Assembly (NCBI GenBank): GCA_018238625.1
Contig: JABCSY010000001.1
Location: 45,279-109,278, forward strand
From: Promethearchaeota archaeon
GTDB taxonomy: Archaea > Asgardarchaeota > Lokiarchaeia > Sigyniarchaeales > SOKP01
Direction of reading: 5' to 3'
Length of the DNA: 64,000 bases
The notes beneath the pieces are model-generated. The model saw nothing but the letters and a program-made list of their open reading frames with translations. It had not been told where the DNA came from and made no database searches. Shown here one piece after another: positions 1 through 64,000 of the stretch (positions are counted from its first letter, which is position 1; each line of letters starts with the position of its first letter). A program made the position numbers and the translations under genes.

Positions 1-1173
1 TGTAATATCGTTTGGTAAGTTTTTATCTGATAAAACAAATTCGTGTTGACACATGCGGTTATAGGGAAGGTCAAATTTCTTTTGTAGCAAGCATTTTAGG
101 TAGTTAGCGTTTAAAACGGCTATCTGGCCAACCCGTTTTAACCCATCTGCACCTAAAGAGAGTATATAAGTATATGCCCTTAAGATTATCCCAAAATTAC
201 CCCAAAAAGCTTTAATTCGGCCTATTGATTTATCATTATTCTGTTCGCAAACAATACCTCCATCAGTCGAAATTATACAGGGTTTTGGTAAAAATGGGAT
301 AAGTTCATTTATAACACCAATAGGGCCAGAACCAGGCCCTCCACCACCGTGAGGGGTTGAAAAAGTTTTATGTAAATTCAAATGAACTATATCAAAACCC
401 ATATCTCTGGGCCGACAAATTCCTAACATAGGGTTTAGATTTGCTCCATCGTAATAACATAATCCCCCATGCTTGTGGATGATTCTAGTTATATCTTTAA
501 TTTGCCTATCAAAAACACCTAAGGTGTTAGGATTTGTTAACATGATTCCTGCTACATCACCTTGTTCCATTGCAAATTCAAGATGGTCTAGTGGAACTTC
601 ACCGTATTCGTTTGATTGTAATTCAATAATTGAAAACCCCGCCATTTTCGCCGACGCAGGGTTAGTGCCGTGAGCCGAATCTGGAACTATAATTTTATCT
701 TTGATAATCCCTTTAGTCTCGAAATATTTTTTTATTATTAACAAACCAACTAATTCTCCATGCGCTCCAGCTGCAGGTTGTAATGTAAATCCGTCCATAC
801 CAGTAATTTCACCTAACGCTATTGAAATATTGTATAGTAATTCAAGTGAACCTTCACTTTCATCCTGAAGTGGATGTATTTGCGAAAATTCATTCAATCG
901 TACTGCTATCTCGTTAATTTTTGGGTTATACTTCATGGTACAAGAGCCTAACGGATAAATTCCGGAATCTACACCGTAGTTTATCGTGCTTAATTTAACA
1001 TAATGGCGAACTATCTCAACCTCAGGAACGTCTGGAATTGGAAGTATCTCTCTTAAGAGATTTTCGGGAATGAAGTCCTCAAGTTTTTCTACTTTAATAT
1101 CTATTTTTGGTATAAAGTTTTTTTGGGCGCGGTCAACCCCTTTTTCAAAAATCAAAGAATTATTATTATTCAT
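1..1173 (-). CDS. gcvPB: Glycine dehydrogenase (decarboxylating) subunit 2, truncated by window edge
   Basis: Not in the ORF track. Manual translation from ATG at 1173 gives MNNNSLIFEKG...YPLGSCTMKYNP...LQPAAGAHGE...SAHGTNPASA...HLNLHKTFSTPHGGGGPGSGP. Overlaps the gcvPA stop. Confidence 0.95.
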   Translation of the reverse strand, partial: MNNNNSLIFEKGVDRAQKNFIPKIDIKVEKLEDFIPENLLREILPIPDVPEVEIVRHYVKLSTINYGVDSGIYPLGSCTMKYNPKINEIAVRLNEFSQIHPLQDESEGSLELLYNISIALGEITGMDGFTLQPAAGAHGELVGLLIIKKYFETKGIIKDKIIVPDSAHGTNPASAKMAGFSIIELQSNEYGEVPLDHLEFAMEQGDVAGIMLTNPNTLGVFDRQIKDITRIIHKHGGLCYYDGANLNPMLGICRPRDMGFDIVHLNLHKTFSTPHGGGGPGSGPIGVINELIPFLPKPCIISTDGGIVCEQNNDKSIGRIKAFWGNFGIILRAYTYILSLGADGLKRVGQIAVLNANYLKCLLQKKFDLPYNRMCQHEFVLSDKNLPNDIT

Positions 1174-2524
1174 TTTTTTTTCCCTCCTTTTTGTTATATA
1201 GAGCATTCTTAGCCGCATTGATAAACTTTTCAATTGATTCGCGAGAATTCATTTCTGTCACACACACTAAAACTATGTTCTCCAAATTTGGAAAATACTT
1301 TGAGAGACGAAGGGGAGGGAGCAAGTTTAATTGCTTGCACTCATGAGTAAAAGCATCAACATCTGGACATTTTACAATAAATTCGTTGTAAGTTGGTTTT
1401 TTGTTTAAAATTTCGTAACCAGGAATTTCGGTTAGTTTGTTTTTAACATAATTAGCTTTTTGAAAGTTTTGGGTTGCGATTTCGCGCAATCCTGTTTTTC
1501 CTAAAGATATAATATATATTAAGGCAGATAATGAACATAATGCTTGGTTTGTGCATATATTTGAACTCGCTTTTTCTCTTCTTATATGTTGTTCACGGGC
1601 TTGTAACGTTAGTAAAAATCCCTCGCGTTCGCCGTTGATTTCCTTTGTTTTGCCAACCAACCTACCGGGCATTTTTCTCAAATATTTTTTCTTTGCTGCA
1701 AAAATACCTAATCCAGGACCGCCAAATGAAGGACTAATTCCAAAAGACTGTCCTTCTGCTACAAATATATCTACATCAGTTTCCCCTGGTGGTTTCAGAA
1801 CACCTAAACAGGTGGGGTCGGTCATACATTGTATCAATAAGCAATTAGGAACTTTTTCTTTCACCTTTTTTGCTAACAACGATATATCTTCAATGTCTCC
1901 AAAGAAATTTGGACTCTGAAATAAAACAGCTGCAATATCTTTGTTTAACTCGTCTATTAATTCATTTTCAGCGATAATTCTAAGATCGATTCCTTGTCCC
2001 CAACAATAAGTCTTGACAACTTCAGAATATTCGGGATGAATGCCTTCTAATAATAATAGACTGTTTTTCCTTGTTATTATAGTTGCCATAATAGCTGCTT
2101 CCGCAAGAGCAGTAGATCCATCGTACATACTCGCATTAGCAACATCCATCTGAGTTAGTCGAGAAATTACGCTTTGATATTCATAGATCGCTTGTAAAAA
2201 CCCTTGACTAGCTTCTGCTTGATAGGGGGTGTATGAAGTATAGAACTCTGTACGACTTATTACAAAATCAACTAAAGAAGGGATGTAATGAAAATAATAA
2301 CCTGCTCCCAAAAAGGAATTAGAATAAACTTTGTTCTTTTGAGAAAGTTCTTTTAAGTTTTTCAGAACATCTGGTTCGGATAAGCCTAAAGGTAAATTTA
2401 AACTGTTAATAATTAAATCTTTAGGAATATCTTGAAATAATTCTTCTAAATTATTAACGCCAATAACTTTAAGCATTTCAGTAATAGCTTTATCGTCATG
2501 AGGAATAAAATCCAAATTAATCAA
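1166..2524 (-). CDS. gcvPA: Glycine dehydrogenase (decarboxylating) subunit 1
   Basis: FLGAGYY, YTPYQAEASQG, NASMYDG and QAREQHIRREKASSNICTNQ motifs. Confidence 0.96.
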   Translation of the reverse strand: MINLDFIPHDDKAITEMLKVIGVNNLEELFQDIPKDLIINSLNLPLGLSEPDVLKNLKELSQKNKVYSNSFLGAGYYFHYIPSLVDFVISRTEFYTSYTPYQAEASQGFLQAIYEYQSVISRLTQMDVANASMYDGSTALAEAAIMATIITRKNSLLLLEGIHPEYSEVVKTYCWGQGIDLRIIAENELIDELNKDIAAVLFQSPNFFGDIEDISLLAKKVKEKVPNCLLIQCMTDPTCLGVLKPPGETDVDIFVAEGQSFGISPSFGGPGLGIFAAKKKYLRKMPGRLVGKTKEINGEREGFLLTLQAREQHIRREKASSNICTNQALCSLSALIYIISLGKTGLREIATQNFQKANYVKNKLTEIPGYEILNKKPTYNEFIVKCPDVDAFTHECKQLNLLPPLRLSKYFPNLENIVLVCVTEMNSRESIEKFINAAKNALYNKKEGKKNE

Positions 2525-2574
2525 CTCATACTTCTAAAATTTTAAGAAATAAAATTAAAAATTGGAAAAAAAGT

Positions 2575-2970
2575 TTATTTATTCTCTTCTTCTACTATTT
2601 TTTTATAATCTTCAACGGATAAAAGTTTGTTAATTTCGCTACTATTTGAAAGCTTTATCTTCATCATCCAACCAGTCCCATAAGGGGAAGAATTAATTGA
2701 TTCGGGGCTTTCTATTATAATAGCGTTAACTTCAACGATTTCTCCGGATAATGGCATCAGAATTTCTCCAACGGCCTTAACAGATTCAATTTCACCAGCA
2801 CTACTTTCTTTTTCTAGCATTCTTCCTATTTCGGGTAATTCAACATAAACTATATCGCCTAATTGATGCTGAGCAAAATCGGTAATGCCTATAGTAGCCG
2901 TATCGCCTTCAATTCGCACCCATTCATGTGACTTCATATATTTTAAATCATCAGGAAATTCGTATTCCAT
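2575..2970 (-). CDS. gcvH: Glycine cleavage system H protein
   Basis: HEWV, GITDFAQ..LGD, lipoyl-Lys motif ESVKA, NSSPYG.GW. Confidence 0.97.
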   Translation of the reverse strand: MEYEFPDDLKYMKSHEWVRIEGDTATIGITDFAQHQLGDIVYVELPEIGRMLEKESSAGEIESVKAVGEILMPLSGEIVEVNAIIIESPESINSSPYGTGWMMKIKLSNSSEINKLLSVEDYKKIVEEENK

Positions 2971-2998
2971 AATTTTTCACTTTTTCTTTGTTGTATAA

Positions 2999-4093
2999 TC
3001 ACACATTTCTATAAAACGGTGTAGCAACTACTTTTCCTCTCAAGAACTTATTGCGAATTTCAATTTCAAATTCCGTTCCTACTTCGCTATATTGTTTTTC
3101 AACAAGGCCTAAACCAATTGTTTTCTTAAGTGTAGGTGAATATCCTCCTGAAGTAACGAATCCAATTTCATTACCATTTTTAAAAATTTTATAATGCTCT
3201 CTAATAATACCTCTATCCAACAAATTCAACCCAACAATAGTTAGATCTGTTCCTTCAGATTTTTGTTTTAATAAAGTTTCTTTTCCAATATAATCAATAC
3301 CCTCTTTAGGTTTGACGAGCCAAAAAAGTCCTGCTTCAATAGGCGTGATTGAGTCGCTAATTTCGTGACCATATAACGAGTAGGTTGCTTCTAATCTCAA
3401 CGAATCTCGCGCCCCTAAACCTGCTGCTGAGGCTCCAGTTTTAATTAAATCATTCCATATTTTCTCAGCATATTTATTATCAAATGAAATTTCAAATCCT
3501 CGTTCACCAGTATATCCGGTTCTAGCTATAAATATTGGAGCCCCGTTTAACATAGTGTGAGCAAAATAAAACCTATTTATCGAAGATAAATCAACATCCA
3601 CTAATGGTTGGAGATATTCGTCGGATTTTGGACCTTGAAACGCTAAACGACATCTTTTTGAGGATAAATTAGTAATTTTAACATCTTTACTTCCAATATG
3701 CTCGTTTAACCATTGAAAATCTTTTTCGACATTGCCAGCGTTAACGATCATTCTAAATCGCTCAGGTTCTTCCTCGTAATAAACAAGATCGTCAACAACA
3801 GTCCCATTTTCATAACACATACATGAATATTGTCCTTTTGTGGGTTCTAGTAGCTTTAAATCGTTAATCATTACATATTGAAGAAAGGATATTACATCTT
3901 TCCCTTCTAACAGGAATTCCCCCATATGTGAAACATCAAATATACCCGCTTTATTGCGTACCGCTTCGTGTTCTTTTATAATGCTTTCGTACTGCACTGG
4001 CATACTAAAACCAGCAAAGTCAACCATCCTTGCTCCTAAATTCACGTGAATATTATAAAATGGAGTCTTTTTCAGTTCTTGAATCAAATCCAC
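2999..4093 (-). CDS. gcvT: Glycine cleavage system aminomethyltransferase T
   Basis: FDVSHMGE, RTGYTGERGFE, GLGARDSLRLEA. Confidence 0.97.
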   Translation of the reverse strand: MDLIQELKKTPFYNIHVNLGARMVDFAGFSMPVQYESIIKEHEAVRNKAGIFDVSHMGEFLLEGKDVISFLQYVMINDLKLLEPTKGQYSCMCYENGTVVDDLVYYEEEPERFRMIVNAGNVEKDFQWLNEHIGSKDVKITNLSSKRCRLAFQGPKSDEYLQPLVDVDLSSINRFYFAHTMLNGAPIFIARTGYTGERGFEISFDNKYAEKIWNDLIKTGASAAGLGARDSLRLEATYSLYGHEISDSITPIEAGLFWLVKPKEGIDYIGKETLLKQKSEGTDLTIVGLNLLDRGIIREHYKIFKNGNEIGFVTSGGYSPTLKKTIGLGLVEKQYSEVGTEFEIEIRNKFLRGKVVATPFYRNV

Positions 4094-4216
4094 ACCTTGT
4101 AATGTGTTTATTTTAATACTGTGAGTATAAAGTACAGAGAATTATTTAAATTTTCAGCCTAAAAAATAAGGGTAATTATATGGGAAAAAAATGGGTGGAT
4201 GTGTTTATTCCGTTTA

Positions 4217-4744
4217 CTATTCTTCAACAGCTACTTTAATCAGACTAATTATATCATAGCCTTCTAATTTGTCTCGACCATGTAAACTACCTGTAAGCTC
4301 AATAACAAATGCAATCCCCGTTACGCTCCCACCTGCCTTTTCTATTAGATCGCAAGATGCTTTTGCAGTTCCTCCAGTTGCTAACAAATCATCAAACAAT
4401 AACACTTTTTCACCTTCTTCTATGGCATCCTTATGCATTTCAATAGTGTCAGTACCATATTCGAGTTCATATGTCTCACTAAATGTCTCAGCGGGTAGTT
4501 TTCCTGGTTTCCGTATCAATACGAACCCAGCGCCCAATTTATACGCTAAAACTCCGCCCCACACGTAACCTCTAGCTTCGACAGCACAAACTTTCTTGAT
4601 TCCTTTGTCTTTGAAATGATCTATTAGTTTGTCACATGACTCCTTAAAAGAAGCGTGAACCTTACACAAAGTTGTGACGTCTTTAAATTGAATTCCTTTT
4701 ATTGGAAAATCTGGGACATTCCTTATATAATCTTCTAAATTCAA
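4217..4744 (-). CDS. apt: Adenine phosphoribosyltransferase
   Basis: PDFP..GI.FKD, EARG, RKPGKLP, YELEYG and PRPP motif DDLLATGGT. Confidence 0.95.
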   Translation of the reverse strand: MNLEDYIRNVPDFPIKGIQFKDVTTLCKVHASFKESCDKLIDHFKDKGIKKVCAVEARGYVWGGVLAYKLGAGFVLIRKPGKLPAETFSETYELEYGTDTIEMHKDAIEEGEKVLLFDDLLATGGTAKASCDLIEKAGGSVTGIAFVIELTGSLHGRDKLEGYDIISLIKVAVEE

Positions 4745-4974
4745 ATTCTTTCAATTCCTTTTATTGTTAGTTTAAAATATATTATTATTTAAATTAATTA
4801 AAAATTATATTTAATTGAATCATCCATGCAATTAAAATCTAATAAATCGTATAATAATTAGAAAAAATTAAATAAACATTAATTTATAAAAAATATATTA
4901 GACGATTAATTATTTTTAAGATTAAATCAATCGTCGCAATATTTTGAACATTAAAAGTATAACGGTGAAATAAA

Positions 4975-5928
4975 ATAAAAATACTCCTATTTGGCCCTGG
5001 TGGTGCGGGTAAAACGTCATTAATGCGGACTACTTGTTTAGGTTATAATTTCATGAAAGTACTTAATCTGAAACCTACAAAAGGAGTCTCGAGGGAAAAC
5101 TTTATATTTAGGGGAATAATGGAACTTTCCATCTGGGATTTAGGCGGTCAGGAACTTTATATGGAAAGATATTTCTCGGAAAAACAGCGAGAGCTTGTGT
5201 TTTCTGAAGTAACAGCTGCAGTTTTCATGGTTGATTCGGCAGCAGAAGAACCAAAACTAAAAGATACCTTTGGCAAATTCTTGAAATACCTTTTCGAATT
5301 TAGTCCTGAAGTAGGAAAAGTATACGTCTTATTAAATAAAACTGATCTTCAAGAATCAAAAGAAGATGACATTTATGAACTATTAATTAAAGATCTTACA
5401 GACGATTTAAAAAGCAAAATTGCTTTTACACCTGTATCAGTAAAAGAGGGAAGTGCTCAACATCGATTGATCGAAATACTCGATTATAAAATTCAAGAGA
5501 ACACATTAGCTTTACAAAGACTTGGGAAAATACGCCATTTGTTAGACCAATTGAAGATCAATACGCTTTCAGAATTTCTTTTGTTTAACCAACCAGATGG
5601 TTTATTAATAGCATCCACAATAGGAAAATTTGAAAGTCCAAATCTCCAATTCCTCCGTTTTGAAATAGGAAGCCTTGATTCAAATATATATCAAATCTAT
5701 ACAAAGATTATGGAACTTTCAGATTCTTCGATTTCTCCTTTAGAATTATCGACAGTTATATATGAGAGCGAACATAACTACATCTTAGTGAAGGAAGTTA
5801 GCAATGGATCGGTACTGATGGTTGTTACTAAAGAGAAATCCATTAGTATTTTTAATACTGTGATGGACGACTTAAATGGCGAAAATTTCCAAAATTTGAA
5901 AAAATTCCTTAGTAGGGACGATTTTTAA
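4975..5928 (+). CDS. Rag/Gtr-like small GTPase with C-terminal roadblock-like domain (probable ATA start at 4975; track ORF starts at 5023)
   Basis: The in-frame P-loop KILLFGPGGAGKTS lies upstream of the first ATG. G2 PT, G3 WDLGGQ and G4 NKTD are present. C-terminal FNQPDGLLIAST pattern is roadblock-like. Confidence 0.85.
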   Translation: MKILLFGPGGAGKTSLMRTTCLGYNFMKVLNLKPTKGVSRENFIFRGIMELSIWDLGGQELYMERYFSEKQRELVFSEVTAAVFMVDSAAEEPKLKDTFGKFLKYLFEFSPEVGKVYVLLNKTDLQESKEDDIYELLIKDLTDDLKSKIAFTPVSVKEGSAQHRLIEILDYKIQENTLALQRLGKIRHLLDQLKINTLSEFLLFNQPDGLLIASTIGKFESPNLQFLRFEIGSLDSNIYQIYTKIMELSDSSISPLELSTVIYESEHNYILVKEVSNGSVLMVVTKEKSISIFNTVMDDLNGENFQNLKKFLSRDDF

Positions 5929-6949
5929 CTGATTCTAAATCAATTTTATTAGAAAATAATGTTCTATTAGAATGTTCTTCAATTATAGAAAACAAGTAAT
6001 TATTTGTATTTTTGATTACAGGCGTTATAAACAATAATTCTTCTTCTGGAAGGCATTTTTCAACTTTTTCGTTTAATACCTCTTTTTCAAAAAACTCTTT
6101 AATGTAAGTAATTCGGATGATGAGATCGTTGAATTCCTTTTTGCTGTTATTCTTTACTAAAACTTCTATTTCCTGAAAATTGTTAATAATATTTATGTTT
6201 GTTATTTTAAATTGATCTTTTATTCCTAATTTTTGTTGAACAACTCTATCGTAATCAAATAATCGAATTTTAGAAAACGATTCATTTTGAGCGTCCATAA
6301 CAATGTGGTCAATATCAATTCCTTTAAATGTTAAATAAGAAATTGCTTTTTGCAATTTGAAAGAAGTCGCATCAGTTTGTTTAATTACCGATGAAAAATG
6401 TTCCTCACAAGTAAGGTTAATTATTGCTTTTATTTCTTCTTTTATTTGGTCTCCTTTTTTTATTACATTGATTAATTTTTCCGTTTTAATAACTTCCAGT
6501 TTCGCAATTTCTGACTCTATTACCTGATAAAGCGTATTTTCAAATTGATCGATTATTTTTTTCGTTAATAAATTTATTAATTCGCCCCCAAAAACATCTA
6601 AATCTGTTGGCAACACAAGTATCAACACAACAATTTCACCCCTTTTTTGGAAAGACCCTGCTCTTCTTTTGACCCTTTTAGATTCAACAATAAATTTCTT
6701 CGCAAAATACATATTATTACTGTATTCTAAATCAATTCGGTTAATTGTAGTTTTATCTTTAAGCTCTAAAAACCAAATTGGATGGTATCTTATAAGATGC
6801 ATTTTTCCTGAGTCATCATCTAGCGCGTTTTCTGGACAAATAAGAAGTGGGACATGGCCTATAGTCTCATCAAAATAAAACAAAAGAGTCTCACATAATT
6901 CCTTAAATGGACAATCTGTATTGGCGTTATTTAAGCGATTTTCTTCCAA
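5909..6949 (-). CDS. Longin/uDENN-like domain protein with a C-terminal beta-rich (Ig-like?) domain
   Basis: N-terminal LFYFDETIGHVPLLICP resembles the F-D/E-x3-G-x6-P start of uDENN/NPRL2-type longins. KRG precedes a hydrophobic strand. Confidence 0.55.
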   Translation of the reverse strand: MEENRLNNANTDCPFKELCETLLFYFDETIGHVPLLICPENALDDDSGKMHLIRYHPIWFLELKDKTTINRIDLEYSNNMYFAKKFIVESKRVKRRAGSFQKRGEIVVLILVLPTDLDVFGGELINLLTKKIIDQFENTLYQVIESEIAKLEVIKTEKLINVIKKGDQIKEEIKAIINLTCEEHFSSVIKQTDATSFKLQKAISYLTFKGIDIDHIVMDAQNESFSKIRLFDYDRVVQQKLGIKDQFKITNINIINNFQEIEVLVKNNSKKEFNDLIIRITYIKEFFEKEVLNEKVEKCLPEEELLFITPVIKNTNNYLFSIIEEHSNRTLFSNKIDLESVKNRPY

Positions 6950-7007
6950 TTTAAGTCAACCTCTTCTATATTAGATTAATTACATTTAATTTTTATGATT
7001 TTTAACG

Positions 7008-8312
7008 TTAATGAGAAGCGCACGATATGCAAGGATCAAATGCTCTTATCATTATTTGAGTTTTTTCTTTAACAGACTCGATATCTTCTTTTTCATATAG
7101 CTTCTTAGCATATTCAGTGATCATTTTGTTAATAATAGGCAAATTTATTTCGGTTGCAATGAAAAGCTTTACTTGATCAACGGTTTTAGCTTTATTTAAG
7201 TGATAATGATGCATTAGTATACCTCTTGGTGCTTCGATAACCCCTATCCCATTTGATTTTTTTATTGAGTTTAGTTGTTTAAGTTGTGTTTTACTTTTTA
7301 GTGAAGTAGTATTTAATATTTCAATACTTTTTTGAATTTCGCAATAGCTTTCAATTAATTGTAAAAAGTTTAAAAATAATAAATTGCTTTTCCATTTTTT
7401 TCCAAAATTACCCATATATTCGGATATTTTATCTATCCCATAATTTTGAGTTAACCTATAGCGCGCTATTGGTCCTGTTAAAATCTTATTTTTCGAATTC
7501 GACTTAAAAGTAATCCCATAAAGATTAGAGTCTTTATCAAAATATTTTGAATAATTTTTCGCTTGAAAATCGTCGTAAGTTGTTTCACTTCGTTTAATTC
7601 TAAGGTCTCCTTCATACCTATCAAACCCCATATTATTCTTTAAGCCGAAATATATAGGGTTAGAAAGATTAAATTCTGTAGGAGGTTCAAAAGCAGAAAA
7701 TAAATCTATAAAATTTTCAATTAAGGTTTCTATGTAGTAAATTCCCTTTTTTAGATATTTCTCCGTAAAAATTAAACTTTTTCGAGTAGGATTGAATATT
7801 AATCCTCCCGGAATCGGAGTAATTGGATGTAGTGCCCTTCCTCCTATTAATTTGTTTATTTCTGAACCAATTTTTATTAAATTAAATACATTTGTCGCTA
7901 AATGAGGATTGTAATTAATTAAATTATAAGAATCGTTATCAATAGTTTTAATTTTAAATATTTTTAATAAATCTGGAAAGGACTGTAAAAAATAATGCAT
8001 AATGTGCGATTTTATTAATTCTCCAGACAATAATACCTTTCTAAGCAAAATTGATTGGTGTGATGGTTCTATTCCGTATATACTTTCTATTGCTTTGCAA
8101 CTTGCAATTGTTTGAGATGCGGAGCATTGTCCACAAATTCTAGATGCAATTTTTGGAATATCTAATAGCTTTTTACCTACTAAAATATTTTCAAATCCTC
8201 TAAATACTGAAAAACTCAATTCAGTTTGATAAATTTCATCGTTTTTTAAATAAATGTTTAAGTTTCCACAACCTTCAACCCTTGTGCATGCTTCTACAAC
8301 TTTATCCATCAA
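7008..8312 (-). CDS. mvhA: [NiFe]-hydrogenase large subunit, group 3 (MvhA-like), divergent, no C-terminal extension
   Basis: TRVEG, L1 RICGQC, EAPRG, L2 RAFDPCISCASH followed directly by the stop. Confidence 0.88.
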   Translation of the reverse strand: MMDKVVEACTRVEGCGNLNIYLKNDEIYQTELSFSVFRGFENILVGKKLLDIPKIASRICGQCSASQTIASCKAIESIYGIEPSHQSILLRKVLLSGELIKSHIMHYFLQSFPDLLKIFKIKTIDNDSYNLINYNPHLATNVFNLIKIGSEINKLIGGRALHPITPIPGGLIFNPTRKSLIFTEKYLKKGIYYIETLIENFIDLFSAFEPPTEFNLSNPIYFGLKNNMGFDRYEGDLRIKRSETTYDDFQAKNYSKYFDKDSNLYGITFKSNSKNKILTGPIARYRLTQNYGIDKISEYMGNFGKKWKSNLLFLNFLQLIESYCEIQKSIEILNTTSLKSKTQLKQLNSIKKSNGIGVIEAPRGILMHHYHLNKAKTVDQVKLFIATEINLPIINKMITEYAKKLYEKEDIESVKEKTQIMIRAFDPCISCASH

Positions 8313-9073
8313 TCCTTCCCTCCTACATGTGATTTTGAGAACCTATAATAAATCCCTTTATATTTTCTTAGATCTTTAGAAAGATTAAAAAGGCTTAAGA
8401 AATTGATTAAATTCGAGGTAAACCCCTTTGAAACAGGACCTAAACATCCTTCACAGGGTAATCCTTGATTTATGCAGAGATGGTCGCAGCCATCCCGAGT
8501 AACAGGGCCTAAACATAAAATCCCATCGTTCAAAAAACACGATAAATTTTCTTCCGGAAAACGAATTTCATCGTTTCTTGGAACTATCTTTTCTATTGTT
8601 AATGGTAAATCTAATTTTGCTTGGTTGTTTAAAGGACAAGTAGAACACATATTTTTTGAGCTTAGCTCGAATTTTTTGTTCTCAACTAGCCTTAATAAAC
8701 AATTTCCTAAAAGTATAGATGGAGGCGGGCATCCAGGTATAATACCATCAACTTCTACAAACTTTGAAATAGGATACGCTTCTTTTTTATTTGAGAGACT
8801 AAGAATTCCCCCAAACGCTGAGCATGTACCTAATGCATATAGTTTTTTTGCATTTTTTCGTATTTCTTGAAGATACTCGATTTGATTCTTTTCTGATACG
8901 CACCCCTCTACTAGCGCTATATCGCATTCTTTAATCTCTAAATTATCAGATATAAATGGAAAATATTCGATTTTCGTTCTTTCAAGAAATTGTGGAAATA
9001 TATCTAGCGATATTAATGCTGATATACATCCAGTACAAGAAGTTAAAGATGTAATTAAAAATTTAAGCCTCAC
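8309..9073 (-). CDS. mvhG: [NiFe]-hydrogenase small subunit (MvhG-like)
   Basis: SCTGC, VEG, GTCSAFGG, PGCPP, CSTC, CLGPVT..GC...C.....PCEGC. Overlaps both neighbours, suggesting translational coupling. Confidence 0.9.
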   Translation of the reverse strand: MRLKFLITSLTSCTGCISALISLDIFPQFLERTKIEYFPFISDNLEIKECDIALVEGCVSEKNQIEYLQEIRKNAKKLYALGTCSAFGGILSLSNKKEAYPISKFVEVDGIIPGCPPPSILLGNCLLRLVENKKFELSSKNMCSTCPLNNQAKLDLPLTIEKIVPRNDEIRFPEENLSCFLNDGILCLGPVTRDGCDHLCINQGLPCEGCLGPVSKGFTSNLINFLSLFNLSKDLRKYKGIYYRFSKSHVGGKD

Positions 9074-11609
9074 TTTTAATCTCCTCCTTTAGTAAATTAT
9101 AGAATTTATTAGAGATTTCAGCAAATAGCTGTCCTTCTACTCCGTTTAAACTCATCACTATTATCCGTCTGCTTAACTTTGGTCCTAGAATCTTTTTTAA
9201 AAGCCCAACTCTTTTTTTTAATTTTTCAATCCCGTCAATATATCTACAAGAATCCTTTCTGCAACCGATAATCATAACTCCGTCAAACCCCATTTCAAGA
9301 GATTTAACAATGAATTCAGTATCAATACGGCCAGTACAAGGAACAGAGATTATAAAAACATTAGGTTGATATAACAATTTCTTTAATCCTGCATTGTCAG
9401 CGGCAGCGTAACCGCACGATTGGCAACAAAAAGCGATGATTTTTGGTTTTTTATTGAATTTTGAGAAAATTTCGATCGTTTTTAAAATCTTTTCTGATGT
9501 ATTTATATTCATTTCGATGGCATTAGTAGGACAAACACTAACACACATACCACAAGCTTTACATTTAAACTTATCAACAGTAATTTTTTCGGAGTTTATG
9601 CTTATTGCATTGTAAGGGCAAGAAATAACGCAGAGGTTACACAATCCACATTTGTCTTCATTAATCTCTATTCCAGTATATTCTGTTATTAAATAATCGT
9701 TTGAAAGAAGTGATATTACTTTTAACGCTATGTTATTGGTGGTTGCTATAGTCGAGTGATAATTTAATGGGCCAAATATTGTTCCAACACCATAAATACC
9801 AGAAGCTAAAGTTTCTTCACTCATAAAACCATAATCATTTAAAGTGAAGTCCATAATCTTTCTTAGAGATTTCAAATCCTTATTTGGAATTAATTTAAGG
9901 TTTAAAACAATCAAATCACTTTGAAACTCAATAGAATCCGCAATTACATAGTTAATATTCTCTTTTGTCTCAATTAATACTTTATTAGCGTAAAGAAATC
10001 TCGGATGAGTAGATTTTAGTATTATCTCGTCTTTTTCTTTTAGTTTACTTAAATCGTAAAAAACATTAACTTCACAATCAGGGCTCTTTACTTTAATAAC
10101 ATCTATATACTTTAGGGTTAAAATATCCGAATATTCACATAGATAGTTTGAAGATCCAACTTCTTGAATAATTGATATTGTTTTTACTGGTTTCCCATCA
10201 GATAATTTTACTATCTTTCCATCAGTTAGGCCATCTGAACATAAAATTCGTTCAAATTCTGCTGAAGTTATAATATTATTTTGTGGATTATAATTATATT
10301 CTTTTAAATTTGAAGAAAGATCTGAACCAATAGCTATAACTTTAGCGCCTACTTTAATTCTTAATTCCTTAGGCTTTTCTCTTAAATTAATTGCTTTATT
10401 TGCACAAGCACGTTCACATATTCCACATTCAAGGCAGCTTTTAATATCTTCATCGTCAATAACAGGAACATAAGGATAACAATATTGAAAAGGAAAGTGA
10501 ATTATTTTTCTATGCGTTAAACCAAATTCATATAGATTAACTTTCTCTCGAGCACACACATCCACACATTGCTTACAACCTGTACATTTTGTCTCATCAA
10601 CATAGCGAGGATTTTTAATTAAACTTATAGTAAAATTGCCAACTTCTCCCGATACGCTAATTATTTCCGTATTTGTCAAGATCTCAATATTATTTTCTTT
10701 CACAATTTCCCCAATTAATTCGGAGATTAAACAAGTAGAGCAATCTCCCATATTTGAAATCTTTTGCCATCTTGCTACTTTTCCTCCTAATGTAGGAGAC
10801 TTTTCAATTAGGTAACACTTAATACCTGCCCTTGATAAGTTTAACGCTATATTCATACCAGCAATCCCTCCTCCCAGAATTGCGCAACTTTTTTCAACTT
10901 CAACTCTTTTTATCTTAATTGGTTTTTGAAGACTTACTCGATTAACTGAGGCTTCAATAAGTAATTGCGCTTTTTTCAAAGTTAAAAGGCTATCAATGTG
11001 CTTTTTACTTGAATAATGTACCCAACAACATTGTTCTCTTATATTTGCAATCTCAATATTAGCATTATCAATTATATTATGAAAAAGACGTTCAAATACA
11101 TGTTGATGTGTTTTAGGAGAACAGGCAGCGATAACAATTTTATTTACGAAGTTATCAGTAATCCAATTATTAATTTTATCTTGGTTTTTTTCTTGACATA
11201 AATTATCAAGAATTTTAACTGAGACTACATTATTTATTTTACTTGCATAGTTTTCTAAGGAATTAATGTTAAGGACATTTGAAACTTCTGTATTACAATT
11301 ACAGATGATAACACCTATTCTGTTTATTTCGCTTCCTTTTGATTTTAAATAGTCTATTTCCTCTCCAGATAAAATTCTTTTATTTAATCCTAATATCCTT
11401 AAAACTCTTTTACCGTCATCTGTTAAATAATATGATTTTTTGTCTTTACTTACTAAATTATTAAGCTTTTTCAAATGAAAATTTAATTGCCCTGTTTGTT
11501 CTATACCTAACTTCATCATTAATTCAGTATATGGAATAAAACCTTCTTCTTCGAGAATGTATAAGAGTTTTCTTCTGATTGGATGAGCTAAAATTGAATA
11601 AATATCCAT
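9063..11609 (-). CDS. Fusion of winged-HTH (ArsR-like), HdrA-like FAD/Fe-S protein and MvhD-like 2Fe-2S domain
   Basis: aa1-80 LAHPIRRKLL...LNFHLKKL...YYLTDDG. HdrA motifs CNC, AACSP, NIREQCCWVH, GGGIAG and ferredoxin CxxCxxCxxxC pairs. MvhD motifs FCCQSCGYAAAD, PCTGRID, GC...CRY..G. Confidence 0.92.
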   Translation of the reverse strand: MDIYSILAHPIRRKLLYILEEEGFIPYTELMMKLGIEQTGQLNFHLKKLNNLVSKDKKSYYLTDDGKRVLRILGLNKRILSGEEIDYLKSKGSEINRIGVIICNCNTEVSNVLNINSLENYASKINNVVSVKILDNLCQEKNQDKINNWITDNFVNKIVIAACSPKTHQHVFERLFHNIIDNANIEIANIREQCCWVHYSSKKHIDSLLTLKKAQLLIEASVNRVSLQKPIKIKRVEVEKSCAILGGGIAGMNIALNLSRAGIKCYLIEKSPTLGGKVARWQKISNMGDCSTCLISELIGEIVKENNIEILTNTEIISVSGEVGNFTISLIKNPRYVDETKCTGCKQCVDVCAREKVNLYEFGLTHRKIIHFPFQYCYPYVPVIDDEDIKSCLECGICERACANKAINLREKPKELRIKVGAKVIAIGSDLSSNLKEYNYNPQNNIITSAEFERILCSDGLTDGKIVKLSDGKPVKTISIIQEVGSSNYLCEYSDILTLKYIDVIKVKSPDCEVNVFYDLSKLKEKDEIILKSTHPRFLYANKVLIETKENINYVIADSIEFQSDLIVLNLKLIPNKDLKSLRKIMDFTLNDYGFMSEETLASGIYGVGTIFGPLNYHSTIATTNNIALKVISLLSNDYLITEYTGIEINEDKCGLCNLCVISCPYNAISINSEKITVDKFKCKACGMCVSVCPTNAIEMNINTSEKILKTIEIFSKFNKKPKIIAFCCQSCGYAAADNAGLKKLLYQPNVFIISVPCTGRIDTEFIVKSLEMGFDGVMIIGCRKDSCRYIDGIEKLKKRVGLLKKILGPKLSRRIIVMSLNGVEGQLFAEISNKFYNLLKEEIKSEA

Positions 11610-11665
11610 TTCTGAGCTTTCCTATTGATTTTTTATTTTAAATTTATTTTGTTAAAAAAAAAAAT

Positions 11666-11706
11666 TTGACAAATTATTTTTTCTTCATGACAATATATGT
11701 TGTAAA
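11666..11706. promoter_or_regulatory. Putative operator sites upstream of the HTH-HdrA-MvhD gene
   Basis: Half-site TTGACAA at 11666 and ATGACAA-TATATG-TTGTAAA at 11687-11706 match the TTGAYAA-N6-TTRTCAA consensus. Confidence 0.55.
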
Positions 11707-11805
11707 AATATATAAATGTGTTAGAAAATGATCATATGATCCGCGAATTTCATTAATAAAAATGACGATTTTCGATTAACTAAAAAATTTGTTTAGAAAA
11801 TAATT

Positions 11806-11849
11806 TTGATAATATTTCTTATCAATATGTTAAAAAATTTTCTTGTCAA
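11806..11849. promoter_or_regulatory. Putative operator: palindrome plus a second half-site 24 bp downstream
   Basis: TTGATAA-TATTTC-TTATCAA at 11806-11825 (perfect arms); TTGTCAA at 11843-11849. Confidence 0.65.
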
Positions 11850-11919
11850 ATTCTTTTTATTTTAGGCTTATGACAATTTAATTAGGTAAGTATTTTTTTA
11901 AAAAGTTGAAATAAAAGAG

Positions 11920-12549
11920 GTGTATTATTATATGGAAGTATTGGAATTGAAACCAGTAAAAAATAAAAAAATAATAGTGTATATGTCCTCAAAAGAAAAT
12001 GGTAGGTATTTTCAAAATCAAGATACATCAAGATTAACTGATTTTCTCAAAAAGAAAGATGTTAACTTTGTAACCGTAGATTTTCAAGTAGATATGAAAG
12101 TGTTTAAGAAAACACCTTTTGCACAAACATTAGATAAACTTGGAATACCATATATTCAAGTAGATATTCCAGATTATGCAATGGGATATCTTTACGAAGA
12201 AATTGTCGAAAAACAAGAACTTCAAAATGAATTATTTGAAGAATACGACAATATGAGCGATAAAGAATCTTTCAAAGGGCAAAGTCTAAAAAATTGGATT
12301 GACATGCTAAGCGAAGAAATTCAAGAAAGAGAGATTTTTTTAAGCTTGAAACTAAGACCACAGTGGATCGTAAAAAAAATGCTAGATTTTGCAAATCGTT
12401 TTGAAAATGAAGTGGTTTCTTTTGTACATTTTGTTCAAGAGGATATTTGCGAGGATATTTGCCCTCAAGTCGTTGCAAATTTAAGAGATTTGGGAGTAAA
12501 AGTAATTTCCTATACTAAAAAACACACAATTCAAAATATTATATTTTAA
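11920..12549 (+). CDS. Unknown protein, paralog of 12573 and 16853 (likely true start ATG 11932); possibly a degenerate TraB/Tiki-like fold
   Basis: GAGGTG SD before ATG 11932. N-terminal EVLELKP and the central helical hairpin are shared with the neighbouring paralogs. Confidence 0.8.
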   Translation: MYYYMEVLELKPVKNKKIIVYMSSKENGRYFQNQDTSRLTDFLKKKDVNFVTVDFQVDMKVFKKTPFAQTLDKLGIPYIQVDIPDYAMGYLYEEIVEKQELQNELFEEYDNMSDKESFKGQSLKNWIDMLSEEIQEREIFLSLKLRPQWIVKKMLDFANRFENEVVSFVHFVQEDICEDICPQVVANLRDLGVKVISYTKKHTIQNIIF

Positions 12550-12572
12550 TTAAAAAAAAGGAGTTAAAAAAA

Positions 12573-13304
12573 ATGCCAGAAGTATTAGAATTAAAGCCAT
12601 TAAAAGATAAGCATTTAAAGCTTATCATGGTAGAAAGTGAGTTTCCAATAGATTGGTGGTTCGAAGTTCCTAAAGAAAAAAAGGAAGATTTGCTATGGTC
12701 TTTACATCTTATTAGCAAAGAATATCTTCAGCTCATCGATGGTTTAATAGACAAATATTCACCTGATTTTGCTTTAGAAGAAAAACCTAATTTTTGGGAT
12801 GACCCGTTAAACCCTAACGATCCTCTAAAAACATTACTCAAAAAGAAAGGAATTCGATTTAAACATGCTGATATCTCTGAAAATGCGGAATTTTATCTTT
12901 CTGCTGCTTTGGATGAACACAGAAGTATGCTACAAACACTTGAAAAACGAATCAAAGAGATAATTACAGAAAATGGTGGTGTTCCTTCCGAAGATGAACT
13001 TTTCCAACAATTAGTTTTATGGAAGGACTATCTCAAAAATGATTATGACTCACAAGAAGATGAAATACGATATAAAGTTAGAGAAGCTTGGATGATGATG
13101 AATACTCTAAACCTTGCAAAGGAGATTAAAGGGAAAAAATTAAAGGGGTTATTTATTTGCGATTTAAGGCACTTTGAAGGCTTAGATAAGTTAGCAAACG
13201 ATTTAGGCATCGATACAGAGCAGATTAAAATTAAAAGAACTATTAAAACCGCAGAAATCGAAAAAGAGTATGAAGAAGAGGTAGAAGTTGAAATATCTAA
13301 ATAA
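12573..13304 (+). CDS. Unknown protein with TraB/GumN/Tiki-superfamily-like motifs
   Basis: SPDFALEE, REAWM and LFICDLRH resemble the PD.v..E, R..xM and vG..H motifs; AGGAG SD. The fold call is tentative. Confidence 0.6.
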   Translation: MPEVLELKPLKDKHLKLIMVESEFPIDWWFEVPKEKKEDLLWSLHLISKEYLQLIDGLIDKYSPDFALEEKPNFWDDPLNPNDPLKTLLKKKGIRFKHADISENAEFYLSAALDEHRSMLQTLEKRIKEIITENGGVPSEDELFQQLVLWKDYLKNDYDSQEDEIRYKVREAWMMMNTLNLAKEIKGKKLKGLFICDLRHFEGLDKLANDLGIDTEQIKIKRTIKTAEIEKEYEEEVEVEISK

Positions 13305-13358
13305 TTTTTTTTTTAGTTATAATTTCTATGAATTTTATAGTTTAAATAACGATGTGAG

Positions 13359-14372
13359 ATGAGAAAAATTACTCAAAATGATGAAATTGGAAATAAAATT
13401 GAAAGTATTCTCGGTAAAAAATCAATAATAGAATTGACGCCAATTAAAATAAAGAAAAAGGATAGTTCAGATAAGATTTGCTATTTTTTTGACACGGATG
13501 ATAACGCTTCTCCGTTTGACATAAACATGGCTTACGACGCTGGTTTTGATATCGTTGTGCCAATAAGTAAAATGACGGCGGATCAAGTTCCTAAACTTGT
13601 CCAGGATGCTATATTTTCACGTAAACCTAAAGCACGGACAACATTTTTTATTGGGGGATCTAATGTAAAGGAGGGGGAAAAAATCGCTAGGAAAGTCATT
13701 GAATCCTTAGTACCTCCATTTGAATGTCCCGTAATAATAGATCCAAGGGGTTCTCATACTACTGCTTCTGCTGTTGTAGCTAAGACTTTATACGACGCTA
13801 AAAATATCCATAAAATTAGTGATTTAAAAGGAGAAAAAGTCGTAATCTATGGGGCAGGCCCAGTTGCCAGAATTGCTGCTATATTAGCAGCAAAAGAAGG
13901 GTTGAATGTATTTTTAGTTGAAACTTGGGATAAATCGAACGAAGAATTTATAAAAAATCTTGCTAAAGAAGTAACCGAAGAAGCTGGCGAGGGTGCAACC
14001 GAGATTAAAGGGGTGTTTGCGCCTGAAAAAGAACAAAGATATGATGTTGCTAAAGATGCGCTTATTATCTGGTCTTTAGCTGCTGCTGGTGTTGAAATTT
14101 TATCAAGCAATCTAATGGAAAGATTAGAAGGTAAGAAAATTGTAGTAGATATCAATTTAGTTCCCCCTTATGGAATTGAAGGAATAAGACCAAAACACGA
14201 TAATAAAGAAATATATTCAGGAATTTTTGGAATCGGAGCATTAGCATTAGGTCGATTAAAAGCAAATTCGGAGGGAGAAATATTGAAAGAAGCAACAAAA
14301 ACTAAAGGTACAAAGGTATTTGATTATAGCTATGCGTTCGAAGTTGCTAAAAAATTGTTATCTAAGATTTAA
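13359..14372 (+). CDS. NAD(P)-dependent methylene-H4MPT (H4F) dehydrogenase, MtdA/MtdB family
   Basis: SPFDINMAYDAG, VQDAIFSR, FIGG, DPRGSHTTASAVVA, GAGPV, DINLVPPYGIEG, GIGALALG.LK. Confidence 0.9.
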   Translation: MRKITQNDEIGNKIESILGKKSIIELTPIKIKKKDSSDKICYFFDTDDNASPFDINMAYDAGFDIVVPISKMTADQVPKLVQDAIFSRKPKARTTFFIGGSNVKEGEKIARKVIESLVPPFECPVIIDPRGSHTTASAVVAKTLYDAKNIHKISDLKGEKVVIYGAGPVARIAAILAAKEGLNVFLVETWDKSNEEFIKNLAKEVTEEAGEGATEIKGVFAPEKEQRYDVAKDALIIWSLAAAGVEILSSNLMERLEGKKIVVDINLVPPYGIEGIRPKHDNKEIYSGIFGIGALALGRLKANSEGEILKEATKTKGTKVFDYSYAFEVAKKLLSKI

Positions 14373-14434
14373 ATTCTTAAATTTTTATTTTTTTTTTTTA
14401 TTGATTTATTAAATAGTTTTTAAAGGGGAATAAA

Positions 14435-16708
14435 ATGGTTGAGAATATTGATGGGATTGTAAGTAAAGTAAGGATAAAAGACGCATTCAAAGAAGACGCA
14501 GGGAGAGGTATTGTAAGAGTAGACCCAGAAATAGTTTCAAATTTAAAACTTAAGGTAGGTGATGTAATTAAAATCATCCATCCTGTAGTAAATAAAAAAA
14601 CTGTTGCTTCTTTGTCAACAGGAAAAAATGAAGATAAAGGAAAAAAGATTATTCGTATGGATCCCTCCCTAAGACGAAATTTAGGAGCCTCAATTGATGA
14701 CCTTGTTGAAATAAAAAAAATCAGTGTAGATATTGCCAATACAATAACCTTTGCTGGGTTAGATAATTCATTAATCCCACGAGATCCTCAAGCTTTAGCT
14801 AGAAAACTAGAAAATAGGGCAATTACAAAAGGAGATAGCTTAAGTTTCTACGCTATGGCTCGCAGAATTGACCTTGTAATCGTTGATTACACTCCTAATT
14901 CTGAAGCGGTTAAAATTCAACTTGATACAAAAATATTATTTAGTGAAAAATCAACTCAAGAAATTAGCGAAATAAAAAAAAAAGAAATAACATATGAAGG
15001 AATTAGTGATTTAGAACAGAGATTACAAGAGATTCAGGGAAAAATAACATACGAAGATATAGGTGGTTTAGAGGATTCGATTCAAAAGATTAGAGAAATG
15101 ATTGAACTACCAATTAGACATCCTGAACTTTTTGAAAGAATTGGAATTGACCCTCCAAAAGGAGTTCTGCTCCATGGGGCTCCAGGTACAGGTAAAACAT
15201 TACTAGCAAAAGCAGTAGCTTATGAGACTGATGCCTATTTTATAAATATTAGTGGCCCTGAAATAATGAGTAAATTTTTTGGTCAAAGTGAAGAAAATCT
15301 TCGAAATAGATTTGAAGAAGCAAAAAATAACGCCCCCTCTATTATTTTTCTCGATGAATTAGATTCAATTGCTCATAAAAGGGATGAAAATAAAGGTCAA
15401 GTAGAATCAAGAGTTGTGGCTCAACTTTTATCTCTTATGGATGGTTTAGAAGGGAGAGGTGAAGTCATAGTCATTGGTGCAACGAATAAAATAAATAATA
15501 TTGATATAGCACTAAGAAGACCAGGTCGTTTTGACAGAGAAATTGAAATTAAAGTACCTGATACTAAAGGCCGCTATGAAGTTTTATTGATCCATACTCG
15601 AGGAATGCCTTTAAATGAGGAAATTGATCTAAATCTTATTGCTGAAAAAACACATGGTTTTGTCGGTGCAGATATAAAATCTTTATGCAAAGAGGCAGCT
15701 ATGCTTGCGATTAGGGAGATACTACCTAATATTGACTTAGATAAACCTATACCGGAAGAAATTTTAAACAAATTAATAATCAAAATGACACATTTTATTA
15801 CAGCATTAAATAGTATTGAGCCATCTGCATTAAGAGAAGTGTTCGTTACACAGCCAACTGAGACTTGGGAGGATATTGGCGGATTAGAAGATGCAAAGCA
15901 GCAATTAAGAGAAATAGTTGAATGGCCATTTAAGTACTCGGGGTTCTATAAACATATGAAATCAAGACCCCCTAATGGAATTTTAATATTTGGTCTTCCT
16001 GGGACCGGTAAGACATTAATGGCTAAAGCGCTTGCCCATGAAACCGAAGTAAATTTTATTTCAGTAAAGGGTCCTGAATTTTTATCAAAATGGGTTGGTG
16101 AAAGTGCTAAAGCTGTAAGAGAAGTATTTCGAAAAGCAAGAACGGCTGCTCCTTGTATTATATTTTTTGACGAAATTGATGCTATCGCAGCAAGAAGGTC
16201 AACATCCTCAAGTTCAAGGGTTATTGAACAAGTTGTAGCGCAATTTTTAACAGAAATGGATGGTTTAGAAGAATTAAAAGATGTTATATTAATAGCGGCT
16301 ACAAATAGACCCGATATTCTCGATCCTGCCATTCTGCGTTCAGGAAGATTCGGAAGGCATATAGAAGTTCCATTACCAAATAAAATATCTCGAATTAAGA
16401 TATTTAAAATACACCTCGCTAATCGTCCAATAGATAATAATATTGATATTGAAAAACTGGCAGAAAGGTTAGAAGGAAATACAGGAGCGGATATAAAAGC
16501 AATCTGCGAAGAAGCTACACTTTTAGCCATTCGCAGAAGTGTCATTAACAATAATATAGATACACAAAATCCTGATTCATATAAAAAGGTTAAAATTTCT
16601 CAAGCTGATTTTGAAAAAGCAATAGAAAAAGTACAATTAGGCGCTAATAAAGCTAAAAGGGCTTATAAAGAAACTATTAAAGAAACTGTCGAAGATATTT
16701 ACAGATAA
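14435..16708 (+). CDS. cdc48: Cdc48/VAT/p97-family AAA+ ATPase
   Basis: N domain [10 protein letters not shown]; two AAA modules ([14 protein letters not shown] and [14 protein letters not shown]); C-terminal HbYX (IYR). Confidence 0.95.
14987..15100 (+). repeat. Diverged 57-bp (19-aa) tandem duplication in the Cdc48 N-D1 linker
   Basis: [19 protein letters not shown] followed by [19 protein letters not shown]; ATAACATATGAAG at 14987 versus ATAACATACGAAG at 15044. Confidence 0.85.
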
Positions 16709-16740
16709 AAAAAATTAATTAAACTTGTCAAGGATATTTT

Positions 16741-16784
16741 TTGAAAAATAAAATTATCAATTTATCAAAAATTTTTCTTATCAA
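16741..16784. promoter_or_regulatory. Second copy of the putative operator architecture
   Basis: TTGAAAA-ATAAAA-TTATCAA at 16741-16760 and TTATCAA at 16778-16784, with the same 24-bp spacing; another TTGTCAA at 16725. Confidence 0.65.
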
Positions 16785-16852
16785 ATTCTTTAAATTTGTC
16801 GCTTAAGAGTATTTAATTAGAATGTATAAAAAAATTAAATAAAAATTAAAAG

Positions 16853-17113
16853 GTGTATATAATGGTGATAAGTTTGGTTAATGAAGTAAATAGTTTTGAA
16901 GAAAAAATCGTTTTATCTTCTAAAAGTGAATTTATATCTGAATTTGCTCGAGGTTACTTTGAAGCGGAGATAATTGAAAAAGAAACACAATTAAATGAAT
17001 ATTTAAATGCGTATAATGCTATTCGTGAGAAAGACTCATTTAATAAACAATACATAGAAACTTTAATATATTTATTAAAATCTGAAATAAAGGGAATCCA
17101 AAAATTGTTTTGA
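16853..17113 (+). CDS. Small helical protein, stand-alone paralog of the central hairpin of 11920 (likely start ATG 16862)
   Basis: ISEFARGYFEAEIIEK...KDSF aligns without gaps to IPDYAMGYLYEEIVEK...KESF; AGGTG SD. Confidence 0.85.
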   Translation: MYIMVISLVNEVNSFEEKIVLSSKSEFISEFARGYFEAEIIEKETQLNEYLNAYNAIREKDSFNKQYIETLIYLLKSEIKGIQKLF

Positions 17114-17134
17114 AAGGATTCCCTTAATTTTTTT
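17090..17134 (+). terminator. Hairpin plus T-tract spanning the stop codon of 16853
   Basis: AAGGGAATCC (17090-17099) pairs with GGATTCCCTT (17116-17125), followed by a T run; lies between convergent genes. Confidence 0.5.
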
Positions 17135-17209
17135 AGTATTATTGTTTATTCTAAGAAATTAAATTAAAAAAATAAGAATTTTTAAAAAAATATATTTTAA
17201 TAGTAATAA

Positions 17210-18058
17210 TTAAGCTTCTTTTTCGTGCAGCTTTCTCTTGGTTAAAAGATGTTGCTTAGAATGATGAGGTGTTCTCAATACTGTATCGTTAGATTTTTCT
17301 ATTTCTCTGGCTTGTGTGCATAATTCAGCAGCTGTTTTCATCATTTCGTGAGATGCAGCTAATAAAGGCATATATTCGGCTCTATCTTTTAAAACAAAGC
17401 ACGCTCTTCCCGTAATCTTAGAAACTGAAGCTGCTAATTCAAAAGCTGCAATAGCTTTAGCTTGGGCGTAAGGATTTGAAAAGCCTGCTGCCTCTGTAGC
17501 GTTAGTGGCTTTAATCTCGATTTGAGGTAAAGTAGGGGCCTTCCCTTCTAACATATCCATTATAACTTTATTTAATTCGTTAGTTATTATATTAAAAGCA
17601 CCAGTAATCGCAAGAACTTTTAATAGATCTGCATTGAAACAACTCATCTCGACAGTGTCTAGAAATGGACGCCTTGCTCCTATCATAGAGTCACAGCCTA
17701 CTATTATATATCCCATGTTTTTTTCTTTAAATTCTTCGATAGCCTTTTTTGCTGGAGCATCAGAGATTATAATCGTAGGAATATTTCCTGCTAATTCTCT
17801 TGCTGCTTTCGGTCCTTTTAACGCTGCATTTGGGCTGGACATTAAGATTAATTCCGGTTCAAATTCTAATAATTTTTTCATAGTTTCTACGCATTCCTCT
17901 GGAGGGTTCATCTTCGCTCCCGAGGTAACTTCTCGCACAACTATATTCTTAGATTCTGCCCTTTCATCCAGTAAAAAAGCAAGTAATAACGAAGAACCAA
18001 TTGTTCCATTCTTAAGTATCCCAATTTTTAAAACTTTTTCTTCACTCATTTTTGACAA
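17210..18058 (-). CDS. mtd: F420-dependent methylene-H4MPT dehydrogenase
   Basis: LLDERAE, SGAKM.P, SPNAAL.GP..ARE, DSMIGARR.FLD..EM..FNAD, AREIEKSND.V.RTPH. Confidence 0.95.
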   Translation of the reverse strand: MSKMSEEKVLKIGILKNGTIGSSLLLAFLLDERAESKNIVVREVTSGAKMNPPEECVETMKKLLEFEPELILMSSPNAALKGPKAARELAGNIPTIIISDAPAKKAIEEFKEKNMGYIIVGCDSMIGARRPFLDTVEMSCFNADLLKVLAITGAFNIITNELNKVIMDMLEGKAPTLPQIEIKATNATEAAGFSNPYAQAKAIAAFELAASVSKITGRACFVLKDRAEYMPLLAASHEMMKTAAELCTQAREIEKSNDTVLRTPHHSKQHLLTKRKLHEKEA

Positions 18059-18222
18059 CTTTAAACTTATTAAAAATCATAAAGATTCTATTATGAATTT
18101 CTTAAATTGATAATTAATTAAAATTTTTAGCTTTTTTTCTTAAAAATTTTATATATTATTGCGCTCTATTAAAATTTATAATATTAGGATTTAAATTACA
18201 TAATAGAAATGTTGATTAAAAA

Positions 18223-19134
18223 ATGGAAATAAATGGAGTAGAAATTGAAGATACTTTCTGTGAAGCGTTTGGAGCTGTTTTTACTAGAATTTTAGTAACT
18301 ACCATAAATGAAAAATGGGCGAAAATTGTTGCTCAAATCGCAACTGGTTATGGAACATCAACGATCCATTGCGATTCAGAAGCCGGTATAGATGTATTTG
18401 TTTCTGCTGAAAAAACACCCGATAACCGACCTGGAGTTGTATTGATGTTTTTTAAGACTAAAAAAGATAAAATGGACGGTGTTTTATTGAATAGAATGGG
18501 TCAATGTGTATTAACATGCCCAACAACTGCTTGTTTTGACGCATTTAATGGTTCTCTTGTTCCAGAGAAAGAATTTGAAATAAAAACAGGATATAAGCTA
18601 AAATTTTTCGGTGATAAATTTGAAGAAAAAATAGAAGGAGTTTATCCTTTTGAAGCCTGGAAAATTCCCGTTATGGACGGTGAATTTATCGTTCAAAGCA
18701 CATTTAAAGTTGGAAAAGGAATCGCGGGAGGAAATTTCTTAATTTATGGTGAAACTCAAGAGGCAGCCTTAGAAGCTGCAGAAAAGGCAATAGATGCTAT
18801 AAAAGATTTAGAAAATATAATAGCTCCTTTTCCAGGTGGGATCGCACGGTCTGGTTCAAAAGTAGGCTCACAATATAGTTTTTTAAATGCTTCAACAAAC
18901 GATCCTCTTTGTCCAACCCTACGTGGAAAAACTGAGAATTCTTTACTCGGAGAGAAAGATAATTACGTGTATGAAGTAATCCTTGACGGTGCTAATGAAG
19001 AAGTTATAAAAGAAGCTTTGAAGTTAGGGATTAAAGCGGCTGTTCAAGTCCCGGGTGTTTCAAAAATCAGTGCAGGGAATTATGGCGGTAAGCTAGGAAA
19101 ATTTCAATACAGATTGTATGATATTTTGGCTTAA
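18223..19134 (+). CDS. ftr: Formylmethanofuran:H4MPT formyltransferase
   Basis: MEINGVEIEDTFCEAF, TPD.RPG, GQCVLTCPTTACF, RSGSKVGS, ISAGNYGGKLG. Confidence 0.97.
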   Translation: MEINGVEIEDTFCEAFGAVFTRILVTTINEKWAKIVAQIATGYGTSTIHCDSEAGIDVFVSAEKTPDNRPGVVLMFFKTKKDKMDGVLLNRMGQCVLTCPTTACFDAFNGSLVPEKEFEIKTGYKLKFFGDKFEEKIEGVYPFEAWKIPVMDGEFIVQSTFKVGKGIAGGNFLIYGETQEAALEAAEKAIDAIKDLENIIAPFPGGIARSGSKVGSQYSFLNASTNDPLCPTLRGKTENSLLGEKDNYVYEVILDGANEEVIKEALKLGIKAAVQVPGVSKISAGNYGGKLGKFQYRLYDILA

Positions 19135-19178
19135 AAAATTAGAAAAAATGTTTTGAAAATAAATTTAAAAAAATTCTT

Positions 19179-20900
19179 TTATTTTAATTTTCTTTTTATT
19201 TTTCTTTGAGGTTCTTTTGGTATTTCTTTGGTTTCTTGAGGTTCAACTTTAGCATCTTCTTCCACTACAACTTCTTTTTTAGAAGGCTTAGTTTTAGGTT
19301 TCTTTGATATTTTTTTAGAAGTAGGCTTTTTTGGGGCAGTAACTTTTGGTTCGCTATATACACCCTTAAATTTTTTATACAACAAACCAATACCGGCTAA
19401 TACACCAATCGCAACACCAAGCATAAACCCAAGCCATGGAAGAATGGGTGATAATAAATCAGGGATTACCCTAATTTCCTGTGGAGCTAAACCATAATCT
19501 GAATTTAGATAAGTAGTTGCGCCATCAATGTCTGTCACAGAAATATAAACATACCAAACGCCCGTTATTAATTCTTCCGTTCTGACTAAGATATTCATGC
19601 TGGGTGTATACGCCCTTGAAAGATTATACCAATTATTTTCTGCGTCTAAAAGAGAGACTTTGATATATGCAATCGTGTTTTCCACATCAGAAACATCAAA
19701 AGTAAAAATTAAATCTTCACCATAATTTACTGAAACACTCTGATTCATGTTTAATCCGTTAACTGAATAGCTTTGAATTTCAGGAGCATTGTTATCAACA
19801 TATAAGAGAGCCGTATGAGAATCCATTCCATTATATTGGTCTTCTGCTTCAATAATGATTTGGTATTTTCCTATTGGATTATTTATGCTTATCGAAAAAG
19901 TTGTTGTAAATGTCCAATTATTATTGTTAGTTAATTCAATAGGAGACTGTAATTCACCAGTAGGATTTTGAATTGTCATAGAGACGGATATATTTTCTGG
20001 TAAGGTATAAATATCAACATCGGTAACATTTAGCGTAAGAGTACATTCTTCTGCTCTCTTTATCCTGTTTGGTGAAAAAATTATCGCCGAAACATCAATT
20101 TCCGGTAAAGAATTTAAAGCTTTAAAAGGAAAATACGCTGCTGCTTTCAGGTTATTCGATGTATCTGACATATTGACTTTTACGTAATAAATCTTATTAG
20201 TATGATTAAATCTGTCGTCAATTTCAAAAGAAAATTGCTCTAGATTATTACCAACATCAAAAATATTATTTTGAAGAGTTTCGTTGTCACTATCAACAAT
20301 TGTTACGTTCCAATCGAAGTTGTACGGTTGAGGTTCATCACTTACAATTAATTCTGCGAAGAGCGTTTCACCTTTACTATATTCTATGCTATTAAGTACC
20401 AACAAATAATTGGTTGTGATCGTGAAGTTAGTAATTGGAACATCCAAACTTAAGAGAACATTAGTTTCGTTGTAAATTAAGAAACTTACATTGCTAAACC
20501 CTAATGGGGCGTCGTATTTGGGGTTGTAAGTATAAGTAAAATTGTTTCCGATAATAGGATCCATGTTAAATTCTTCTACTACATTATTTGAATAATGGAT
20601 TTGCATAACAGTGTAATTTGGGTTAGTAAATTTAGAAGCGTTGATATCAAATTGTAAAGATTCAAATAACCTATAAATTGTAGTTGCGTTTTGAAATATT
20701 GATGTATATTCTAAAGGGGGGTTTCCGTTATCAGAACTTCTTAAATCAAAAATTCGGTTAAAATCACTGCCGTCACTAATTTTTTCGTTATCAAAGTACT
20801 CGCTATTATAACTAATTGAAATAACCCAAAAGTTAAACGAGATAGCAGTTAAAGTAAATATTATCAAAAAAATACTAATAAAATGTTTTTGTCTAATCAT
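19179..20900 (-). CDS. Membrane-anchored surface protein with Ig-like repeats and a Lys-rich cytoplasmic tail
   Basis: N-terminal signal/TM segment, beta-rich N-x-S/T-rich ectodomain, C-terminal TM segment, then a K/P/E-rich tail. Confidence 0.7.
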   Translation of the reverse strand: MIRQKHFISIFLIIFTLTAISFNFWVISISYNSEYFDNEKISDGSDFNRIFDLRSSDNGNPPLEYTSIFQNATTIYRLFESLQFDINASKFTNPNYTVMQIHYSNNVVEEFNMDPIIGNNFTYTYNPKYDAPLGFSNVSFLIYNETNVLLSLDVPITNFTITTNYLLVLNSIEYSKGETLFAELIVSDEPQPYNFDWNVTIVDSDNETLQNNIFDVGNNLEQFSFEIDDRFNHTNKIYYVKVNMSDTSNNLKAAAYFPFKALNSLPEIDVSAIIFSPNRIKRAEECTLTLNVTDVDIYTLPENISVSMTIQNPTGELQSPIELTNNNNWTFTTTFSISINNPIGKYQIIIEAEDQYNGMDSHTALLYVDNNAPEIQSYSVNGLNMNQSVSVNYGEDLIFTFDVSDVENTIAYIKVSLLDAENNWYNLSRAYTPSMNILVRTEELITGVWYVYISVTDIDGATTYLNSDYGLAPQEIRVIPDLLSPILPWLGFMLGVAIGVLAGIGLLYKKFKGVYSEPKVTAPKKPTSKKISKKPKTKPSKKEVVVEEDAKVEPQETKEIPKEPQRKIKRKLK

Positions 20901-20907
20901 TTTTCAA

Positions 20908-23682
20908 TCATCTTCTTAATAGTCTGTGTTTAATCTCTTTATTTTTATATAGTAAAATAACGCCTATTGGAATTAAAATTGGAACAATATAAAAGAAAAC
21001 TAAATTAAAAGGTGATAATTCTAATTTAACTTCGAAGTAATATTGGACAACGGGTTCGCCAGAGCTGTCTCTTAATTCAAATGTATAAGAAACAATCCCA
21101 AAATCATAAGGATTTATGCTAGGGATTACTTCAGCAACAAGCCTATTAATTCCAGGTCCCAATCCATCAATATTGGTTTCTACAGGCTCACCATTCATAT
21201 ATAGCGTAAAGGTTTCAGATTGATCTTGATTGTTTTGAATAATCATAATAAACTGAGCAGCAACGCCTTGAGAAATAATTTCAGGAAAAAATACATTTAT
21301 TATTTCAAATTTTTGAATGATTTCAACGTAAAATTGCTTAGTGTAGAAGACTGTAGAATCCTTTGAAATCTCCATTGTTACATTAACAAGATGTGTTTCT
21401 GTATCAGAAATATTCAAATCATAATATACACTTTTGATTTCGTTTTTAAGTAAAAATACTTCTTCTTTAAGAACTAAAGAATCATCTTCAAAGAAACTCA
21501 CATTAAATGTTTGAGTGTTATTTGGTAGGAAATTAACTAAATTCATTGAGACAAACGCACTTTCTCCACTTACAATATAACTTTCATAAATTAGATTGGT
21601 ATAGTCAAATGAATGCCCAATATCAATAATTATAACTATTTCTAAATAGGTAATGTTTCCGTATTTGAAATTAATGCTAAGTGTATGGGGGCCTATGCTG
21701 GCTCCGAGGGTAGTAGTAAGGTTAAATGAAACGTTAGTTAAAACGAGAGTATTAAAAGTAATATTTTGAATTTCATTAATTATATTATCCCCTTCTAGGG
21801 AGACTGTTAAATTAACATCGTTATTGCGGGTGTTATTGACGGGAATTGTAATGTTTAAAACAGGACCTTGATATAATATTTCTGGTAAACCTTGGATCGG
21901 GTGATTTATCAATCCAGAAACTACATTAAACTGTTTTAAAATTTGTGCTGTGCCAAAATTTGAACAGTTAGCAAAAATTTGGAGGAAATACCCATCTCCT
22001 ATTTCGAATGTATCAGTTACAGTATGCAATAAAGTTGTAGAATTTTCAGTAATTTGTTGTGTCGTTGTGTTCAAGATTACCTTCTCTGGATTTTTGAAAA
22101 GATAACTAATTGTTGCACTGTCAATATTATATTCAATTGTAAATTGTTCATAAGTTTTTGTTGTAACATTGTAATATTGATTAGATTTTACGAAAGAATA
22201 AATACTGGTAATGTTTAGGGTGTCTTGATTAAATATATAATCAGGAATTTCATTAGTTGCGTTGTAAAACGAGTTTAGCGTTGTACTGTTATATATTTCG
22301 TATGCATTTAAATAAGCCTCACACAGTTTAAGGTTCGCGTGAAAATTCTTATCGTTATCTACTGGAGAATCTATTGATGTTTTGTAAGAATTAACTGCTC
22401 CATCATAAAAGGAACTTTCAAAAGTGTTAAATAATTGCCAAGCTCTATCGTAATAAGTATTATTTCCTGTGTATTCAAAAAGTTTTAAACAAGCTGACAT
22501 CATAACAGCATTTGGTTCTAATTCTATGGAGTGACTTTCTCCTGAAGTACCCCAGTTATTACCTCGATTTTTTTCATATGCATTGAACCCTGAATCCCAT
22601 AATACTTCTAATTTGTCAAATAAGAAAGTCGCTTTTTGTAAAAAGAGGGAATCATGTTGCATTCCAGATTCAATCCAGTATTCTAATAGAGTTATAATTC
22701 CTAAAGCGTTAATTTGTAAATATTTTAAATCACTAAATGCTCCTGCATGAGACCAATCATTGTTACTGTAATTAGAAAAACCTCCTCCATTTGAAGTGTC
22801 CCATAACCCATCTATAAGTTTATTTATTGTAATATTTGCCAATTCAAGAGCTCTATTCTTCATAACGCTATTCAAATTAAGCTCTTCGTAAATTCGGTGA
22901 ATTTGAAGCATAGCTAATACCGCATGCATGTTACTTTCTGCGTATTTGTAAGTTGTTGCGTTATGATCGTAAAACCCTTCATAAGTATCATCCCAAAATT
23001 GAGTTGAATCAAGTAAATCAAAAATCTCTTCAATTGAATCTTTAGGATAAATGCTATTAATGGTAAAGCTGTTGATGTCATTGCCAATATTTTCAATTAA
23101 TAGAGATATCGGCATAAGATTGTCAGTTAAATATCTTCTATCGTCAAATATTTGACCCGTAGTGTTATCAACTGACCCTATAAAACCATAAGCATCAGCT
23201 TCGGTACTGCTTTGATACCATAAAGGTGACTCCTTTAATTTCAAATAAGTATCAAACGTTTCAAATGCATTCATATCATCTTTCAAAAGGGTTTTATATA
23301 AAAGCAAATTGTCAATAGGATACACTTTATCATCGGTTATGACTCCTACATTATTACCTTCTCGAAAATATGTGTTTATATCTAAGGCTAAATCTGATTC
23401 ATAATTAGCTTTAAAAAAGTTCCAAATATCATCAAAATTAACTTTGAATGGGTCTTGAAAAATTTCTGGACCCGCTGCAAGATTTATTTCATCAACATTA
23501 AATTCGATATTATCTTGGGAAAAATACTCGTTTTGAGGATTAATATTTTGAAAGTAGTTATCATTAAAGTATAATACATTAAATACAATAATAAATATGA
23601 AGAATATACATAAAATTAATTTAGGCTTTCTAAGTCCTTTATTTCCTTTCATTTTTAGAGCAAAAACGTTGATAAAATTCAT
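20908..23682 (-). CDS. Large surface protein with an alpha/alpha-barrel (GH76/AGE-like) domain, Ig-like domains and a C-terminal TM segment
   Basis: Repeated L/FWD...GF motifs, LFEYTGN..Y..RA; signal peptide and C-terminal anchor. Confidence 0.65.
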   Translation of the reverse strand: MNFINVFALKMKGNKGLRKPKLILCIFFIFIIVFNVLYFNDNYFQNINPQNEYFSQDNIEFNVDEINLAAGPEIFQDPFKVNFDDIWNFFKANYESDLALDINTYFREGNNVGVITDDKVYPIDNLLLYKTLLKDDMNAFETFDTYLKLKESPLWYQSSTEADAYGFIGSVDNTTGQIFDDRRYLTDNLMPISLLIENIGNDINSFTINSIYPKDSIEEIFDLLDSTQFWDDTYEGFYDHNATTYKYAESNMHAVLAMLQIHRIYEELNLNSVMKNRALELANITINKLIDGLWDTSNGGGFSNYSNNDWSHAGAFSDLKYLQINALGIITLLEYWIESGMQHDSLFLQKATFLFDKLEVLWDSGFNAYEKNRGNNWGTSGESHSIELEPNAVMMSACLKLFEYTGNNTYYDRAWQLFNTFESSFYDGAVNSYKTSIDSPVDNDKNFHANLKLCEAYLNAYEIYNSTTLNSFYNATNEIPDYIFNQDTLNITSIYSFVKSNQYYNVTTKTYEQFTIEYNIDSATISYLFKNPEKVILNTTTQQITENSTTLLHTVTDTFEIGDGYFLQIFANCSNFGTAQILKQFNVVSGLINHPIQGLPEILYQGPVLNITIPVNNTRNNDVNLTVSLEGDNIINEIQNITFNTLVLTNVSFNLTTTLGASIGPHTLSINFKYGNITYLEIVIIIDIGHSFDYTNLIYESYIVSGESAFVSMNLVNFLPNNTQTFNVSFFEDDSLVLKEEVFLLKNEIKSVYYDLNISDTETHLVNVTMEISKDSTVFYTKQFYVEIIQKFEIINVFFPEIISQGVAAQFIMIIQNNQDQSETFTLYMNGEPVETNIDGLGPGINRLVAEVIPSINPYDFGIVSYTFELRDSSGEPVVQYYFEVKLELSPFNLVFFYIVPILIPIGVILLYKNKEIKHRLLRR

Positions 23683-23797
23683 AATAAATCTTTAAAATTA
23701 TTTTTTAATAGTATAGTTTTAAAAAAAATGTTCTTCTCTTTAATATTTTTTTCTGAAAACCTCTGTTATTTAAGGATATTTTAACGTTATTTTTTTC

Positions 23798-25282
23798 TTA
23801 ATTTTTATTGATTATTTTCAGAATTTCTGAAATTGATACTCTCTTTTGATCCATAGTGTCCCTATATCTAAGGGTAACCGTATTATCATCTAAAGAATCG
23901 TAATCTATAGTTATGCAATAAGGCGTTCCTAACTCGTCTTGTCTTCTATATCTCTTTCCAATTGATCCTGCTGAATCAAAAAATGAAGTATTTCGATTGT
24001 CAAGTATTTGTTTATGTACTTTTTTCGCCAATTTTACAATATTTTCTTTATTTCTTACTAACGGAAATACTGCAACGAGGTTGGGGGCAAGTTGAGGATT
24101 TAACTTTAAAATTATTCTCTCATCTTCAACATTAAAGATAGATTCAAGGAGAGTGTATATAATTCTATCGGGACCAAAAGCAATTTCAAGAATTTGGGGG
24201 ATTTCTTTTAAATTCGTATCCTTACTCATTGGAATTTCAAAATTTTGATTTGAATAACTTCCATGCCTTTTTAAATCGTAGTTTGTTCTATCGTGAATTC
24301 CACAAATTTCTATCCACCCATATTGTTTAGTGTTTATTTCTAAATCCCACGCATCGTCTGCATAGTGAGCCATTTCTGTGGGAGAGTGTTGCCTAAACCT
24401 AATAGTGTCCTTCGGAAATCCCAATTTCGAGAGGAGGTAATCTGCTAAAAATAGACAATAGGCAAAAGCAGGTTTTTTAAGTATACCTGTGTTTATTGCT
24501 TCTTCTAGTGATATGCTACTTGGAATAATTATTTTATTTTCTTGTGAATTCCAGTCCAGTAATGGTAATTTTGTGTTCTTTATTTCTTCAAATTCTTCAT
24601 AATTCATTTCTTGATCTTTTCCAATAAATAACTGGATTTCGAATTGTTCGAAAGCTCTCATGCGAAGAACTTGTTGTCTAGGAGATATTTCGTTTCTATA
24701 AGCCTTTCCGTATTGGAAAACTTTTAGAGGGTATTGCTTTCGTGCGTCCTGGTTCAAGCGATTAAACAACAAGTACGTTGTTGTTGCGGTTTCTGGTCGT
24801 AAATAAGCGGTAACATTATTCCCGACCGATGTTTTTAGCATTAAATTGTATTCTTCAATTTTTTCAAACGGAGTATCGCATTTTAGACAAGTAAATCCGT
24901 GTTGTTCTATCAATTTGTCCATGTCTTCAAAAGATAACCCATCAATCGTTTCATCTGGAAGCTGTTCTTGGAGAAATTTATCGGCTCTTATCATCGTATT
25001 ACACTTTTTACAGCGGATTACAGGATCTATAAAGCGTTCTAAATGTCCTGATGCTTCCCATACGATTTTAGGCAAAATTTCAGGACACTCGACTTCACCA
25101 AATCCAAAAGCTCGGAGTTCGCGCCTAAAAATTGAAATTACATTATTTTTTAAAGCTTTTCCAGCCGGACCGTACGAATAAAATCCCGCTAAACCACCAT
25201 ATATCTCTGGAAAAGGTCCCCAAATAAATCCACGTCGTCGAAGTAATGAATTAAATGTTTCAATATTGTCCTCGATCTTCAT
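23798..25282 (-). CDS. glyS: Glycine--tRNA ligase (archaeal/eukaryotic alpha2 type)
   Basis: EIYGG, LRPETA, RNEISPR, AHYA, GSIGKRYRRQDE.GTP. Confidence 0.96.
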   Translation of the reverse strand: MKIEDNIETFNSLLRRRGFIWGPFPEIYGGLAGFYSYGPAGKALKNNVISIFRRELRAFGFGEVECPEILPKIVWEASGHLERFIDPVIRCKKCNTMIRADKFLQEQLPDETIDGLSFEDMDKLIEQHGFTCLKCDTPFEKIEEYNLMLKTSVGNNVTAYLRPETATTTYLLFNRLNQDARKQYPLKVFQYGKAYRNEISPRQQVLRMRAFEQFEIQLFIGKDQEMNYEEFEEIKNTKLPLLDWNSQENKIIIPSSISLEEAINTGILKKPAFAYCLFLADYLLSKLGFPKDTIRFRQHSPTEMAHYADDAWDLEINTKQYGWIEICGIHDRTNYDLKRHGSYSNQNFEIPMSKDTNLKEIPQILEIAFGPDRIIYTLLESIFNVEDERIILKLNPQLAPNLVAVFPLVRNKENIVKLAKKVHKQILDNRNTSFFDSAGSIGKRYRRQDELGTPYCITIDYDSLDDNTVTLRYRDTMDQKRVSISEILKIINKN

Positions 25283-25488
25283 TTTTAATCAAAACTTTAC
25301 ATTAATAGTTTTTAGAATTATCGATAATATTTGTATTTTAAGATTATTCCTTAGTTTGGATGAAGCAATCAGATTTGAGATTATAGTTTTATAATATAAA
25401 TTTTTATATAACAAAAAGATAGTATTATTATAATTTTAAGTTATTAAATCAAATAAATTTGTAGAATAAAATTGGTGTTTGATTAAAC

Positions 25489-26343
25489 ATGATTTTTCAA
25501 GGGAACTTCCAGTACTTCGATATTTGGGACTCAGTAGAGTCGGGCCTTTACTACGCAATAGTAGGTTTTTATTTTCTCATATTTGCATATTTCCTTTTGA
25601 TGAGATTTAGAACCTCTAAAAAAATTTATTGGTTATATTTTTCACTATTATTCTTATGTCTTGCTGCTGGGAGAGTTTTTTTCATTATTTATTATTTTTA
25701 CTTTCCAGAACTTTTAGGAACGATGACCAATTTAGAGTTAGTTGGATTACTCATGATACAATATCGATTAGCTACATTTTCAACTTGGTTGGGAATAGCT
25801 TGCTTGATGGGCCTTTTTGGTACTCTGATTTTTCCTTCATATACTGAAGAAGTAAAGCCATCAGAAAAAGAGGATTTAAAATTCAAAATTAAAACGCTTT
25901 TAAAAAAGGATCGTGTTAGAATATCTCTTAAGATCTTATTGATCATCTTCCCAATTGTAATAGGAATGTTCGCACTTACTTTACCGGACTCGCTTTTTAT
26001 GGATCCAGATTTTAATAAAGCTCCTTATAGTGTAGGTATTGAATTAATAACAATATTTGGGTACCCCGCAGGTAGATTTGTACTTAACTTTATTCTTTTA
26101 CCTTTAATGGTAATAGTTATTCCGATCTTATTTGTATATCTAGCTTTAAAAACATTTGGGGTCCTAAGGAGGTCTTATGCGTTAAATGCGATCGGGTTTT
26201 TCATCTATTTTTTCGGAAGAATAACTCAAGGTTTAATGGAAACACTTGGGTTTTATCACGTAAGAGCTACTTTGTCTCCTTTATTGATTTTATTAGCATT
26301 GCTGATAATTGTAATTGCCAACCACTACGAACAACTAAAATAA
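25489..26343 (+). CDS. Multi-pass (about 7 TM) membrane protein of unknown function
   Basis: Repeated hydrophobic helices in a long ORF. Confidence 0.75.
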   Translation: MIFQGNFQYFDIWDSVESGLYYAIVGFYFLIFAYFLLMRFRTSKKIYWLYFSLLFLCLAAGRVFFIIYYFYFPELLGTMTNLELVGLLMIQYRLATFSTWLGIACLMGLFGTLIFPSYTEEVKPSEKEDLKFKIKTLLKKDRVRISLKILLIIFPIVIGMFALTLPDSLFMDPDFNKAPYSVGIELITIFGYPAGRFVLNFILLPLMVIVIPILFVYLALKTFGVLRRSYALNAIGFFIYFFGRITQGLMETLGFYHVRATLSPLLILLALLIIVIANHYEQLK

Positions 26344-26492
26344 ATCTCTAAATTTTCTTTTACAATTCTTTTTAATCTTTTTAAAAAAAAATTTGAAAAT
26401 CAATATAAAAAAAATAGAATTTTTAGTAATGATTAATTAGATATTTTTAATCAGTAATAATTAACCAAATTATAATCGGAAGAGCTCATTTT

Positions 26493-28130
26493 ATGTCAAT
26501 CCATGGCAATCAGCAAATCTTACCCTTATTTACCACCCGTCAAAACTTACCACCCATTAAAGAATATGACGAATTAGCATTAGCATTTTATCTGTTAACA
26601 AAGAATTTAAAACATAACGAGAGTGTTATCTCATTTTCTAGATTATTATGGCCATTTCTTTGTGTCCAAGGTGCTATCGGCACACATATAGTTTTAGATG
26701 GGCTCGATGTTTTTTCAAAAAAAGGAAAGCTTTCTAACCCTCCAAGACAGCCTGTAATTGGGCACCTTTTGAGAAACATTGAAAACCTTACGAAATCTGA
26801 GCAATTAAACAAAATAATCGAGGTTTTATCTTATATTGATAAAGAAGCAGAAGAAATTGGTCTAGGGGAAGATTCAAAATTTCAGAAGTTAAAAATTGAC
26901 TCTTTAATTAATCCAGAATTTCTTCAAACTTTAGTAAAGTTATTACCCTTAGTAGAATTCAAGCCTGTTTCAGAGTATATGCCTTTAGAGACGATCTTTA
27001 CGACTGAACAGGCTTTAGATGTTGCTGAAAAATATCGAAAAACAATTGATTATATGAAAGGAAATGCTTTAAGATGGGACACTCAGACTGAATTAATTGG
27101 AAAAGAAGTAGACAAATGGTTAATTGATTTAAACGTTCAATTAAAAGATACTAACACCCGATACTCCTCTCAAATAAATAAGACATCCCAGATAATTGAT
27201 TCTAATCAGATGAAAGATCAAATTGCGTTAGAAGGCGATAAAAGCGATCAATGGAAGGTTAATGAAAAAAGGAAAGTAATTGAAAACATATCAGTATTAT
27301 TTAAAACAGCTGAAAGGCAACTAGAAGATATTACTAAAAAGAACAAATTCTATACCCAAAGTGAGATATTAAAGGGTAGGGTTTTTAATGATCTTACTGA
27401 ACCTTTTGAGAAACACTTCCAGTATTTGATAAACGAAGGCAATAATTTTGTTAGCATGGTAACTTCACTAACTCAAAAATATGTGGATTTAAAAGACCGA
27501 GCGCTCCAAATTGATGTACAAGCAAAGAAAAAATTGGAGGATTTTGGTTCGTCATTAGATCTTAAGTTAAAAGATAGAGATAAAGATTTATCTGCATTTG
27601 AAAAAGAAAAACAAGAAAAAATTTCGGAAATTGAGTCTATACGAACAAGGTTAGAAGAGCTGTATTTACAAATAAAAAATATTATTCAAACTAGTAATGG
27701 AAATTGTCTACAAGAAGCAAGGGGCTTGTTATCTTGGTCATTAAACGATAATCAATCAAAATTATTTTCCCGACCAATTCAGTGGATTTACATGCCTTTA
27801 TATGTTATGTTTATTGAAAATAAAGATTCAATGGAAGAAAAAATGGATTTAATTCTCCCAGGTATCGTTACAAATGACCCAAATAATATTTATCAAGAAA
27901 TTTCTGATACAATGGTTAATTTTAAAAAAACATTCATCGAAAGAATTGAAGAAGACATGGCTTTAAGATCTAATTTTGAATTTTCGAGCGAAAATAAAAA
28001 TCTAATTGATGATAAAAGTTTAACCAAAAAAATCCAGCAAGGAATCTCGATTTTAAGAAGTCGCGCTATAATAAATGATGAAATCGAAAAAACCATAAGA
28101 AGTAATTTAAATTTAATATTAAAATCCTAA
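26493..28130 (+). CDS. Unknown protein with a long central coiled coil
   Basis: 545-aa ORF with a K/E/Q heptad-rich middle, flanked by LLWPF and IYMPLY beta motifs. Confidence 0.75.
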   Translation: MSIHGNQQILPLFTTRQNLPPIKEYDELALAFYLLTKNLKHNESVISFSRLLWPFLCVQGAIGTHIVLDGLDVFSKKGKLSNPPRQPVIGHLLRNIENLTKSEQLNKIIEVLSYIDKEAEEIGLGEDSKFQKLKIDSLINPEFLQTLVKLLPLVEFKPVSEYMPLETIFTTEQALDVAEKYRKTIDYMKGNALRWDTQTELIGKEVDKWLIDLNVQLKDTNTRYSSQINKTSQIIDSNQMKDQIALEGDKSDQWKVNEKRKVIENISVLFKTAERQLEDITKKNKFYTQSEILKGRVFNDLTEPFEKHFQYLINEGNNFVSMVTSLTQKYVDLKDRALQIDVQAKKKLEDFGSSLDLKLKDRDKDLSAFEKEKQEKISEIESIRTRLEELYLQIKNIIQTSNGNCLQEARGLLSWSLNDNQSKLFSRPIQWIYMPLYVMFIENKDSMEEKMDLILPGIVTNDPNNIYQEISDTMVNFKKTFIERIEEDMALRSNFEFSSENKNLIDDKSLTKKIQQGISILRSRAIINDEIEKTIRSNLNLILKS

Positions 28131-28147
28131 ATCTCCTTTAGAATAAG

Positions 28148-28813
28148 ATGAGTCAAAAAGGAAAAAGTTTGAAGAGGAAACTAGATTTTAAAAAGAAAGC
28201 CCTAAGAACTTATTTTTTTCACATTGAAGAAAGCGGTAAAAAGGGTGAAATTAGCAAAATCCAAAAAGAGATTCTCGATCAGGGGATGGTCTATCTCCAA
28301 ATGAGATTACCTATCAACAAAATTACTACGGAATATGAAAATTCCTTAAAAGAAAAGATTGAACATAAGATTTTTCACGCTAATATCCGTGAAGCAACAG
28401 AAAAGGACCTTGCAACCGTGAAAAATATCTATAATAGAGCTTGGTTAACATCTAATACTCCTTTTAGACCTATCGAAAAAGACTCTCTAAAAAAAATATT
28501 TAACGCTCCAGATACAGTTTTTCTCATAGCAAAGATTTACAATATCGATGGGGGATTCATTATTTTAGACTTTGAAGGTGAAAGTCAAGAGTTTGGAGTT
28601 ATAGCAGGGCTTGGGGTCCTACCGCGCTTTCAAGGTAAGGGATTAGGTACAATATTAGGTATGGCGGCGTGGAACTTTTTTAAAGAGAAAGGTTTGAAGG
28701 AATTAAGATGTGAAGTTTATAAGGATAATCAAGTATCTTATAATTTTATTAAAGGATTAAATTTCGAAGAATTTGGAACAAAAGTTTATCGCAAAGAAGA
28801 TTTTGAGTTATAG
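28148..28813 (+). CDS. GNAT-family N-acetyltransferase
   Basis: V.PRFQGKGLG acetyl-CoA motif; N..S..F...L.F. Confidence 0.9.
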   Translation: MSQKGKSLKRKLDFKKKALRTYFFHIEESGKKGEISKIQKEILDQGMVYLQMRLPINKITTEYENSLKEKIEHKIFHANIREATEKDLATVKNIYNRAWLTSNTPFRPIEKDSLKKIFNAPDTVFLIAKIYNIDGGFIILDFEGESQEFGVIAGLGVLPRFQGKGLGTILGMAAWNFFKEKGLKELRCEVYKDNQVSYNFIKGLNFEEFGTKVYRKEDFEL

Positions 28814-28897
28814 TATTAGTACTTCATAAAACCTTTTTATTTTTTGATCATTTAATAATACTAGTTGATTAATTCAATTAATAAAATCTAGCATATC

Positions 28898-29545
28898 ATG
28901 ACAGAATCAAAAATAAGTTTAAAGAAAAGAAAAGTTCGTAGCTTCATGCTGGCTTTTGAAAAAAAAGATAAAACAGAAGAAGCAATCGAGAACGAATTAG
29001 CTACAACGGGAATGGAGTACATTCAAATGAAATTACCCGTTGCTAAAATTACGCCCGAATTTGAGGAGATGCTTACAGAAAAAGTGGAGCATAATATTCT
29101 TCGAGCCAAGATAAGAGAAGCTAAAGTAGAGGATTTAGAAAGCATTGCTTATTTATATAACAGAAGTTGGCTTACGAGCTCAACGCCCTACTCTATGATT
29201 ACAATTGAATCTTTAAAAACAATTTTAGAATATCCAGAAACAATAATTTTAATAGCTAGAGTATATGGATCTGATGCCGCATTTGTTATACTAGACTATG
29301 AAGGACCTAAAAATGAATACGGTATAATCGCAGGACTAGGAGTAATCCCTCGTTTTCAACGTAAAGGGCTTGGGACAGTTATAGGTATGGCAGCATGGAA
29401 CTATTTTAAAAAGAAAGGCGTTAAAGAGCTTAGATGTGAAGTGTATAAAGACAATATAGTGTCTTACAACTTCATAAAATCTATAGGATTCGAGGAATTT
29501 GCTAGAAAAGTTTATAAAAGCGACGATTTTGATATTGACTCCTAA
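28898..29545 (+). CDS. GNAT-family N-acetyltransferase (tandem paralog)
   Basis: V.PRFQRKGLG; clearly homologous to 28148. Confidence 0.9.
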   Translation: MTESKISLKKRKVRSFMLAFEKKDKTEEAIENELATTGMEYIQMKLPVAKITPEFEEMLTEKVEHNILRAKIREAKVEDLESIAYLYNRSWLTSSTPYSMITIESLKTILEYPETIILIARVYGSDAAFVILDYEGPKNEYGIIAGLGVIPRFQRKGLGTVIGMAAWNYFKKKGVKELRCEVYKDNIVSYNFIKSIGFEEFARKVYKSDDFDIDS

Positions 29546-29574
29546 AATCATTTATTTCTAACTTTTTTCTAATA

Positions 29575-30999
29575 CTATCTATTTGGTTCAGTTTCCTTCA
29601 AAGAATTTATTTTCCCTAATACAAGATTTTTGTTATATTCGTCTTCTATTTCAGCATAATACTTTTTCGCCCTCTCAAAGTTACCTGAAGCAAGCTCAAA
29701 CATTTGATTAGAAACATAAATATCCCCTAATTTGTTCAAAATTTCTGCAGCCATCTTTGCATTGTTTAAACTTTCAAATATTTCTAAAGCTTCTTCAAAA
29801 GATAGTATCGCTTTTTGCTCATCTTGGATGTAATCTTGAAAAATTTTTGCGACTTCATATTTCATCTCAGCAATTTTGAGTTTATCTCCAAATTTTTGAT
29901 ATATTTCTGTAGAATAGCTATAATGTTCGATTGCTTTATCGTCTTCCCCTTTTAACGAATAAAACTTAGCTATTGTTTCAAAAACTATCCCTTCTTTAAC
30001 ATTCTCTCGAATTCCAAACGTTCTTATTGCTTCTAAGCTGTTTAATAGGTAATGTTCTGCCTCTGAATCGTTATCCCATAGCAAATGTAATTTTCCTAAA
30101 TAGAGAAAGGATTCCCATTCTAATTTTTTTTTTATAAAAATAGATATTTGGCTTTTTATAGTATCAACAAGCTCTAATACGTTGGTAAAGCTCTGATAGG
30201 ATTGGTCATAATACTCTTCTCCAAGGTAATAATATAATTTCCCATATTTTATACGAGTTTGAATGATCCCATAAACATCGTTGGTTTTCGTAAAGAATTC
30301 CAGGTTATTTTTCAATATTTTGGTAACACGGTCGTAATCCTTTAAAGAAATTAGGATTTCAACTAAATTACTTGAAGTTTTAATTGCTTCTAATTCTAGA
30401 TTTTCTTTTTCGGTTAAATCTAGCGCTTTTTGATAATATTTGTTAGAGCTTTTTAAATCATTGACTAAATAATAGACATTTCCTAAGTTATTCAAAACTT
30501 GAACTTTCTTCTGAATATCTTCAAGATCTTCTAAAATTATAAGAGCCCTATCAAAATGATAGATTGCTTGATCAAAGAATCCTGTTTCTTCATGAATTAT
30601 ACCTAATTCGTTATGACATATGACTGTGTTTAAGAATTCTTTTTCGTCAAGAAAATTTTCTAGTGCCAACTCTAAATTTTTTAAAGCGTTAGGGAAATCT
30701 CTTTTTTTATAAAATAAACTTGCTTTCTTTAATAAGAGATCTCCCATATTTTTTCCTAATCTTTCACTCTCTGCTAGTTGATCTTCTAATTCGCTCAGCT
30801 CGCGTTCAGTAACCTCATCGTCGAGAATGTTGATGTCATAATAATCTTCTTCAAGGTTGTTATTATAAAATGAAGCTTCATCGTGAGAGTCTCTTATATT
30901 TAATTCGTTATCAAGGTTCGTAATTAAGGGCTTATTACAATTACGGCAATAGGTCCAATGTAGCTCGATTGGCTTCTTACAAAATGGACAATATTTCAT
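29575..30999 (-). CDS. Zinc-ribbon plus TPR-repeat protein
   Basis: CPFC...CRNC at the N-terminus; repeated LG..Y/A...Y..AL units. Confidence 0.88.
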   Translation of the reverse strand: MKYCPFCKKPIELHWTYCRNCNKPLITNLDNELNIRDSHDEASFYNNNLEEDYYDINILDDEVTERELSELEDQLAESERLGKNMGDLLLKKASLFYKKRDFPNALKNLELALENFLDEKEFLNTVICHNELGIIHEETGFFDQAIYHFDRALIILEDLEDIQKKVQVLNNLGNVYYLVNDLKSSNKYYQKALDLTEKENLELEAIKTSSNLVEILISLKDYDRVTKILKNNLEFFTKTNDVYGIIQTRIKYGKLYYYLGEEYYDQSYQSFTNVLELVDTIKSQISIFIKKKLEWESFLYLGKLHLLWDNDSEAEHYLLNSLEAIRTFGIRENVKEGIVFETIAKFYSLKGEDDKAIEHYSYSTEIYQKFGDKLKIAEMKYEVAKIFQDYIQDEQKAILSFEEALEIFESLNNAKMAAEILNKLGDIYVSNQMFELASGNFERAKKYYAEIEDEYNKNLVLGKINSLKETEPNR

Positions 31000-31111
31000 T
31001 ACTGAGTGAACACTCTAAGTATTTTATTTAGATTACTTTAATTAAAAATGAAAATTCGTTCATTTATAATTTTTTAAATTGTGTTTTGAAACATGATTAT
31101 TTTCCAATTTA

Positions 31112-32044
31112 CTAGTTATTGTTATTTTTCCTAAGGTTTCGATAATTTCTTAGCTCTTTTTCTATTTTTTCCTCATTAAAACCTAATGATTTTAAAAGAA
31201 TTTTTATTTGAATAACTGAATTCTTTACTTTAAATTTTTCAGCAGTGCTTAATGCTTTAATATATACTTCTTTAGCATCATTCATCTTACCTTGGTAAAC
31301 CAAAATCTCCCCAACATATCCTAATCCTTTTAAAATCAGCTCTATATAATTTGAATCAATTGCAATATTAGTCCCTTTTTTAAAATATCTAATAGCTTGA
31401 TTAAAATCGCTCCCTCTTTTTTTAAGGATGCCTAAATTAAAATAAGAAACGATAGTACCCTTGTCATCTTCTAATTCTTTAAAAGCTTTGAGAATTTTTT
31501 TGTATAATTCAAATACAACATCCCAATTCTCTCGTTTTTCATGAATATAAATCAAATTACCTAAACAGTCCAATAAGTTGTAAATATCGTTGTATTCTGA
31601 ACATAAAGCGCTACATTCAAGTAAGTTATCACATGCTTCGTCAAATTGGTTTAATTTAATTAGATTGATCCCAATTCCTTTTAAGCAAGTAATTTGTTCT
31701 TGTACCTGATTAAACTCTTTATAAATTTCATGTGCCATATTGTAATAATCAATAGATTTCTGGTATGCTTCACTTTTGAAATGTAAAATTCCTAGAATCC
31801 CATAAACAGCAGCTTTTCCTAATTTATCTTTTTGTTTTATGAAATGTTTTAAACAAACTTGTAAATTTTTTTCTGAGTTTGTGTATTGTTCAACTTCAAG
31901 TTGCAAGAATGCTAAATTACTTAATTCTTTAATATATCCTGAGTGTTTACCGTGCTTTTCTAATTCTTTTAATCTCTCTTCAGTTTCTTTAATTAATCTT
32001 TCGATTTCTTCTCTTGTTAGCTCAATTTGTTCTTTAACGTGAAT
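31112..32044 (-). CDS. TPR-repeat protein (track ORF starts at 31906; frame is open back to a stop at 32056; candidate ATT start at 32044)
   Basis: TPR consensus repeats; upstream in-frame helical sequence and GGTGA SD. Confidence 0.8.
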   Translation of the reverse strand: MHVKEQIELTREEIERLIKETEERLKELEKHGKHSGYIKELSNLAFLQLEVEQYTNSEKNLQVCLKHFIKQKDKLGKAAVYGILGILHFKSEAYQKSIDYYNMAHEIYKEFNQVQEQITCLKGIGINLIKLNQFDEACDNLLECSALCSEYNDIYNLLDCLGNLIYIHEKRENWDVVFELYKKILKAFKELEDDKGTIVSYFNLGILKKRGSDFNQAIRYFKKGTNIAIDSNYIELILKGLGYVGEILVYQGKMNDAKEVYIKALSTAEKFKVKNSVIQIKILLKSLGFNEEKIEKELRNYRNLRKNNNN

Positions 32045-32090
32045 ATTCTTATTTCACCATTTAGTTTTATTATTTCCTTATGCAATCTTC

Positions 32091-32549
32091 TTATAATATA
32101 TCTTCTAAAATCATTGCAGAATCTTTTACATATTGAAAGCACTTCTTTTCAAAAAAATCATTTTGATCGTAGTAGTCTTTTCCTTCAGGCGTATTGATAT
32201 CACAACCAAGCAATTCTTTACAAACTATTGAGCCATGAATTTCTTGAAATCGATTTGAGAATTCTCTTATGACTTGATATGTCTTTTCTCTCGCTTCTGT
32301 ATCGTCATTTATTCCCATACCATATCTTAAACCAATAGCCATAAAAGCCCCAGACACTGCACCACAGGTATTCTGTAACCGAGCCATTCCCCCTCCAAAT
32401 CCGGTAGATAATCTTAGAGCTGTATTTCTATCTAATCCATATTGAGTGGTAAAAGAACTTAATATTGATTGAGCACAATTAAAATTTCCTCTAAAGGAAG
32501 AAATAGCTTTTTCTATTCCGGATATTTCGAACAACTCCTTTTTTTTCAT
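32091..32549 (-). CDS. C_GCAxxG_C_C family putative redox-active protein
   Basis: NCAQS, GFGGG, TCGAVSG, C..LLG and a terminal Cys. Confidence 0.9.
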   Translation of the reverse strand: MKKKELFEISGIEKAISSFRGNFNCAQSILSSFTTQYGLDRNTALRLSTGFGGGMARLQNTCGAVSGAFMAIGLRYGMGINDDTEAREKTYQVIREFSNRFQEIHGSIVCKELLGCDINTPEGKDYYDQNDFFEKKCFQYVKDSAMILEDIL

Positions 32550-32646
32550 AAATATTTCAATTTAAATGTATAAGAAATATAAAATTTCTTACCATTATTT
32601 AATTAATGAATTAATTGATAATTTTTTGACAAAGTACTGATTTAAA

Positions 32647-33747
32647 ATGAAATTTAAAGCAAGATTGTGGGATTCACTGGAAGATAATAAAGTAAAATGT
32701 CATGTTTGCGCCAATGAGTGTGTTATCCTACCCGGAAAAGTAGGAATTTGCAGAACTCGAAAAAATTTTGATGGAGAATTATTTACTCTTATATATGGAT
32801 CAATGATATCTAGTGGAAGTTTAGACCCGATTGAAAAGAAACCTTTATATAATTTTTGGCCTGGTGCTACAGCTTATTCGATCGCTTCCATAGGGTGTTC
32901 TTTTAAATGCCAGAATTGCCAAAATTGGAATATAAGCCAGGCAACTCCTTCTGATAACGGTAAAAATGGGTTTTATTCTTTAGAAGGACTAGAAAATCGA
33001 AAAATGTCTTTAGTAGAAATAACACCAGAACAACTTGTTAAAAATGTTAAAAAAAGCGGCGCTACAACATTGGCATACACATATAACGAACCATTAATCT
33101 GGCACGAATGGATATTAGATACCACGGTATTACTTAAACAAGAAAATATTAAAACTATTTTAGTCACAAACGGATATTCTACGATAGAAGCTACAAAAGA
33201 GTTAATTGAGGTTGGAATTGATGCTGCTAACATCGATATAAAATCTATGTCAGATGAGTTCTATAAGACAATATGTGGCGTTAAATCAGTACAGCCTGTT
33301 TTGGACACTGCAATAAGATTGAAATCAAATGGAATTCATGTAGAAATCACCAACCTGATCATTCCAGAGTTGAACGATAGCAACGCTGAAATTGAAAAAT
33401 TATCTAATTGGATTGTCGAGAATCTAGGAGTTAATACCCCTACACACTTCTCTGCTTATCATCCAGACTTTAAGCAGCCTTCTATAAAAAGAACTCCATT
33501 TAAAACCTTAGATAATGCTTATAAGATCGCCAAAAGAGCAGGTATAAATTACGTATATGTTGGCAATATAAAACACGAAAAAGGAGGTAATACTTACTGT
33601 CCAAACTGTAATCATTTAATTATAGGTAGAAGCGGTTACAGATTTACTAAAATTGATATTACAGACGCAAAACATTGCCCGAAGTGTCAATACGATTTAA
33701 GTAAAGATATTAAAGGAAAAATTAGCGGAAAATCCTCTCTTAGATAA
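32647..33747 (+). CDS. amrS: AmmeMemoRadiSam system radical SAM enzyme (PFL-activase-like)
   Basis: C..C...C N-terminus, DPIEKKPL, CSFKCQNCQN, YTYNEP, TYCPNC. Confidence 0.9.
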   Translation: MKFKARLWDSLEDNKVKCHVCANECVILPGKVGICRTRKNFDGELFTLIYGSMISSGSLDPIEKKPLYNFWPGATAYSIASIGCSFKCQNCQNWNISQATPSDNGKNGFYSLEGLENRKMSLVEITPEQLVKNVKKSGATTLAYTYNEPLIWHEWILDTTVLLKQENIKTILVTNGYSTIEATKELIEVGIDAANIDIKSMSDEFYKTICGVKSVQPVLDTAIRLKSNGIHVEITNLIIPELNDSNAEIEKLSNWIVENLGVNTPTHFSAYHPDFKQPSIKRTPFKTLDNAYKIAKRAGINYVYVGNIKHEKGGNTYCPNCNHLIIGRSGYRFTKIDITDAKHCPKCQYDLSKDIKGKISGKSSLR

Positions 33748-33795
33748 TATTAGATGTAAACAAAAAAGAAAAAATATAATAAATAATAAAAAAAA

Positions 33796-34467
33796 TTAGA
33801 AAATTCCTGAAATTGAAACTCCTACGACTAGGAGCAAGAATCCTTGGATCAAACAAAATCCTGCGACTATAAACGCTAAAACTGGCCATGAAATTGCCTT
33901 CGAAATTGACATTAAAGCTCCAATGTAAAATTTTACTGTAAGTGCGACAATTGCAAACACTACAATAAAAATAATTACTAATAGCAACTTTGGATTAATA
34001 TATACTGCAATTACTTGAACAACATGGTCAGGAATAGCCATTGAAGTAACGACGACGACTATAGAGGCTAATAAAATTCCTAAAACGCTTGAAATAGGGA
34101 GATCGTTTAATGGTTTTAAAAGCGTTAGTGTCCCTAGAATGATAAGGAAAACAGAAGTAAATATACTTTTAGTGTCTTGAGTATTAGCCGCGTATGCTAC
34201 GCTTGGCGCTTGATCGAGAATAAGCCCACCAACACCGCTAAGTAAACCAAAAATACCGACAACTATTCCTAAATATGTGAAAAATTTCAAGAACTTTGTA
34301 ACATCGAAGTTCCAATCCTCTACCTTTCTATTTTTGACGGACCCTCTTCTTTTAGCTTCGTAAACTGCGTAGACTAACCACATAGCGCCAAGAACTAACG
34401 TAAAGAATCCAGCGAATTCTGCTAAAGGTCTTAAAAAACTTTCTGTAAAATCAAATTGATATATCAA
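33796..34467 (-). CDS. Multi-pass membrane protein of unknown function
   Basis: About 6 hydrophobic helices. Confidence 0.75.
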   Translation of the reverse strand: MIYQFDFTESFLRPLAEFAGFFTLVLGAMWLVYAVYEAKRRGSVKNRKVEDWNFDVTKFLKFFTYLGIVVGIFGLLSGVGGLILDQAPSVAYAANTQDTKSIFTSVFLIILGTLTLLKPLNDLPISSVLGILLASIVVVVTSMAIPDHVVQVIAVYINPKLLLVIIFIVVFAIVALTVKFYIGALMSISKAISWPVLAFIVAGFCLIQGFLLLVVGVSISGIF

Positions 34468-34593
34468 TAAATTTCACTCTTTTAAATTTGTTATTATGTT
34501 GAATATTACTTTTTAAGTATTTATATTTCATCTAGTCCAATTTTTAAGATGCATGATATTGAATAAAGTGTAAAAATAAGATTTGTTCTATAA

Positions 34594-36288
34594 TTATAGT
34601 ATGAATGAAACTGTTTTCTTAATGTAATCCAAATAATTATTGATTTCTTTTTTGGTTGTTTCGTCACTCCAAGAATATTCTTTCTGCATAATCTTTGCCA
34701 CTTTTTCTGCGGCTTCCGAAGTGTCTCGATGGTGTATCCAGAGCGACATTTCTGTTCGTCGGCAGAACACATCTATCAAATGAGGTGTTAATTCGTATCT
34801 TAACACGTAAACAATTTCCGCCTTAATAAAGTTGTTGTCTTCCATCACTCGTTCTTTTAGTGATTCATCCTCTTTTATCATATCGAGGATTTTAATGGCA
34901 CCTTTTCCATATTGTTGATATAAGTGATCCGCAATATCCTCATCTAAAACAATACCTGAACTTTTTAATTTATCCGGCCAATCTTCTTTCTTTAGCCCTA
35001 TAATGAATGGTTGCCTTGACCAATATTTCTCTCTTTTAATATCGAGAAAGATTTTCCTTTTTTCAACATGCTCAAATAAATCTTCCGCCATAGCACGCCA
35101 TGTTGTTAACTTTCCCCCCGTTATGGTGAGTAATCCATCATCAGAGAAAAAAACAAGATGTTTTCGGGAGACTTCGCTTTCAAGTTTTCCTTTTTGCATT
35201 ACTAATGGTCTTATTCCAGCATAAGTGGAAAGAATATTTTTATATTCTAATTCCGCGCTTGGAAAATAATATTTTACAGAATGAATTAAATAATCTGCAT
35301 CCTCTTTATTACAATATGGATTAGCTAATTCATCTTGATAATCTGTATCCGTTGTCCCTATAAGGGTAAAATCTTTATCTCTTGGTAAAACAAAGAAAGC
35401 TCTCCCATCTGAAATTGAGTTGATAATAGTTGCCATTCGGTTTTTTATATGCTTTCGCCTATATAATAGGTGTACCCCTTTAGTGGGACGAATTAGGGGT
35501 TGAGGGACTTCTTCGGGACGCTTTTCTAGTAATTTATCAGTCCAAATACCAGTTGCATTTACAACCAAAGTTGCTTTCACTTCAAAATCAAGATTACTTT
35601 CCAAATCTCTACACTTTACGCTTAATATCTTTCCATTATCTTTAACATAACCGGTTACTTTGCAATAATTTACTGCGGTTGTACCTCTTATTATCGCTTC
35701 TTTAAGTACCTCAATTGTCAATCTTACATCGTCAACATTGGTATCGTAGTAGACAGCCCCCCCTAAATTTCCCTCCTTAATATATTCAGGTTCCATTTCA
35801 AAAATTTCTTCTGGAGTATAAAATTGATGCTTCTTAAAATTTTTAAATTCTGAATTTTTATCGCTTAAAAAATCATAAACCTTAACTGCAGCTTTTATGT
35901 CCCGTTTTTTGTATTTCCCACCTTCTATTTCTATAAAAAGAAATGGAATTGGTCTGATTATATGGGGAATATGAGCTCGCATCCAATTTCTCTCTTGAGT
36001 AGCTTCCTTTACCAAGTCAAGGTCTCCGTGGGCAATATATCTTATTCCACCATGGGCTAATTTGGAGCTTCTTGAAGATGTGCCTGCTGAAAAATCTTGC
36101 ATATCTACTATAGCTACTTTAAGCCCCCTCATCGCTGCTTCTCGAGCTACCCCAACTCCCGTAATTCCTGCCCCTATTATAAAAATGTCGAAACTTTCTT
36201 CTCTTAATTTCTTAATAAAAACATCTCTGTTTTTATAATTCCAAGTTGGATCAAATAATTTTTTTTCCAAATCTTCCATTTTAACCAT
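34594..36288 (-). CDS. glpD: FAD-dependent glycerol-3-phosphate dehydrogenase (GlpD/GlpA family)
   Basis: GAGITG, GTSSRSSKLAHGGIRY, NATGIW.D, KGVH, GTTD, GGKLTTWR.MAE. Confidence 0.92.
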   Translation of the reverse strand: MVKMEDLEKKLFDPTWNYKNRDVFIKKLREESFDIFIIGAGITGVGVAREAAMRGLKVAIVDMQDFSAGTSSRSSKLAHGGIRYIAHGDLDLVKEATQERNWMRAHIPHIIRPIPFLFIEIEGGKYKKRDIKAAVKVYDFLSDKNSEFKNFKKHQFYTPEEIFEMEPEYIKEGNLGGAVYYDTNVDDVRLTIEVLKEAIIRGTTAVNYCKVTGYVKDNGKILSVKCRDLESNLDFEVKATLVVNATGIWTDKLLEKRPEEVPQPLIRPTKGVHLLYRRKHIKNRMATIINSISDGRAFFVLPRDKDFTLIGTTDTDYQDELANPYCNKEDADYLIHSVKYYFPSAELEYKNILSTYAGIRPLVMQKGKLESEVSRKHLVFFSDDGLLTITGGKLTTWRAMAEDLFEHVEKRKIFLDIKREKYWSRQPFIIGLKKEDWPDKLKSSGIVLDEDIADHLYQQYGKGAIKILDMIKEDESLKERVMEDNNFIKAEIVYVLRYELTPHLIDVFCRRTEMSLWIHHRDTSEAAEKVAKIMQKEYSWSDETTKKEINNYLDYIKKTVSFIL

Positions 36289-36407
36289 GTTTAGAAAGTT
36301 CCGGACTATAAATAAGGTTTCTTAATGTTTCTATTATCAATACATTTGATTTTTAAGGTATAAATAAATTGAAATACTTGTAATCTAATTGTTTTATATA
36401 TTATAAG

Positions 36408-36848
36408 GTGATTAAAATGCTAAATTCAGAATTATTAAATGAAGTTAAATTGAAATTATCTGATGGTAGCGCTATACCTGGAGATTGTCTCAAACTTTTC
36501 GAAATATATAAACAGATTTCATCAGAACATGCGGGATTAAGAGAAGAATTCGAAGATATGGCCATGTTAGATATGGATTTCTTAGGACAAATAATCATAT
36601 CTGACGAAAACAAGAAATATTGGCTTAAATTCAAAGAGGGTAAAGTGGATTATGGAGAAGGTGATGTTACTAATCCTTCATTAGCCTTTACAACCAACAT
36701 GGCGACATTTACAGGAATTCTTTTTGGAACAATTGAGATTTCTGGTGCGCATGAAGCCGGAGATGTTAGTTTTGATGGTGGCAGTGAAGCCTTAATGGAT
36801 CTTCAGGCTATTACATCAGTTTTGAATGATTTTTTACAAAATATTTAA
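36408..36848 (+). CDS. SCP2 sterol/lipid-binding domain protein
   Basis: GEGDV.NPS..F......F..I..G.......G.V...G pattern of SCP2. Confidence 0.75.
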   Translation: MIKMLNSELLNEVKLKLSDGSAIPGDCLKLFEIYKQISSEHAGLREEFEDMAMLDMDFLGQIIISDENKKYWLKFKEGKVDYGEGDVTNPSLAFTTNMATFTGILFGTIEISGAHEAGDVSFDGGSEALMDLQAITSVLNDFLQNI

Positions 36849-38710
36849 CGAACCCCCCATAACTGCCCAGATGCTCGTTGTGCTCTATCTAATTGAGAGT
36901 CTTTTTTATTCAATCGAGCTCTACCAGTTTTTGTGTCCCTTCGGAAAGTTACATCAATTTCTTTCAGAAAGAGGTTCATCCCTTCGCGTTTATTTAAGGG
37001 TCCAATGGTTTTTCCATGAACTCCTGGCTTTCCAGTAAAAAGAAGAAGTCGGTCAATTAAAGTATCAGCGATTTGAATATCGTGTTCTATACAAATAGCA
37101 ACAGCATTATTTCTTTTTGTAATAGTACGAATTATTTGACCTATATGAATTCTTTCTTCTACATCAAGATATGCTGAAGGCTCATCAAGAATATATAGAT
37201 CTGCGCGTTTAGCAAGGCAATAACATATAAACACACGCTGAAGTTCACCTCCTGAGAGTGCTGATATTTGTAAATCGAATAATTTATCAACACCTAAAGG
37301 TCTATATAATACTCGTAAAATTTCTTCAGAAAAATTGTAGTTTAGAGACCGTTCTATGATGAAATCTCTCACAGTTTGAGAAGATTCTTGAGTAATATAT
37401 TGTGGTTTGTAAGAGACAATAGCTTGAATTCCTTCAAAATCAGATCCAAAGTCTGGTTGGAGCTCACCCGCAAGGATTTTTGCAAAGGTAGACTTACCAC
37501 ATCCATTTTCACCAACAATACCCAAAATCTCAGAAGCATAAATAGTTCCAGGGTTCACAGATAAATGAAACGACTCAAAAGTCTTTGAAATATTTCCATA
37601 ACGCGCAAAAATCTTCGCGTTGCTCCATGTCCGACCGCTAGTTGAGCGTTTAAAGCCATATTCTTTTTCTCGGAACTCTATGTTTTCTGCCTTTAAAAAA
37701 CCAGTTAAATACGCGTTAATACCCTTTTTTGTTGTCAAAGGTTTTGAGATAATGCCAAATTGATGAGGTACCCCATAAAACAGTTGGATTACATCTGATA
37801 GATAATCTAATATCGCTAAATCGTGCTCAACTACTAATATAGGACATTGTTTCTCATTCCCAAACCCTTGAGCACGCTCGCGCAATAATTGGGCTAATTT
37901 GATTCGTTTTTGTACATCTAGAAAAGTACATGGTTCGTCAATAATGTAAATATCTGCTTCTTTAATAAGAACGGAAGCAATAGCAAATCTCTGCAACTCT
38001 CCACCAGAACATTGCTCTAGAATTCGATTAGCAATAGCACTTATGTCCAAATAATCTCGAATCTTATTGAAAAATAATAAACTTACTTCATTTTCTGCAT
38101 TTAAAATGTCAATAACTTTCTTTCCTTGATATTTTTCAAACAAAACGCGCAGAATTTGTTGTTTATATGCGATTTTTCTATAATTTTGGGACAAGCTTGT
38201 AAAATGATTTCGCATTTCACTTTCTTTTACTTTTTTTATGACATCTTTCCATTGGATTTGATTAGATTTTAAATCAGAATTTCCAAAATTTGGTTTTAAT
38301 TTTCCTGAAATTATATTTAAGACAGTGGTCTTTCCTATTCCGTTTGGACCGCATAATCCGGAAACTTTTCCCGAGATCAGAGTTGGCAAATTATATAGAC
38401 GAAAACCCTCTGATTCTTCCTCGTTGGGATATTTATGAGTAGGAACCAATTCAGTTGGCTCTTCTAAAACATTTTTTACATATATTGCTTTTGCAGGGCA
38501 AACATTGACGCACACACCACATTTCAAGCAAGTTTCGCTATTTATTTTAATTTGTTTTGTAGATTTTTGAAACCAAATCGGGACTTCTTGCTTCTTCTTA
38601 TTTGGTTTTAATCTTGCGTTTGAAAGCGTTATGGGACATTTCTTAATGCATTGTCGGCCGCAAAACCGTAGATTACAAGAATCGTAATCAACCAAATAAA
38701 CTTTTTTCAT
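36845..38710 (-). CDS. ABCE1/RLI-family Fe-S ATPase (divergent)
   Basis: N-terminal eight-Cys Fe-S domain; two NBDs (GPNGIGKT and GENGCGKS, SGGELQR twice); TFRRD tail. Confidence 0.92.
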   Translation of the reverse strand: MKKVYLVDYDSCNLRFCGRQCIKKCPITLSNARLKPNKKKQEVPIWFQKSTKQIKINSETCLKCGVCVNVCPAKAIYVKNVLEEPTELVPTHKYPNEEESEGFRLYNLPTLISGKVSGLCGPNGIGKTTVLNIISGKLKPNFGNSDLKSNQIQWKDVIKKVKESEMRNHFTSLSQNYRKIAYKQQILRVLFEKYQGKKVIDILNAENEVSLLFFNKIRDYLDISAIANRILEQCSGGELQRFAIASVLIKEADIYIIDEPCTFLDVQKRIKLAQLLRERAQGFGNEKQCPILVVEHDLAILDYLSDVIQLFYGVPHQFGIISKPLTTKKGINAYLTGFLKAENIEFREKEYGFKRSTSGRTWSNAKIFARYGNISKTFESFHLSVNPGTIYASEILGIVGENGCGKSTFAKILAGELQPDFGSDFEGIQAIVSYKPQYITQESSQTVRDFIIERSLNYNFSEEILRVLYRPLGVDKLFDLQISALSGGELQRVFICYCLAKRADLYILDEPSAYLDVEERIHIGQIIRTITKRNNAVAICIEHDIQIADTLIDRLLLFTGKPGVHGKTIGPLNKREGMNLFLKEIDVTFRRDTKTGRARLNKKDSQLDRAQRASGQLWGVR

Positions 38711-38716
38711 TGTATT

Positions 38717-39901
38717 TTAAGGAAAATTAGGGTTATCATTACCAATAAATTCCATATATCTACTTATAAATTGAGATAATTGATTAAAGTTTGGAGAATT
38801 TCCAGTTCTTACAAAAATAGCCGTTAGAGCGTTGCCCATGAGGATTGCTTCAGGAGGGGTAAGACCACACGATAAACCTAAAACCGTTCCCGAATGAAAA
38901 TAATCGCCTGCGCCAACTGTAAATTTAGGTTTTGAAGTAAATCCTTCAGTTACCCAATAATGATCTTCTACAGTAGAGATCGTTGCGAAATGAGGGGAAT
39001 GAATAACCAAATAGGATAAATTCATTTCTTTATTAAGCCGTTTTCCGCCGTCAATATAGTCAGTTGAATTTTCTTGATATGGAGCGAAAGTTTTAACATT
39101 TGCTAAGACTTTAGAAAGGAAACAAGCTTCCAGTTCGTTTGCGCTTAGCATAACTGGAACTAGTTGGTCTATTTTTTGAAGAATTTTTACCAAATCTAAA
39201 AGATCCTGTCTCGAACGTTTTCTTATATCAGCTATGTCTACAAAAAATATTTTTTCTTTTAAATTGGATATAGAAGGAAAGATCTCATCTAAGAAATGTT
39301 GCCATATATCGTTTAAGTTTGGTATTAAAGCCCAATGTCCAAAACCCATAATATTAGATGCTTCTATTATCTTAATTAACTTACCTAGTTTTACATTATC
39401 CATTAGCGTTTTCCAATCAATGTTTAAAATGGGGGTAAAATCAGTTATCATAACTTTTCCATCATCAAATTCTAAACCTAATGTTTGACCAGGATTAGAA
39501 ATTGGAATTGATTCTACTTCAGGTAGTTGATAATAAAATTCGTTAAGTTTAGGATGTCCTAAAGCCGCAATCAAATATATGTTTACGCCAAAAGCATTCA
39601 ACGCTCGACAAGTGTTAGGAGCAAAACCGCCAAAGATCCTCTTTTTTAAAACTCTCTCAATATTTGCCGAACTTCCAGCAACATTAATTAATAATTCTCC
39701 AAAAGCCTTCATGCTCTCCATTCTTGTCCATTGTTTTGCGCTCATCCTGCTCTGGACTAAAGAATAAAGAGAATCAACATACCCATCAAAACCTAAAAAA
39801 CAAGACTTTTTTATTACAGTAGTTTGAACGGTTTCCAATTTTTTAGTTATTGAATCTAAAGTTTCTAAAGTAACATCGTAGTCGTTTAGCTTTTTATACA
39901 T
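38717..39901 (-). CDS. PfkB/ribokinase-family kinase
   Basis: N..EA motif and TVGAGD.F..G anion hole. Confidence 0.8.
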   Translation of the reverse strand: MYKKLNDYDVTLETLDSITKKLETVQTTVIKKSCFLGFDGYVDSLYSLVQSRMSAKQWTRMESMKAFGELLINVAGSSANIERVLKKRIFGGFAPNTCRALNAFGVNIYLIAALGHPKLNEFYYQLPEVESIPISNPGQTLGLEFDDGKVMITDFTPILNIDWKTLMDNVKLGKLIKIIEASNIMGFGHWALIPNLNDIWQHFLDEIFPSISNLKEKIFFVDIADIRKRSRQDLLDLVKILQKIDQLVPVMLSANELEACFLSKVLANVKTFAPYQENSTDYIDGGKRLNKEMNLSYLVIHSPHFATISTVEDHYWVTEGFTSKPKFTVGAGDYFHSGTVLGLSCGLTPPEAILMGNALTAIFVRTGNSPNFNQLSQFISRYMEFIGNDNPNFP

Positions 39902-39930
39902 AAGTAGAGATATAATTTATTTCTAATAAA

Positions 39931-40908
39931 TCATACTTCCAATAATTTTTGAAGAATTAATGGCATGGAATAAATATCCCAATAGTTATGTTCAATAATT
40001 TCTTTTACTAATCCCACATATCTTAAAGAATCTTCCAAATACTTTTTGTAGCACAATCCAACTAATCCACTTGGTAACTCATTATCCCTTTTCAGATTTA
40101 ATAGCTTGTCTTCCATGTTTGTTAGCGTGTATTTCTCGAAACTTCCTCTGTATTTCCTTCGGCAATTGTGATATAGGTCTATATGGTGAAATTTTGTGTT
40201 AAACCTCTCGTAAGGCTCTTCCTCGTTAGTAATCATCGGATTTTCGTCAAAAAAATACAGAAAACGGTTGGCAATGTAAGGAATATCAAATGATTTTCCG
40301 TTATAGCTAATTAGACATTTAAACTTGGGTAAAATTTCCGTTTTAAAGTGCTCATACATTGCGATCTCCTCTTCCAAATCTCGTGCGAAAAGTATGTGGA
40401 TTTCAAATTTATCGTTGTTAAAAAATCCTAACCCTATAACAATTATGGGGCTATCATACAATCCTAAAGTTTCTATATCGAGAAAAAGGAAATCCTCCTT
40501 ATCAAAACAAAAAGCAACATCCAAATCGTAAATAGATCTATTTCTACACAGAAGGTTGTATTTTCTATTTTTAATTAATTCCAAGATATGATGGGCAGAT
40601 GCGCTGTATTTTAAATTAAATCTCAAATCGTACAGAGATTGTACTCCTTTTCTATTTAGTTGATGTTCTATATTTTCACCAATATAATAAACCGTCTTTA
40701 AGTTACGAAGAAGTTTATTCCTTGAGAGAGTTAAATTTAAGTCGCATGAAAAAGTCTCTTCTTTCCAAGTAATTTCCATGAACTGCCCCATGCTATTTCT
40801 TACAATGGTGTGATTGCGGAAAATATCTTCGATTTTCTTGTCCCTAAATTGATCTGTTAAGTGAGTTATATCAAATGTCTCGAAGTTATAGAAGTAATCC
40901 ATTATCAA
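39931..40908 (-). CDS. YprB-like RNase H-fold (DEDD) exonuclease-domain protein
   Basis: FLDIETLGL, SYNGKSFDIPY, HIDLY, HNYWD. Confidence 0.85.
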   Translation of the reverse strand: MIMDYFYNFETFDITHLTDQFRDKKIEDIFRNHTIVRNSMGQFMEITWKEETFSCDLNLTLSRNKLLRNLKTVYYIGENIEHQLNRKGVQSLYDLRFNLKYSASAHHILELIKNRKYNLLCRNRSIYDLDVAFCFDKEDFLFLDIETLGLYDSPIIVIGLGFFNNDKFEIHILFARDLEEEIAMYEHFKTEILPKFKCLISYNGKSFDIPYIANRFLYFFDENPMITNEEEPYERFNTKFHHIDLYHNCRRKYRGSFEKYTLTNMEDKLLNLKRDNELPSGLVGLCYKKYLEDSLRYVGLVKEIIEHNYWDIYSMPLILQKLLEV

Positions 40909-40990
40909 TAATAAATAAGGATTTTTATTTAATAATTCAAACTCTGAAAATTTATAATAAAACTAAATAAATAAGGAATAACAAATTTTT

Positions 40991-42325
40991 TTAATAGTTA
41001 ATTTTAGGGATATAATCTTCATTTTTTCTGCGTGGAGGTTTGTATTTGAAAAATCTTCGAGATTCGCTATCTTCAAGCACATAGTTACTACCCCCGCCAT
41101 GGATCATGCAATATGGATCAAAGAGACCGATTTCATTGGCGTATTGTCTAGTAAAACCTCGGCCACCCATAGTTCTAAAGCAATGAATGGCGCTTTCGAA
41201 TCCTAGTTCCGTTGTACTTATTTTTAAGCCCATTGTATTGGCTGCCATTAATTTAGAACCCGCTAATTCGGGATGTTCGTCTAATTGCCTTACATATTGT
41301 ATCATAGCGGAAATCAGCAAATTCAACTCGCGAATTTTTCGAGATATTGGAAATCGTATAACTTGATATTGATGTAATCTGTGTTTAAATTGTTTACGCT
41401 GGAGGGCGTAGGCATGAGAATAAATCAGTTTTTTCATGGTATCACCTAATGCCTCGGCACTTATAACCAAACGCTCTTCTGTTAATTGATGAAACATTAT
41501 ATCCAATCCATGTCCTTTAAGCAGATTTTCTTTTGGAATTTCAGTTCTGTCAAATATCAATCGACTGACAAACGCATCGGTCATGCCATATGTTCTAACC
41601 CGAGTACTTAGGAAGTTTTTTAACTTCTGATTCTCAGTATCGACAATAACGGCGGCTAATTGTCCTTTATTTAATCTTCCATATAAAATAATGTAATCAG
41701 CGATCATACCGTTAGTTATAAACAGTTTTTTACCTTTTGCTATTATTTTATCGTCTTTTTCTAGTAAAGCTAATTCCATATTAAAAATATCAGATCCTGC
41801 GTTGAATTCAGTCATAGCAGAAGCGCCAATTTGCCCATCTTTTGCGACAGGAGTCAAAAACTTTTCTTTTTGAGCTTCATTGGAAGCGTAATTCACAGGA
41901 TTGCAATAAAGCGTGCCTCCTGCAAGTCGCCCCATCTCTACGCTATAATTCCCCGCAATATATTGTTCGCTATATTCGCTCCATCGGCCACCACATAGGG
42001 CATAGGCAATTAAAGCGTTCCTAGTAATCCGCCCGACTTCGTAATCTTCTACGTTAAGAATTGTGGAATAATATCCTTTATTGGATAACTTTTTCATTAT
42101 TCCAATAACTAATTCTTTCTTTTTGTCTTGAGTAGGTTCCTCAACAAGATAGTTTAAATCTTCTAACTTCCTCAGTTCTGGATCGAGTTCTTTCTCCATA
42201 AACTCATAAAGTTCTGCTAAAAATTCTTTTTCTTGAGCGTTAAGCACGGGATTATTCAGTAAATCTAATTCTGGTACATATTTTTGAATTTTGATCTTTT
42301 CAAACTCTCTGATTCTTGTATCCAT
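40991..42325 (-). CDS. Acyl-CoA dehydrogenase (IVD/LCAD/AtuD-type catalytic Glu)
   Basis: AMTE..AGSD, G.KLFITNG, EERL, R.QF, MGG.GF, IHGGG. Confidence 0.88.
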   Translation of the reverse strand: MDTRIREFEKIKIQKYVPELDLLNNPVLNAQEKEFLAELYEFMEKELDPELRKLEDLNYLVEEPTQDKKKELVIGIMKKLSNKGYYSTILNVEDYEVGRITRNALIAYALCGGRWSEYSEQYIAGNYSVEMGRLAGGTLYCNPVNYASNEAQKEKFLTPVAKDGQIGASAMTEFNAGSDIFNMELALLEKDDKIIAKGKKLFITNGMIADYIILYGRLNKGQLAAVIVDTENQKLKNFLSTRVRTYGMTDAFVSRLIFDRTEIPKENLLKGHGLDIMFHQLTEERLVISAEALGDTMKKLIYSHAYALQRKQFKHRLHQYQVIRFPISRKIRELNLLISAMIQYVRQLDEHPELAGSKLMAANTMGLKISTTELGFESAIHCFRTMGGRGFTRQYANEIGLFDPYCMIHGGGSNYVLEDSESRRFFKYKPPRRKNEDYIPKINY

Positions 42326-42510
42326 ATTATTTCAATCATTTTTTTAATTTTTAAACTTTATTTTAGTTCTAATTAATTCTTTTGTGAATAAAATTTAAAT
42401 TGATCATAATTAGAAATCTTTTAATCATAGTGAAATTAAAATATCATATCAATTAGATATTTAAAATCTAATTATTAAAAAAGAATTTTATTAAAAAAAG
42501 TGAATAAAAA

Positions 42511-43932
42511 ATGATTAAATTTAGCGATAAACAACTGAAAATCCCCAAAATGTCTAAACCGGTATACTTAGCAACTGTAGGCATGTCAAAATTCGACCGT
42601 GCGTTCCCTGAAACTCGAACGGAGGAATTATGTGTCCAAGCTTTAACGGCAGCAGCTGATTTTGTTAAGATGACCCCTTCTGAATTGAAAAGTTTCATTC
42701 ATACTGCTTATTACGGTCATTTTGCGGATCACTTTGGAGATCAATTATTAGGAGAAGCAGTCATTCACGATAGACTTGGTCTAGATCCACTAGGAACCAT
42801 CGGTGTCAAAACGGGTGGAGCTACGGGAGGGTCAACTATGTGGGAGGCAATAAAAACCGTTGCATCGGGGTATAGCGATTGTGCCCTTGCCTTAGGTTGG
42901 GAGAGAATGGATGAAGTTCCAACTGACGAAGGTAATCATCTCATTTCTGCAGCCGCAGATAAGGATTGGGAAACACCATTAGGTCATATTTATACTGGTT
43001 ATTACGCTGTAATGGCTCAAAGATATTGGCAAATATTTGGTAAGGCAGAGGATTCTTTTAGAAAAACTATGGCAGAAATTGCTGTTAAAAACCGTGGTTA
43101 TGCGAGAATGAACCCTTACGCACATGGGCCAATGAAAATCACCGTTGAAGATGTAATCAATTCTCCTGTCATTGCTTATCCCTTACGTGCCTTGGATTGC
43201 TGTTTAATGAGCGTAGGGTCTGCTTGTGGCGTTGTTTGCGATGAAAAAACTGCATATGAGATAACCGATAATCCTCTTCGGATATGGATAGGTGCAGGAA
43301 GTCATACATTAAGAGTAGCTGATCGGCGTAATATGGAAATACCACTTTTACCAAACGAAAAGCCAGGACAATACGATAATTTAGGTAAAAGATTCCCCGG
43401 AGCTGATAGGTATCCTGGATTTAGCAGTTTTTTAGCTGCTCGTGTGGCGGCTTATTATGCCTATAACATGACTGGTGTTGTTGATCCAATTGATGACCTT
43501 GATGTTGTAGAACTCCACGATGCCTTCACAATTAGTGATATTCAAACTTATGAGGACATAGGCATTACACCTTATGGAGACGGGCGTAGTTATATTGAGT
43601 CTGGTGAAGCATACCATACAAACCCAAACACTAAAAAACCAGGCAAATTACCTAGCAATTTATGTGGTGGATTAATCGGTTGTATGCATGCTGTTGGAGC
43701 AACCGGGCTTATGCAAATTGCAGAAATTGGATATCATTTATGGAATCGATGGGACGAAATTCATGAGCCCCAAGAAAAATGGGACGCTTTTGGTAGAGAA
43801 AAACCGAAAGATTGGACAAGTCTTCAAGTAAAAGGGGCAAAAAGAGGTTTAGCAATAAGTCATGCTGGTGTGGGTTCTCATGTGACATGTGCGATTTTAA
43901 TGGATCCAAATCACTTAATTAAGGAGGAATAA
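42511..43932 (+). CDS. Thiolase-fold protein (SCPx/Ltp type) lacking the nucleophilic Cys
   Basis: TGGATGGS at the CxS/CASG position; ELHDAF; GGL.G.MHAVGATG. Confidence 0.88.
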   Translation: MIKFSDKQLKIPKMSKPVYLATVGMSKFDRAFPETRTEELCVQALTAAADFVKMTPSELKSFIHTAYYGHFADHFGDQLLGEAVIHDRLGLDPLGTIGVKTGGATGGSTMWEAIKTVASGYSDCALALGWERMDEVPTDEGNHLISAAADKDWETPLGHIYTGYYAVMAQRYWQIFGKAEDSFRKTMAEIAVKNRGYARMNPYAHGPMKITVEDVINSPVIAYPLRALDCCLMSVGSACGVVCDEKTAYEITDNPLRIWIGAGSHTLRVADRRNMEIPLLPNEKPGQYDNLGKRFPGADRYPGFSSFLAARVAAYYAYNMTGVVDPIDDLDVVELHDAFTISDIQTYEDIGITPYGDGRSYIESGEAYHTNPNTKKPGKLPSNLCGGLIGCMHAVGATGLMQIAEIGYHLWNRWDEIHEPQEKWDAFGREKPKDWTSLQVKGAKRGLAISHAGVGSHVTCAILMDPNHLIKEE

Positions 43933-43937
43933 AAAAA

Positions 43938-44537
43938 ATGCCAAAAACTGAAGATGAAAAGGGTTTTGTTTCCATAATTAATGGAAGATATAAACCAAAA
44001 GGAAAGTTTCATATCATTGAGGCAAATCAACCGATTTTTAACGAAGATACAGGAAAATTAGCGGGTGTTACAAATCCTAGAGACATGACTTATATCCACT
44101 CTTATGGTGGTGAAGCTATTTTTTTCGAATCTCTTAGTAAGGGAAAATTGATGGCTACAAGATGCGATAATGATAAATGTAAATTCAAAGGATCAATCTA
44201 CATGCCTTTCAGGATTTTTTGTCCAGATTGCTTAAGAAAAATGACTGTAATTGATTATACTGAGAAAGCAAAAAATAGCGCTAAAATATATTCCTTCATT
44301 ATAACCCATCGATCGGGAGCGTTTAATACCCTAAAAAAGCCAATAAAATTCATTAATATAGAATTTGATGATGTAGTCACAATACTAATGAGTTATCTAT
44401 CGGTAGGAGACCCCGAACTAGAAAAACGCGTGATACCCATTTTTAAAACAAAAAATCCCACTCATACAATAATGGATCTCTCATTTGTTCTCGAAGGAAC
44501 CTCAGAATCGGAATTACCTGAAGGATTTACTTTTTAA
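43938..44537 (+). CDS. DUF35 (Zn-ribbon plus OB-fold) thiolase partner
   Basis: L..GKLMATRC....C...P.RIFCPDC; lies 5 bp after the thiolase. Confidence 0.85.
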   Translation: MPKTEDEKGFVSIINGRYKPKGKFHIIEANQPIFNEDTGKLAGVTNPRDMTYIHSYGGEAIFFESLSKGKLMATRCDNDKCKFKGSIYMPFRIFCPDCLRKMTVIDYTEKAKNSAKIYSFIITHRSGAFNTLKKPIKFINIEFDDVVTILMSYLSVGDPELEKRVIPIFKTKNPTHTIMDLSFVLEGTSESELPEGFTF

Positions 44538-44680
44538 GTTTTAAAATTTTCTTATTTTTTTTAATTCCTTTTAAAATGTTTAATGAGTATAATCTTCTTT
44601 TAATAAATGAAAATTTTGATTTAGTAAAATTGCAATCAATAATTTAAAAAAAAAAAGTAAAAGAATTTTTAATCAATTTT

Positions 44681-45568
44681 TTATTGTTGATAAAGATGTA
44701 ATATTTTTCTCGCTTCTTCAGGCGTAGCAACTTCTCTCCCTGCCATTTTCGTAACTTTAGCTGCCCATTCTACTTGTTCCCAGGAACCTTTAGCTAATGC
44801 CCCATCGACTGTGCGGATATTATCTTCTAAACCAACTCTTATGTGTCCTCCCATTGCTGCGGCGCACATTCCTGCTTGAAATTGATTTTTTGCTACCCCA
44901 CACACGCTCCAAGTATCGTCAGGTGGTTTTAAATTAAGTAAATGAGCTAAATTTTCGAAAGAAAAAGGGACGCCTCCCAAAACTCCAAAAACAAATTGGT
45001 AGTGAAGAGGTGGATCCAGAATCACCTTCGCTTGTTTCCTAAGATGTAGAATGTTATACATGCCTCCAAAATCATATACTTCGATTTCTGGTTTGACTTG
45101 ATTTTTTTTCATAGCTTTAGCGAATTTTTGAATCGTATTAAATGAATTCGCGAATATAGCTTTAGCACCAAGTCCAACGGCTCCTGTTTTATGGTCTCCA
45201 ACAGCAAAATTCATTGAATTGGAATTTAAGGAAGCAATTGGAGGTTTAAATGTTATAATAGGGGCTATTCTTTGTTTATCAGTTACTATTAAACTGATAG
45301 CAGAACTTAAGTTGATTAGAAGATCTGGAGCCTTTTCTTTGATGTTATCTAATACGGCTTTAATTTTTTCTAATTCGTGCGTTGGATTACCTTTTTCGGG
45401 GTCTCTTGCGTGGATATGCACAATTGCTGCTCCTGCATCGTAACATTTTTTTGCTTCATCCCCAAATTCTTCGGGTGTATATGGAACAGCGGGATTCTGA
45501 GATTTTATCGTCGCAGCACCGGTTAGAGCTGCTGTTATAACTAATTTTTTTGATAAGTCTTCTGACAT
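44681..45568 (-). CDS. Beta-keto acid cleavage enzyme (BKACE/DUF849, Kce-like)
   Basis: ITAALTGA, AGAAIVHIHARD, KPEIE, GHIRVGLEDN. Confidence 0.93.
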   Translation of the reverse strand: MSEDLSKKLVITAALTGAATIKSQNPAVPYTPEEFGDEAKKCYDAGAAIVHIHARDPEKGNPTHELEKIKAVLDNIKEKAPDLLINLSSAISLIVTDKQRIAPIITFKPPIASLNSNSMNFAVGDHKTGAVGLGAKAIFANSFNTIQKFAKAMKKNQVKPEIEVYDFGGMYNILHLRKQAKVILDPPLHYQFVFGVLGGVPFSFENLAHLLNLKPPDDTWSVCGVAKNQFQAGMCAAAMGGHIRVGLEDNIRTVDGALAKGSWEQVEWAAKVTKMAGREVATPEEARKILHLYQQ

Positions 45569-45570
45569 TT

Positions 45571-45598
45571 TATATACCTATTTTTATATACCTATTTT
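45571..45598 (-). repeat. 14-bp tandem duplication covering the SD-like leader
   Basis: TATATACCTATTTT occurs twice just upstream of ATG 45568; a single related copy precedes the paralog start at 46617. Confidence 0.7.
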
Positions 45599-45692
45599 TA
45601 TTTTCGATTTTATTAAATTTAAAAATTTTTTCTTATTTTTTTAATTCTTTGTAAAAATACTATAAAAAAAAATAAAATGGTTTAGAATTAAA

Positions 45693-45710
45693 CTTGAGTT
45701 TAAATTCAAG
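45693..45710 (-). terminator. Short inverted repeat after the 45718 stop, followed by T-tracts on the minus strand
   Basis: CTTGAGTTT/AAATTCAAG with one mismatch. Confidence 0.3.
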
Positions 45711-45717
45711 CTAATCC

Positions 45718-46617
45718 TTATAGTGACACATGTTCTTGCTTTAGATGAAATATTTTTCTTGCTTCTTCACCTTGTGCTAGTTCTCTCCCGGCTATTTTTG
45801 CAACTTTAGCGGCCCATTCTACTTGTTCCCACGAGCCTTTAGCTAACTCACCTGAAATGGCACGAGTGTTGTCCTCTAAACCAACACGGATATGTCCACC
45901 CCATGCAGCAGCACATAATCCCGCTTGAAATTGTTGCTTAGAAACGCCACAAACACTCCAGGTAGCATTCGAAGGCTTTAGATCGAGCATTAAAGCGAGA
46001 TTTCTTGGCGTGAATGGAATTCCTCCAAGTACGCCCCATACATACTGGAAATGAAGCGGTTGGGTGAATGCACCTTCTTGTCTATTTAGGAAAAGCATAC
46101 TATACATGCCTCCTAGGTCGTAAATTTCCATTTCCGGTTTAGTTCCAGCTTTTTTCATCTCTTTCGCAAATTTCGCAATAGTTTTAAATGTATTTGCGAA
46201 GATATTTCCGGCTCCCAAACCAACTTTTCCTGTTCTGTAATCACCAACTGCGAAATTCATAGACGCAGTATTTAACGAAGCTAAAGGTGGTTTGAAGGTT
46301 TGAACCGGGGCTATTCTTTGTTTATCAGTAGCAACTGAACTAATTGCAGAACTTAAATTGATTATTACATCAGGTGCTTTTGATTTAATATTATCTAACA
46401 CTGCTTTTATTAAATCTAACTCATGCGTTGGATTACCCTTTTCGGGATGTCGAGCATGAATATGGACAATCGCAGCACCTGCATCGTAACATTTTTTCGC
46501 TTCGTCTCCAAACTCTTCTGCAGTATATGGAACATTTGGATTATTTTCCTTTGTTGTAATTGCACCAGCTAATGCTGCTGAAATGACTAACTTATTTTCT
46601 GGGTTCGATTCTGACAT
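45718..46617 (-). CDS. Beta-keto acid cleavage enzyme (BKACE), tandem paralog
   Basis: Same motifs as 44681, with long identical stretches between the two proteins. Confidence 0.93.
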   Translation of the reverse strand: MSESNPENKLVISAALAGAITTKENNPNVPYTAEEFGDEAKKCYDAGAAIVHIHARHPEKGNPTHELDLIKAVLDNIKSKAPDVIINLSSAISSVATDKQRIAPVQTFKPPLASLNTASMNFAVGDYRTGKVGLGAGNIFANTFKTIAKFAKEMKKAGTKPEMEIYDLGGMYSMLFLNRQEGAFTQPLHFQYVWGVLGGIPFTPRNLALMLDLKPSNATWSVCGVSKQQFQAGLCAAAWGGHIRVGLEDNTRAISGELAKGSWEQVEWAAKVAKIAGRELAQGEEARKIFHLKQEHVSL

Positions 46618-46909
46618 TTTTTATACCTATTTTTAATAGTATGGATTGTAATAAATATCAATAATTTATTGTTGAATAAAAATTAAGTATCTTTCTATTT
46701 AAATTTTAAAAGTATTGTAATTCTCAAAAAATTTTGGTGTAAAAATTTCATTTGAGAGATTTACAAAATAGATCATAAAGCGATGCAAGATTATTAAAAA
46801 TGATAATTTTCAAAAAATACTATTGAAAATTTTTTATATCTAATTCAATAATTATGATTATAGCTTTTTAATAAATATTTTAAATAAAATAAAAAGGAAA
46901 AAAACAGAT

Positions 46910-48052
46910 ATGGATAAAGTAGGAATAGTTGGATGCGCACAAACTAAATATGAAGCAGATAAAATCGATCAACCTTACTCCGAACTTGTTTTTGAAGTTG
47001 TAAAAAAGCTTCACAACGAATTAGGAATTACTAACGACGATATAGGGTGTGTGATTACTAGTTCCAACGATTTTAACGATGGTAGAACGATCGCAAACAT
47101 GGCTATACAAGATGCCGTAGGCTCTGTCAGAAAAGCAGAGTCTAGAGTCTCTGGAGATGGTGCTTTCGCTTATATTTACGGAGCAATGAGAATTTTGTCA
47201 GAGTCGTTCGATACAGTATTAGTAGTTTCACATTGTAAATGCTCTGAAGTTAACCAATACTTAGTAAACAATACTATTTTTGATCCTTATTATCAAAGAC
47301 ATTTAGGCTTAGACCAAATTTCATCTGCTGGTTTAATGGCTAACATGTATATGAATAAATATGGTGTGACTGAAGACCAAGCTGCTAAAGTTGTAGTTAA
47401 AAATCGGAAAAATGCTCTCAATAATCCTTATGCGCATTTACAGAAAGAAGTTACAATAGGCGATGTTCTTAATTCAAAGATGATGGCACATCCTTTAAAA
47501 GAATTAGATTTCCCTCCTTTCTCAGATGGTGCTGTGGCTATGCTATTAGCAAAAGAAGATATAGCTAAAAAGATGACAGACACGCCAGTTTGGCTTAAGG
47601 GTTATGGAAGTTGTACTGACGCGTATTACTTAGGCCATAGAAACATGACGGATTTGGTAGGTTTAGAATTAGCCGCGAAACAAGCTTATAAAATGGCGGG
47701 TATTACCGATCCTATTAAAGAATTAGATGTTTGTGAAGTAAGCGAAAACTTCAGTACTCACGAATTAATGATTTACGAATCACTAGGTTTATGCGCCCCT
47801 GGAGAAGGTGGTAAATTTATAGAGGATGGGGAAACAGAAATGAATGGTTCTATTCCAGTAAATCCCTCTGGAGGAGTGTTATCAAGTAATCCTATCATGG
47901 CAAATGGTTTAATTAGAGTTGCTGAAATTGCGTTACAATTAAAGGGTAAAGCTGATAAAAGACAAGTTCCTAACGCAAAGACTGGTTTAGCTTATGGTAT
48001 GAACGGGATCTGTTCTCAGGGAAACTGTGTATTAATATTTGGAGGTGAATGA
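46910..48052 (+). CDS. Thiolase-fold protein, Ltp4-like (no catalytic Cys)
   Basis: SSNDFNDGR and ESRVSGDGAFA resemble Ltp4; SDGA; NPSGG. Confidence 0.82.
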   Translation: MDKVGIVGCAQTKYEADKIDQPYSELVFEVVKKLHNELGITNDDIGCVITSSNDFNDGRTIANMAIQDAVGSVRKAESRVSGDGAFAYIYGAMRILSESFDTVLVVSHCKCSEVNQYLVNNTIFDPYYQRHLGLDQISSAGLMANMYMNKYGVTEDQAAKVVVKNRKNALNNPYAHLQKEVTIGDVLNSKMMAHPLKELDFPPFSDGAVAMLLAKEDIAKKMTDTPVWLKGYGSCTDAYYLGHRNMTDLVGLELAAKQAYKMAGITDPIKELDVCEVSENFSTHELMIYESLGLCAPGEGGKFIEDGETEMNGSIPVNPSGGVLSSNPIMANGLIRVAEIALQLKGKADKRQVPNAKTGLAYGMNGICSQGNCVLIFGGE

Positions 48053-49221
48053 AAATGCCAAAACACGATGTTGCCGTTGTCGGCATAGGTCAAACTAAAT
48101 TTAGAAGCAAGAGAAGAGATGTCAATATCCCTGAAATGGTATACGAAGCAGTTAAAATGGCTCTTGATGATGCTCAACTTGAACCTAAAGAGATAGATGC
48201 CATAATAATCGGGAATATGGACCATTTTGAAGGGATCAATTTCTCTGAATTATTATGTGGAATTGAAGGTGCTCCTGGATATTTAAAACCGGTAGTTAAG
48301 GTTGCTACAGGTGGCACAACAGGTAGTTCCTTAGCTATATGTGGTTATCACAATGTTGCCTCAGGAATTTATGACAAGGTTTTAGTCGTTGGTTGGGAAA
48401 AATTAAACGAAGGTGGAGCTACTACTGGTATAATAACAGCATTTGATCCTGTGTGGGAAAGACCCTCTTTAGCTGGTGCTCTCGGCCCACTAGCCCTTAT
48501 GGCGGGTATGTATTCTGCCAAATATGGAATAACACCAGAACAAGCAGCAAAAGTTACGGTGAAAAATAGGAGCAACGCGGCAAATAATCCATTTGCCCAT
48601 TTACAGATGCCAAATATTACCATTGATTACGTTATGAGCTCTCAAATGATATCGTATCCTTTAAGACTACACGATGTTTGCCCTCAAAGTGAAGGCGCTT
48701 GTGCTTTAATTTACGCTAATGAGGGAGAAACTAAAAAGATAACCGATAACCCCGCTTGGTTCCACGCGGTAGAAACCGCTCATTATTACACTTTTGGCAC
48801 TGATGATAAGATGTATGACCTCCCTACAGCTACATTCGCGTCTAAGAAAGCCTATAAAAAAGCAGGCATTAAAAACCCCGTAAAGGATTTAGATGTAGCA
48901 GAAATCTATGAACCAACATCTTGGAGCGAACTATCATGGACTGAAGCGTTAGGATTTTGCAAACCTGGTGAAGGTGGAAAACTCTTAGACGAAGGAATAA
49001 CATTAATGAGTGGAGAGTTTCCTGTCAACCCCTCAGGTGGCGTTTTAAGCACAAATCCTATTGGAGCTACAGCAATGGTGCGAGTAGCAGAAGCTGCAAT
49101 TCAAGTAATGGGAAGGGGTGAGAAAAGACAAGTACCCGACGTAGAAAAAGCTCTCGCAATGGGATTTGGCGGAAGTCTTTGGACTGAAATTTTAATATTA
49201 GGAAAAGAACCTTTGAGGTGA
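48049..49221 (+). CDS. Thiolase-fold protein, Ltp3-like (no catalytic Cys)
   Basis: KPVVKVATGGTTGSS, WEK, AEIYEP, NPSGGVLSTNPIGATAM.R.AEAA. Confidence 0.85.
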   Translation: MKMPKHDVAVVGIGQTKFRSKRRDVNIPEMVYEAVKMALDDAQLEPKEIDAIIIGNMDHFEGINFSELLCGIEGAPGYLKPVVKVATGGTTGSSLAICGYHNVASGIYDKVLVVGWEKLNEGGATTGIITAFDPVWERPSLAGALGPLALMAGMYSAKYGITPEQAAKVTVKNRSNAANNPFAHLQMPNITIDYVMSSQMISYPLRLHDVCPQSEGACALIYANEGETKKITDNPAWFHAVETAHYYTFGTDDKMYDLPTATFASKKAYKKAGIKNPVKDLDVAEIYEPTSWSELSWTEALGFCKPGEGGKLLDEGITLMSGEFPVNPSGGVLSTNPIGATAMVRVAEAAIQVMGRGEKRQVPDVEKALAMGFGGSLWTEILILGKEPLR

Positions 49222-49225
49222 TATT

Positions 49226-49714
49226 ATGAGTAAAAAAAAAGGTCAAGAAAAAGTATTTGAAATTAAATGGAAAACTAACTTACCCTATAGATATTCAATT
49301 GGCAAACTTGCAGTTAAATTTTTCGAGGAACTCAAGAAAAATAAAAAGATAATGGGAAGTAAATGCTCAAAATGTGGCAAGGTAAATTTTCCACCAAGAG
49401 CAGTTTGTGCCGATTGCATGGTTGAAATGACTGTCGACGATATGGTTGAATTACCCCCTAAAGGTACCTTGGAAGGTTTCACGGTAGTTAATTATCCTTT
49501 CACTGATCCTAACACTGGGGGGATGCGCCCCTTTCCATATGGTTACGCACTATTTAAATTGGATGGCGCTGATACTTATACAATGCACTTTATTAACGAA
49601 ACAGATCACACCAAGATGAAAGTTGGACAACGCGTTGAGGCCGTTTTTAAAGAAGAAAGAGAAGGTAACATAGGAGACATTATGTATTATAAAGTTATTA
49701 AAGAGGAGGGATAA
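49226..49714 (+). CDS. DUF35 Zn-ribbon/OB-fold protein
   Basis: CSKCG...PPR..CADC; G.RVEAVF. Confidence 0.9.
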   Translation: MSKKKGQEKVFEIKWKTNLPYRYSIGKLAVKFFEELKKNKKIMGSKCSKCGKVNFPPRAVCADCMVEMTVDDMVELPPKGTLEGFTVVNYPFTDPNTGGMRPFPYGYALFKLDGADTYTMHFINETDHTKMKVGQRVEAVFKEEREGNIGDIMYYKVIKEEG

Positions 49715-49717
49715 AAA

Positions 49718-50167
49718 ATGAGCCAAGAGATTGAGAAAAAAGTATTTAGAGGTAGAATTAAAGTACCTTATAAACACACTGCCGGAGCTTATGTTGAAAA
49801 ATTTATTACCGAAATTGGAAAAAACAACAAAATCTTCGGCGTAAAATGCCCAAAATGCCAAAAAATTTACGTTCCTCCCAAAATGATTTGTTTCGAATGT
49901 TTCGAAAAAATGGAAGAATGGGTCGAAGTCGGAAACCAAGGAACCGTTAAAGGCTTTACTGTTATCACGCACTCAACACCAGTATTACCCTTAGAGCCAC
50001 CTTTTGCTTATGGAATTATCACGCTCGATGGGGCAGATACAGATTTTGTGCACATAATAAAAGAAAGCGATCCAAAAAAGCTGAAAATAGGTATGAGAGT
50101 AGAGGCTGTGTTTAAAGAGGCACCACGAAAAAGAATATTGGATATAGAATATTTCAATCCAATATAA
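49718..50167 (+). CDS. DUF35 Zn-ribbon/OB-fold protein
   Basis: CPKC....PP...CFEC; LDGADT; GMRVEAVF. Confidence 0.9.
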   Translation: MSQEIEKKVFRGRIKVPYKHTAGAYVEKFITEIGKNNKIFGVKCPKCQKIYVPPKMICFECFEKMEEWVEVGNQGTVKGFTVITHSTPVLPLEPPFAYGIITLDGADTDFVHIIKESDPKKLKIGMRVEAVFKEAPRKRILDIEYFNPI

Positions 50168-50249
50168 GATAATTTATTTATAACTTTTTTTTATTTCTAT
50201 TATTATTATATTAATTAGTTAATGAATTGAATTTTAAAAGTGATAAAAG

Positions 50250-51074
50250 ATGGATAGTAATATTGTTTTAGTAGAGGAAAATGAAGAAAAAACGATAACT
50301 ACGATCACCCTTAACCGGTTAGCTAAAAGAAATGCTATAAATTATGAAATGTTAATAGCATTTGAGAAAGCTCTAGATCGCATTGAACGCACTAACACTA
50401 GAGTTGTCATAATAACAGGTGGTGAGGATATTTTTAGTGCTGGTATCGATTTAAATTTTTTAACTGGACAAGAAAAAGATCCTGAAGGAGCCATTCCAGA
50501 TTTAAAAATACCTCGCAATTTTAGATATTTTATGAATACTAGACTACAACCTGTTTTTACAAAAATTGAAAAAATGGAGAAACCCGTGATAGCTAAAATT
50601 AACGGCTACTGCTTCGGAATGGCGTTTGAATTAGCTTTAGCGTGTGATTTCCGGTTTTGTCGAGATTCTGCGATCTTTAGCCTACTAGAAACTAAGATGT
50701 CAATAAATCCAGATGTAGGGGGCACAATAAGGTTAACTAGACTAGCAGGCATTCAAAATGCGAAAGACATCATTTTAACTGGGAGAGAGTTTGATGGCAA
50801 TGAGGCGTATAGGTTAGGAACGGTGAACAGAGTAGCAAAAACACAAGATGAATTAGACTCGATAATTAAGATGTATACTGACGAACTTATTGAAAGTGGT
50901 CCTTTAGGTGTTGGTTTAGCTAAAAAATTAATTGATAATTGTTATGGTAAGGAAGTAACATTTGGATTAGAATTAGAAACTCTTATCAGTTCTCAATTAC
51001 TCCAAACAAAAGATACTGTAAACGGAGCTTTAGCTAGGCTTCAAAAAATAAAACCCAAATGGCGTTGGAAGTAA
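50250..51074 (+). CDS. Enoyl-CoA hydratase (crotonase)
   Basis: FSAGID, KPVIA.ING, both catalytic Glu (AFELA and LETK). Confidence 0.9.
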   Translation: MDSNIVLVEENEEKTITTITLNRLAKRNAINYEMLIAFEKALDRIERTNTRVVIITGGEDIFSAGIDLNFLTGQEKDPEGAIPDLKIPRNFRYFMNTRLQPVFTKIEKMEKPVIAKINGYCFGMAFELALACDFRFCRDSAIFSLLETKMSINPDVGGTIRLTRLAGIQNAKDIILTGREFDGNEAYRLGTVNRVAKTQDELDSIIKMYTDELIESGPLGVGLAKKLIDNCYGKEVTFGLELETLISSQLLQTKDTVNGALARLQKIKPKWRWK

Positions 51075-51155
51075 AATTCATAAATTTTTATTTATTTTTT
51101 AATGTTTTTTTTTAATTGTTATTTTTTATTATTTAAAATATATATAATAAAAAAA

Positions 51156-52355
51156 TTAAGTTAAAGTTAGGTCTAAATGGATATCTGTAATTGGGTAAGA
51201 TATACATGGATGTATATAGCTGAGATCCTTATCTACCTCCCGTATAGTCACCTCTGGTGGGACAAATATTTTGCCCGAAATCATTTTTGTTCGGCAGAAA
51301 GCACATTCGCCTGAGCGACATCCACTAGCGATTTCGATTCCTAGTTCTTTTGATCGTTCTAGACTATTTAAAAGCGGTTCTATGCATGATCCTTCAATTA
51401 CTATTTTTTCTTTCGAAGCATGACGTCTAAATTCTACGGTAATTTGAACTTTCTTAGAGGCATCTATTTCTCGAGGCCACCCCATAACTTTAGTGATGTC
51501 GTCAGGAACTCCAAACGCCTCGTAATACATTCGATGCTTAGGAACTCCAAGAACTTTTAATTCTTCGTCTACGAATTGGTACATGGCACGATTGCCAACA
51601 ATGTAAAAGTACTTGTTTTCAATTGATACGATTTCGCTTAATATCTTATCCTTTGAGATAAAACCACATTCTCCTTTCCATTCTGGAGTTGGTTCTGAGA
51701 GGATATATCTGATTTTGATATTTGATCTTCTTTTTTGGATATCTTCTAATTCACTTCGAAACAAGATATCTTTCTCAGTTAAACTTCCGAATATTAACCA
51801 AATGTTTAAGGGAAGTCTTTTCTCGGAGATATCTCTTAGCATTGACATAAAAGGCGTAATACCACACCCACCAGCAATAAATACCAAATCTTTGCCGTGA
51901 AAAATGGGATTGTAGTAGAGATTTCCTAAAGGCTCAGTTACTTCAAAAATATCACCAATTTTTACATTTTCAAAAAGAAAAGGGCTAACAAAACCACCTT
52001 CTTTCTTTCTAACGCCTAACTCGTAGTAGGAGAGTTGATTTGGAGACGAGACAAGAGAATATGGGCGTGAAGTTCGAACTCCATTAATTTCTACAGTAAG
52101 GCCTACATATTGTCCCGCACGAAAGGGCGCTAAAGGCTTATCAGGTCTCGCAGAAATAAATCTAAACAGTTTAGTATCACGGGAAAGAAGTTCAATATCA
52201 GTAACTAGTAGAGATTGCTTTTCTGGATGAATTCTATTGGATAAATTTTCCAAACCGTCGTAATACCATGGTAGAGGTTCGACTTCATCGCGCCGTTTTT
52301 TTAACTTTTCAGCTTTCTGATACTTTTTTACATCTTCCATTATTTCCTTTTCCAT
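51156..52355 (-). CDS. FNR-type FAD/NAD oxidoreductase with C-terminal 2Fe-2S domain (PaaE/KshB-like)
   Basis: RPYS, GGFVS, AGGCGITP, EAF, CRSGECAFC...C. Confidence 0.9.
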   Translation of the reverse strand: MEKEIMEDVKKYQKAEKLKKRRDEVEPLPWYYDGLENLSNRIHPEKQSLLVTDIELLSRDTKLFRFISARPDKPLAPFRAGQYVGLTVEINGVRTSRPYSLVSSPNQLSYYELGVRKKEGGFVSPFLFENVKIGDIFEVTEPLGNLYYNPIFHGKDLVFIAGGCGITPFMSMLRDISEKRLPLNIWLIFGSLTEKDILFRSELEDIQKRRSNIKIRYILSEPTPEWKGECGFISKDKILSEIVSIENKYFYIVGNRAMYQFVDEELKVLGVPKHRMYYEAFGVPDDITKVMGWPREIDASKKVQITVEFRRHASKEKIVIEGSCIEPLLNSLERSKELGIEIASGCRSGECAFCRTKMISGKIFVPPEVTIREVDKDLSYIHPCISYPITDIHLDLTLT

Positions 52356-52359
52356 TTTT

Positions 52360-53913
52360 TTAGATCCTCCCTTTAATTTTATCGCCTAAATATAACCCTG
52401 CGCCTATCCTCCCACTTAAGAGAGTAGTCGAAAATCCCCCACCAAAATTAGTCCATGCACCTACTTGATATAAACCTGGGATTGCGCCTCTACTTTTTAA
52501 TCGAAGTAAAGGCCCATTTGTAACATCTTGAGTAGTTCCATAGATAGCACCCTCTATATTTTTAGAATAACGGTAATACGTCAAAGGCGTTGCAGCTACA
52601 GCTACTTCGATATAATCGCGTATTTCAGGACAAATAGTATCTTCGATCAATGACACCATCCCATCTGCGATCTTGTCCTTTAAGTGGAAATATTGATCAG
52701 GCGCGATGTTTTGCCAAAGTTTACCCATTTGTAAAGTAGTTAAAACTAATTGAGTTGTTCCTGGAGGCGAAATATCTTCGTAAATGTGATTATAACAAGC
52801 AGCGACCATATATTTTGGAGGTTCCAACTTTCTGAAATTCTCGAACGCTTTATTTGTATCGTATAAATCGTTAATAAATGTTTCATGAGCTGTAAATCCT
52901 AAATCTTTATATGAGGCATTTAATCCAATGTAAACAGAAAAACCAGATGGGCCAATTTCTGGAGCATAAATCATTTTCTTATAACTATCTGGCACTACAT
53001 CTTGAGGAAGCATTTTCATGGTTGTACATATTGGATTAACGTTAGAAATAACTGCTTTACAAAGATAAACGCTCCCGTTAAGGAGTTTTACTCCGCTAAC
53101 TTTTCCATTTTCCACGAGAATACGGTCAACCAACGCGTTATATCTTATTTCACCACCGAGTTCTTCAAATGCTTGTACTAATGAAGTTGTTAAAGAATGC
53201 GATCTTCCTATTGGAAAAGCAGCGCCCCAATTTAAATAAAATATGAGCATCGCAATATAAGTATAGGCATTTGTTCTGCTTGGCGGTAATCCAATGTACC
53301 CCCATAGTTGAGAGATTACAGCCATCAATTTCTCATCTTTAAAAAATTTCTTGTATAATTCTGATAACGTAAGGCCCGAAATCCTCGGAATCCATGGGTG
53401 TTCTTTAAGCATGTCTTGTGGTGAAAATTTTCCACCTTTAGAAGCAATAAATATAATACCAGCCAAAACAGCTTTGCACATTTCCATGAATTCTTCGATC
53501 CCTCGTTTTTCAGAAGGAAATAATTCAATTAATTTGTTAGTATACTCTTCCATCCCAAGTGGAATTGTTACATCGTAACCATCGCTAAACACGCTTCGAT
53601 AAAACTCGGGAACTTGAATAAATTCTAGTCTATTTGGGACTATACCTAATTTTTCCAAGAATCGATAAAGACTGCCTCTATTATTTTTCGTTCCAATATC
53701 GCTTAACTCGTGCAATGCGCCCTCAAATTCAAACCGCCCTCTAACAAAAGAAGTAGCAAATCCTCCAGGTACGTTGTGTTTCTCAAGTAACAATACTTTT
53801 TCTCCTCTGAGAACAAGTTGACATGCAGCACCAAGTCCACCAAGTCCAGCTCCAATTACTATGACGGGGTATTTAGAAATTACTCTACTTTCATCATAAT
53901 TATTGTTATTCAT
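52360..53913 (-). CDS. CrtI/phytoene desaturase/retinol saturase-family FAD oxidoreductase
   Basis: GAGLGGL, EKH..PGG..SF.RG.F.F, ATPLT..RY....GAIYG, GLY.VG. Confidence 0.88.
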   Translation of the reverse strand: MNNNNYDESRVISKYPVIVIGAGLGGLGAACQLVLRGEKVLLLEKHNVPGGFATSFVRGRFEFEGALHELSDIGTKNNRGSLYRFLEKLGIVPNRLEFIQVPEFYRSVFSDGYDVTIPLGMEEYTNKLIELFPSEKRGIEEFMEMCKAVLAGIIFIASKGGKFSPQDMLKEHPWIPRISGLTLSELYKKFFKDEKLMAVISQLWGYIGLPPSRTNAYTYIAMLIFYLNWGAAFPIGRSHSLTTSLVQAFEELGGEIRYNALVDRILVENGKVSGVKLLNGSVYLCKAVISNVNPICTTMKMLPQDVVPDSYKKMIYAPEIGPSGFSVYIGLNASYKDLGFTAHETFINDLYDTNKAFENFRKLEPPKYMVAACYNHIYEDISPPGTTQLVLTTLQMGKLWQNIAPDQYFHLKDKIADGMVSLIEDTICPEIRDYIEVAVAATPLTYYRYSKNIEGAIYGTTQDVTNGPLLRLKSRGAIPGLYQVGAWTNFGGGFSTTLLSGRIGAGLYLGDKIKGRI

Positions 53914-53977
53914 AAAAAAATATTCATCTGAATAATTTTTAAAGATATGTTTTTATAATAAAAAGATAGTCCTTAAA

Positions 53978-54799
53978 TTATCGCCCAATAAAAACGGGAT
54001 CTCTTTTTTCCTTTAAGGAATTCATCGATTCGTTGAAATCTTTTGTTCTAAATACTTTTTTTAATCCCTTATTTTCTAAATCCAATGTTTTATCTAAGAT
54101 ATCAATAAAGTAAGCGTGCATGGTTTTTTTCATTAACTTAATTGACAAATATGGCCCCTTAGGCGGTATCAATCTAAGTGCCTGTTCTCGAGCATAAGGT
54201 ATTAATTCTTCGTTAGGTAATACTTTATTTACAAGCCCAAGTTCATAAGCCTTTTGAGCGGTAATTTTATCGCCAAAATAACAAATCTCCTTTGCTTTTT
54301 GGAAACCTACTAAAAAGGGTAACATAAAAGTGGAACCAAACTCGGGGATTATTGCTCTTTTGGAAAAATAAAACCCTAACCACGCATCTTCGGCCATATA
54401 AATTAGATCAGCACCCGATAAAGGCATCGTAATAGCGCCACCTATAGCCAATCCGTTTATCGCGGCAATAACAGGTTTAGAGAATTTCCAAAGTGCCATA
54501 CTTAATTTCTTTTGGGCAATGTCCATCAGATCTATCTCTGCTCTAATCTCTTTTTGGACTTTTTCAAAGAATTTAGGCTCGAAATAACCTCCAGACGAGA
54601 AAGCATTTCCTTCTGGGTTTCCAGTAATTATAAGGACTTTAGCACTATCGTCTTTTTCCATATCTTCTAAAACAGTATAAATTTCTAAAAAAGACACGTA
54701 AGACACTGCGTTCCTTCTTTCTGGTCTATTTATCGTGATTGTACAAATACCGTTTTCTTCTTTCTCATACAGAATGTCTTCAAAATCTTCTATTTTCAT
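53978..54799 (-). CDS. Enoyl-CoA hydratase/isomerase family (single-Glu, isomerase-like)
   Basis: NRPERRNA, KPVIAAING.A.G, F....IIPEFGST. Confidence 0.88.
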   Translation of the reverse strand: MKIEDFEDILYEKEENGICTITINRPERRNAVSYVSFLEIYTVLEDMEKDDSAKVLIITGNPEGNAFSSGGYFEPKFFEKVQKEIRAEIDLMDIAQKKLSMALWKFSKPVIAAINGLAIGGAITMPLSGADLIYMAEDAWLGFYFSKRAIIPEFGSTFMLPFLVGFQKAKEICYFGDKITAQKAYELGLVNKVLPNEELIPYAREQALRLIPPKGPYLSIKLMKKTMHAYFIDILDKTLDLENKGLKKVFRTKDFNESMNSLKEKRDPVFIGR

Positions 54800-54917
54800 T
54801 TTTAGTTCTAGAGTCTTTTTATTATTGATTTATAATAAATTTTCGTCTATTTATATTTTAAACTAGTTAGTAATTAAAAAAAAAAAAGATTATTTTAGCT
54901 TTTTCTGCTAAATAGCA

Positions 54918-56627
54918 TTATTCAGATTTTCCTTCTTCTCGTAATGCCCGTTTTAGGACCTTTCCAATTGAGGTTAATGGAATTTCTTCGCGGAAGTCCC
55001 AAATCTTTGGAACCTCGTATTTAGAAAGATTTTTCTCTGCGAACTGCATTATACTTTCTTTAACCTCTTCAGTTTCAGCAATACCTTCTTTTAATTGAAT
55101 AACTGCCTTAACGATTTCAGCGCCAGGTCTATCTGGGTTTGGAACACCGATAATTGCGAGTAATGCAATATCAGGATGTTTAGTCATTACTTCTTCGACA
55201 TGAACGCTATACACTTTAAAACCACTAACAATTAACATATCTTTAGTACGATCAACGATTTTTAAGTATCCATCTTCGTCAAAAACGCCTACATCACCAG
55301 TATGTACGTACCCATCTTTATCAAACGTTTTTGCTGTTGCTTCAGGTTTATTATGATATTGCTTAACTACTTGTGGACCTTTGATCAATATCTCTCCGGG
55401 TTCCCCAATTCCCATTTCTTTGCCAGTTTCTACATCAATAAGTTTAATGTCTGTATCAGGCAAGGGTAATCCTACGGTTCCAATCTTTTTAACGCCAAAC
55501 ATTGGGTTTACGGTAACAAGAACGGCTGTTTCGGTCATTCCATATACTTCAACAAACTTATTCTCTGTATGAAATTGTTTTTCAAATTCTCTTATTGCTT
55601 CTGGTGGAAAAGGGGCAGCACCACTTACATACAAGGAAATGTTATCTAATACTTCTGCTGGAATATTTTGCGATTTTGGATTATTTTGAATCATTAAAAA
55701 CAGAGTTGGGACGTTTCCAAAACTAGTGGGTTTCTTGTCGATCATTTCATCAATTATATGATCGGTATCTCTTGGATTTGCAATTAAAATTTGCGCGCCT
55801 CCTATATAATTTAAAAATAATCCTATTAAAAATCCAGCTATGTGAAAGAATGGGAATCCTGAAATAAGAATTTCTTTTCCCTTCTCTCTATTGAGCCATG
55901 TATCGAATTGATGTAAGTTTGACACTAAGTTTGAATGAACAATTTCCGTCCCTTTAGGAAGTCCAGTAGTTCCTCCAGTATATTGTAACAATGCTAAATC
56001 CTTTTTTGGATCGATATCCATTTTTTTTATGTCAATTTCAGTGTCTACAGCGTCTAAAAAAGGGACTACTGTTTTATTTGGCCATGGTTTCATTTTTCCT
56101 TTTGGTATCTTGCCAATTAATTTACCCAAAAGCACCTTAATTCCAGGGAGCCCCATAAATTCAGAAATATTCGTAGGAACAATAACCTTAAGCTTCGGTA
56201 AATTATCTAGAAATTGCGAAAAGACTTTTTCATAAATGATATCCATGGTAATTACAAATTTTGCGCTACAGTCTTCCAATTGATATGCTAATTCGTTAGG
56301 ACTTAAGAGCGGAGAACAACCAGAAACAGTACCTCCCGCTATATATGTTCCATAAGCAGAATATAGGTATTGAGGACAATTTGGAAGACAAATTGCTACG
56401 ACATCACCTTTTTCCAAACCATTCTTTTGTAAAAACGTTGCGAATTTCTGAGAATATTCTAATATCTCCTTAAAAAGAAATGTGCGCTCCATGAAATAAA
56501 AACCTACATTCTCGGGATATTTATTCATCGAATTAGTTAGTAAAGTTCCAAGATCTTCTGTTGGATAGGTTAGGGTGGGTGAAACATGAGCATCATAAGA
56601 TTTTAACCAAAATTTTTCTTTACTCAT
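54918..56627 (-). CDS. fadD: Long-chain fatty acid--CoA ligase
   Basis: YTGGTTGLPKG, YGMTE, TGD, DR.KD, GKVL. Confidence 0.92.
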   Translation of the reverse strand: MSKEKFWLKSYDAHVSPTLTYPTEDLGTLLTNSMNKYPENVGFYFMERTFLFKEILEYSQKFATFLQKNGLEKGDVVAICLPNCPQYLYSAYGTYIAGGTVSGCSPLLSPNELAYQLEDCSAKFVITMDIIYEKVFSQFLDNLPKLKVIVPTNISEFMGLPGIKVLLGKLIGKIPKGKMKPWPNKTVVPFLDAVDTEIDIKKMDIDPKKDLALLQYTGGTTGLPKGTEIVHSNLVSNLHQFDTWLNREKGKEILISGFPFFHIAGFLIGLFLNYIGGAQILIANPRDTDHIIDEMIDKKPTSFGNVPTLFLMIQNNPKSQNIPAEVLDNISLYVSGAAPFPPEAIREFEKQFHTENKFVEVYGMTETAVLVTVNPMFGVKKIGTVGLPLPDTDIKLIDVETGKEMGIGEPGEILIKGPQVVKQYHNKPEATAKTFDKDGYVHTGDVGVFDEDGYLKIVDRTKDMLIVSGFKVYSVHVEEVMTKHPDIALLAIIGVPNPDRPGAEIVKAVIQLKEGIAETEEVKESIMQFAEKNLSKYEVPKIWDFREEIPLTSIGKVLKRALREEGKSE

Positions 56628-56837
56628 TAAAATTCACTTTTTTTTTTATATTAATTTTTTTTTATTGAATTTGTTAATTAATTACTTTGCTTCATTTATT
56701 TTTAAAAGTTGATATTTTTTTATTGAAAAATTAATCAATTTCTTCATATTGAAGATAGAATAATATCAATTTTAAACGAAAAATATAGGTTTAGAAACGA
56801 ATTTGATAAAAACTTGAATTTTAAAAATCTATAAAGA

Positions 56838-57896
56838 TTATAGATATTTTTTTAATACGATCCCTATCTGTTCGGTACTGTAGTTAATATCGTCTTCGGT
56901 GATTCCATAATGAGTAACAAACCTTATCTTTTCTTTACTGATATTAAAAGCTAAAATCCCAGCCTTATTGAGTGTTGTAATAATCTTAATAATTCTAACT
57001 TTTTCCAACATTTCAATTATTACAATATTAGTATCAGTGGGATATACTTTTATTGGTAAGTTGAAGCTTTTTAATCCTTGAGCAAGTATTTTAGCATTTT
57101 TATGATCTTCGTTAAGTCTTTTTATCCATTTAGGTTCTAACGCAAGAAGGCCAAATGCAGCTATAATTCCAGCTTGACGCATGCCGCCCCCAACCAACTT
57201 TCGAAACTTTCTAGCTTTTGAAATGAATTCTTTAGAACCCGCTACAATTGACCCTACGGGGCAAGATAGCCCTTTAGACAGACAAAACATTACGCTATCG
57301 ACATGTTTAGTAAATTCTGTTACTGGAACATTCAATCCAACTGCCGCGTTAAAAATCCTCGCACCATCTAAATGAAATTTTAACTCGTTTTTATCGATAA
57401 AATACCTCATACTCTTTAAAGAATCGACACCAACTATTGCACCTCCATGGTAATTATGCGTGTTCTCCGTGCATAGAAGTGTGGTTGGTGGTTTATGTAT
57501 ATCTTCTTTATCACGAATTAAAGTTTGAAGTTGTTCAAAAGAAGGAACTCCCCTATCTGAGGGAAATGTCCTTATCATCAAACCCCCTATTCGCGCAGCA
57601 CTCCCTACTTCGTTTCCATAAATATGACTTAGTTCTTCTAATAAAATTTCGTCTCCGGGCTTAGATTGCGAAAGAAGTGAAACTAAGTTGCCTTGAGTTC
57701 CTGAAGTTACAAGCAATGCGGCTTCTTTACCAATAACTTTCGCAGCCTTTTCTTCTAACTCATTTACAGTAGGGTCTTCTCCCATAACATCATCTCCAAG
57801 CTGAGAATTACCCATTGACTTTACAAATTCCCACATTTCAGGAGAAGGTTTGGTAACTGTGTCAGATCGTAAATCAACGATTTTCATAAATATCAA
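56838..57896 (-). CDS. ltaE: Low-specificity L-threonine aldolase
   Basis: DLRSDTVT, SGTQGN, ENTHN, HLDGARIFNA, CLSKGL..PVGS, GGGMRQAG. Confidence 0.95.
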   Translation of the reverse strand: MIFMKIVDLRSDTVTKPSPEMWEFVKSMGNSQLGDDVMGEDPTVNELEEKAAKVIGKEAALLVTSGTQGNLVSLLSQSKPGDEILLEELSHIYGNEVGSAARIGGLMIRTFPSDRGVPSFEQLQTLIRDKEDIHKPPTTLLCTENTHNYHGGAIVGVDSLKSMRYFIDKNELKFHLDGARIFNAAVGLNVPVTEFTKHVDSVMFCLSKGLSCPVGSIVAGSKEFISKARKFRKLVGGGMRQAGIIAAFGLLALEPKWIKRLNEDHKNAKILAQGLKSFNLPIKVYPTDTNIVIIEMLEKVRIIKIITTLNKAGILAFNISKEKIRFVTHYGITEDDINYSTEQIGIVLKKYL

Positions 57897-58106
57897 TTTA
57901 ATTTAATTTAATTTAAACTGTGATAATGAATCATACTAATAAAAAATATTTAGAAGAATTATTAGAATATACTCATGGAGAAGTTTGAACCCAAATATCT
58001 AAAGTTTGAAATAAAACTAAAATTTTATTAATACTTTTTGTTATTCTTTTATCGTAATAGGGATTTGTAAGAATTAAATTGTTTCAGATTTTGAATATAA
58101 TTAAAG

Positions 58107-59261
58107 TTGCTTCAATTGAGTGAAATTAGAGAAATTCAATTTTTACTTTGTTTGACAAATATTATATTAGGATCTCAGTTAGTAATATTTTTTTTTTACC
58201 GATATCGGAAAATCAATGCTGAAAGGCTTCAATTAAATAAAATTTTATTGTCTTATGGTTCTATTTGTCTACTATCTATTATTAGCGCTTTCATTTTAAT
58301 AATAAATAGATTTTTTATATCTTCCCCTTATTTAAAAGAGATATTGACCAAATTAGGTTATATTCTCATATTTTTTTCTATAATTACTTTTTTATGCTTT
58401 ATATCATCAGAAGAATTTTCGAAAATTATAAAATTAAACATTATAAAGGTTTTAATAATCTTAAATTTTATTCCGATTATTTCAGTTATTTTAATTCCTT
58501 CAAATGTATTTATCTTTTCTTTTACAAAGATTATTGTTGTGGTTTTATATTTAGTATTATTAGGTACTTTCCAAACTAGACTTGTTATTAAGGCTAGAGG
58601 TAAGATAAAAAAACATCTTATCCAAATATTAATAGGAGGAATAATTTATTTCGGTTCGCTTTTTTTTATTATAGAGATTTTTATCCATTTATTATATCCT
58701 TTAGAAAATTCAACAAGTCTATTGTTTTTGTTTACGTTATTATTTATTGCTGGGTTTGTCACAATATTGTCAGGAGTTTTTGGCTTTCCAGCTTTCTTTG
58801 AACTAAATTGGGAAGAAAATCTTATTACTTTATTTATAGTCAATCAAAATAATAATAGTTGTTTATTTAAATACAATTTCTCTGGAATTTATCAAGAAGG
58901 GAGAATTTTGAAAGAGAAAAATGAATATTATCAAAAAAGCTTTGAAGGTATATTTTTAGGTGGAATAAACGGTATTGATAGGATAATTGCAGAAATAACC
59001 AATACTAAAAATGAAAAGATAAATAAAATTAAACGAGAAGATTCGCTAGTTTTTTTAGAATATGGATCGAATTTCTTTTCGAATATAACTTATGCTTTAA
59101 TTACAAAAAAGGATTTGAACAGTAACCTTTATTTTTTAAAATCTCTTAAAAAGAAGTTTGAATATATTTTTAAAGAAGTGTTGATTGATGATGAAGACTT
59201 CGAAGAAAAAAAGCAGTTATTCAAGAATTTTGATGTTATTATAGATGATCTTCTATTATAA
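58107..59261 (+). CDS. About 7-TM membrane protein with a C-terminal longin-like cytoplasmic domain
   Basis: Hydrophobic N-terminal 230 aa, then LFIV.....CLF.Y.F...GI.GI..II.EI...LEYG...ALI. Confidence 0.7.
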   Translation: MLQLSEIREIQFLLCLTNIILGSQLVIFFFYRYRKINAERLQLNKILLSYGSICLLSIISAFILIINRFFISSPYLKEILTKLGYILIFFSIITFLCFISSEEFSKIIKLNIIKVLIILNFIPIISVILIPSNVFIFSFTKIIVVVLYLVLLGTFQTRLVIKARGKIKKHLIQILIGGIIYFGSLFFIIEIFIHLLYPLENSTSLLFLFTLLFIAGFVTILSGVFGFPAFFELNWEENLITLFIVNQNNNSCLFKYNFSGIYQEGRILKEKNEYYQKSFEGIFLGGINGIDRIIAEITNTKNEKINKIKREDSLVFLEYGSNFFSNITYALITKKDLNSNLYFLKSLKKKFEYIFKEVLIDDEDFEEKKQLFKNFDVIIDDLLL

Positions 59262-59272
59262 AAGGTGTTAAA

Positions 59273-60382
59273 TTGATATTTTTAGAATTCCCTATATTAG
59301 GTGATATGAGATTTCCATTACTAATAATGGAATGGATCTCCGTGATTATAGTATTTGAAATAAGTCTTATGTTTTTAGTTCGATATAAAAAGCAAGAAAA
59401 ATCCTTAAGAAACCTTCAAGATCTCGGATATTTCATGTTATTTTTTAGTTTTTCTCTAATATATTTTTTTTTTATTTTGACCACCTTCTATTCTTCCGAT
59501 ACTATAATTTCGCCCTTCCTTATATGGAATTATGGAAGTGAGCGTATATTCTTTTTAAATATGAGTTATTTTTCATCGATTATTGCTAGTTTTGTCGCAA
59601 TTTTTTTTATTGAAAAATATAATATTTTTCTTTATAAAAGATATTTCTTTACGATAATAATGTCAATTTTTGTGTTATTTTTTTCTGTTTTATTTTTTGT
59701 TGATATTAGATATACTCAATCGATAATGTATGGATATATGTCTGTATTTGTGCTTTTTTTTATAAATTTTTTAATAAAATTTAGTAAAAAATTAATGTAT
59801 AGGGGGTTGTTTTTTTTCGTCGCAATTGCACTATTGGTCGTTGGATATGGTCTTACTACGGATTTATTGAATACTCTCTTCGGACTTGGAAGCCAAATGA
59901 TAGGCGATATTTTGCAATTGATTTCTTTATTAACGCTATCTTATTTCTTTTTTACATTAGCTGACTTTACTGAATTTGGTTGGAAAGAAAAAACTGAGGC
60001 ATTATTTTTGATAGATAAGGCTGGAATCTGTTTATATCAAAAAATCTTTAAGGAGAAAAAAGAGTTTATTAGCGAAAATTTAATTTCAGCAGCAATTTCT
60101 ATTGTTAATGATATGCTTAAAGAATTAATCGGAACGGGAAATGATAAAGGTGTTTCAATTATAAAGAAACCAAATCAAATAGTTATGATATATTCCGGTG
60201 AAAATATATCTGGAGTATTATATATAACAGAAGACTTAAACTTTCCAAAAGTAATACTCAAAGAATTTGTTGATAAATTTGAACTCTTATTTAAAAATAT
60301 CATTCAAGACCAACCAATCAAATTTCCAAGAGAGAAACTATTTAAATATACAGAAACTATTACTGAAGACTTATTTTTGTAG
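59273..60382 (+). CDS. Multi-TM membrane protein with a C-terminal longin-like domain (paralog of 58107)
   Basis: EF.W.E linker shared with 58107; LFLIDKAGICLY...LISAAIS.V..MLKE. Confidence 0.7.
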   Translation: MIFLEFPILGDMRFPLLIMEWISVIIVFEISLMFLVRYKKQEKSLRNLQDLGYFMLFFSFSLIYFFFILTTFYSSDTIISPFLIWNYGSERIFFLNMSYFSSIIASFVAIFFIEKYNIFLYKRYFFTIIMSIFVLFFSVLFFVDIRYTQSIMYGYMSVFVLFFINFLIKFSKKLMYRGLFFFVAIALLVVGYGLTTDLLNTLFGLGSQMIGDILQLISLLTLSYFFFTLADFTEFGWKEKTEALFLIDKAGICLYQKIFKEKKEFISENLISAAISIVNDMLKELIGTGNDKGVSIIKKPNQIVMIYSGENISGVLYITEDLNFPKVILKEFVDKFELLFKNIIQDQPIKFPREKLFKYTETITEDLFL

Positions 60383-60561
60383 GAATAAATATTCCACTTT
60401 CATTTTATTTATTACATTTTATTCAAGCCATAGTTACTGGTTAAAAGATTCATTATATTAATTATTTAAACTTTAATAATGAATTATGTTATTTTTTTGA
60501 GAACCCAAAACTGTATCACAATCACAATATTTTTTAGTTACTCTACAAAGTGTATATTGGA

Positions 60562-61323
60562 TTACAAACCCGGAATCGCTGTACGTTTATGTACAATATC
60601 TAATAGTTTGGAAACAAGCGTGATCAGAACTAGAAAGATGACAGCAATAACGATGTAAGTAGTGAGAGAAATAAATGTTCTAGCAACAATCCAATGCGCC
60701 TCGGCAAACAATTCCTCAACTCCGATGAAATAAACAATAACCGTATACTTCGGAAGGTAGGCGGCCTCATTAGACCATGCAGGAATAACGCGTCGCAAAG
60801 CTTGAGGTAGGATAATATGACGAATTCCAGAAAAACGAGACATACCTAGTGATTGGGCAGCCATTAACTGTCCAGAACCTACGGACATAATAGCTCCACG
60901 GAAATATTCTGCTTGATACGCTGAACTATTAAGCCCTAATACAATAATTCCAATTAAAGTTCGTCGATTTAGGAGAATAAGAGTTATTTCCTTATCAAAA
61001 ATCATGAAGCTTGTTGAAAAACTCCACCTCTCTATCGGTAAATTTAAACTATAAGGGAGAAAATATAAAAGAAATAATTGTGCGATTAGAGGTGTGCCAC
61101 GCACAATCTCTATAAAGCCTGCAGAGATATCTGAAATAATACCTAAAGGATAAGATGATTTGTATAGTCGGAGAATTGCCAATATTAATCCTAGAAAAAA
61201 ACCGATTAAAATTGCCCATCCATATAACCACAATGTTAACAAGAAACCTGAAAAAATATGATCCCAATATTCCAGTACAGCAAGAATTTCCTCAATCTGT
61301 CCAGGAAGAACTTGAAACATCAC
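60562..61323 (-). CDS. Polar amino-acid ABC transporter permease
   Basis: RGTPL..QL, SAY.AE.FRG, GQ..AA.SLG, LPQA. Confidence 0.93.
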   Translation of the reverse strand: MMFQVLPGQIEEILAVLEYWDHIFSGFLLTLWLYGWAILIGFFLGLILAILRLYKSSYPLGIISDISAGFIEIVRGTPLIAQLFLLYFLPYSLNLPIERWSFSTSFMIFDKEITLILLNRRTLIGIIVLGLNSSAYQAEYFRGAIMSVGSGQLMAAQSLGMSRFSGIRHIILPQALRRVIPAWSNEAAYLPKYTVIVYFIGVEELFAEAHWIVARTFISLTTYIVIAVIFLVLITLVSKLLDIVHKRTAIPGL

Positions 61324-62111
61324 TCATTTTTCTCCTTTTTTGAAAGTTCTAAAAGCTTTTCGTGGCCCCCATATAATATACTAATTTGGTTTAGAAAGCG
61401 CCGAACCCTTTCAGATTTAGGAGCCGTAAAGAAATGTTCAGGTGTACCACGTTCAACGATAACACCCCCATCAAGATAGAGCATTTCTGATGAGACGGCT
61501 CTAGCAAATCCGAGTTCGTGTGTAACAACAACCATAGTCGTGCCCGCTTTAGCAAGATCTAACATTACCTGAAGAACTTCACCTATTAGTTCAGGATCTA
61601 ATGCAGAAGTAGGTTCATCAAATAAAATTACATCGGGTTCCATGACCAAGGCCCGTGCAATACCTACACGTTGTTGTTGGCCCCCAGAAAGTTCAGCAGG
61701 GTAATGATCAGCCCATTCAGCTAATCTTACACGTTGTAAAGCTTCAAGTGCCCTTTCTCGAGCTTCTTCTTTAGGTAATTTTTTCACCCGCCGAAGACCG
61801 ATGCTTACATTGTCTATTGCTTTGAGATGAGAAAATAAATTAAAATGCTGAAATACCATACCGATTTTCGCTCTCAATGCATTAATATTTGCTTTAGATT
61901 CCATTAAATTTTGTCCAGAAAGATATACTTCACCCTTATCGGGAGGTTCTAGCATATTAATACATCGAAGGAGCGTGCTCTTACCTGAACCACTAGGTCC
62001 AAAAATGACCTTGACATCTCTTTGTGCTAATTCGAAAGAGACACCCTTAAGAACATTTAAATCGTCATATGACTTCCACACATCAACTACACGTAATATA
62101 TTTTCGTTTAT
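61320..62111 (-). CDS. Polar amino-acid ABC transporter ATPase (GlnQ-like); probable ATA start at 62111
   Basis: [27 protein letters not shown]; upstream in-frame [11 protein letters not shown] and GGAGGTGG SD. Confidence 0.93.
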
Positions 62112-62113
62112 AT

Positions 62114-62800
62114 CTAGCCACCTCCCATTCCTAATTTTTTAAGTTTTTTAGTTTGCCGTTCACCAAATAATCTTGCTACTGGATAAGTAAATAAAAAGTA
62201 TAGAATGGCAACAGCACCTATAGATAAAGCCCATAAATTTGTGAAACCTACGCCAAGATCATAAGCTGCTTTTGTCATTTCAACAATTCCAACTGCATAA
62301 GCAAAAGATGAATCTTTGATAACTACCGCATACTCATTGGTCCAACTAGGAACAGCTAACCGTAAGGCTTGGGGCATTATAATAGAGCGGAAAGCTTGGA
62401 TTTTACTCATACCTAATGCCCGAGCTGCGTCCATTTGTCCTGGATTCACGGATAGAATAGCTCCACGAAAAATCTGAGATTGATATGCACCACTACGAAG
62501 AGCAAGTGCTAAAATTACGCTAGCAAGTGGTCTATCAAGTAAATCTAAATACCAAAATAAGTCTGGCATCCCGAAAGCGAATATAAAGATTAATATGAGG
62601 ATAGGAATCCCACGCAAAAGTTTTTCGTAACCACTTGATAACCAAATGAGTTCTTTAGCGCCGTAAACGCGCATAATTGCCAAGGTTATACCTAAGAGAA
62701 ACCCCCCTAGTAAACCAAGAGCAGTAAGAATTAATGTATTAAATAAACCTTGAATAATAATATAAAAAAAAATATCAAAGAGGTCTGGCATGTTACTCAT
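62114..62800 (-). CDS. Polar amino-acid ABC transporter permease
   Basis: RGIP, AY.SQIFRG, GQMDAARALG, KDSS. Confidence 0.93.
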   Translation of the reverse strand: MSNMPDLFDIFFYIIIQGLFNTLILTALGLLGGFLLGITLAIMRVYGAKELIWLSSGYEKLLRGIPILILIFIFAFGMPDLFWYLDLLDRPLASVILALALRSGAYQSQIFRGAILSVNPGQMDAARALGMSKIQAFRSIIMPQALRLAVPSWTNEYAVVIKDSSFAYAVGIVEMTKAAYDLGVGFTNLWALSIGAVAILYFLFTYPVARLFGERQTKKLKKLGMGGG

Positions 62801-62804
62801 CTTT

Positions 62805-63611
62805 TTATACTGTTACATTGCCAAACCACTGATTTATTAGAGTGTACATAGATCCATCTTGATAACTATCAAAAATAACTTTATTAATTTCGTACAGCAG
62901 AGCGGGTTCACCGTGTCTAGTCCATAGTGCTAAAGGTTCTTCTTCTGAACTGTATATAACCCTAAGAACATATGTAGTTTCGTATGCATTAAAGATTGGT
63001 CCGTCTACATATGCTGCGTCTATTCCTCCAGCGTTTAAATCTTGAATAAGGACATCAGCACTAGCATAAGTAAAAACATTTATCCCGGAGATAGCGTCTA
63101 ACTCGTCCTGCATTACGGTGCCTGATTGGCAACCAACATCGAATCCTATGAGATCTGTTAAATTTGAAATCGGAGATGGAAAATCCAATGAACTATTCTT
63201 CACGATCACAACTTGACTAACTGAAATGTAGGTTGTAGAAGCTGCAAGTTGAGCTGCGCGTTGTGCATTGTATGTCATAGCCGCAGCAATCATATCGATC
63301 GTACCAGCTTTACAAGCACCAATAAGAGAGTCAAAACCTATATCTTGCATTTGGAGTGTAACACCAAGCGCATCTGCTATCATCTGTGACACATCAATAT
63401 CAAAACCTACGATCTCTCCACCGGGATAAGTCTTATTCTCGAAGGGAGGGTAATCAGCACTAGTCCCTACAATGATATAACCTCGATCTTGAATTTGATC
63501 TAATAACGGTGTAGGTGCTGGCTCGGTAAGAAGTCCAGGAATGAACCATCCTACAGAAAACCCTACTACTATACCGATGATAATTCCTAATATTGCTATT
63601 TCTCTTTTCAT
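62805..63611 (-). CDS. Polar amino-acid ABC transporter substrate-binding protein with an N-terminal TM anchor
   Basis: VGTSADYPPFE, GFDID, FDSLI, G.Q.GT. Confidence 0.93.
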   Translation of the reverse strand: MKREIAILGIIIGIVVGFSVGWFIPGLLTEPAPTPLLDQIQDRGYIIVGTSADYPPFENKTYPGGEIVGFDIDVSQMIADALGVTLQMQDIGFDSLIGACKAGTIDMIAAAMTYNAQRAAQLAASTTYISVSQVVIVKNSSLDFPSPISNLTDLIGFDVGCQSGTVMQDELDAISGINVFTYASADVLIQDLNAGGIDAAYVDGPIFNAYETTYVLRVIYSSEEEPLALWTRHGEPALLYEINKVIFDSYQDGSMYTLINQWFGNVTV

Positions 63612-63794
63612 CCATTAATCAACTTTTTATTTTAAATTTTATTTAGTGTTGTATTTTAGATTAAGTGATACAGAAGATAAATGTTATAAGTAAGCTTATA
63701 AAGATTTTCATTTATAGTCTAATAATATCAACAGTTAATCTTAGAATGTTAATTAAAATATTCATTTCTCTAATAAAAAAAAAGGAAGAAAAAT

Positions 63795-63998
63795 CTATTT
63801 AGTTTTTAAAACAAGGGTTATTGCTCGAGTTAGGCGTATTACTTCAATAATTTTTCCTTTTGTAACTTTTATTTGTTCTCTACTAATCGCATGAGTGAAA
63901 TCTCCCTTACCATTGCAGATTTTTACAATTGCGTTATTATCTCCCGTCATAATTATGTTAGGATCTGAAGCAGTTCCGTTAATCAGTTCAGCTTTTCT
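63795..63998 (-). CDS. C-terminal fragment of a probable SCP2-like protein (truncated by window edge)
   Basis: Manual translation RKAELINGTASDPNIIMTGDNNAIVKICNGKGDFTHAISREQIKVTKG...KTK*, an SCP2-like pattern. Confidence 0.6.
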   Translation of the reverse strand, partial: RKAELINGTASDPNIIMTGDNNAIVKICNGKGDFTHAISREQIKVTKGKIIEVIRLTRAITLVLKTK

Positions 63999-64000
63999 TC

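Follow-up and report, generated by a model that had tools for sequence, protein, structure and literature searches.

The window, a 64,000-nucleotide stretch of archaeal DNA, carries on its minus strand a three-gene cassette that encodes an 848-residue fusion protein followed by the small and large subunits of a [NiFe] hydrogenase (Table 1). The preliminary description had read the first gene as a single ORF uniting an ArsR-like winged helix-turn-helix (wHTH), HdrA and MvhD, and had it overlapping mvhG, which in turn overlaps mvhA. Reading frames and domain profiles agree with this: the fusion and small-subunit genes share 11 nt, and the two hydrogenase genes share 4 nt if the large subunit starts at TTG. 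The real start of the latter is probably the ATG one codon past the TTG, because this gives 433 residues, the length of the database homologues. The junction between the winged helix and HdrA contains neither a stop codon nor an in-frame ATG, GTG or TTG; in this assembly the fusion is therefore genuine. The downstream gene unk346 is retained in the window's family only and its membership of the unit is therefore doubtful. A single metatranscriptome contig covers positions 5900–7938.

Table 1. Features of the cassette, the divergent operon and the region between them (positions in the window).
Feature	Position	Strand	Basis or remark
unk346, protein of unknown kind	5909–6949	minus	58 nt downstream of large subunit
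[NiFe]-hydrogenase large subunit	7008–8312	minus	ORF, 434 aa counted from TTG
L2 motif DPCISCASH	7011–7037	minus	stop codon immediately after; no C-terminal extension
L1 motif RICGQCSASQ, residues 58–67	8112–8141	minus	aligned to RICGICPVSH of 7t2r
[NiFe]-hydrogenase small subunit, MvhG-like	8309–9073	minus	ORF, 254 aa
Winged helix–HdrA–MvhD fusion gene	9063–11609	minus	ORF, 848 aa; domain profiles and conserved orthologues
MvhD/FlpD [2Fe-2S] domain, residues 721–841	9087–9449	minus	PF02662; PDB MvhD chains
HdrA core, residues 97–713	9471–11321	minus	PDB 8rvu/5odc HdrA, E about 1e-106; Cys ligands and GxGxxG
ArsR/HxlR-type winged helix, residues 1–81	11367–11609	minus	PF24038, PDB profile, AF2 model, Foldseek
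Shared intergenic region, GC 0.18	11610–11919	.	between cassette and divergent unk209–unk243–mtdA-like operon
Half-sites TTGACAA (11666–11672) and CATGACAA (11686–11693)	11666–11693	.	downstream of cassette TATA box
Probable cassette TATA box TTTATATA	11709–11716	minus	conserved in 16 aligned upstream regions; putative function
GATCATATGATC palindrome	11730–11741
Inverted repeat TTGATAA-N6-TTATCAA, candidate operator	11806–11825	.	sole genome match to TTGAYAA-N6-TTRTCAA
Extra half-site CTTGTCAAA	11842–11850	.	adjoins possible unk209 TATA at 11854–11864 (putative promoter)
unk209, Asgard-only, no family	11920–12549	plus	paralogue of unk243
unk243, Asgard-only	12573–13304	plus	homologous to N-terminal half of MtdA-like fusion proteins
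MtdA-like NAD(P)-dependent methylene-tetrahydromethanopterin dehydrogenase	13359–14372	plus	Mpt_N, E 5.5e-26

At least 68 of the 301 sampled Asgard genomes, spread over at least six families (labelled f below), have the fusion, which is invariably part of the same three-gene cassette. The joint occurrence of fusion and hydrogenase, singled out in the preliminary description, thus recurs across Asgard families in both domain architecture and synteny, and this spread rules out an assembly chimera. A query with residues 1–140 returned 164 protein matches at E ≤ 1e-3; among the matches listed, all 120 carry PF24038 and 117 also carry PF02662, the remaining three being fragments. The cassette is accessory: genomes that do not have it retain a second hydrogenase, which adjoins HdrC/B-like genes.

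The N-terminal domain is a DUF7347 winged helix by Pfam (residues 2–72, 41.1 bits, cut-off 27.6) and matches the ArsR-type 1y0u in a PDB profile search (E 1.2e-7). Its AF2 model (pLDDT 85.6) is a winged helix with a recognition helix (residues 39–52), a wing (53–62) and a C-terminal helix (64–81), and its best Foldseek matches, NolR–DNA, CadC, YodB, ArsR and HlyU, are all dimeric wHTH regulators. Profile and predicted fold thus uphold the wHTH assignment. The recognition helix contains a nearly invariant TGQLNFHL, and column conservation is 0.855 in the winged helix versus 0.72–0.87 in the catalytic domains; the FAD domain is conserved to the same degree. The segment past the wing (residues 76–96) shows the same level of conservation as the winged helix (0.83). 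Stand-alone DUF7347 paralogues exist, and other enzymes in these genomes have winged-helix-like segments: DUF7347-NrdD-like proteins and the FrhB-like proteins of locus L028, the latter with weak TrmB/DeoR matches.

It is quite possible that the cassette is a purely metabolic Mvh/HdrA-type module in which the winged helix serves a structural role or a protein interaction (dimerisation or docking), while a separate transcription factor, for instance a stand-alone DUF7347 protein, binds the promoter palindromes. The conservation of segment 76–96 suggests that it is packed in place and is no flexible tether, and the winged-helix-like segments of the other enzymes are consistent with such a role. 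A precedent comes from class II benzoyl-CoA reductase, where the available part of a preprint describes the MvhD-like adaptor BamF with a winged helix-turn-helix, that is, a winged helix within an HdrA-type bifurcating complex serving as a protein interface (bioRxiv 10.64898/2026.04.10.717634). Going by that part, the BamF motif belongs to the MvhD-like subunit and touches BamI, whereas that of the cassette lies at the HdrA N-terminus and is ArsR-repressor-like. Against a purely structural role, the proteins closest to the domain in sequence and fold are without exception DNA-binding repressors, and its recognition-helix motif hardly varies.

The HdrA core consists of N-terminal Fe-S, FAD/thioredoxin-reductase-like, inserted and C-terminal ferredoxin domains. 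Residues 93–713 match HdrA chains in the PDB (E 4e-106); Pfam places the start of the FAD/NAD Rossmann fold at residue 243 and 4Fe-4S motifs at 341–405 and 647–700. Residues 721–841 match PDB MvhD chains (E 1e-20), with FlpD/MvhD PF02662 at 724–841 (E 2.3e-33). NCBIfam HdrA2 is the best model and spans residues 97–842, but the curated HdrA2, VhuA and VhuG cut-offs are missed by a wide margin, which makes both activity and substrate extrapolations. Across 66 sequences with and without the fusion, the Cys ligands and the FAD GxGxxG are invariant or nearly so. No HdrA cofactor ligand is missing, and the bifurcation apparatus is complete and conserved, down to the inserted ferredoxin domain. Judged by these motifs and structural matches, together with the hydrogenase subunits described next, the cassette likely encodes a catalytically active enzyme; the retention of the motifs also fits the purely metabolic module.

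The small subunit is Oxidored_q6/MvhG-like (Pfam; PDB 5odc_E MvhG, E 2.9e-32) and has, by eye, enough cysteines for three Fe-S clusters. The large subunit belongs to NiFeSe_Hases (Pfam); 7t2r_D (E 4.9e-49) and MvhA 5odc_F (E 1.8e-44) top the best 60 of its 69 PDB matches, and its closest solved relatives among the matches listed are group-3 enzymes. It retains the L1 and L2 cysteines. Gln67 occupies the L1 position that is His in other [NiFe] hydrogenases, as it is in the second hydrogenase of the same genome; Buhrke et al. in 2002 are said to have placed the Gln of regulatory hydrogenases at this position. The protein terminates at the L2 His. Both the Gln and the missing extension occur in 16 of 16 loci of the window's family and in 119 of 120 homologues. 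Loss of the protease does not account for the missing extension, as the genome encodes a HycI-type endopeptidase.

These two traits speak for what the preliminary description had proposed, a one-component transcription factor that reads H2. Such a protein would be a dedicated, low-turnover sensor with no net metabolic role, in which H2 partial pressure is signalled through MvhD, Fe-S clusters and FAD to the winged helix. Gln for His is given as a characteristic of regulatory hydrogenases in the consulted portion of one paper (PMC5665086), and an excerpt of another names the missing C-terminal extension as common to H2 sensors and groups 4c and 4e (PMC7294309). The accessory nature of the cassette beside a second hydrogenase, the presence of the endopeptidase and the absence of HdrBC in cis point the same way. 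However, the same portion of the first paper has the Gln seemingly not involved in H2 sensing (PMC5665086), and the deeper fusion-bearing families f21, f14 and f9 have the canonical L1 His and a short C-terminal extension. Family f18 retains the L1 His and has an altered L2 motif with additional residues after it, and f3 combines the L1 Gln with a C-terminal extension. The fusion therefore predates the sensor-like traits, which are confined to one or two fusion families. The group-3 affinity of the large subunit and the complete bifurcation apparatus also count against a pure sensor.

The genes divergent from the cassette bear on its metabolic partner. The MtdA-like protein matches MtdA structures 1lu9, 6tge and 6tlk over residues 37–333 (E 2e-28); the model of unk243 (pLDDT 81.5) has no fold match in the PDB. 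In f1 and f21 the MtdA-like system adjoins the cassette divergently. In f9 and f14, homologues of unk243 form the N-terminal half of 497–602-residue MtdA-like fusions encoded immediately after the large subunit and in the same orientation, an arrangement that looks like an enzyme complex and argues against the sensor. Paralogous unk209/MtdA-like operons lie beside an Nfn/FrhB-like electron-input module on contig C162 and beside split HdrA-like and FrhB-like genes in genome G099. The earlier statement that the window has no hdrBC holds for the whole 109-kb contig, which has no CCG (HdrB/D) domain and none of the 43 genome matches. The conclusion once drawn from it, that the complex has been repurposed, does not follow, since the rest of the genome contains about 25 CCG-domain genes and the HdrA ligands are all kept. 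The conserved linkage points to the MtdA-like system as a metabolic acceptor replacing HdrBC, and also suits a purely metabolic module serving that system or a CCG-domain protein. The methenyl/methylene-H4MPT couple offers no obvious high-potential acceptor for bifurcation.

The intergenic region contains four TTGAYAA/TTRTCAA heptamers, where 2000 shuffles gave 0.43 on average. The full palindrome (7-6-7) occurs once in the 4.29-Mb genome and 13 times in 463 kb of fetched loci, each time upstream of the fusion gene, also in other families. The pattern was derived from the window's family and then applied to the others. Among 15 representative loci, nine (from f1, f3, f21, f14 and f9) have its relaxed form (5-6-5, GAYAA-N6-TTRTC) upstream, against a background of 8 in 2913 low-GC windows; it was not found upstream in the other six (both f18 loci, L027, L029, L030 and L034). 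The half-sites downstream of the TATA box are retained in L028 and L030, whose upstream genes differ. This specificity and conservation, like the conserved ArsR-type recognition helix, make it quite improbable that the winged helix merely binds nucleic acid without sequence preference, or anchors the complex on the nucleoid or on a second winged-helix protein, regulating no specific gene and with the palindrome unrelated, although winged-helix additions to redox and nucleotide enzymes hint at a lineage habit. The restriction of the exact palindrome, in these loci, to the upstream side of the fusion gene and its single occurrence in the genome also weaken the purely metabolic reading. On the other side, G099, which is 99% complete and has no fusion, carries half-site clusters and one 5-6-5 palindrome around its unk209/MtdA-like and HdrA-like genes, and another regulator may therefore bind these motifs; stand-alone DUF7347 paralogues could be the real binder. 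The palindrome also precedes the MtdA-like gene in f9 and f14, so it may belong to the regulator of that gene.

The proposed H2 sensor thus keeps its winged helix, its rare promoter palindrome and, within the window's family, two sensor-like traits, but the MtdA-like linkage, the deeper families that have neither trait and the motifs in G099 make a pure sensor role unlikely. DNA binding by the winged helix in vivo has nearly an even chance; its combination with catalysis is somewhat more doubtful. We tentatively favour an active bifurcating hydrogenase module that is also a trigger enzyme with a DNA-binding winged helix. In this model, the cytosolic group-3 hydrogenase would pass electrons through the fused MvhD [2Fe-2S] domain to the complete HdrA flavoprotein for Mvh/HdrA-type flavin-based electron bifurcation (or confurcation). 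The likeliest partner would be the linked MtdA-like dehydrogenase with unk209/unk243 instead of HdrBC, an arrangement that would link H2 with the H4MPT C1 pathway (or with NADP) and with ferredoxin. The ArsR-type winged helix would have joined the HdrA N-terminus early in Asgard evolution. Its likeliest role would be that known from PutA, BirA and RbkR: the HdrA dimer would set two winged helices on the GAYAA-N6-TTRTC repeats in the cassette promoter and in the divergent one, and H2, by setting the FAD/Fe-S redox state, would change DNA occupancy. In many Asgard archaea, a three-gene hydrogenase cassette may thus be both enzyme and gene controller.

The trigger enzymes PutA, BirA, NadR and RbkR likewise join a metabolic enzyme to an N-terminal DNA-binding domain, and the cassette shares with them a candidate palindromic operator before its own operon. 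In PutA, a flavoenzyme, DNA binding depends on the FAD redox state. Unlike these enzymes, which respond to a small-molecule substrate, the enzyme of the cassette forms a single subunit within a larger hydrogenase/bifurcation complex, and its signal would be H2 or redox state. RbkR is, in the part of the source consulted, an archaeal wHTH–enzyme fusion with predicted autoregulation (PMC5397151). The methanogen MvhAGD–HdrABC complex also consists of [NiFe] large and small subunits, an MvhD [2Fe-2S] adaptor and an HdrA that binds FAD and several [4Fe-4S] clusters, and HdrA2 of Methanosarcina has the same C-terminal MvhD fusion. Neither has the extra N-terminal winged helix, and, unlike MvhAGD–HdrABC, the cassette has no HdrB/C in cis, the MtdA-like system as linked partner and, in the window's family, the L1 Gln and no C-terminal extension. 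The group 2b sensors HoxBC/HupUV share these last two traits, as far as the sources consulted go, and all three Fe-S clusters (cysteines by eye). Unlike them, the cassette hydrogenase is group 3 by sequence, and its signal would run via MvhD and HdrA to the DNA-binding domain fused to them rather than to a histidine kinase. The N-terminal domain has the same winged-helix fold class as SurR of Thermococcales, described in the consulted part of its source as a sulfur-responsive regulator of energy-metabolism genes (PMC12162507), and as the redox-sensing ArsR/HxlR/MarR regulators YodB, HlyU, BigR and RexT. These are small stand-alone proteins that sense via cysteines, whereas the cassette winged helix itself lacks a cysteine switch and is fused to an enzyme with flavin and Fe-S clusters.

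On the minus strand of the window, three ORFs that overlap or abut encode a winged helix–HdrA–MvhD fusion, a small subunit and a [NiFe] hydrogenase large subunit (hereafter the cassette, see the table). This architecture, in which a winged helix-turn-helix heads HdrA and MvhD next to genes for MvhG and MvhA, had been put forward in the preliminary description and is borne out by the ORFs and by Pfam, NCBIfam and PDB matches. The NCBIfam HdrA2 model spans residues 97–842 of the fusion protein, solved HdrA chains (PDB 8rvu/5odc) align with residues 93–713 (E 4e-106), and PDB MvhD chains align with residues 721–841 (E 1e-20). A reading of the sequence between the winged helix and HdrA finds neither a stop nor an alternative start codon. 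The small subunit is MvhG-like, its best PDB match being MvhG (5odc_E). The MvhD/FlpD domain of the fusion is the most divergent among nine copies in the genome. Two of the nine matches hold two in-frame TGA codons each (C119:2526-2888 and C32:13836-14204, on other contigs of this genome), in keeping with a selenoprotein MvhD/FrhD that the accessible text of PMC11227280 reports from Asgard archaea.

Positions of the cassette ORFs, of the domains of the fusion protein and of the upstream inverted repeat
Feature	Position	Strand	Length	Evidence
Fusion ORF	9063-11609	minus	848 aa	
Small subunit ORF	8309-9073	minus	254 aa	
Large subunit ORF	7008-8312	minus	434 aa	
DUF7347 winged helix	residues 2-72 of the 848-aa protein			Pfam, 41.1 bits (cut-off 27.6)
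FAD Rossmann motif	from residue 243 of the 848-aa protein			Pfam
Ferredoxin-type cluster motifs	residues 341-405 and 647-700 of the 848-aa protein			Pfam
MvhD/FlpD domain	residues 724-841			PF02662, 115.3 bits (cut-off 22.3)
Inverted repeat TTGATAA-N6-TTATCAA	11806-11825			sole TTGAYAA-N6-TTRTCAA match in 4.29 Mb

Among 66 fused and unfused relatives, G246, G248 and G251 of the FAD motif GxGxxG and the cysteines of the clusters show no or almost no variation, so this motif and the [4Fe-4S] ligands are kept. The cassette is like Mvh-HdrA and shares the MvhD fusion with HdrA2, but it does not reach the curated thresholds for either and has no HdrBC in cis. With NCBIfam scores of 555.7, 402.4 and 349.6 bits, which lie under the curated values of 1100 for HdrA2 and 1300–1400 for HdrA, the HdrA part is, by sequence, a divergent relative of the curated families and not an equivalog. 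The domain search detected no CCG (HdrB/D) domain on the whole 109-kb contig and 43 matches elsewhere in the genome. Thus, the lack of hdrBC that had been noticed in the window extends to the contig, but it cannot be taken as a sign that the complex has no such partner.

The fusion is common in the Asgard phylum. Residues 1–140 match 164 database proteins, and all 120 that were listed (63–96% identity over these residues) carry PF24038, 117 of them together with PF02662. The records are labelled Loki-, Hermod-, Thor-, Odin-, Hod- and Helarchaeota. In a set of 1.8 billion representatives, six of the best 150 matches cover the N-terminus, and the others start at residue 82 or later. Residues 1–95 are matched in 144 of 301 genomes of the phylum. 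In at least 68 of the 301 the match heads a frame of at least 671 aa (families f1, f3, f21, f18, f14 and f9), while the weaker matches are stand-alone proteins of 250–330 aa; none of the seven genomes of the sister family f2 has a match. Gene order does not change (fusion, then small subunit, then large subunit) in any of the 16 related public loci, whose gene neighbours were surveyed by a search for the window's 11 neighbour proteins, or of the eight distant loci. An assembly chimera, which the preliminary description had named as a way in which its reading could fail, is therefore ruled out by the 164 proteins and the 16 loci, and the fusion and its hydrogenase stay together across Asgard families. 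Where the winged-helix match is absent from a genome, so is the cassette hydrogenase; the sole hydrogenase there is of another type (23–26% identical). For this reason the cassette is best viewed as an accessory unit, gained or lost whole, beside the canonical hydrogenase. Public annotation calls the proteins 'hydrogenase iron-sulfur subunit' or 'FAD-dependent oxidoreductase'. One locus with full synteny to the Promethearchaeota loci and 88–94% protein identity is titled Nanopelagicaceae bacterium (L020, DATKTW010000111.1); this contig is probably mis-binned.

The strongest clue to the function of the cassette is its recurrent linkage to MtdA-like genes. In the window, the divergent plus-strand operon beside the cassette encodes two paralogous proteins, unk209 and unk243, and a protein (13359-14372) that matches MtdA over its full length (PDB 1lu9/6tge, E 2e-28). 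Neither unk209 nor unk243 matches a Pfam or NCBIfam family. A search of the ESM atlas with unk243 returned Asgard hypothetical clusters alone, and its AlphaFold2 model (pLDDT 81.5) has no fold match in the PDB (best E 0.047, TM at most 0.34). In families f1 and f21, MtdA-like genes are also divergent neighbours of the cassette, and in f9 and f14 the MtdA-like enzyme carries a fused unk243-like domain, and its gene comes directly after that of the large subunit. Paralogous unk/MtdA-like sets adjoin other flavin/Fe-S input modules. The hydrogenase/HdrA module thus probably serves an MtdA-like system rather than HdrBC; we infer the chemistry of the coupling (H4MPT, NADP or both) and the direction of the electrons. 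Regulation aside, the MtdA-like enzyme and the two Asgard-only proteins suggest an undescribed coupling of H2 to the H4MPT branch of the Wood–Ljungdahl pathway.

Metatranscriptome contigs from two runs of two studies (Logan), 90–99% alike, cover parts of the fusion gene (X3), unk346, the minus-strand gene downstream of the large subunit, together with the large subunit gene (X2), and the divergent operon (X3); they indicate presence in RNA libraries and carry no level, strand or transcript ends, and uncovered parts have no meaning. Unk346 has no Pfam or NCBIfam family. A Gtr1/RagA-like small GTPase, a eukaryote-like signature protein (5023-5928, plus strand, E 7e-18), is convergent with unk346 and overlaps it by 20 nt. 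In the related locus L028, FrhB-like proteins lie on both sides of the cassette (L028:12812-16629 and L028:4182-7498); one of them has a weak TrmB-type match (E 1.6e-4), and another L028 protein joins FlpD, a weak DeoR-type HTH match, Fer4 and FrhB. L028 has a split HdrA-like pair (160 and 473 aa), and so does G099, a 99%-complete genome without the fusion (101 and 472 aa).

The N-terminal domain is predicted to be a winged helix of the ArsR type, in line with the preliminary assignment. A profile built from seven diverse N-termini retrieves the putative archaeal ArsR repressor 1y0u first (E 1.2e-7), with PagR, ArsR and SmtB next. In the AlphaFold2 model (pLDDT 85.6), helices 10–22, 27–34 and 39–52, a hairpin (53–62) and a helix (64–81) follow the a1-a2-a3-aR-b1-b2-a5 order of ArsR/SmtB-type proteins, with an ArsR-like recognition helix. 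Every one of the top Foldseek matches is a dimeric regulator: NolR on DNA, CadC, YodB, Rv0081, HxlR, ArsR, HlyU and BigR (TM 0.58–0.73). A dimer prediction for two copies of residues 1–95 scored 0.29 against a mark of 0.42 and counts neither way. Among 120 full-length orthologues, which were chosen by N-terminal similarity and are thus slightly biased toward winged-helix conservation, column conservation is 0.855 in the winged helix, 0.868 in the FAD domain and 0.72–0.83 in the remaining parts. The TGQLNFHL motif is almost invariant in this set, and the segment 76–96 is conserved too (0.83).

The winged helix might nevertheless be purely structural, and a structural winged helix within an HdrA-type complex has a precedent in BamF, according to the available part of bioRxiv 10.64898/2026.04.10.717634. 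This is a real possibility, which ranks close behind a working enzyme that also regulates. The case for regulation draws on the 310-bp intergenic region (GC 0.18), where four TTGAYAA/TTRTCAA heptamers are found; shuffled sequences have 0.43 on average and none of 2000 reaches four, and just three of 2464 low-GC genome windows have four or more, figures that refer to a motif picked after inspecting the region. Immediately downstream of the cassette's probable TATA box are two more half-sites. The inverted repeat with 7-nt arms has 13 matches in the 46 loci that were fetched (463 kb), each of them upstream of the fusion gene. Among them are matches in L028, whose flanks differ, in L036 (f21) and in L040 (f3); half-sites stay constant and spacers vary. 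The shorter form GAYAA-N6-TTRTC, of which there are 30 in the genome and which occurs in eight of 2913 low-GC windows, is present upstream in nine of 15 representative loci (f1, L028, f3, f21, f14 and f9); it was not found upstream in either of the two f18 loci, nor in L027, L029, L030 or L034.

Motifs of this kind are also found away from the fusion gene. In f14 and f9, a comparable palindrome precedes the MtdA-like gene (L033:6119, L034:6140 and L037:4957). On contig C162 of the window's genome (L047:2065-8254), a palindrome of the same kind and many half-sites occupy the intergenic region of a divergent operon pair. One operon encodes an unk209-like protein and a 556-aa unk243-like/Mpt_N protein, the other a 294-aa NfnA/PyrK-like protein and a 914-aa Fer4-FrhB-NfnB/GltD-like protein. 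In none of the nine genomes checked for this operator, with or without the cassette, does the NfnA-like gene share the C162 upstream context or have the motif, a result that counts neither way. G099 has half-site clusters ahead of its unk209/MtdA-like operon and one short-form palindrome between the FrhB-like and split HdrA-like genes. Stand-alone DUF7347 paralogues are present in all these genomes (the window's, those of the f14 and f9 loci, and G099). The operator candidate is real enough to test, and we leave its binder unassigned. Four heptamers within 60 bp (16725-16784), among the densest clusters of the genome, lie downstream of a CDC48 gene and upstream of an 83–86-aa ORF (16853/16862-17113).

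If its winged helix binds DNA, the cassette should be counted among the trigger enzymes, alongside PutA, BirA, NadR and archaeal RbkR (the last as described in the accessible text of PMC5397151). The architecture and a candidate operator would agree with such a placement, and similar motifs also occur in a genome that lacks the cassette. A working enzyme that also regulates is the best single reading, and we adopt it tentatively.

The large subunit keeps both cysteine pairs (RICGQC...DPCISC). Among the best 60 of 69 PDB matches, the large subunit of the bifurcating HydABCSL (7t2r_D) is closest, followed by MvhA, and both the structures and the protein families nearest to the cassette protein are of group 3. 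NCBIfam ranks ShyA (group 3b, 174.7 bits, cut-off 700) above VhuA (153.7 bits, cut-off 800); these scores are far below every curated cut-off and cannot tell group 3b from group 3c. In the L1 motif, RICGQCSASQ, Gln67 aligns with the His of 7t2r, and the stop codon directly follows the L2 His, so there is no C-terminal extension. The L1 His and maturation-cleaved extension of group 3c are thus both missing. Of 120 database homologues, 119 have both Gln67 and the extension-less end, as do all 16 related loci. Families f21, f14 and f9 have His and a short extension, f3 has Gln and an extension, and in f18 the L1 motif reads KICGFCSAAH and L2 is altered. Because f21, f14 and f9 combine His with an extension, the Gln/no-extension traits are younger than the fusion and stem from one branch. 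A HycI-type protease gene is present in the genome. The other [NiFe] hydrogenase of this genome (contig C95, L010:6441-10772, minus strand) has small and large subunits of 438 aa each, with canonical RICGICPIPH (His) in the large subunit, and is followed by HdrC-like and HdrB-like genes. Its large subunit ends at a TAA stop before any L2 motif, which rules out selenocysteine read-through; a search for an L2-bearing piece did not find one.

Gln in place of His and the lack of an extension are two traits common to group 2b sensors, but the large subunit itself is a group-3 protein and does not belong to group 2, and no histidine kinase was found among the cassette neighbours examined. The sensor-hydrogenase Gln was reportedly located at the L1 position by Buhrke et al. 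in 2002. According to the accessible text of PMC7294309, the C-terminal extension is absent from H2 sensors and also from groups 4c and 4e. The preliminary proposal that the complex is a pure sensor, a transcription factor that reads H2, is quite improbable and ranks last among the three main readings. A broader version is doubtful, though less so: a kinase-free H2/redox-to-DNA signalling device made of one polypeptide and confined to Asgard archaea, in which the window's family converged on the Gln/no-extension traits of bacterial regulatory hydrogenases. In such a device, the HdrA flavin would receive electrons from the [NiFe] hydrogenase by way of MvhD and the Fe-S chain; how far this chain is reduced would determine how tightly the two ArsR-type winged helices of an HdrA dimer bind GAYAA-N6-TTRTC operators. 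In this way, H2 partial pressure would switch the cassette and, with it, genes of the H4MPT C1 pathway (MtdA-like, unk209/unk243).

Current models of Asgard physiology, like those of syntrophic eukaryogenesis, place H2 exchange at their centre, and we know of no H2-responsive regulator in Asgard archaea. The cassette, which links a DNA-binding fold with the core of a bifurcating hydrogenase complex, is genuine and widespread and has largely gone undescribed. The preliminary description knew of no characterised case, and no paper describing a winged helix–HdrA fusion in Asgard archaea was found in the literature, where 'DUF7347' returned zero papers; asCOG lists and hydrogenase tables in supplements might hold it. 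In their accessible text, PMC7015854, PMC11237513 and PMC11227280 treat these genes as MvhADG-HdrABC or HdrA fusions, with no mention of a winged helix. The operator sequence at 11806-11825 and a protein fragment of residues 1–96 provide concrete material for tests. The window's genome has a second enzyme headed by a DUF7347 winged helix, a 672-aa protein on contig C131 (L009:4309-6327, plus strand) whose residues 447–659 form an anaerobic ribonucleotide-reductase (NRDD) region.
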